A stretch of DNA of 63,691 nucleotides, filler included, from Octopus bimaculoides (lineage: Eukaryota), in the NCBI RefSeq assembly GCF_001194135.2. It is 9 parts of 7 records of this genome, joined end to end, with 100 filler letters (N's around TTAATTAATTAA, not from the genome) between each part and the next. Parts side by side here need not be neighbours in the genome. Positions count along the whole stretch, not along the records: positions 1 to 15,839 come from NC_068982.1; 8 more parts are not named here. One strand, given 5' to 3'. The notes under the pieces were generated by a model that saw only the letters and a program-made list of their open reading frames with translations, was not told the origin of the DNA and ran no database searches. This document shows positions 1 to 63,691 of this stretch, in pieces (the stretch's first letter is position 1; each line of letters begins with the position of its first letter). Both the position numbers and the translations under genes were made by a program.

Positions 1-102
1 GACGTAGCTTCTTAAGGCTAGCAGATCTATTTCGAGTGAGTGGCCCTTTGTGATTCGGTCGATAACCACTCTGGTTTGTGATCTGCCTTGTTATCATTAT
101 TA

Positions 103-139
<37 letters not shown>

Positions 140-183
140 GAGTGAGTGAGTGAGTGAGTGAGTGAGTGAGTGAGTGAGTGAGT

Positions 184-725
184 GAGAGAGCAGGGCATGC
201 GATCAAAGTGACACTGGGTTAAAATATATGAAGCCCAGTATATCCATCAGGACTACCCGTCTGATAAGGTACACCAGGCACATGAATGACATATGTGCGC
301 GATATAGTGACCTCATATTAAGATAAACAGTGTTGACCTTCCAGGTGGGGGCCTAGTTAGAATATCTTTCAGGTCGAGTAGCCCATCCCACTCAAAAGGT
401 CCTTGAATATGGGTTGTTTAAGGATGTTGAACAAAACACCCATGTTTCCAAAGGTGAATTATCCAAACCACAAAGAATTCTTCTCAACACATGACTATGA
501 TGCTCCCCCACTACTTCTGCTCGTGATCAGAGTTGCACATATCATCAGCCACGAAGGGATATATTCAATTGGTTAAGGTCAGACATCTGTCAAGCAAATC
601 TATGGTAGTGATCAGAATATTTGTTGTAGACCATCTTTTATACCAAGACAAAACAATGTACATAACACTTCTAATCAGTTAAGATCAGAAGCCATGAGAG
701 TCCCTACCTGGTACTGCAGCAGAGA

Positions 726-727
<2 letters not shown>
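184..727. mobile_element. ~540-bp non-coding interspersed repeat embedded between (TTA)n arrays
   Basis: Complex non-ORF block with (TTA)n plus (GTGA)n on the left and (TTA)n on the right. Recalled as a common octopus repeat; class and orientation unresolved. Confidence 0.5.
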
Positions 728-787
<60 letters not shown>

Positions 788-788
<1 letters not shown>

Positions 789-1046
789 TGTTCAGTAGCT
801 TTATTTTTATAATGTGCTTTCACTTCACTACCGAGCGCAGCTCTGTGTGCCTTGGGTATGTGCTGTGGTTTGCTGTGATGCTCTTATGGTTACTGTATTG
901 AAAGTGTTTTGCGTAGGATGTGTGCAGTGCCCAGTAGTGCAATTTTCTGTATATTATATATATTTGTAAGTCCTGGTGTTTTTGTTATGTATTTGTCTGA
1001 ATATTTTTTTATTATATCTAAGGCACCTATTACGATAGGAATTGAT
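788..1046 (-). mobile_element. R4/Dong-type LINE 3' end (RLE C-terminus, 3' UTR) abutting (TAA)n
   Basis: Minus strand encodes ...IPIVIGALDIIKKYSDKYITKTPGLTNIYNIQKIALLGTAHILRKTLSIQ*. Near-identical to 36700-36939. The tail is (TAA)n at 728-787. Confidence 0.85.
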
Positions 1047-1897
1047 NNNNNNNNNNNNNNNNNNNNNNNNNNNNNNNNNNNNNNNNNNNNNNNNNNNNNN
1101 NNNNNNNNNNNNNNNNNNNNNNNNNNNNNNNNNNNNNNNNNNNNNNNNNNNNNNNNNNNNNNNNNNNNNNNNNNNNNNNNNNNNNNNNNNNNNNNNNNNN
1201 NNNNNNNNNNNNNNNNNNNNNNNNNNNNNNNNNNNNNNNNNNNNNNNNNNNNNNNNNNNNNNNNNNNNNNNNNNNNNNNNNNNNNNNNNNNNNNNNNNNN
1301 NNNNNNNNNNNNNNNNNNNNNNNNNNNNNNNNNNNNNNNNNNNNNNNNNNNNNNNNNNNNNNNNNNNNNNNNNNNNNNNNNNNNNNNNNNNNNNNNNNNN
1401 NNNNNNNNNNNNNNNNNNNNNNNNNNNNNNNNNNNNNNNNNNNNNNNNNNNNNNNNNNNNNNNNNNNNNNNNNNNNNNNNNNNNNNNNNNNNNNNNNNNN
1501 NNNNNNNNNNNNNNNNNNNNNNNNNNNNNNNNNNNNNNNNNNNNNNNNNNNNNNNNNNNNNNNNNNNNNNNNNNNNNNNNNNNNNNNNNNNNNNNNNNNN
1601 NNNNNNNNNNNNNNNNNNNNNNNNNNNNNNNNNNNNNNNNNNNNNNNNNNNNNNNNNNNNNNNNNNNNNNNNNNNNNNNNNNNNNNNNNNNNNNNNNNNN
1701 NNNNNNNNNNNNNNNNNNNNNNNNNNNNNNNNNNNNNNNNNNNNNNNNNNNNNNNNNNNNNNNNNNNNNNNNNNNNNNNNNNNNNNNNNNNNNNNNNNNN
1801 NNNNNNNNNNNNNNNNNNNNNNNNNNNNNNNNNNNNNNNNNNNNNNNNNNNNNNNNNNNNNNNNNNNNNNNNNNNNNNNNNNNNNNNNNNNNNNNNN

Positions 1898-4110
1898 TCT
1901 TCTTCTTCTTCTTCTTCTTCTTCTTCTTCTTCTTCTTCTTCTTCTTCTTCTTCGTATTTATTAAGTAGTATGATTTCTTGTTTGTATTTGTCAGCTTCCT
2001 TAAATACTGAAAAGTTTTTTGTTTTGCTCGTGTTTTGTGGCTATTTGTATTAGTTTTCCTTGCTTCTGAAGTAGGTATTTTTGCAGTCCTACGGTAGTCA
2101 TTTTATAATAGTTTTCCAGCTGCATAAGACCCCTACCACTGTCTGTATGTTGTATATATATAGCCTTTCTATGTCAGATTTTGGGTGGTGCATCTTAGTT
2201 CCTGTCATTATTTTTCTTGTTTTCCTGTCTATTTTAGATAGTTCGTTAAGGATATTGTAGCTGTAACTTATAACTGGGACGGCTAAAGTGTTAATACCTA
2301 TTATCTTGTTTTTAGCATTGAGCTCTGTTTTTAGTATTGATCTAACTCGTCTATAGTACTCTTTCTTTATTTTTTCTTTCATTTGTTGTGTTGTATCCTA
2401 TCTAGTTCATTGATTCCTGAATATTTGTATGACTGGCTTTCGTCTAATTTTCTTATTTCATTGGCTTTATCTAGTGTAATGTTGCTACTCTTAACTAGTT
2501 TTCCTCTTCTCAGGGTTGCTTTGGCACATTTTTCTAATCCGAATTTCATATCTATATCCTTGGCAAATCCATGTATTGTCTGTAATAGTGTTTCCAGCTC
2601 TTTATCATTTCTAGCGTATAATTTTAGGTCATCCATATATAAAAGGTGGCTGACTGTTTTGCCGTAACATTTGTATTCGCATCCAGTTCTATTTAGCAAT
2701 TCAGTTTAAGGTGTAAGTGCCAGGCAGAACAGGAGTGGAGAGAGCGTGTCTCCCTGGAATATTCTCTTCTAATGGGGATGGCTTTCGTTTTCACTGTCTG
2801 CCATTTATTCATAGGGTGCCTTATGTATTTTATAATAATTGGTGCCACCTTCTTTATGGCTAGTGTTTCGAGGATCCACGTGTGGGGTACACTCTCGAAA
2901 GCCTTTCGGTAGTCGATCCAGGCCATACTGACGCTTTTCTTCTTTCTGCGGCTGTCTTCAGTTATGGCTTTATTGATCATTAATTGATCTTTACAGCTGT
3001 ATGAGCTCTTGAAGCATCCCTTCTGCTCTTCTGGAAACAGGTTGTTATTTTCCAGGTGCTTACTCAATCTCTGCAATATTATTGCAGTAAAGGCTTTATA
3101 GATTGTAGGGAGACAGGTTATAGGTCTGTAGTTTTGTGGTTTCTCCGTTTCCATGGATTTGGGAATTAAGATGGTTTTTCCCTTTCGTGAGCCATTGAGG
3201 CATTGTCTCTGGCTCTGCTAGTATGCATTCCTGTCAGGTAGTTTAACCAGAAGTTGGGGATCTTGTCGTGCCCAGGTGCTTTCCAGTTTCTAAGTCTTTG
3301 CAGTGCCTGGGTGACCTCTTCAGTTGTTATAGGGGTCCAGAGTTGCTCAGGTGCTAAGTTCGTTGTTTTAATGATCCTTTTCTGAGGTTGTTGCTTCACC
3401 GACCATATTTCTTTCCAAAATTCTTCTACTTCTTCTGCTATTGGTGCTGCAGTAATGTCTATTTTATTTTTACCCAGTTCTTGGTAGAATTTTTTGAGGT
3501 TGGATTTGAACTGTTTGTTTTGTTCAAAGAAACGTCGGCGTTTCTCATACCGGCGGATCCTTTGTGCTTTGGCAAGGATATCTTGCTTTAGTTTTTCTTT
3601 TGCCTCAGGTAAATCTTTTTCTGTAATGTTGTATTTGTACAGTATTTTTGTTTTCTTCTTGTTACTTAGTTGTGTTGATTGTCTACTAATTTCATTGAGA
3701 ATCGATAGATCTTTTCTCTTTTTTAAAATTTTGTTTTGGATATTATTTATCCACAAGGTCTGTTTAGGTTGTGGAACTCCTGTTCGAATGGGTTTGAGGG
3801 AGTATCCTGCTTCTTTTGTGGCTGCAGTGGCTGCCACATATATTATGTCATTTAGCTCAGTGATATTGCCAGTTGTTTCTGTGGCTGTTAGTTCCGTGAC
3901 GGCCAGGTTTATGTTATTTATTATTGATGTTGTTTTATTGTCTATTTTGATTTTTGGGAGATATAATCTGTGGTCCATTCTAAGATCTGTGGTTTTCAGT
4001 TCTTTGGTTATTCTCATTTTTATAGTATCATAATCATTAGGTTTCCCTTCGATACTCCCAGGTTTTTGATTTGTTTCGCCTTCCTTTTCATTCATATGTT
4101 TGTCTGTGGT
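1898..4110 (-). mobile_element. R4/Dong-type non-LTR retrotransposon, degenerate and internally deleted (N-terminal region plus RT)
   Basis: ORF pieces with RT motifs [66 protein letters not shown]. Frameshifts and stops. Probably the same copy as 788-1046 across the gap. Confidence 0.88.
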
Positions 4111-4773
4111 GTCCTAGGGTCGATTTGTTCGGCTAATGGTGATGCTCCAGCATGGCCGCAGTCGGGTGACTAAAACAAGTAAAGGAATAAAAGAATACTA
4201 ACAACATTTTAACCATTCATCTTTTCCCCATTTATTGTGCATTATATTTTCAATTTCTATTGTATTGTATAACACTAGGTAACAATCTTTTTAAAAATTC
4301 TATTACAGACACGTTAACTACTGATTCCTACCAAATTTCTGATGCTAATTTCAGATCTGATATCTAAATTTTTCTATCTCATCCGCTTCTATTATGAAAG
4401 CCGTCTAAGCTACTTTTCTTTGCCACGTTTTATGTTAAGCATACTTAAATAATTAGTCTTTTACCATTGTATTCGAATGGGTTTAAGGATGGTGACCTCT
4501 TCAAAAAAAAAAAACAAGTGTGGTGTGGTCATCACTGAAAGTCTTTTTGCTTTCTTTCTCTCTTCCCCTTTTTTCCTTTCTTTTTTCTTTCTTTTCTCTC
4601 TTTTCTTTCCTTCCCCTTTCTCTTTTCACCTTTTTTCTATTTCTTTTCTCTTCTTTCCTTCTTTTTCCGCTTTCTTTTTCTCCTAGAATACAAAATAGAA
4701 TCCAAAATGTACTGTCTTTTCTTTTCTTTCAAACATTCAATTTTAGAGAGAATTTTTTAATGAAATGTAGTTC

Positions 4774-4821
<48 letters not shown>

Positions 4822-5858
4822 CATGGTCATGCAGATAAGTTGGAACCAATTTCAAGCAGTTGACTTTGTGGGTTTAACATTTCATTTTTTGACAAAACCT
4901 TGCTTACTTGAAAATCTAATCCTTTTTATTTTTCAAATAAATGGCAAATTGACTCGACAACAGAAAGTCATGGAACAACAAAATCGTTCCACCATTGTTG
5001 TTCTGGCACGTGCGGGGTACGCGGCCAATAGAATTGTTAAGTTGACGAAACTTCCAAAACCGACAGTTTATCGTGTATATAAACAATTTAAAGAGAAGAG
5101 TCGAAGTGATTCCAAGTGATATGAAAGAACACAAGAGTCGAAGTGATTCTCACTGGCCTCAAACGCTCGACTGAAGCCAACCCATCCACATCAATGACAA
5201 TTCTTGCAAAGAAACGCAATGTGTCCCTTTCCACAGTGTCCAGAGCTGTGAACAGGAACCTTAGCATGACTAACTGTGTTCGGCAACACTGTCACCTCCT
5301 AACAGTCAAGGCAAAAGCAGCCAGAGCCTAGAGATGCCCAAATATTCTCTTATTCATCAAGCATCAATGTGCAAGAAAAACTTTCGTGTTTGTGAACGAG
5401 AAGTTCACTGTGGACGCTGAGGTGAATCGTAGAAATTCTCGAGTGATTGCATACAACCCTTCTGACATCCCCATTCTGTTTGAGACTAAGAATCTTGCCT
5501 CTGTGATAGTATTTGGAGCCGTGGCGAGTAATGGAAGTGACATGGATCCACATTTCATTGAGTCTGGCTTGAAGATCGGCACAAAGGAGTATCTGGACAT
5601 CCTGAAGAACTCTTTGTTACCTTATATGGAGCAGAAGTTTTGGATTGACAATGTAGTGCTTATCCAGCGTTCTGCACCATGCCATGGGTCAAAAGCAACA
5701 CAGGCTTTCTATGGCGAGATGGTGACGTTTTTTGTGAGGGCCAACGTCTGGCCTAGTAATAGCCCAGATCTCAACCTTCTCTGTTACGTTTAATGGAGCG
5801 TACTTCAAGCAAGGGCCAATGGTTCACCACACACGAGAGTTAACAGTTTGAAGATCTG
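4822..5858 (+). mobile_element. Tc1/mariner superfamily transposon, maT (DD37D)-type, inactive
   Basis: N-terminal HTH MEQQNRSTIVVLARAGYAANRIVKLTKLPKPTVYRVYK from 4970. Catalytic region VFVNEKFTVD...IQRSAPCH...WPSNSPDLNLLCY with exactly 37 residues between the second and third catalytic positions. No right TIR found. Confidence 0.75.
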
Positions 5859-6383
5859 ATATTTGACTAATCATTATATTTTGTATCTGTTCATTTGTCT
5901 CACTCGCTTACGTTCTGGCGTAAATTCAAGTGGGAGGAAGGTAAAGGACATACCGGAGTCCTTTACCCTCTCCTGCCCCCCACTAACTATCAAGCTAACT
6001 AACTCTTTTAATCTCCTTGATTGCAGAATTAATGTATTAATCTAATGGAAACGGTTTATATATATATATATNNNNNNNNNNNNNNNNNNNNNNNNNNNNN
6101 NNNNNNNNNNNNNNNNNNNNNNNNNNNNNNNNNNNNNNNNNNNNNNNNNNNNNNNNNNNNNNNNNNNNNNNNNNNNNNNNNNNNNNNNNNNNNNNNNNNN
6201 NNNNNNNNNNNNNNNNNNNNNNNNNNNNNNNNNNNNNNNNNNNNNNNNNNNNNNNNNNNNNNNNNNNNNNNNNNNNNNNNNNNNNNNNNNNNNNNNNNNN
6301 NNNNNNNNNNNNNNNNNNNNNNNNNNNNNNNNNNNNNNNNNNNNNNNNNNNNNNNNNNNNNNNNNNNNNNNNNNNNNNNNNNN

Positions 6384-6426
<43 letters not shown>

Positions 6427-6439
6427 GTATGCGTGTGTA

Positions 6440-6661
6440 TATGTTTGTGTGTCTGTGTTTGTCCTCCCAACATCGCTTGACAACCGATGTTGGTGTGTTT
6501 ACGTCCCCGTAACTTAGCGGTTCGGCAAAAGAGACCGATAGAATAAGTACTAGGCTTACAAAGAATAAGCCCTGGGGTCGATTTGCTCGACTAAAGGCGG
6601 TGCTCCAGCATGGTGCAGTCCAAATGACTGAAACAAGTAAAAGACTAAAAAGAGTAACGAG
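6440..6661 (+). mobile_element. SINE family B, 3' half
   Basis: Near-identical to 14720-14938. Preceded by (TA)n and a gap. Confidence 0.85.
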
Positions 6662-6807
6662 TATATATATACTCGTTACTCTTTTTAGTCTTTTACTTGT
6701 GTTCGTTTAAATATATATATAAGGAGAGAGAGAAAGAGAGGAAAGAGCAAACATACATCTCCACATTCATACATAAATACAGCTGTATATATATACGCAT
6801 ATATATT

Positions 6808-6880
<73 letters not shown>

Positions 6881-7198
6881 CCGTGTGTGTGCGTGTCTAC
6901 ATATCAGAACTTGATATATGCCACGAGTGGAGAATGAGAGTGTATACTGTGTATACGTGCACGTGTGCATGTTGCACGTGGTGGGGTGTAGCTGTCATTT
7001 AACATCTCGGTAGATATAATTTCACGTCTACAGTTGTTGAGATACAGCAAACAAATCACAAACAAAAACAACCAAGAAAATTAATAATCATAAAAAAGAA
7101 AGTAATAACCGCTGTAAAAACAATATTAAACAACTATAGCTACACTGAAGCCAACTCTTTCTCTCTCTCTCCCTCTCTCTCTATATATATATATATCT

Positions 7199-7299
<101 letters not shown>

Positions 7300-7999
7300 A
7301 CACACACACATACCCAGGCGCTTAGGAAAACAAGAAAAATATTGAATCAAAATATACATAAAAAAAGGAAAGCAAAAAGAACGGGGGAAAAAAAGAAGGA
7401 ATGAAGGAAAGGAAGAAATCAAGTGTAGGTATGTTGTTGGCAGCTTTAAAACACCTACAACGCAAGTTGTGTGTGTATCAATGTGCTTATATGTTCGTGT
7501 ATGTGAGTTGTGTTTTTCGTTGTATATGTGTTCGCATAAATGGTTATGGATATGTTTCTATATGTGTGCGTGTATATATATAAATCAACATAAGTAACAG
7601 GATGTCAAGTAGTAATGCAGTACGACCGTTTCAAGCGACTCCATTTAATTGAACAATGTAATCATTGCATCAATTTAAATACAGCGCTATCTGTACGAAA
7701 TATGGATTTTTCAAGAGACAAGATATATCAATATAATTTTTCTTAAATATTTTAACAAGGCAAGATGATGGAAGAATTTCATGTTGTCACTATTGCAGCA
7801 AGAATAGCTAAGAGAAGAACAAATTTACAATTTTTACAGTGGCATGGAACACAGCGGGGTTCATAGGGATATAATTCATCTCCAATTTATCTATCTGCTT
7901 ATCATCAACAAAAAAATCTATGACTGGAAGAGTGTGTACATTTAGAATAAAGAGCAAAGTGGCTGTTGGTTATAAATGTATACGTGTATGTTTATATAA

Positions 8000-8052
<53 letters not shown>

Positions 8053-8055
<3 letters not shown>

Positions 8056-8940
8056 GTAGTCTAATCAGTAAGTATCTGGAATGTTGCCATAGTAACGAGG
8101 TTAAAACATGCAGAGTGAAGCCGCTTGGCACAGATTGATCTTCAAATTTCCTGTGCATCAGCACTTAGTTTTTACGTTCTATCCCACTTACCCTGTTTAC
8201 AACAGGGCTTGGAAGGAACATATATAGCATGTGATCGTCGCATTGACCATGACAGAGGAAGTTGAGCAGTGAATCTGCATTAAATTTTGCCAAAAGCTTC
8301 GCAATACCTGCTCAGAAGATTACGCAAAGTTTTCAAGAGGCTTCCATCGTTCTCGACGCAGTGAAAGAGATCTTGTACAACTGAAACCCGAGTGTCCTTT
8401 TGCTCAACTGAAAGCAGTTGTGCCACAAACTTAGCAGACACGCGTCTCATACTCAAATCTTCAATGATAATAGAGTGAACTGAACCGCAACTAATTTGCA
8501 CATCCTCTGATAACTCACGGGTAGTGAGTCAACGATTTCCCTTCACAGATGCACGCACATCTGCAATGTTTTTTCTCAGTTCTGCTAGTCAAGGGTCTTC
8601 CAGAACGTTCATCACTGTCGACATTTTTTCGGCCATCTTGTAAACGTCTGAACCACTCGTACACTTGTGTGAAGCTCATACGCTCCTCTGCATACACTTT
8701 CTGCAACTTAGCGTATGCCCCTGAGCAGGCATCACCATGACAACTTACTCTGGCATGGTCAATGCGACAATCACACGCTACACACGTTCATCCAAGCACT
8801 GCTGTAAACAGTGGGAGTGAGTTAGAACGTTAAAACTCAGTGCGCATGCACAGCAGAGTCCAAGGTCAAGCTGTGCCATGCAGCTTCACTCTGCGTGCTT
8901 TAGCTTCGTTACTATGGCAACAGTCCCGATCAGACCTCGT
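8053..8940 (-). mobile_element. Mariner derivative with two 5' ends (copy 1); transposase N-terminal half on minus strand
   Basis: QVYEWFRRLQDGRKNVDSDERSGRP and MRRVSAKFVAQLL motifs. Ends are inverted copies of the TIR, 5' UTR and start codon region. TA at the left end. Confidence 0.88.
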
Positions 8941-9654
8941 TTTTATATATANNNNNNNNNNNNNNNNNNNNNNNNNNNNNNNNNNNNNNNNNNNNNNNNN
9001 NNNNNNNNNNNNNNNNNNNNNNNNNNNNNNNNNNNNNNNNNNNNNNNNNNNNNNNNNNNNNNNNNNNNNNNNNNNNNNNNNNNNNNNNNNNNNNNNNNNN
9101 NNNNNNNNNNNNNNNNNNNNNNNNNNNNNNNNNNNNNNNNNNNNNNNNNNNNNNNNNNNNNNNNNNNNNNNNNNNNNNNNNNNNNNNNNNNNNNNNNNNN
9201 NNNNNNNNNNNNNNNNNNNNNNNNNNNNNNNNNNNNNNNNNNNNNNNNNNNNNNNNNNNNNNNNNNNNNNNNNNNNNNNNNNNNNNNNNNNNNNNNNNNN
9301 NNNNNNNNNNNNNNNNNNNNNNNNNNNNNNNNNNNNNNNNNNNNNNNNNNNNNNNNNNNNNNNNNNNNNNNNNNNNNNNNNNNNNNNNNNNNNNNNNNNN
9401 NNNNNNNNNNNNNNNNNNNNNNNNNNNNNNNNNNNNNNNNNNNNNNNNNNNNNNNNNNNNNNNNNNNNNNNNNNNNNNNNNNNNNNNNNNNNNNNNNNNN
9501 NNNNNNNNNNNNNNNNNNNNNNNNNNNNNNNNNNNNNNNNNNNNNNNNNNNNNNNNNNNNNNNNNNNNNNNNNNNNNNNNNNNNNNNNNNNNNNNNNNNN
9601 NNNNNNNNNNNNNNNNNNNNNNNNNNNNNNNNNNNNNNNNNNNNNNNNNNNNNN

Positions 9655-9697
<43 letters not shown>

Positions 9698-9867
9698 TGC
9701 AAGAAAGTTAGAGGTTGTGAATCCAACCAAGGGATAATATCTATCCAATATACTGCTGGTAGAACACCCAATTATTAATACACAAGTGTTTTGTCATTGC
9801 ATGGCAATTACATTACTAAGTGCAATAACTGGTTGAAGGTAAAGAGTTATTTTACTATTAGTTTATA

Positions 9868-10356
9868 GAGCAATAAGAAAATGGAGGGAATCAATAGGTG
9901 GTATTCAATAGGTGGTATATAGACATTATATTATGTCAATTTATTTATTTACTAAAAGGATAATTATAACAATATACACCCATGTATGACATATTATGCC
10001 TTACATATAAAATATATAAAATATAAAATATCAGTAATTATTAAAATATATAACATATAGCAATAGTAATTGTCATAATATCTTACAGCTGTTTCAGCCA
10101 ACAGATAAAAATACCTCATTCTACCTTTATCCCTCCAGTGGACTAAAGTAATTAGTAGTAGAAATTCAGGTATTTAGATGTTTCTCTACGCTTCGTCAGA
10201 GATTTTAGAAAGTACAAAAGGTTAAGTAATAAATATAAATACACACACATATACATACTTTTACATATACATACATATACATAAATACATATACCTACAC
10301 TTAAATGTACATACATAAATGCATGTATGTGCATACAAATGAATCAAATATTATTA

Positions 10357-10413
<57 letters not shown>

Positions 10414-11477
10414 GATGCATTATATTATTCATATTAGATGCATTATATTATTCATATTAGATAAAATATAAAGAGAGGTATGAGTAAGTTGTAAGAGGAG
10501 TAATATGGTAATTTATAAAATCAATATTCTTAAAATTATTTTAGTTATGTAAGNNNNNNNNNNNNNNNNNNNNNNNNNNNNNNNNNNNNNNNNNNNNNNN
10601 NNNNNNNNNNNNNNNNNNNNNNNNNNNNNNNNNNNNNNNNNNNNNNNNNNNNNNNNNNNNNNNNNNNNNNNNNNNNNNNNNNNNNNNNNNNNNNNNNNNN
10701 NNNNNNNNNNNNNNNNNNNNNNNNNNNNNNNNNNNNNNNNNNNNNNNNNNNTATATATATATATATATATATCCGTACAAACATACTCACAGGTACATAC
10801 GTATTAGATGTGTTTAGAAGCGAGGACTAATACAATAGTTCGTATCATTATAATTATATAATATAATTATAACAATAATACACAAACTTATATATATTTT
10901 CATATTAACATGTGATATGCTTATTTCTCCGTTATTTTTTTTTTCTTTAAGGAGTAGTTGAACTCCTGCGGGACGTGGGGAGGGGTTATTTTTGTTCAGT
11001 CACGTAATCTAGTTGGTCATCTATTGTTTTGAAAGGCCTTGACTTTGTTAGGTATATGTATCTGTGCATATTTATGTATATGAATGTATATGTAAAAGTA
11101 TGCATATGTGTGTGTATTTATATTTATAACTTAATCTTATGTACTTTCTAAAATCTCTGACGAAGCCTAGAGAAACACCCAAAGTACCTCAATTTCATCT
11201 ACTAATTATTTCAGTCCACTGGAGGGATAAAGGTAGAATGAGGTATTTTTGCTTCTTGACTGAAACAGCTGTAAGATAATATCCCAATTTCTATTGCTAT
11301 ATGTTATATATTTTAATAATTACTGATATTTTATATTTTATATATTTTATATGTAAAGCATAATATATCATACATGAGTGTATATTGTTATAATTGTCCT
11401 TTTAGTAAATAAATAACTTGACATAATATTCTATAACTTGATGAATACCACCTATTGATTCCCTCCATTTTTTTATT

Positions 11478-11483
<6 letters not shown>
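9868..11483. repeat. Foldback/long-TIR element: inverted arms ~9868-10295 and ~11051-11483
   Basis: ATGGAGGGAATCAATAGGTGGTATTCA...CATTCTACCTTTATCCCTCCAGTGGAC...GCTTCGTCAGAGATTTTAGAAAGTAC on the left is matched as reverse complement on the right over ~430 bp. Confidence 0.9.
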
Positions 11484-11522
<39 letters not shown>

Positions 11523-11539
11523 ATATATATGTATATATA

Positions 11540-11745
11540 CTTTTATTCTTTTACTTGCCTCAGTAATTTGACTGCGACCATGCTGGAGCACCGTCTTGAA
11601 GGGTTTTGGTCGAATAAATCGACTCAAGACTATTTTTAAAGTCTTGTACTTATCAATATATTTTGTCGAACCGCTGGATTACGGGGACGTAAACATACCA
11701 ACACCGGTTGTCAAGCGGTGATTTTGGAATAAACACAGACACAAA

Positions 11746-11760
<15 letters not shown>
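11540..11760 (-). mobile_element. SINE family B, 3' half
   Basis: Reverse complement of the 14720-14938 sequence, followed by (CA)n. Confidence 0.8.
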
Positions 11761-11792
<32 letters not shown>

Positions 11793-11795
<3 letters not shown>

Positions 11796-12218
11796 GGTAT
11801 CCGCAATTTGCAATAAAGAAATAACATGGTTAGACTAAGAAGTTTTCAGAAAATATATGGATTACATCAGAAGATACTGTAGCAATATAGGCAATCAATT
11901 TCATTTACTACAGTTATGATAAATGTTCAAATTGTAAGCCATTAGCTTCAACGCATTGTTGACAACGTGAAAGCACACTGTGACAAACTTTGGTACACAA
12001 GTCTGGATCAAGGTTAGTAAAAATACATTAATAATGAACTGCGGAAGATCTTCAATACTTCTTGGCTTCCTTGACTTACAAATTGTTTGTGATCAGGATC
12101 ATCCACCAGAAGTCCGTGAATTAGGCGTGGAATGTAAGGTTTCATATTGAGTTTTCTAAGTATTTTATGCAGTGATGTGCATTTCATACCAATTTCAGAA
12201 CTACCACGGCGAATTGAT
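11793..12218 (-). mobile_element. Tc1/mariner transposon remnant with the catalytic core deleted
   Basis: SIRRGSSEIGMKCTSLHKILRKLNMKPYIPRLIHGL is joined almost directly to the C-terminus KPRSIEDLPQFIIN..LDPDLCTKVCHSVLSRCQQCVEANGLQFEHLS*. TIR-like end near 11793. Confidence 0.7.
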
Positions 12219-12672
12219 NNNNNNNNNNNNNNNNNNNNNNNNNNNNNNNNNNNNNNNNNNNNNNNNNNNNNNNNNNNNNNNNNNNNNNNNNNNNNNNNNN
12301 NNNNNNNNNNNNNNNNNNNNNNNNNNNNNNNNNNNNNNNNNNNNNNNNNNNNNNNNNNNNNNNNNNNNNNNNNNNNNNNNNNNNNNNNNNNNNNNNNNNN
12401 NNNNNNNNNNNNNNNNNNNNNNNNNNNNNNNNNNNNNNNNNNNNNNNNNNNNNNNNNNNNNNNNNNNNNNNNNNNNNNNNNNNNNNNNNNNNNNNNNNNN
12501 NNNNNNNNNNNNNNNNNNNNNNNNNNNNNNNNNNNNNNNNNNNNNNNNNNNNNNNNNNNNNNNNNNNNNNNNNNNNNNNNNNNNNNNNNNNNNNNNNNNN
12601 NNNNNNNNNNNNNNNNNNNNNNNNNNNNNNNNNNNNNNNNNNNNNNNNNNNNNNNNNNNNNNNNNNNNNNNN

Positions 12673-12705
<33 letters not shown>

Positions 12706-13197
12706 GTATATGTATATATAAATTACCATATGCCTTCATCTACATGTGAGCATAAATATATCGTTATGTCCCTTTATAAACATTTATCTGTGTACGCGTG
12801 TATGTGTGAATACTCTCACACCCATACGCGCGCGAGCACACACACACATATATATATTATGTATGTGTGTGTATCTGTCTGTCTGTCTATTTGTATGTGT
12901 GTATGTATGTATGTATCAGAATGTATCGGGGAAAACAATCAGTCATTTCACTACAGTTGTCATATGTGAATCACATTAGCTGTATGATAATACTTCTGTA
13001 TAAGCATTTACCTGACGATTCTTATAAAATATAAAAGTGCTTATAATATTGTAATACGCAATATCGTAAAATTTCAAAATGCAAAAATATAATTTGCAAA
13101 TCGGACTATGTTAGAATTTGACTAATTTATTTATTCACAGACAATTTTACAAACCCTGACTGATATATGTATACAGTTATATACATAGATAGTATAT

Positions 13198-13230
<33 letters not shown>

Positions 13231-14525
13231 NNNNNNNNNNNNNNNNNNNNNNNNNNNNNNNNNNNNNNNNNNNNNNNNNNNNNNNNNNNNNNNNNNNNNN
13301 NNNNNNNNNNNNNNNNNNNNNNNNNNNNNNNNNNNNNNNNNNNNNNNNNNNNNNNNNNNNNNNNNNNNNNNNNNNNNNNNNNNNNNNNNNNNNNNNNNNN
13401 NNNNNNNNNNNNNNNNNNNNNNNNNNNNNNNNNNNNNNNNNNNNNNNNNNNNNNNNNNNNNNNNNNNNNNNNNNNNNNNNNNNNNNNNNNNNNNNNNNNN
13501 NNNNNNNNNNNNNNNNNNNNNNNNNNNNNNNNNNNATATATATATATATATACTGCCGATGGTATATACGTAGCTACTCAGACTGCGTGGACATCAGATA
13601 TCATGCTATTTATATCAACATTGTTGGAACACAACAGACTCATTTGTTGTCTCGGGTTACGTGAAATTTGTCTATAAATTAAGGTTCATCATTAAATTAT
13701 TATTAGGTTATAATTCACAAATAACAAGATAGTTTAAGGAAGGTAATTATTGAAACTTGAATTTTTAAAGCAGAATGATTAAACTAGTTTAAGGGAAGTA
13801 ATCGTAGTTGGTACTTGAAATGACAAGAGGGAAGTAATCTATTATTTATTTTAAAAATCGTAGTAATTAGAATGCAATTAAATTTCAAATTATTAACTGA
13901 AATTATTAAAAGGAAGATAGCATTAATATCACCACATGGAGTAGCTGTAGCCATGAGAAAGATACGAATGTGAAGAATAGTTGAAGGGAAATCGTTAATC
14001 GTTAACAGATATATCGTGAGTGGAGAATATTGGTAATAGAAAGGGAGGTAAATAACATTTTCAATGTCAAGTTTAAGTTCATATAGCGATATAACAACAC
14101 AGAAAGTTAGGTATTCGGTCACTTGGAATATCAATGATCAGTTTATTGAGAGTTTCATAAGCATAGTCTGACCCTACTTGTGCGACAGTCAGGTGGGTTG
14201 CTTTCCTCTTCACTCTACCTCATGACGGGTACAAAAATCTACCAAGCTTTCATTCTTTCAGCAAAATGTACCAGTTTTAGTATTTGTGTGATGAGGTGTA
14301 AAATAGACTATGGAATAATCAACAATGTAATAAAGAGGCTTAGCATCCACGGCATTTCAACATGCGACAGTCAATAGACGACAAAGATAACATAGTAATG
14401 GCGAAGCTAAACAACTACACGGATCTCTCTTTTGAGAACATTGCATCTGGTTTCAATCAGAAATACAAATTTCTATTAACCTTTAAATTTTATTTTTTTA
14501 ATTAATAGTTAATTAATAATTAAAA

Positions 14526-14938
14526 GGCGTAGGAGTGGCTGTGTGGTAAGTACTTGCTTACCAACCACATGGTTTCGGGTTCAGTCGCACTGCATGGCAC
14601 CTTGGGCACCTTCTACTATAGCCTCGGGCCGACCAAAGCCTTATGAGTGGATTTGGTAGACGGAAACTGATAGAAGCCCGTCGTATATATGTATATATAT
14701 ATATATGCATGTGTGTGTGTGTGTTTGTGTGTCTGTGTTTGTCCCCCCAACATCGCTTGACAACCGAAGCTGGTGTGTTTACGTCCCCGTAACTTAGCGG
14801 TTCAGCAAAAGAGACCGATAGAATAAGTACTAGGCTTCCAAAGAATAAGTCCTGGAGTCGATTTGCTCGACTAAATGCGGTGCTCCAGCATGGCCACAGT
14901 AAAAAAACTGAAACAAGTAAAAGAGTAAAAGAGTAAGA
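14526..14938 (+). mobile_element. tRNA-derived SINE family B, full length, with internal (TA)n(TG)n cassette
   Basis: tRNA-like head GGCGTAGGAGTGGCTGTGTGGTAAG...GGTTCAGTCGCAC, body ending GAAGCCCGTCG, microsatellite, 3' half ending CCAGCATGGCC..CAG..GAAACAAGTAAAAGAG. Many copies in the window. Confidence 0.9.
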
Positions 14939-15839
14939 GTTATTTTAACATCGGTTTGGTGTAGAAGATAGAATTAATCCCATGAGAGCTCTATAGGCAC
15001 AAGGAAAACATGAACAGGGAAGGAGAACCAATGTTTAAGAAAGGAATAACTGAGAGTAGTAGTAATTAAAGTGATGGTGTGGGGAGAACGAGTGCATGCG
15101 AGTGTAAAGACTGTTTTGACGTGAAAATTGTTTTAACAATCCATTAAGCCACAGAAGCATGCAATGACTCAACATATTCAGTAAATGAATTCACTTGTCG
15201 TTTGTTTTTTATTAAAACAATAACCTAATTACAAGGAACTACCAGTAGTGACTTATGGACTTAGAGACAACCCCAAACATTACTCGGATTTTTTAATATG
15301 CTAGACCACGGGTTTTAATTGATTAATATCAATTTCTACCCTCATTAATAAATTTTAAATATTGATGTTCTCTTANNNNNNNNNNTTTTAAATATTGATG
15401 TTCTCTTACCGGTAAATTAGCTGCAAAAATTTATTAACTGCAGAATTATTTCCGGACTTAGCGTGCCAGATTTGAAGACATTTGAAGGGACACACTGAAT
15501 GTAATTTGCAGAACTCTACACGTGCTCACTTACGGCTGGACGGCTTGTGTCTAGTTCTGGGTATTACATCTCAAATCGACAGACTTACGCTGACGATCCT
15601 GCAGATATTTACTTATGTAAATTTTAACAGGTGAAACCATGGTTCGTAGGTTAATCGTTTTTTAATTTAGTATTTTTTCATTTGTCTTGCTCGTTTACAG
15701 TCTGTTGTGTCGCTAAATTTTCTACTAAGAACATTTTTTTTCGTGGTTATATGATTCGGCATCTATTTCTAGCATATAGGAATCCACATTTGCTGGTCAT
15801 TCCTCTTATTTTTGTGTATATATATATATATATATATAT

Positions 15840-15939
15840 NNNNNNNNNNNNNNNNNNNNNNNNNNNNNNNNNNNNNNNNNNNNTTAATTAATTAANNNNN
15901 NNNNNNNNNNNNNNNNNNNNNNNNNNNNNNNNNNNNNNN
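15840..15939. other. Artificial 100-nt join linker (44N-TTAATTAATTAA-44N); also at 23251, 30929, 36940, 48618, 53470, 58610, 61649
   Basis: Identical length and centre in eight places. The palindromic 12-mer has TAA in all six frames. Confidence 0.95.
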
Positions 15940-16009
15940 ATGCTTACAAAGTATAAGTCCTGAGTTGAATTGTTCGACTAAAGGCGGTGCTTCAGCATGG
16001 CCGCAGTCA

Positions 16010-16033
16010 AATGGTGGTGGTTGTAGTGGTGGT

Positions 16034-16075
<42 letters not shown>

Positions 16076-16200
16076 AGTTGTGGTGTTCATGTTAATGACG
16101 TTAGTGATGATGATGATGACGAAGACGTCGATAATGATAATAGTGATGATAACGATGATGGTGATAGTAATAAGGATGACGACGAGGAAGAAGATACTTG
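16010..16200. repeat. Compound trinucleotide microsatellite (GGT/GGC/GAT/GAC)n directly after a SINE B tail
   Basis: Starts immediately after CAGCATGGCCGCAGTCAAATG. Confidence 0.9.
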
Positions 16201-17217
16201 ATTAGGAGGAGGATGTTGCTGTTCGTCGTCGTCGTCGTTATCGAGCGGCTGCTGCTGCTTCTGCTACTGGTGACTGACGATGTTGATGATGCATCTTAAT
16301 AGTTTGGGGTTTGGAGACTGTCTCTTTCAAATGTGTCTGACACCGCTCACGTTTTCATCTTTTATTATTTAAATGTATTCCTGTATCATAACGCTTAGCT
16401 TATGTTGCGACAATGTCTAACCTGAAACTTTACCATCATGGACTAATTATTTGTTTGTCTGGTTTTTTTTTGTTATTTTTACATATATTTTTGTTTTACT
16501 ATCATATTTAATGTTATTTAATTTCATTCCTCGACCGTTGGTCTTTCATTGGCAAGTAGTAAAACGAATGAAGAGAAAGATTTATGGCAAAGCATTAGGG
16601 CAAAAGAAGACCAGCGTTCCAACCCAAAATACAAACACACAAAAAAAAAAAAAGCAGACCAGATAGACAGACTGACACCAGGCAGTTCGACTGACCAATT
16701 GACTGACCGATTGTCTGCACCAACCACCATCCCCAGTATGTTTCTTCATCAATAAATCTTGGATTCAGTGGTTCCATAGAATAGCAGACAATAATTTGGT
16801 TTACATTCTTTCTCATCACCTTATCTCCCGCCCACTTACTCTGACACTTTNNNNNNNNNNNNNNNNNNNNNNNNNNNNNNNNNNNNNNNNNNNNNNNNNN
16901 NNNNNNNNNNNNNNNNNNNNNNNNNNNNNNNNNNNNNNNNNNNNNNNNNNNNNNNNNNNNNNNNNNNNNNNNNNNNNNNNNNNNNNNNNNNNNNNNNNNN
17001 NNNNNNNNNNNNNNNNNNNNNNNNNNNNNNNNNNNNNNNNNNNNNNNNNNNNNNNNNNNNNNNNNNNNNNNNNNNNNNNNNNNNNNNNNNNNNNNNNNNN
17101 NNNNNNNNNNNNNNNNNNNNNNNNNNNNNNNNNNNNNNNNNNNNNNNNNNNNNNNNNNNNNNNNNNNNNNNNNNNNNNNNNNNNNNNNNNNNNNNNNNNN
17201 NNNNNNNNNNNNNNNNN

Positions 17218-17250
<33 letters not shown>

Positions 17251-18020
17251 TATGATTATAAACATAATTATAATTAGAGGTCAGCTAATTGCTTCACCAC
17301 ATACTGAATTATGTGTCGACCGAAGTGGTGTATGCCACTCTGTGGGTACAGCATAGCAGGTCTCACATAAGCAGCACATTCCCCCCTCCACCATCCTCAT
17401 AGATCAATTGACCACCATCTTTATATGGAGCTAACATTAGGTACCTATGCTCAAACTGAGATTAGTGATACTGCATGTACCCATTGATATATGCAAGGAG
17501 GGCGCAATACGACACGACGCCATATTGATTACGATGTTTCCAGATCAACACCAACATTTTAAATTAGGAATGTACAAAATTAGTGAAAACATTAGAAAAC
17601 TACACTCATTTACGTTTTCTAGTAAATCACGCAAATTAGCAACACTTATGGCATCATCGGTGAGCAGCTCTCCATTCACTTTATACACTAAATTTCATAT
17701 TTGTCACCCCTTATTAACCCATTTGGAACAGTTACATTTTGCTATAATGCACATTTTCCACTGAATTCAACCAGAGTATTTTCGTGGTTAGGTGGACACT
17801 AGTTTGATAGTTGAGCTCTGATGGGCTGTATGCAAATGAGTCCATAACTGGAGTCAGAATTCTCGTGAGAAAAAACTTTGCGAACGGGACGCCGGTCCGT
17901 TGCAAATGTTAATGAGTTAAACAATATGAAAATAGTCTTATATTATTGCTTTTTCTTTTTTTTTACGTTCAAAGTTCAAATTCTATCGGAATTGACATTG
18001 GTGGTGAAAAAAATAATCAG

Positions 18021-18392
18021 ACATGGCTGTGTGATGAAGACGCTCAGTTTACAACCACGTGATTTCTAGCTCGGTTCCACTGTGCGGCACCTTGGAAAAG
18101 TGTCTTATACTAGAGCTCCGGACCGATTAATGTCTTAAAACTGAATAAAGTGGATGGAAACTGTGTGGAAGCCCGTCGTGTATATGAGTGTATGTGTGTG
18201 TCTTTTGTGCCTGTGCTTGTCCACGAACCCGCTTTACAACCGCTGTTGATTCGTTTACGTCCCCGTAACATAGTGGTTCGGCAAAAGAGACCAGACAAAT
18301 AAAGAAGAAAAAAGCCTTAAATACTGGGGTATTTAAGGTATAGCCCCAGTATAGCCCCAATCCAATAACTGAAACAAGTTAAAGATAAAAGA
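18021..18392 (+). mobile_element. SINE family B, near full length, diverged
   Basis: GTGCGGCACCTTGGAAAAGTG...GAAGCCCGTCG, short microsatellite, TTTACGTCCCCGTAAC...GAAACAAGT. Confidence 0.8.
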
Positions 18393-18739
18393 TTAGAAAT
18401 TAGTTCTTTCCTTCATGTCACCCCAGAACAATTTGGAGCGGAAACTGAACTCGGGAAGTGAAAGAGCATAATTAAATATCTTAAAGCATTTTGTACAGGA
18501 TTCCACTAATTCTACCCATCCACAGCCTTTTCTTTGACTTTAAGCTGTGTGTGTCAAATAAGGAATATGGATTGATGCGTCTGTCATGCTTTATTCCTCA
18601 TGGGAATTACCAATATTAATGAGAGCCTTTTGAAGTGCGAATTGAAACCGTCTTACCGACCTCCGTTTCCAGTGCAACGACGGGCGCTAAGTTCGGTTAC
18701 CTCTGTAGAGTTTGTTCCTAAGTCCATTCTCTCTCTCGT

Positions 18740-18824
<85 letters not shown>

Positions 18825-19013
18825 CGTGCATGTTATATTTGTGTGTATTAATTGATTTAGTTGCTCTCTTTGATTGGAGTAATTTTCATTGATCTTTATT
18901 TTTTTATCAGGGTCATCTCTCTTGTGACATAGATACAAGAAAAGATGCAGGTAACAAAGAGAAGAGCGGAAATAGAGAGAGGAGAAAAAGGAAATGGAGG
19001 AGGAAGAGGTAAC

Positions 19014-19092
<79 letters not shown>
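19014..19092. repeat. (GATA)n microsatellite running into a gap
   Basis: Direct reading. Confidence 0.95.
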
Positions 19093-19806
19093 NNNNNNNN
19101 NNNNNNNNNNNNNNNNNNNNNNNNNNNNNNNNNNNNNNNNNNNNNNNNNNNNNNNNNNNNNNNNNNNNNNNNNNNNNNNNNNNNNNNNNNNNNNNNNNNN
19201 NNNNNNNNNNNNNNNNNNNNNNNNNNNNNNNNNNNNNNNNNNNNNNNNNNNNNNNNNNNNNNNNNNNNNNNNNNNNNNNNNNNNNNNNNNNNNNNNNNNN
19301 NNNNNNNNNNNNNNNNNNNNNNNNNNNNNNNNNNNNNNNNNNNNNNNNNNNNNNNNNNNNNNNNNNNNNNNNNNNNNNNNNNNNNNNNNNNNNNNNNNNN
19401 NNNNNNNNNNNNNNNNNNNNNNNNNNNNNNNNNNNNNNNNNNNNNNNNNNNNNNNNNNNNNNNNNNNNNNNNNNNNNNNNNNNNNNNNNNNNNNNNNNNN
19501 NNNNNNNNNNNNNNNNNNNNNNNNNNNNNNNNNNNNNNNNNNNNNNNNNNNNNNNNNNNNNNNNNNNNNNNNNNNNNNNNNNNNNNNNNNNNNNNNNNNN
19601 NNNNNNNNNNNNNNNNNNNNNNNNNNNNNNNNNNNNNNNNNNNNNNNNNNNNNNNNNNNNNNNNNNNNNNNNNNNNNNNNNNNNNNNNNNNNNNNNNNNN
19701 NNNNNNNNNNNNNNNNNNNNNNNNNNNNNNNNNNNNNNNNNNNNNNNNNNNNNNNNNNNNNNNNNNNNNNNNNNNNNNNNNNNNNNNNNNNNNNNNNNNN
19801 NNNNNN

Positions 19807-20106
19807 GTGGCTGAGCACTCCACAGACACGTATACACTTAACGTAGTTCTCGGGAAGATTCAGCGTGACACAGTGTAACAAGGCTGACCCTTTGAATTAC
19901 AGGCACAACAGAAACAGGAAGTAAGAGTGAGAGAAAGTTGTGGTGGAAGAGTACAGCAGGGTTCGCCACCATCCCCTGCCGGAGCCTCGTGGAGCTTTAG
20001 GTGTTTTCGCTCAATAAACACTCACAACGCCCGGTCTGGGAATCGAAACCGCGATCCTATGACCGCGAGTCCGCTGCACTAACCACTGGGACATTGCGCC
20101 TCCACT
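19807..20106 (-). mobile_element. tRNA-derived SINE family A
   Basis: Reverse complement of 28450-28750, including the tRNA-like head. The 3' part is lost in the gap. Confidence 0.88.
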
Positions 20107-21739
20107 GTATTTTGTATACAGCTCTAATAAACCTTTCATAAACCGATCCATGGAAGTTTGTCTTTGCTAGTTTCTCGTAACATCCGTTTTAATTTGGCTG
20201 CTGAATTACACAACATAAAAATGGCATTCTTATGATAATTCATCAAACAACGTCGAAGGGATTATAAGTGTACCGGTGTGTTTTCAGTTTTTATCGCTAA
20301 ATTCTACCAGTAATTTCGTTTCATATATTTTACTAAATTTATCTACATTAACAGTCGTTGATCTCCACCTGGATTTCATTTCAAAATCTCTCGCTAACAA
20401 TATTGTGCTCTATAGAATTGACACTCCGTCGGTTACGACGAGGAGCGTTCCAGCTGATTCAATCAACCGAACAGCCTGCTCGTGGAAATAATGTGCAAGT
20501 TCACGTTGTCTGTGCTGTTGTTGTCTATATTGATTTCACCCCGTGTTTTGTTTTAATTTTTCTGTGTGTTAGTATATTATATATGTTTCTGCGCTTCTGT
20601 GGGTTAGTATTTTTCTGTGCTTTTTTCTGTGTGTTAGTATCTTTACATATTTTTTATTTCATATATTTTTGGGATTCATTGACTCAGATAGCTGGATTTA
20701 TGATTTCACTAGGTTAATTCTATTCATAAACATTTAAATTAGGAGTGTTTCTTAAACCGTTAGCTTTACATTTCAACATCTTAACTGAAATTTAGCCCAC
20801 ATAACAGGGACTGAGAGGAATATCGTGGAACAGAGAAACTGTGGGTGATACAGATAATTTGACATTATTTTTTAATTCTTTCCGCCAAAGTTAACTTTGC
20901 CTTTCATCCTTTCGGGGTCGATAAATTAAGTACCAGCTGCGTACTGGGTCGATTTAATCGATTGTCCCCTTCCCCTAAAATTTTGGGCCTTATGCTTAAA
21001 GTAGCAAAGATTATTTTTGAATTCTGCATGCAAAAACATATGAGATACAGGTATTCTTTTCCTTGGGACAAATTCTTTGTTGACCAGTGTTATTCTTATC
21101 GTAGCTTACAAATCCAAGCATGAAAACGTTACTCAACTTTGGAGTTTTGGAGACAGACGCCCCCTTTTCACACACACACACACACATGCATTTATATATT
21201 AATGATATACATAAATACATGGCAGGTATACATAATACTGAAGTACGCATAAAGTAAACACATGCAGACAAATATATTAATATAACAATTTTTTAAAAAT
21301 AATAAAAACATACAATCAATGAAGAGACAAAAGAAACAGTAAGATGATGCATGTTGATTTTATTAGGTATTTCTGTTTNNNNNNNNNNNNNNNNNNNNNN
21401 NNNNNNNNNNNNNNNNNNNNNNNNNNNNNNNNNNNNNNNNNNNNNNNNNNNNNNNNNNNNNNNNNNNNNNNNNNNNNNNNNNNNNNNNNNNNNNNNNNNN
21501 NNNNNNNNNNNNNNNNNNNNNNNNNNNNNNNNNNNNNNNNNNNNNNNNNNNNNNNNNNNNNNNNNNNNNNNNNNNNNNNNNNNNNNNNNNNNNNNNNNNN
21601 NNNNNNNNNNNNNNNNNNNNNNNNNNNNNNNNNNNNNNNNNNNNNNNNNNNNNNNNNNNNNNNNNNNNNNNNNNNNNNNNNNNNNNNNNNNNNNNNNNNN
21701 NNNNNNNNNNNNNNNNNNNNNNNNNNNNNNNACGTAATT

Positions 21740-22090
21740 TTACTTCACGAATTTTACTTCAGGAATTGACATTCGGTGCATGAGAGAGTTTGATGCAGCT
21801 GCCCTCATCTGCACCTCCTGCCGCGAAGTTGGTTCATCTGGGATACTTGACAGGAAGAGGTTCAGCTTTATTTTGAAGACACCTACATCCACCCCATGCA
21901 GGTCTCTCAGGTCCTTCGGGAGGATATTGAAGAGCTGTGGACCCTTGAAGCCCAGGCTATTGCAGTATCTTGTCCTACATCTTGATGGCAAATTTGGAGC
22001 CTTTGGCACTATGCAATGGCGTCCAGTTCATTTATTTGTGTAACTTTCGATGCCAAAGTTTGGGACAATTCCTTCGAGGATCTTCTGTAA
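21740..22090 (-). mobile_element. CR1/L2-group LINE 3' end
   Basis: KILEGIVPNFGI..TGRHCIVPKAP..GPQLFNILPKDLRDL..FKIKLNLFLSSIPDEP..RAAASNSL, typical of the ORF2 C-terminus in this group. Confidence 0.7.
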
Positions 22091-22422
22091 CTTTTTTTCT
22101 TCACAACATCATACCTTCAAAGCAATGAGACTGAAAGGCTAGCCGATTTTCAAATTGTTTACTTCCTTTTACAAAATGCATATTTTGTGAATGAAAAATA
22201 CTAGATGCAACGGCTGGCCTTGACACAAAATTTGAAAGCATTACTAATTCCTAGAAAAAAAAATAAGTGCCATTTTCGTCATCATCATACGAAACAATAC
22301 CAAAACTTAAGCACTGATTTGGTGTTAATTTGAAATACTTCAAATTTCAAGTGGTTGGAAGAAATTGAAAAAGATCCTGTAAGCCAAATTTCTCAAGAAT
22401 TACACATACGCAAGGAGTGTAC

Positions 22423-22506
22423 CTTGAATCAAACGCCTGCATACGCTGTGCGTAAAAAGCAAATGATAGGATGAGCACAGCGAGAATGCCTTTGATCAGA
22501 GGAGTT
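22423..22506 (-). CDS. Candidate signal-peptide exon (TPLIKGILAVLILSFAFYAQRMQAFDS)
   Basis: Open hydrophobic frame and AG|gtacac donor. The acceptor is weak (gag). Phase-compatible with a possible ATG exon at 23135-23163. Confidence 0.2.
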
Positions 22507-24606
22507 CTCAACCAGGTTTGTCATTTGGATGATTAACAGCAACAACAACAACAATACCCACGTACACAGAGTCAGACAACTCAGCGGGACAGGTTTTTAG
22601 TGTAGATATACCGAACAACAAAGAATAAGGCGGATGTTCTAAAGGCATTCGTATAAACATTCTCAAGTGTTGATGTAAGTTTTGTGATATTCATGTTGTT
22701 ATTGTTGTTGTTGTTGTTGTTTTTGGTGGTGGTTGTAGTAACATTGTATCATAACACCTTGCGGCACAATTACATCTTAAAACAATAGACACACACTTCA
22801 AATAAAAGGCTATACGGCCAGACGTGAAAAATTATGTGTATATTGAACGCTGTGAAGCAACGAACTGGAAGGAAGCGGGACGAAGTAGGTCCGTATGTTT
22901 GCTTGGCGATAGCCAAGGAAGAAAAGAATTAGTAGCTGGACACATGTGACCAGCGAGGGGTAAGGAGAAAGCGTGGTAGAGGGAGAAAAAAAGGGAAGGA
23001 ATTAGAAAACAGGTGAGCAACGAGAGAAAGAGAGGAAGAGAGAGATATAGTAGTAACAGAAGGAAGAACGAGAGGGTGAAAAAGATACAGAGATAGATAG
23101 AGTCGCGTCAGAAAATATAAAGTTCAAAACTTACTTGCAGGGATGACGCGTGCGTTCGATCATGTAAAACAAATAATAAATGAGTATATGCACATATACG
23201 TACAAGTATGTCCATACTTACATCTACCTGTATATATAGGTGCATATATANNNNNNNNNNNNNNNNNNNNNNNNNNNNNNNNNNNNNNNNNNNNTTAATT
23301 AATTAANNNNNNNNNNNNNNNNNNNNNNNNNNNNNNNNNNNNNNNNNNNNTGATCACTAGGTGGATTCCTAATATGCTAAAGGTAGACCCCATGTATATA
23401 AATAAATAAATATATATATATATATATATATATACATGCACACATTGCACGGTGATCGCCAAAATCTTTAAGTTTATATAAAAATACCATTATCATTATT
23501 TACAAGATTGTAAACTCTGCGCCGTATAAAAAACCATTCGCACTGAAATATATATATATTTGTGTGTGCGTATGTATGTATGTATATATATATGTATAAA
23601 TGTATATGTATGATTGTATGTTAGTAAATATACATGTATACAGACGTATATATAATCATATACGTACATATAAAATACACATATACGTGTATATCTCTCC
23701 ATATGTGAATATGTGTGAGCGCGTGCTCGTGTTTAACAGACATACATATGCTCCGCAGTTCATGTCTCAGTTTCATTGAAAATTAATGAAATTATCTACA
23801 GCGCATACGCGCACGCGCACCAATTCTGATCGAGTCCTTATGTCTAAGAGTGTTACCATATGTATTGACGATCCAATATTCAACTGTAGAGAGCTGCGTG
23901 TGTCACTTTCTCATGTTTCATTGTTTAAATTAAAAGTGATAGCTCTATTGCTATAATTGCGTTTCGGTGTGAATTGTCAGTCTCTAGAGTCAAGAAGTTT
24001 CGCAACTTGAGAACTCTTCTAAGTTAGACTTCACTTTCGAAGTAGAATGTAAGCAAAATTACTTATAAGATTTGACAACCTTCCATTGCCATTGTTGTAT
24101 GTTATTTATTGTTTGAATCAGGCCAGTTCTTATTGAGTAGACATGTGTTTAAAGGGGTTCCAATGATGACCATCCAGTCGTTTACGACAGATGAAAGTTT
24201 CGCTATATTTTGCTGAACAACCCGCACAGATGATTTGCTTATAATGATCACATGTTTGTGTGGTACATGAACTCACTGCCTCCATCAAAACGACGTTGTA
24301 TGAACAGGTGCACAGTGTGCCACATATCAAATGTTGAAACCAGGATCTTGCGATACATTAGTTCTCCCTACTACATTAAATCGACATTACCTCTACAGAT
24401 GCATGATGTGTTAAACGTCAGATAACAAAGTAATCGCAAAACAACGTGAAATGAAAGGCTTTGCTCACAAACACAACGCATCGCCCGGTCAAGATATCGA
24501 AACCATGATCTTGCAATCATGAGCGCAACGCCCTAACCACTAGGCCATTCGCCTTCACACAACTCACTGCTAGACACTCGTATATCAAGGAATGACCATT
24601 ACTTAC

Positions 24607-24724
24607 CTGTTGTCCGATTTGAAGATAAAATAATTCATGAGACAGAGAATAGCCGATGTAGCCAGTACCGGTCATTGAGGTCCAGCATTGGTCTGATATG
24701 TCACATGACCGAGTAGCACCGACC
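24607..24724 (-). CDS. C16orf89: Internal coding exon of C16orf89-like protein: VGATRSCDISDQCWTSMTGTGYIGYSLSHELFYLQIGQQ
   Basis: Acceptor ttttctgttccag|, donor CAG|gtaagt, 118 nt, phase 2-0. TG|G restores a Trp. C..SD.C...MT..G..GY.LSH.L pattern matches the family (CGLSDLCRSLMTKPGCSGYCLSHQLL as recalled). Confidence 0.88.
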
Positions 24725-24914
24725 CTGGAACAGAAAATTTATGTACACCACTGATAAAAGCAATATGGATATGTGGGCGTGTTTATGCAAATATATATTT
24801 GTGTTTGTGGGTGGGTGGGTGTTAGTGTTTATATATATATGTATGTATGTATGTATGTGTATGTATGTACGCATGTATGTGTATATATATATATATATAT
24901 ATATTTCTATCTAT

Positions 24915-24961
<47 letters not shown>

Positions 24962-25044
24962 TTAATCCATGAAGTTTTAACTTCGTCTGATTTTCACGTT
25001 TTGCAATTTTTACAATTTTACAACTTTATAATTTTGACATGACA

Positions 25045-25410
25045 GTAGAAAGGCCAGCAATTTCGGGGGAGGGGATAAGTTGATTACATCGACCTTCAGT
25101 ATTCAACTGGTACTTGTTTTGTCGAGCCCGAAAGGATGAAAAGCAATTCGACCTCGACGGAATTTGAACTCAGAACTCAGCGGCAGACGAAATACCGCAA
25201 AGCATTTCGCCTGGCGTGCTAAAGTTTCTGCCAGCTCGCCGCCATCGTACCATCTTTAATATTAGTTTAAAAGTTTGGCACAAAGCCAGCAATTTCGAGT
25301 GAATGGGTAAGTCGATTATATCGATCCTAGAGTTCAACTAGTATTCATTTTATCGATCCTAAAAGTAAGAAAAGCAAAACCGACCGCTGCGGAATTTGAA
25401 CTCAGAACGT
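25045..25410 (-). mobile_element. Two adjacent SINE family C copies
   Basis: 25045-25245 and partial 25270-25410, both containing GAATTTGAACTCAGAAC. Confidence 0.8.
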
Positions 25411-25808
25411 ACATATAATCGTCAATACTAATTACCATAATAACATACACGGACACAGGGGGAGATAATTTGGTGGTTGTAGTAGTGGAAGAGGATAATC
25501 AGTACAATTCCAATACGTGGTTAGTAGTATTGACCAACACGCCACCATTTCTGCTACAGGCTAATAAACGACCGTTGATCCCGTTAAGCTCTGTTAATAC
25601 TTCATGGCAGTTTTTCAGAACAATATTTTTGCATGTGTGTGTGTGTGCAGCGCAAATGTAATTTATATATGGAGCTATGATTGTGACACATCTATGTATG
25701 TGGAAGCGTCTTGTGTATGTGTACGTCTGTGTGAAACGGTGTATGACACTAGTTATGTGTATACGCGTGTGTGTACATGTATGAGTGTGTGTGAGTATGT
25801 GTGTGAAA

Positions 25809-25846
<38 letters not shown>

Positions 25847-26069
25847 TAAGGTCATATCATAACGGTGTCAATCTAAACTGACAGCCAATGAAATTACTTC
25901 CTTCCAAGAAGCAATAATCCGGATTAGTAAATCTTCCCCAGTACACATCTTAAATTTATATCAAGATCTTCGGACGTGCAGGGATAAGTTCACATATCGT
26001 GTCGTGTATATGTTCAGATGTGTGTATCTCTGTCCCTGTCCCTCTATTCCCCGCTGTCGCTCTCTCACT

Positions 26070-26108
<39 letters not shown>

Positions 26109-26130
26109 NNNNNNNNNNNNNNNNNNNNNN

Positions 26131-51920: not shown

Positions 51921-52650
51921 CGAGGTATGATCAATAAGTATCCGGACTGTTGCCGCAGTAACGAAGCTAAAGCACGCAGGGTAAAGCTACTAGGCAAAGG
52001 TTGACCTTGACGCCTGCTGTGCGTGTGCACTAAGTCTCGACGTTTTAGCTCACCTCCGCTATTTACAGCAGTACTAGGGTGGAAGGTGTGTAGCGTGTAA
52101 TGGTTGCATTGACCATGACGGAGAAAGTTGTCATGACGATGCCTGCGCAGAGGCCTATGCAACGTTGGGGGAAATGTGTGGAGGGAGGATTTGTATGAGC
52201 CGCAAACAAGTGTCCGAGTGGTTCAGACGTTGCCAAGATGGCTGAGAAAATGTCGATATTGACGAACGTTCTGGGAGACCCGTAACCAGCAGAACTGAGA
52301 AAAACATCGCTGATGTGCGTGCAGCTGTAAAGGGAAACCGTCGAATCACCGTCCGTGAGTTTTCAGAGGATGTGCAGATTAGTTACGTTTCAATTCAGTC
52401 CATTATCACTGAAGATTTGGGTATGAGACGTGGGTCTGCCAACATTGTGCCAAGGCTGCTTTCAGCTGACGAAGGTAACACACGGGTTTCAGTTGCACAA
52501 GATCTTAATTGTGTTGAGAACGATGAAAACTTTTTGAAAACTTTGCATAGACTTCTGAGCAGATATCACCAAGCCTTTGGCAAAATTTGATGCAGATTAT
52601 CTACTCAATTTTCTCTGTCATGGTCAATGAGACGATCATATGCTACACAC
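51921..52650 (+). mobile_element. Mariner derivative with two 5' ends (copy 2), right arm truncated by (TG)n
   Basis: TA-CGAGGTATGATCAATAAGTATCCGGAC TIR. Transposase N-half to FLKTL, then an inverted copy of the start region. Same junction as copies 1 and 3. Confidence 0.88.
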
Positions 52651-52652
52651 AC

Positions 52653-52693
<41 letters not shown>

Positions 52694-52780
52694 CAACAAA
52701 GACAGATATACAAATACACACATATGATACATACATACATACATACATACATACATACATACATACATACATACATACAT

Positions 52781-53003
52781 ACTAGGGCATGCTAAAAAGG
52801 TTCCTGGCTTTGGGTGAAACAAAATAGAGGTGGATGAGTTAATTATGTTTTTATTCAACATAATCTCTTCTCAGATTCACACATTTATTGTCGCGGTATT
52901 TTTTCAGTTTTTGTAATCATTGTAAAAGAACTCGGAAGGGTGGGTCTCCAACGAGGCCTTTCGCGACACCCTTAAAGCCAGGAACTTTTCAGCATTCACT
53001 AGT
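52781..53003. mobile_element. ~220-bp MITE with ~30-bp TIRs
   Basis: ACTAGGGCATGCTAAAAAGGTTCCTGGCTTT versus the reverse complement of the right end, ACTAGTGAATGCTGAAAAGTTCCTGGCTTT. Confidence 0.8.
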
Positions 53004-53064
53004 CTCTAAACATACATATATATACTCCCCACCTCATGTACGTATATATATGTATATACATATA

Positions 53065-53230
53065 CAAAAGAGGCTACTTTCAGTTTCCGTCTACCAAATA
53101 CACTGAGAAGGTCTTTGTCGGCTCGAGGCTATAGCAAGAGACACTTGGCCAAGGTGACACGCAGTGGGACTGAACCCTTAACCATATGGTCGGGATGCAA
53201 GCTTCTCACCACACAGTCACCAGCGAGGTT
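53065..53230 (-). mobile_element. SINE family B, 5' half
   Basis: TTCAGTTTCCGTCTACCAAAT...GCAGTGGGACTGAAACC. Confidence 0.8.
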
Positions 53231-53430
53231 ATATACATACATATATATACACACACACACACATATATATATATACATATATGTACATATGTATATATAT
53301 GTATCTATATATACATATATGTATATATACACACATATATACACATATATACATATATATATATGCATATATATACATATATATATACATATTTATACAT
53401 ATATGTATATATATATACAATACGTATATA

Positions 53431-53469
<39 letters not shown>

Positions 53470-53574
53470 NNNNNNNNNNNNNNNNNNNNNNNNNNNNNNN
53501 NNNNNNNNNNNNNTTAATTAATTAANNNNNNNNNNNNNNNNNNNNNNNNNNNNNNNNNNNNNNNNNNNNTAAAG

Positions 53575-53900
53575 GTACATGAAAGTAAGTACCTTCTCTC
53601 TTTTTGTCTCTTTTTGTTACAAGTCTATGCTTAAAATGGTGTCGTCTTTCATTCTTACCATTCTTGCCACATTTACCCATTTTTTATTGAAACTTTCATT
53701 CGACAACACTTTCCTCTCTATCCTCATCCTCCTTTTCAAGTGGTACTTGAAAAAGTTGACGAGGGACTGACCAGAGAGTAAAGTGTTTGTTTGTAGACCT
53801 TTCAAACGCGTCCACCACACGCATTCTTTTGCCATAGCTATCAGTGTTACAAAAACCGTTTTTCCTTCCCGTTTAAAGGAAGGTGGCGGAACAATATTCA
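53575..53900 (-). mobile_element. L1/Tx1-type LINE ORF2 C-terminus
   Basis: AMAKECVWWTRLKGL..LVNFFKYHLKRRMRIERKVLS..FNKKWVNVARMVRM*, which I recognise as an L1/Tx1-like C-terminus. Confidence 0.6.
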
Positions 53901-53959
53901 CGATAGATAGATAGAAAGATAGATAGATAGAAAGATAGATAGATAGATAGAAGCTTCTT

Positions 53960-54700
53960 AACCTTCCTCAACAGATAAGAGTATCTACTTATGCTTAGAC
54001 CATATTGCGCTTCTATCACCATAATTTAGAACAGAAAGAAACACAAGGCGAGATTCCGTTGCCTGTGCCGAAATCTATCTCAACAACGGTCCACAAGAAG
54101 GAACCTGTTTCTTGAAGATTGTCGTCTATAGAACCAGCTTCACCCCATTTGAAACCAACAGGAGATACAACATGAGCTTAAGAGTCACTAATTCCAAAGA
54201 AAAGTGTACTGAACATGCGTACGAATTTCTTTATATGTCTGGTCATAGACAACTCCGCCCCCTGTTCTGATCCATCTAAAAACTGCAGAATCAAGGAAAC
54301 AACTTTCATGTCGGAAATATGGATTATCCTTGACAAAAGCCCTTCTAACGCATTCCATAAGACAGTTCATATACAGCAACCACCTGCAATATCCATCAGC
54401 ATGAAAATTTATCTATCCTATTATTATCGATGGTGGTCCCCTTGTATGCTTACTAAGAATCCATTTTTTAATTATCTTCACTGTCTCGTACATTTAGGGA
54501 TGTATACAGTGCTACTGACATTTGTAGCCCCAGGAAGACATCTCTCCTAGCTGGTTAACGACACGACACACATTCTGTGTCCGATAAGTATTTGCGAGGG
54601 GAGGTCATCGCTCCTATCTCTAGCCTTACGTGATACACACGGGCTCGAGTTTCTGGGTGGTCACTCCTCCTCAGCGTGTGTTAATCACCAGCTAGTGATG
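53960..54700 (-). mobile_element. Highly degenerate LINE remnant, possibly the APE endonuclease region
   Basis: Frameshifted SFLDR-like and WSKHK-like (SDH) motifs. Fragmented ORFs. Confidence 0.35.
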
Positions 54701-54774
54701 AAAACTCACTCAACTCTCAAAATATCATATGCTTTATCTAGCGACAAACTGTCACTGATACCCACACGCACACA

Positions 54775-54810
<36 letters not shown>

Positions 54811-54834
54811 CACACACGCACACACACATATATG

Positions 54835-55643
54835 CGAGGTTTGATCAATAAGTATCCGGACTGTTGCCATAGTAACAAAGCTAAGGCAAGCGGAGTGAAG
54901 CTGCTTCACACAGTTTGACCTCGAATTCTGCTGTGCGTGCGCACTATGTTTTAACGTTCTAGCTCACTTCTGCTGCTTATAGCAGTGCTTTGAAGGAAGG
55001 TGTGTAACGTGTGACCGTCACATTGACCATGGCCGATACCTACTCAGAGGCCTAACCAAAGGTGCAGAAAGTGTATGGAGAGGAGTTTATGAGCCGCACA
55101 CAAGTGTACTACGGGTTCAAACGTTTCCAAGATGGCCTAAAAAATGTTGATATTGTCGAATGTTCTGGGAGATCCGTAACCAGCAGGACTGAGAAAAATA
55201 TCGCAGATGTGCGTGCATCTGTAAGGGGAAATCGTCAAATCACCATCCGAAGTTATCAGAGGATGTGCAGATTAGTTACGGTTCAGTTCAGTCCATTATC
55301 ACTGAAGATTTGGGTATGAAACACGTGTCTGCCAAGTTTGTGCCAAAACTACCTTCAGCTGTCCAAAAAGACACTCGAGTTTCAGTTGCACAATATCTCC
55401 TTGATTGTGTCGAGAACGATGAAAGCATTTTGAAAATTTTGCATAGGCCTTTGAACAGGTAGCGCCAAGCTTTTGGTAAAATTTGATGCAGATTCTCTGC
55501 TCAACTTTCTCTGTCATGATCATTGCGATGATCACACGCTACACACCATCCTTCCAAGCACTGCTGCAAATAGCAGAAGTGAGATAGAACGTTCAAACTT
55601 GATGCAAATGCACAGCAGAGTTCAAAGTCAGTCAGTGCCACGT
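54835..55643 (+). mobile_element. Mariner derivative with two 5' ends (copy 3)
   Basis: Same TIR. QKVYGEEFMSRTQVYYGFKRFQDG..ECSGRS..MKHVSAKFVPKL. Inverted arm encodes MTEKVEQRICIKFYQKLG on the minus strand. Confidence 0.88.
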
Positions 55644-56283
55644 GACCCTTCGAAAAAAAGGTGTTATCTCTTTGACTTTGTTCGAGAAGTTCAGTGCAGG
55701 CATTGACGCTGTCAGTCTTGTGTTCGGTAGTCAGCTCTCTCGGTACCCAACAGGCATACACTTTTGAAAAGCCAAGTAATTCGACAATGTTGTAAGCACT
55801 TCCGTGGCTCACTTCAAGGTTTTCTTCCAACTCATTAAGAGATATACACCTGTCTTCTCTGATCAGAGCATCTGGCTTTGCATTATTGGCAGGATTCACA
55901 GAAGCGGACGGACGGCCAAAACGGGGTTTATCGGCTACACTCACAGTTCCCACATTTTCATCTTTCAGACGACGGACCCACCTGCATACATTGCTATAAT
56001 CTAACGTATTGTCCTCAAATACATTTTGTAATCGTCGGTGAATGTTCACAGGGATTTCCCCTTCAGCAACAAGAAATTCAGTCATTGCTCTTTGTTTTTG
56101 ATGTAACTTTAAGGGGGCAGCCGTTTTGAATTTTCCTTATCAGTCTAAAAACCTGAAAAGTAAGAAACAAAATATTTCAGAACGTAAATGATATAATCAT
56201 TTATAAGTGGGAAAATTTTCAGTTATTTTTATCAAAACTTCACGTGAAATAAAGAAATGGCATTATTTTTTTATTCACCCTCG
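55644..56283 (-). mobile_element. Second mariner family, 5' half (TIR plus DNA-binding domain)
   Basis: TA-CGAGGGTGAATAAAAAAATAATGCC end at 56285. TEFLVAEGEIPVNIHRRLQ..RWVRRLK..DKPRFGRP..CWVPRELT..FFSK, ending just before the first catalytic Asp. Confidence 0.85.
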
Positions 56284-56559
56284 TATATACATACATACAT
56301 ACATACACACACACACATACACACACACACACACATACACACACACACATATATATANNNNNNNNNNNNNNNNNNNNNNNNNNNNNNNNNNNNNNNNNNN
56401 NNNNNNNNNNNNNNNNNNNNNNNNNNNNNNNNNNNNNNNNNNNNNNNNNNNNNNNNNNNNNNNNNNNNNNNNNNNNNNNNNNNNNNTATGCATACATATA
56501 TCGAGGGAATGCTGTGTTATCGTAATTCAATATTCTGATGAAGATCGTGGTCAACAACA

Positions 56560-57720
56560 AAACCTTCATGGTTTTTCCTTCGCCTTTTCTTAGTAGCAAT
56601 CACGCCTCAAAAGCCAAAATTTTGTGAGTTATACCTCATCAAACATATCTCTTCATCTTTAATTATTCTTTAACTTCAAAAATTTATTTTGACACCCATC
56701 AGGTTTTCACATGAAAGTTTAAATGGATTTCGTACTGAATCCAACTTCTCATCTGGAATTATTGATAACATCGGCCGAATTCATTTCCAGCGCTGTCAGA
56801 TGCTGACAGATTTCCTTTTATGCAAATTCTCGATGCTTTCGGCGTTCACCGACAGACCCAAGAAATGACATTTCTCAAACCTATCAATGCATATATTTTT
56901 TTTATTCCGACCTTGTTTTTTCATACCGTCTTCTAATTTGCTCATCATAGCTTTCAAAATATGAATGAAGTTTCGGATGTTTGTGCCTTTTCCTTTCATC
57001 TAAAGGTAAATAGGTGAAGCGCATGATCCCTTCCTCATCATTCAATCAGGCTAGACATTGTATCATATCCTAAACTTCAAACATGTTTGAGTTCGCTTCT
57101 AGCATCTTACTTCGTACATTACCTCTTTAAACTACAAAGTTGTATGGAAAAGAAGTAGATGATGGTTTGCATCGTGATATGAGAGCATCGCCTTTAACAT
57201 TATTTTTAATTTGAAATTGTTTGATCTCAAATTCTCCTTGGAAGTCTTTTTAATGCCAATGTCTGAATATATATTCTACAATGAATTGTTTTTTTTTTTT
57301 TGTTTTTATTTCAGGTCTCAATATTTTGCATAAACATTAAATCCATATTTTGTTCCCAACACCATCTCTACAGTATCCACAAATTCCATGAAAAATGTAG
57401 CATTTCTTTCAATAGCTGCGGTCTTGATAGGTATTAAATTAATTGATATTAAAATAAATAAACCTGCGTGAGGCTTTTTTGCAAAGAGGAATTGGAAACA
57501 TAATTCCATATCAGCCGATTCATAAAGTTCAATTGAATATAAGTAAAACGTTGTCACTTGATCTCCTACACATGTCCCTTGATCTCAAAAGCTATATCGT
57601 TGACCGTCTTTCGAGCAGCACTGTATTTTAGTGAAACTGATAGAATTTTCCAATTTATTTCGCAATGTAATTTCCGGGTTTCACAAACAAGAACCGTGAT
57701 CAAAGTTTCCCAGTCTCCCC
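56560..57720 (-). mobile_element. hAT (Charlie/Buster-like) transposase remnant
   Basis: SLKYSAARKTVNDIAFEIK, YSIELYESADMELCFQFL (similar to FSIQLDESTD), MVLGTKYGF and KGKGTNIRNFIHILKAMMSKL (similar to QGKxxNI..LKAFxxKL), across stops and frameshifts. Confidence 0.6.
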
Positions 57721-58245
57721 AGGTGCAGGTGTATTTTTCTTATCTTTCTTATTTGAAATCTCCCGTACTCAGAAGCAATTATCCTTAAAAACCTCTAGGC
57801 TTACTTTTTTCCTGAAATTCGTGTAGAAGATTAACATGGTTATATGGTTTCATAGAATAATTTAACAAAACTTGGCTACACATAATACACTGAGTCCTTT
57901 CCTCTCCTTTGTGGGCGATAGATATGAATCAATACTAAATATAGTAATCATCGCAACGTCTTCTGTTGACATTCATGACCGACTGAAAATTCTGAAAACA
58001 TAAAAAAATAAATAAATAATTACCTAACGATAACTATGTTGAAGTATTTTTTTAAATTTACATAGTTATATTTTAATTTGTAGATACAATTGAAATATAT
58101 CTACAACTTTAAATAAACTAAAATATTTGTCTTTACTTTAATCTACGTTTTTCAACAGACCATAGAGATTTCAGAAATTACATTAGGTGGAAGTAAATTT
58201 CTACAGATTGCACATAATCTATAGGATATCAGTCTTTATTGAATA

Positions 58246-58609
58246 CTAGCAGTATAACCCGACCTTGTCCGGGTGTGACTTATTATGCCATCTACGATAA
58301 GTCTTGCTAGCTGAAAATCAACTAAAAAAGAAAGCCTTACAACGAAAAAAAACCCTATGATGTAAATATGTTCATAATTCAAAAGACGAAATTAATAGGG
58401 AAAGTCTGAAGGCTGTTTTGCGTAAAATTATTAAGCATACGTAAATTTCATCCGTGTAATTGGCTATAGAAATGCTTGTGCAAAACAACTTTTTGCGCTG
58501 CCCTGATTATACATAGCAGGGTAATCCCTTTTCACAGGAGCTAGGATAGCAATTTGTGATGAAGCAATTGCTGGCGATCTGTTGCTAAACAGTTTTGCCA
58601 GAATTCTAT
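58246..58609 (-). mobile_element. Helitron 3' end with degenerate PIF1 helicase fragment
   Basis: Minus strand has hairpin ACCCG-gacaaggt-CGGGT (58274-58257), then CTAG|T at 58249-58245. Upstream frame ILAKLFSNRSPAIASSQIAILAP resembles LLAxVRS..AVASSGIAATLL. Confidence 0.6.
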
Positions 58610-58796
58610 NNNNNNNNNNNNNNNNNNNNNNNNNNNNNNNNNNNNNNNNNNNNTTAATTAATTAANNNNNNNNNNNNNNNNNNNNNNNNNNNNNNNNNNN
58701 NNNNNNNNNATATATATATATATATATATATATACAAACATATATATACACACATGTGTGTACGTGTGTACAAACACATGCATACACACACACGCA

Positions 58797-58843
<47 letters not shown>

Positions 58844-60705
58844 GTATGTATACACTTGTACATGAGATACGTACACACGTTTGTTAATGTGGGCACTAGT
58901 TTATGCATCTATATATCTTCTTCAAGCACAAACACATAAACATATACATGCACGTACACACTCACGCACACAAGCACACACACACTTACATATATATTTA
59001 GGTGTTAGTATATACATGCGTACATGCATGTTCATGTATGCCTATATAAGTATGTACCTGTATCTAACTGTGAGTGGATACAAACCTATATACATGTGAA
59101 TATTTATGTATAATATATATATATATATANNNNNNNNNNNNNNNNNNNNNNNNNNNNNNNNNNNNNNNNNNNNNNNNNNNNNNNNNNNNNNNNNNNNNNN
59201 NNNNNNNNNNNNNNNNNNNNNNNNNNNNNNNNNNNNNNNNNNNNNNNNNNNNNNNNNNNNNNNNNNNNNNNNNNNNNNNNNNNNNNNNNNNNNNNNNNNN
59301 NNNNNNNNNNNNNNNNNNNNNNNNNNNNNNNNNNNNNNNNNNNNNNNNNNNNNNNNNNNNNNNNNNNNNNNNNNNNNNNNNNNNNNNNNNNNNNNNNNNN
59401 NNNNNNNNNNNNNNNNNNNNNNNNNNNNNNNNNNNNNNNNNNNNNNNNNNNNNNNNNNNNNNNNNNNNNNNNNNNNNNNNNNNNNNNNNNNNNNNNNNNN
59501 NNNNNNNNNNNNNNNNNNNNNNNNNNNNNNNNNNNNNNNNNNNNNNNNNNNNNNNNNNNNNNNNNNNNNNNNNNNNNNNNNNNNNNNNNNNNNNNNNNNN
59601 NNNNNNNNNNNNNNNNNNNNNNNNNNNNNNNNNNNNNNNNNNNNNNNNNNNNNNNNNNNNNNNNNNNNNNNNNNNNNNNNNNNNNNNNNNNNNNNNNNNN
59701 NNNNNNNNNNNNNNNNNNNNNNNNNNNNNNNNNNNNNNNNNNNNNNNNNNNNNNNNNNNNNNNNNNNNNNNNNNNNNNNNNNNNNNNNNNNNNNNNNNNN
59801 NNNNNNNNNNNNNNNNNNNNNNNNNNNNNNNNNNNNNNNNNNNNNNNNNNNNNNNNNNNNNNNNNNNNNNNNNNNNNNNNNNNNNNNNNNNNNNNNNNNN
59901 NNNNNNNNNNNNNNNNNNNNNNNNNNNNNNNNNNNNNNNNNNNNNNNNNNNNNNNNNNNNNNNNNNNNNNNNNNNNNNNNNNNNNNNNNNNNNNNNNNNN
60001 NNNNNNNNNNNNNNNNNNNNNNNNNNNNNNNNNNNNNNNNNNNNNNNNNNNNNNNNNNNNNNNNNNNNNNNNNNNNNNNNNNNNNNNNNTATATATATAT
60101 ATATATATTAATACATACATGCACATACACATATATGTCTATATATATGTGTGTGTGTGCGTGTGTGTTTGAATAATAGTGTATATAACTACATCATACT
60201 TCTAGAGTTATACAGCTTTTCATAGAAATTTGCTTTTATAATTCATTTCGAGATTCTCATTTATTGTTTTTATTTATCGCTTGGCATTGTTTCGCTTGTT
60301 TCTACTAAGACATGTTGTTTCCATTTCAGTTTCATAACAGTTTACCAATAATATATCATTGAACCAATAAGAATCGCGTCTTCATTGTTGCTCATAAAAA
60401 GACACAGCGTCGGCCTTTCTCAACATTGATGTATGTATTAGTTTTGCTATACAAATCTGCTAGGTACGGAGATACTTTAACGCTCTATTGTGTTGCACAA
60501 CAGGAGTTTCATTATGCATAGATTTTGATTTCTCCCATGAGGAAAAATAAAAAAAACCCAACACATTATGTTGTTCCTTGTAATGAAACAGTAATGATAA
60601 AGATAGGAGCTGGTTCCAGTGCAATGTTGAACTGGTGTAGATGTTAAGGCACATATATGATTACTATGAGGTATAGAATAACTGTTTCTTAAAGTGAACT
60701 ATTGT

Positions 60706-60864
<159 letters not shown>

Positions 60865-60869
60865 CACTT

Positions 60870-61110
60870 TCAAATTTTGGCTCAAGGCCAGCAGTTTTTT
60901 AGAGGGAGGTAAATGGACTATATCGACCTCAGTGTTCAATTGCTACTTATTTTATCGATAGGATAAAAAACAATTTTTTCTACAATAGGCAGAAGATCTG
61001 AAATTTTGGTGGGAGGGGCTACTGGATTACATTGGCCCCAGTACTCGACCAGTACGTATTTCTAATGCTTCTGAAAGGATGAAGGGCCAAGTTGCCATTG
61101 ACGGTATTTG
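60870..61110 (-). mobile_element. Two partial SINE family C copies between microsatellites
   Basis: ATCGACCTCAGTGTTCAATTGCTACTTATTTTATCGA and GGCCCCAGTACTCGACCAGTAC..GAAAGGATGAAGG. Confidence 0.65.
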
Positions 61111-61115
61111 AAAAC

Positions 61116-61116
<1 letters not shown>

Positions 61117-61164
<48 letters not shown>

Positions 61165-61182
61165 CAACGACAACAATAATTA

Positions 61183-61229
<47 letters not shown>

Positions 61230-61267
61230 CAACAACAATAATTAAATAATAACAATAATAATAATAA

Positions 61268-61348
<81 letters not shown>

Positions 61349-61390
61349 GTAGAAGAAGAAGAAGAAGAAGAAGAAGAAGAAGAAGAAGAT
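61117..61390. repeat. (AAT)n/(AAC)n then (GAA)n compound microsatellite
   Basis: Direct reading. Confidence 0.95.
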
Positions 61391-61429
61391 ATATACTACT
61401 AATAATAATAAGAAGATATATTTTAAAAT

Positions 61430-61648
61430 CAAAAAAAAAAATATCAGAAATAGAAATAGAACAATTGAAAGGAAAAATACATCAGGAAAATCTAGATAGT
61501 AGTCACACAGCAATGCCAAATAATAATATAAACACTGAGACAGCAAAACACGAGGACAAAGGTAACATTTCCGGCAAAAACGAAGTAAACAAAAAACAAC
61601 AAACCCAGATCGTAGAGATGTATAATAGTGTACAAAAAGCACCAATCC
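61430..61648 (+). mobile_element. Possible N-terminal fragment of an R4/Dong-type ORF following (TAA)n(GAA)n
   Basis: Open frame ending QIVEMYNSVQKAPI, loosely like the N-terminal region at 3900-4030. Cut by a linker. Confidence 0.25.
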
Positions 61649-61748
61649 NNNNNNNNNNNNNNNNNNNNNNNNNNNNNNNNNNNNNNNNNNNNTTAATTAA
61701 TTAANNNNNNNNNNNNNNNNNNNNNNNNNNNNNNNNNNNNNNNNNNNN

Positions 61749-61783
<35 letters not shown>

Positions 61784-62030
61784 TATATGTGCGTACATGT
61801 ATGTGTGTGTGTCTACGTATGTATGTATGTAAATGCATCTTGTGCACATAAATATTTTGTGAGTGAAAGTAGCGGTAGTTGAAATATGATAATCATTCTT
61901 AATATATATGAATATAAATATAATTGTGTGTGTGTGTCTGTGTGTGTGTGTCTGTGTGTGTCTTCGTGTGTGTGTTTGTGCGTCTGTGTGTGTGTGCGCG
62001 TTTATGAGTGAGTGTGTGTGTGGATGAGTG

Positions 62031-62270
62031 TACGACGTTTACATCGGAAGTAATAGAAATAGTGCGCATAAATGTTTTATTAACTGAAAGACGTCGTTTA
62101 CTTTGCATATGTTATTAGAATAACTCTCCGTCTACAGTAAAGCGTCTTCCTGTTCTTCATTACAAGCCAATAATGAATCTTCAGCGGATGCAGCGTGCTA
62201 TCGTTGAGCTCTTGACGAAGAAGGTATACAGATCGTCCTCAGAGATCTACGACAGGTTCCAGTCTGATTT
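62031..62270 (+). mobile_element. Mariner 5' fragment interrupted by a SINE
   Basis: TACGACGTTTACATCGGAAGTAATAGAAA TIR-like start. ATG at 62173 gives MNLQRMQRAIVELLTKKVYRSSSEIYDRFQ. Confidence 0.5.
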
Positions 62271-62680
62271 TTGAGAGGACGAAATGCTTAGCGGCATTTC
62301 GTCCGTCTTTATGTTCTGAGTTGAAATGCCACCAAGATCTACTTTGTCGTTCATGTTTTTGGGGTCCATAAATTAAGTAACAGCCAAATACTGGGACCGA
62401 TGTAATCGACTAGCCCACTCCGCGCAAAATTTCCCACGTTGTACCTTTAGTAGAAAGGATTATTATTGAGCTAGCAGAATCGTTACCACGTCGGTAGAAT
62501 CGTTATCAGTATTTCGCCAGTCCTCATGTTCTGAGTTCAAATTCCGCCAAGGTCGACTTTGCTTTCATCCTATCAAGGTCGATATATTAAGATTCAGTGA
62601 AACACGGGGAGTCGATGTAATCGACTAGTTTCCTCCCACCAAATTTCGGGCCTTGCACTTTCAGTGGAAAAGATTATTGT
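62270..62680 (+). mobile_element. Two tandem SINE family C copies
   Basis: GTTCTGAGTTGAAATGCC... and GTTCTGAGTTCAAATTCCGCCAAGGTCGACTTTG... Confidence 0.8.
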
Positions 62681-63344
62681 TGTTGTTCTTGATTTTGTTT
62701 TTATTATCACAATCTTCCGCTAAGTATTTTCTTTCTTTCTCTCTTTAATATTATACAATAATAATTGTGTACCACCATATTTTTGTTGTCTGTTAGATTT
62801 ATATTGTTTTATTATTTTTGTTATAATTGTCTATCTTTTATCATTAGTAAAATTGTTATGATTAATATGATTATTCCTATTGTTCCTCGTATATATTATT
62901 GTTACTACTGCACAATTTCCTTTTATATCTGATAACTTCATTTGATTTACAATAAAATCAATTTAAACTGAACGTGATAAGGAACAAAAATCTTTCTTCC
63001 CTTTTGTTTAATCTCTTACTTTCGTGTTTATTCATTTCTTAAATCTCTGAAAGTTAATAAGTGTAATACTCAAATTGTTAAGCGAAATAATTAGTTTAAT
63101 AGCACCTGGGTTTCAATTTGAGAGATAACTTGACTGAATTATATCAAGGTGAAATTGGTGCAAAATTTTTTTGTATCACAACTTATATAAATGTTATCCT
63201 GGTTCTGCTTTTTCGATGTACGATCGATGAAAACCATAAACGAGGTTTAATTTGCTTAACGCGGAATAATTCTTGAAAGGAAATTACGAATCACTTTTGC
63301 CGGCATAGACGTTGTCGCAAATAACAACAACAATAATCATTTCT

Positions 63345-63515
63345 ACTAAAGGCACAAGACCTGAAATTTCGGTGGAGAGGCTAGTCGATTACATCGACCC
63401 CTCACTGGTACTTAATTTATCGACCCCTCGGCGGTATTAGAACTCAAAACGTAGTGACAGACGAAGTACCGCTAAGTATTTTCTCCGGTGTGCTAACGAT
63501 TCTGCCAGCTCGCTG
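63345..63515 (-). mobile_element. SINE family C
   Basis: CGATTACATCGACCCC...GAACTCAAAACG...GATTCTGCCAGCTCGC. Confidence 0.8.
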
Positions 63516-63518
63516 ATT

Positions 63519-63556
<38 letters not shown>

Positions 63557-63691
63557 TAATAATATGCTAAAAACAAGATAATGGGTATCAACACTTTAGC
63601 TGTCCCAGTTATAAGCTACAGCTACAACATCCTTAACTGGACACTAAACGAACTATGTAAAATAGACAGGAAAACAAGAAAAATAATGACA

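What the first reader, a model, noticed from the sequence alone, without database searches (positions are those of the whole stretch)
8053..8940. Mariner family with two left ends: catalytic half replaced by an inverted copy of its own 5' end, same junction in three copies
Seen: copies at 8053-8940 (-), 51921-52650 (+) and 54835-55643 (+) all run TIR, 5' UTR, transposase DNA-binding region, ...(F/L)LK(T/I)L. They then switch at the same AAAACTTTGCATA-like point into the reverse complement of the first ~27 codons, the 5' UTR and the TIR. Effective inverted arms are therefore ~250-280 bp. The intact N-terminus (MTEKVEQRICIKFCQKLG) survives only on the short inverted arm. The long arm has a ~31-nt frameshifting deletion shared by copies 1 and 2. 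Copy 3 has a further CATG-to-CATG deletion that restores the frame. Read-through adds a common tail, (H/R)xLLSRYxxAFGKI*. Established: the break lies a few codons before the first catalytic Asp (TGDE) of mariner, and mariner N-termini bind TIRs. Inference: the rearranged form amplified as a non-autonomous family, since the copies lie on three different segments. With convergent 5' regions and long arms it could give hairpin or antisense RNA against the autonomous parent, a DNA-binding-only inhibitor, or ADAR substrates.
Basis: partly seen in the sequence, partly recalled or inferred. Interest (0 to 1): 0.75.

Follow-up and report, generated by a model that had tools for sequence, protein, structure and literature searches.

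The report
Old mariner remnant with two left ends
This is a dead copy of an old, multi-copy, non-autonomous mariner transposon, probably from an octopus genome, whose right half was replaced by an inverted copy of its own left end; the mirror-image kind of derivative is already published, so it is a real but fairly ordinary transposon fossil.

Summary
Window 8055-8939 (minus strand) is an 885-bp mariner derivative. It runs left TIR, a ~180-nt 5' UTR and the decayed HTH DNA-binding region up to ...LLKT, five codons before the first catalytic Asp. At a 3-nt microhomology (AAC, 8329-8331) it switches into the reverse complement of codons 1-27, the 5' UTR and the TIR. The arms are 277 and 235 nt and about 80% identical.

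Independent data gave the same junction and the same 31-nt long-arm deletion in four more loci with unrelated flanks. The junction peptide also opens an Octopus bimaculoides gene model. A parent-type copy diverges exactly at the junction into TGDE-type sequence. All 25 relatives with both ends visible have 26-44-nt TIRs, so the long arms are not native.

Three further two-left-end elements with different junctions turned up in other lineages of this clade. All are about 0.9 kb.

Mirror-image (two right ends) mariner lineages and the Goblin MITE are published. The founder's 31-nt frameshift argues against a DNA-binding inhibitor.

The parts
8055..8939 (-). Whole two-left-end (LL) non-autonomous mariner element, 885 bp
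   Evidence: End motifs CGTAGTCTAATC at 8055 and the reverse complement of CGAGGTCTGATC ending at 8939. Self inverted repeat with E 8.6e-49. Colinear with L085, L087, L090 and L091.
8904..8939 (-). Left TIR of the long arm (CGAGGTCTGATC...), carrying a copy-specific 10-nt deletion
   Evidence: Alignment with the short arm and the L001 outgroup. L087 keeps the 10 nt.
8757..8903 (-). 5' UTR of the long arm
   Evidence: About 72-75% identical to the 5' UTRs of relatives L001 and L002. Relatives have a TIR-to-ATG distance of about 200 nt.
8332..8756 (-). Decayed coding region for the mariner N-terminal DNA-binding domain (ATG 8756-8754 to ...LLKT). Defects: TAA at codon 4 (8747-8745), 31-nt deletion between 8741 and 8740, +1 A in the run 8574-8569, TGA at 8531-8529.
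   Evidence: Translations. Pfam HTH_48 with E 4.7e-6. Up to 65% aa identity to relatives. Motif coordinates.
8329..8331 (.). Junction microhomology AAC/GTT, shared by the end of the long arm and the end of the inverted short arm
   Evidence: The end motifs of the two arms overlap at 8329-8331. The parent-type copy L092 and relatives read GAAAAC|GGTC.... The N-terminal parent reads ...GCAAAGTT|GCAG.
8055..8331 (+). Short inverted arm: TIR (8055-8100), 5' UTR, ATG 8249-8251, then 27 codons plus 2 nt, with TGA at codon 8 (8270-8272). It retains the 31 nt missing from the long arm.
8000..8054 (.). (TA)n microsatellite flank. The 2 nt next to the element are CA where a TA duplication is expected.
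8940..8951 (.). Other flank, TTTTTATATATA, followed by assembly gap 8952-9654. The 2 nt next to the element are TT (AA on the minus strand) where TA is expected.

Best explanation
Window 8055-8939 is a fossil copy of an old non-autonomous family derived from a DD34D mariner.

Origin (inferred). A single founding rearrangement joined the transposase gene, just after the Thr codon of FLKT (about residue 153, five codons before the first catalytic Asp), to the inverted codon 28 of the same gene at a 3-nt microhomology (AAC). The whole catalytic half, the 3' UTR and the right TIR were thereby replaced by an inverted copy of left TIR + 5' UTR + first 27 codons. The most likely route is abortive gap repair after excision. 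The strand being copied inward from the right TIR switches to the near-identical left TIR and copies the left subterminal region. The two nascent ends are then joined by microhomology-mediated end joining. This is the mirror image of the published Goblin model.

Before amplification the master copy also lost 31 nt after codon 6 of the long arm.

Spread (shown and inferred). The two-left-end element was then moved in trans by the family's transposase, which needs only two TIRs, and it spread to many TA sites. The shared junction at unrelated loci is shown; the agent of mobilisation is inferred.

Present state. This copy is dead. It has stops and frameshifts, a 10-nt deletion in one TIR, arms only about 80% alike, and decayed target-site duplications. 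If it lies in a transcribed region it would fold into a long imperfect hairpin, but no function is shown.
For: Anatomy.

Mariner identity: HTH_48. Relatives reach 65% aa identity, with the named snail Bradybaena similaris at 61% and other relatives in termite-gut and soil metagenomes. DD34D spacing in 19 of 19 relatives, and intact 345-354-aa ORFs in several.

Long arms are not native: 25 of 25 relatives with both ends visible have TIRs of 26-44 nt, and most are about 1.3-1.35 kb long.

Single founder plus amplification:
- The junction-spanning ORF retrieved P0050, P0084, P0087, P0054 and O. bimaculoides A0A0L8GD08.
- Contigs L085, L087, L090 and L091 are colinear across the junction and show the same GAAAAC|TTT junction.
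- All five long arms lack the same 31 nt and all five short arms keep them.
- Flanks are unrelated.
- Parent-type copy L092 diverges exactly at the junction into TGDE-type sequence.

Age: copies are 58-72% identical pairwise and 73-91% identical to the majority consensus.

Precedents: Rpmar49 and Rpmar17 (PMC4678618) and Goblin (PMC3814204). Mariner transposases act on LL and RR constructs; for Mboumar-9, LL is 2x more active than the natural arrangement (PMC4505599).
Against: No autonomous partner with an intact ORF was found in the host. The nearest intact relatives come from other organisms.

Target-site duplications are not intact in this copy (AA and TG) and only half intact in L085 (TA and CA). 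Transposition therefore rests on the shared junction at unrelated loci, not on clean TSDs.

The 31-nt difference between the arms fits origin from two different parent copies as well as, or better than, self-templated copying.

Copy number genome-wide is unknown. The host of the Logan contigs and of the window itself is not confirmed; O. bimaculoides is inferred from one protein model.
Confidence: 0.82

Rival explanations
1. Same end product, different origin. Two parental copies inserted head to head, or one into the other. A single deletion from codon ~153 of one copy to codon 28 of the other left an element bounded by two left ends. This is the dimer-deletion model that Filee et al. proposed for Rpmar49 and Rpmar17.
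For: The arms differed by the 31-nt deletion already in the master copy. That is expected if they came from two different copies. The model is published for the mirror-image case (PMC4678618). Polarised substitutions between the arms are unequal, 26 versus 11.
Against: The 31-nt deletion could equally have arisen in the master copy after a self-templated event. The outgroups used for polarisation are only about 72% identical. Four independent LL events in this clade (window family, L058, L093, L094) would each need a head-to-head pair.
Confidence: 0.35
2. The element, or the family, works as a regulator of its parent. Convergent 5' regions or read-through transcripts would give hairpin or antisense RNA, feeding small-RNA silencing or ADAR editing. 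Alternatively it encodes a DNA-binding-only inhibitor.
For: Predicted RNA fold of -411.8 kcal/mol against -263 +/- 6.9 for shuffles, z = -21.6. From my own knowledge (Sijen and Plasterk 2003), TIR read-through dsRNA silences Tc1 in C. elegans. The independent LL element L093 keeps an almost intact N-terminal ORF.
Against: The master copy already carried a frameshift after codon 6. All octopus copies are decayed at a neutral-looking rate. The 'common tail' is simply the antisense of the N-terminal codons, and its stop is not conserved. Any long inverted repeat folds well.
Confidence: 0.07
3. The family natively has long TIRs, like LTIR-type or IR/DR-type Tc1/mariner elements, and this copy is a plain internal deletion.
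For: Long-TIR mariner-like clades exist, with TIRs of about 460 bp (PMC5490172).
Against: 25 of 25 relatives have 26-44-nt TIRs and a short 3' UTR. The arms contain the start codon and 27 codons of the transposase. Parent-type L092 continues into the catalytic domain at the junction. Relatives are DD34D, not DD40/41D.
Confidence: 0.02
4. Assembly artefact: a chimeric join or a palindromic contig next to the gap at 8952.
For: The window is a gap-rich draft with seven N runs, and the element abuts one of them.
Against: The arms are only about 80% identical and differ by two indels, unlike technical palindromes. The microhomology is 3 nt, too short for a k-mer mis-join. The same junction occurs in independent contigs from other runs and in a UniProt gene model.
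Confidence: 0.01

Closest known systems
Rpmar49 and Rpmar17, rearranged non-autonomous mariner lineages of Rhodnius prolixus (Filee et al. 2015, PMC4678618)
   Same: One end of a mariner is replaced by an inverted copy of the other end that includes transposase-coding sequence. This gives exceptionally long TIRs (221 bp in Rpmar49). Rpmar49 has a single progenitor that amplified (13 copies). Sizes are 922-970 bp against 885 bp here. Origin is attributed to abortive gap repair.
   Different: The polarity is opposite. There the 5' part is replaced by the 3' part (two right ends). Here the 3' part is replaced by the 5' part (two left ends), so the element keeps the 5' UTR twice, plus the DNA-binding-domain coding region. 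The host is an insect rather than, probably, an octopus. Rpmar17 copies have variable breakpoints, whereas the octopus family has one.
Goblin MITE derived from Ozma, a Tc1/mariner element of Aedes aegypti (Yang et al. 2013, PMC3814204)
   Same: Subterminal sequence of one end is inversely duplicated at the other end, lengthening the TIRs. The junction lies at a short inverted microhomology (AACTTT there, AAC here). The proposed mechanism is a template switch between TIRs during gap repair followed by MMEJ.
   Different: Goblin is a true MITE with 54-bp TIRs and no coding remnant, and it duplicates the right subterminal region. Here the arms are 235-277 nt, the element is 885 bp, and it keeps about 425 nt of coding remnant.
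Engineered LL and RR mariner transposons (Trubitsyna et al. 2015, PMC4505599)
   Same: They show that mariner transposases mobilise elements bounded by two copies of one end, and that one end is preferred. For Mboumar-9, LL is 2x more active than the natural arrangement and RR is 3x less active.
   Different: These are laboratory constructs carrying only the ~30-bp IRs. For Mos1 the preference is the reverse: RR is 26x up and LL is 50x down. Which end this family prefers is unknown.
Ordinary internally deleted mariner lineages of 800-950 bp (Rhodnius and Drosophila; PMC4678618)
   Same: Same size class, same dependence on a partner's transposase, and breakpoints at microhomologies.
   Different: Those keep a left end and a right end in the native arrangement.
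Tc7 of C. elegans (from my own knowledge, not checked here)
   Same: A ~0.9-kb non-autonomous element with long inverted repeats (~345 bp), whose outer part matches Tc1 and which Tc1 transposase mobilises.
   Different: Its internal sequence is unrelated to the Tc1 coding sequence. It was not shown to be a duplication of one Tc1 end that includes coding sequence.

Membership tests
mariner (Tc1/mariner superfamily, DD34D) | Terminal inverted repeats of about 30 bp of the CGAGG... type | tested here: met
   Both ends start CGAGGTCTGATC / CGTAGTCTAATC. Relatives show CGAGGGCTGATCAAAAAGTATCGGAAC. Similar TIRs are listed for drosophila-subfamily lineages in PMC4678618; that is a lead only, not a subfamily assignment.
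mariner (Tc1/mariner superfamily, DD34D) | TA target-site duplication | tested here: inconclusive
   The window copy has AA and TG where TA is expected, and both flanks are TA-rich. L085 has TA and CA. Relatives L003/L004 and the LL element L058 have clean TA on both sides.
mariner (Tc1/mariner superfamily, DD34D) | N-terminal paired HTH DNA-binding domain (Pfam HTH_48) | tested here: met
   PF17906 with E 4.7e-6, 27.1 bits against a cut-off of 24.1, on the read-through translation.
mariner (Tc1/mariner superfamily, DD34D) | DD34D catalytic domain | tested here: not met
   It is absent from this element by construction. tblastn finds only N-terminal matches. It is present with 34-residue spacing in 19 of 19 relatives. 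The element is therefore a non-autonomous derivative, not an autonomous member.
Rearranged long-TIR non-autonomous mariner lineages (Rpmar49/Rpmar17 type; Goblin type) | One end replaced by an inverted copy of the other end, extending into subterminal or coding sequence | tested here: met
   The short arm 8055-8331 is the reverse complement of TIR + UTR + 27 codons.
Rearranged long-TIR non-autonomous mariner lineages (Rpmar49/Rpmar17 type; Goblin type) | The same junction in several copies at unrelated loci (single progenitor, then transposition) | tested here: met
   Five DNA loci share the junction and the 31-nt deletion and have unrelated flanks. One O. bimaculoides protein model also carries the junction.
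Rearranged long-TIR non-autonomous mariner lineages (Rpmar49/Rpmar17 type; Goblin type) | The parent family has short TIRs | tested here: met
   25 of 25 relatives have TIRs of 26-44 nt.
Rearranged long-TIR non-autonomous mariner lineages (Rpmar49/Rpmar17 type; Goblin type) | Mobilised by an autonomous partner in the same genome | not testable with these tools
   The host genome is not searchable here. Only a decayed parent-type copy (L092) was seen.
MITE | Small size (under about 800 bp), no coding remnant, high copy number | tested here: not met
   The element is 885 bp and has about 425 nt of recognisable coding remnant. Copy number is unknown; at least 6 loci were seen.
LTIR-like / rosa-related mariner-like elements with native long TIRs | TIRs of about 460 bp in autonomous copies; DD40D or DD41D | tested here: not met
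   Relatives are DD34D with 26-44-nt TIRs. The definition is taken from PMC5490172.
Hairpin-RNA / endo-siRNA source or ADAR substrate | Transcribed inverted repeat giving dsRNA, small RNAs or A-to-I edits | not testable with these tools

The most novel reading that the evidence does not exclude
Two-left-end derivatives may be a recurrent and favoured outcome in this mariner clade, whose members have a ~200-nt 5' UTR of conserved length, rather than a one-off accident.

At least four independent events were seen: the octopus family, L058, L093 and L094. Two of them break within a few bases of the same codons (after F-L/F-K-T/S, and at inverted codons 25-28). All four converge on 885-934 bp.

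This would mean that the left TIR plus 5' UTR is the preferred end and carries cis-acting transposition enhancers. LL elements would then out-compete their parents as hyper-parasites, and with their convergent 5' regions they might also seed dsRNA against the parents.
Probability: 0.15. Interest if true: 0.5.

Novelty: new variant of a known kind. Interest (0 to 1): 0.3.

Why it matters
It adds the mirror-image case to a known route by which mariners generate long-TIR non-autonomous lineages. It also shows that this route has been taken repeatedly in one clade, always ending near 0.9 kb.

That gives a concrete handle on two standing questions. The first is which transposon end, and which subterminal sequences, mariner transposases prefer in vivo. 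The second is why non-autonomous mariners cluster at 800-950 bp.

For genome annotation it is a caution. One O. bimaculoides T-box gene model starts inside such an element. For the host, this particular copy is most likely inert.

Tried and rejected
There was therefore no read support, no copy-number estimate, no RNA, small-RNA or editing test, and no identification of the runs SRR11869384-94.
- Word-indexed protein search with the junction ORF found nothing. The index-free HMMER search was what found the other copies.
- Exact look-up of seven window ORFs found none in the collection.
- Exact-pattern scans for the junction in metagenome contigs, and for a conserved arm motif in genome contigs and viral contigs, gave 0 hits.
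- A search with the neighbouring reverse-transcriptase-element ORF, to name the host, gave only weak hits: Penaeus indicus 32%, O. bimaculoides 51% over 24% of the query. The host is inferred from A0A0L8GD08 only.
- A literature search for the run accessions found nothing.
- Assembly artefact and native long TIRs were considered and rejected (see rivals).
- Polarising arm differences with outgroups was too noisy, at 72% identity, to decide between the two origin models.
- Ascertainment bias: all my queries were N-terminal, so two-right-end derivatives in this clade could not have been found. The apparent excess of LL forms is therefore not evidence of a preference.

Full report
WHAT IS IN THE WINDOW

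The piece is a gap-rich, microsatellite-rich and transposon-rich draft of a eukaryote genome. It has seven N runs. Reverse-transcriptase ORFs lie at 2379-3154(-), with RVT_1 matches, and a weak HTH_23 match lies at 4520-5119(+).

The finding's element occupies 8055-8939 and reads on the minus strand. One flank is a (TA)n run. The other is TTTTTATATATA followed directly by the N gap 8952-9654.

The inverted repeat is far beyond chance. blastn gives 191 nt at 81.7% identity, E 8.6e-49, for 8074-8264 versus 8741-8930. With gaps the homology runs from the very ends.

ANATOMY

Reading the minus strand, the parts are:
- A TIR beginning CGAGGTCTGATC at 8939.
- About 180 nt of 5' UTR.
- The ATG at 8756-8754.
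- A decayed ORF whose read-through translation matches Pfam HTH_48, the Mos1 transposase HTH (E 4.7e-6, above the curated cut-off). It is up to 65% identical to predicted proteins (P0002), with the named snail Bradybaena similaris at 61% (P0001) and others from unnamed samples.

The ORF runs to ...VENDGSLLKT. In relatives that motif continues FLKT-V-(I/V)-T-G-D-E-S-W-V-Y-G-Y-D-P-E-T-K. The break is therefore five codons before the first catalytic Asp.

At 8329-8331 the sequence switches into the reverse complement of the element's own beginning. This short arm (8055-8331, plus strand) holds a TIR starting CGTAGTCTAATC, the 5' UTR, the ATG at 8249 and 27 codons plus 2 nt, MTEEVEQ*ICIKFCQKLRNTCSEDYAK.

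The short arm is 277 nt and its long-arm counterpart is 235 nt, with 373 nt between them. Two indels explain the length difference. One is a 31-nt deletion in the long arm just after codon 6. The other is a 10-nt deletion inside the long-arm TIR.

Further defects in this copy are:
- TAA at codon 4.
- A +1 A insertion in an A run. Together with the 31-nt deletion it restores the frame, which is probably chance.
- TGA in NR*LT.
- TGA at codon 8 of the short arm.

The dinucleotides where TA duplications are expected read AA and TG.

IS IT A FAMILY WITH ONE JUNCTION?

A word-indexed protein search with the junction ORF found nothing.

An index-free HMMER search with the junction-spanning ORF (8283-8501, minus) did find predicted proteins that continue through the junction into the same antisense tail. 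These are P0050, P0084, P0087, P0054 and P0052. P0052 is UniRef A0A0L8GD08 of Octopus bimaculoides. Its first 82 residues are 59% identical to the window's long arm and run to LLKSL|HRPLSR.

The DNA behind the others was fetched. L085 and L086 are one locus, L087, L088 and L089 are one locus, and L090 and L091 are separate loci. They align colinearly with the window element across the junction at 72-75% identity. A MAFFT alignment shows the same GAAAAC|TTT join in all of them.

All five long arms lack the same 31 nt, and all five short arms keep them. Flanks are unrelated. The contigs end in CA/TG microsatellites, like the window.

L092 (P0059) is a parent-type copy. It matches up to the junction and then continues ...KNGHNRSWVYGCDSET, a decayed TVITGDESWVYGYDPET.

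So one founding rearrangement, followed by a 31-nt deletion in the master copy, preceded spread to many sites. Copies are 58-72% identical pairwise and 73-91% identical to a crude majority consensus, which makes the family old. This fits the report that Mariner belongs to the ancient coleoid repeat set (PMC8967140).

ARE LONG ARMS NATIVE?

No. A profile search of metagenome contigs gave 80 loci of relatives. Together with two Bradybaena loci, 25 elements have both ends visible. All have TIRs of 26-44 nt and a TIR-to-ATG distance of about 200 nt, and most are about 1.3-1.35 kb long. The 3' UTR is short. Nineteen of nineteen relatives have DD34D spacing, and several have intact 345-354-aa ORFs.

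JUNCTION MECHANISM

The parent at the left breakpoint reads TTGAAAAC|GGTC (L092, L002). The inverted N-terminal parent reads CTGCAAC|TTTGCG. The product reads TTGAAAAC|TTTGCG. This is a 3-nt microhomology (AAC) with no filler.

It matches the template-switch plus MMEJ scheme proposed for the Goblin MITE, where the subterminal region of one end of Ozma is inversely duplicated at the other end (PMC3814204). The alternative is Filee et al.'s deletion between two adjacent copies (PMC4678618). I cannot separate the two models. The 31-nt difference between the arms slightly favours two parental copies, but a later deletion in the master copy explains it as well.

WHAT IS KNOWN

In Rhodnius prolixus, Rpmar49 (970 bp, 221-bp TIRs, 13 copies) and Rpmar17 (922 bp, 205 copies) arose by replacement of the 5' part with the 3' part, and transposase homology is present in the rearranged part. 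The octopus family is the mirror image.

Non-autonomous mariners cluster at 800-950 bp, and a size constraint has been proposed. In vitro, mariner transposases move LL and RR constructs and prefer one end. For Mos1, RR is 26x up and LL is 50x down. For Mboumar-9, LL is 2x up and RR is 3x down (PMC4505599).

RECURRENCE

While surveying relatives I found three more two-left-end elements with other junctions, each in a different sublineage.
- L058 is 918 bp, with arms of 214 nt at 86% identity and clean TA on both sides. The junction is ...GTRFESRD| joined to the inverted ATG. Its sister loci share its internal deletion but keep the normal 3' end.
- L093 is about 927 bp, with arms of 256 nt at 94% identity. 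The junction is FFKS| joined to inverted codon 25 plus 2 nt, and the ORF has only one TGA.
- L094 is about 934 bp, with arms of at least 206 nt at about 88% identity. The junction is DMLEC| joined to inverted codon ~33.

None has perfect arms, so they are not assembler palindromes. L093 and the octopus family break within a few bases of the same two places.

Because all my queries were N-terminal, two-right-end forms could not have been found. I therefore make no claim that LL forms are favoured.

FUNCTION

This copy cannot move or code. For the family, the master copy's frameshift after codon 6 argues against a DNA-binding-only inhibitor, and decay looks neutral. The 'common tail' is just the antisense of codons 1-27, and its stop is not conserved.

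As RNA the element would fold into a long imperfect hairpin (-411.8 kcal/mol, z = -21.6), as any such inverted repeat would. Whether it is transcribed, processed or edited could not be tested.

VERDICT

The structural interpretation is supported. The regulatory ideas are untested or disfavoured. The element is a new, opposite-polarity variant of a published kind of mariner derivative. Interest is low to moderate. The recurrence and the ~0.9-kb convergence are the only points a specialist might follow up.

Noticed in passing
P0052 = UniRef100_A0A0L8GD08 (Octopus bimaculoides), residues 1-82: This annotated T-box protein begins inside a two-left-end mariner copy and reads across its junction (…LLKSL|HRPLSR). 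The T-box domain then starts at profile position 26 of 182. The first exon of the gene model is probably a mis-annotated, or possibly exonised, transposon fragment.
   Followed up: partly
L058 33-950; L093 1-911; L094 1-837: Three further two-left-end mariner elements lie in other sublineages (termite-gut and other metagenomes). Their junctions differ, their arms are 86-94% identical, and all are 918-934 bp. L093 and the octopus family break within a few bases of the same codons.
   Followed up: partly
L002 995-1073 vs 1112-1192: A related soil-metagenome mariner has a local inverted duplication inside the catalytic domain. VKTMLTVFFD...APPGQTVN is followed, after 38 nt, by its reverse complement, which replaces the normal sequence. 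This is the same fold-back type of rearrangement on a smaller scale.
   Followed up: partly
window 8757-8903 and 8101-8248; L001 ~270-454; L002 ~275-416: The ~200-nt 5' UTR is kept in length across the whole clade. It is about as conserved (72-75% nt) between the octopus element and L001/L002 as the coding region is. This hints at cis-acting constraint, such as a promoter or transposase-binding or enhancer sequences.
   Followed up: no
window 8740/8741 and 8569-8574: In the window copy a +1 A insertion in an A run exactly re-phases the ORF after the family-wide 31-nt deletion (net -30). Given the three stop codons it is most likely coincidence.
   Followed up: no
window 2098-4095 (-), 4520-5793 (+), 12014-12217 (-): Other transposon remnants are present. 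A non-LTR-type reverse transcriptase gives RVT_1 matches at 2379-3154. Tc1-like ORFs give a weak HTH_23 match. A further mariner-like fragment (…LHKILRKLNMKPYIPRLIHGLL…) lies next to a gap.
   Followed up: partly
window gaps 1047-1897, 6072-6383, 8952-9654, 10554-10751, 12219-12672, 13231-13535: The assembly gaps whose borders appear in the ORF listings are bordered by (TA)n, (TG)n or similar microsatellites. The Logan contigs of the other copies also end in CA/TG repeats. Element ends lying in such repeats are therefore easily lost in assemblies.
   Followed up: no
window 8270-8272, 8529-8531: The TGA stops in the short arm and in NR*LT both sit where relatives have Arg, which fits CGA to TGA changes. 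This suggests CpG decay in a methylated genome.
   Followed up: no
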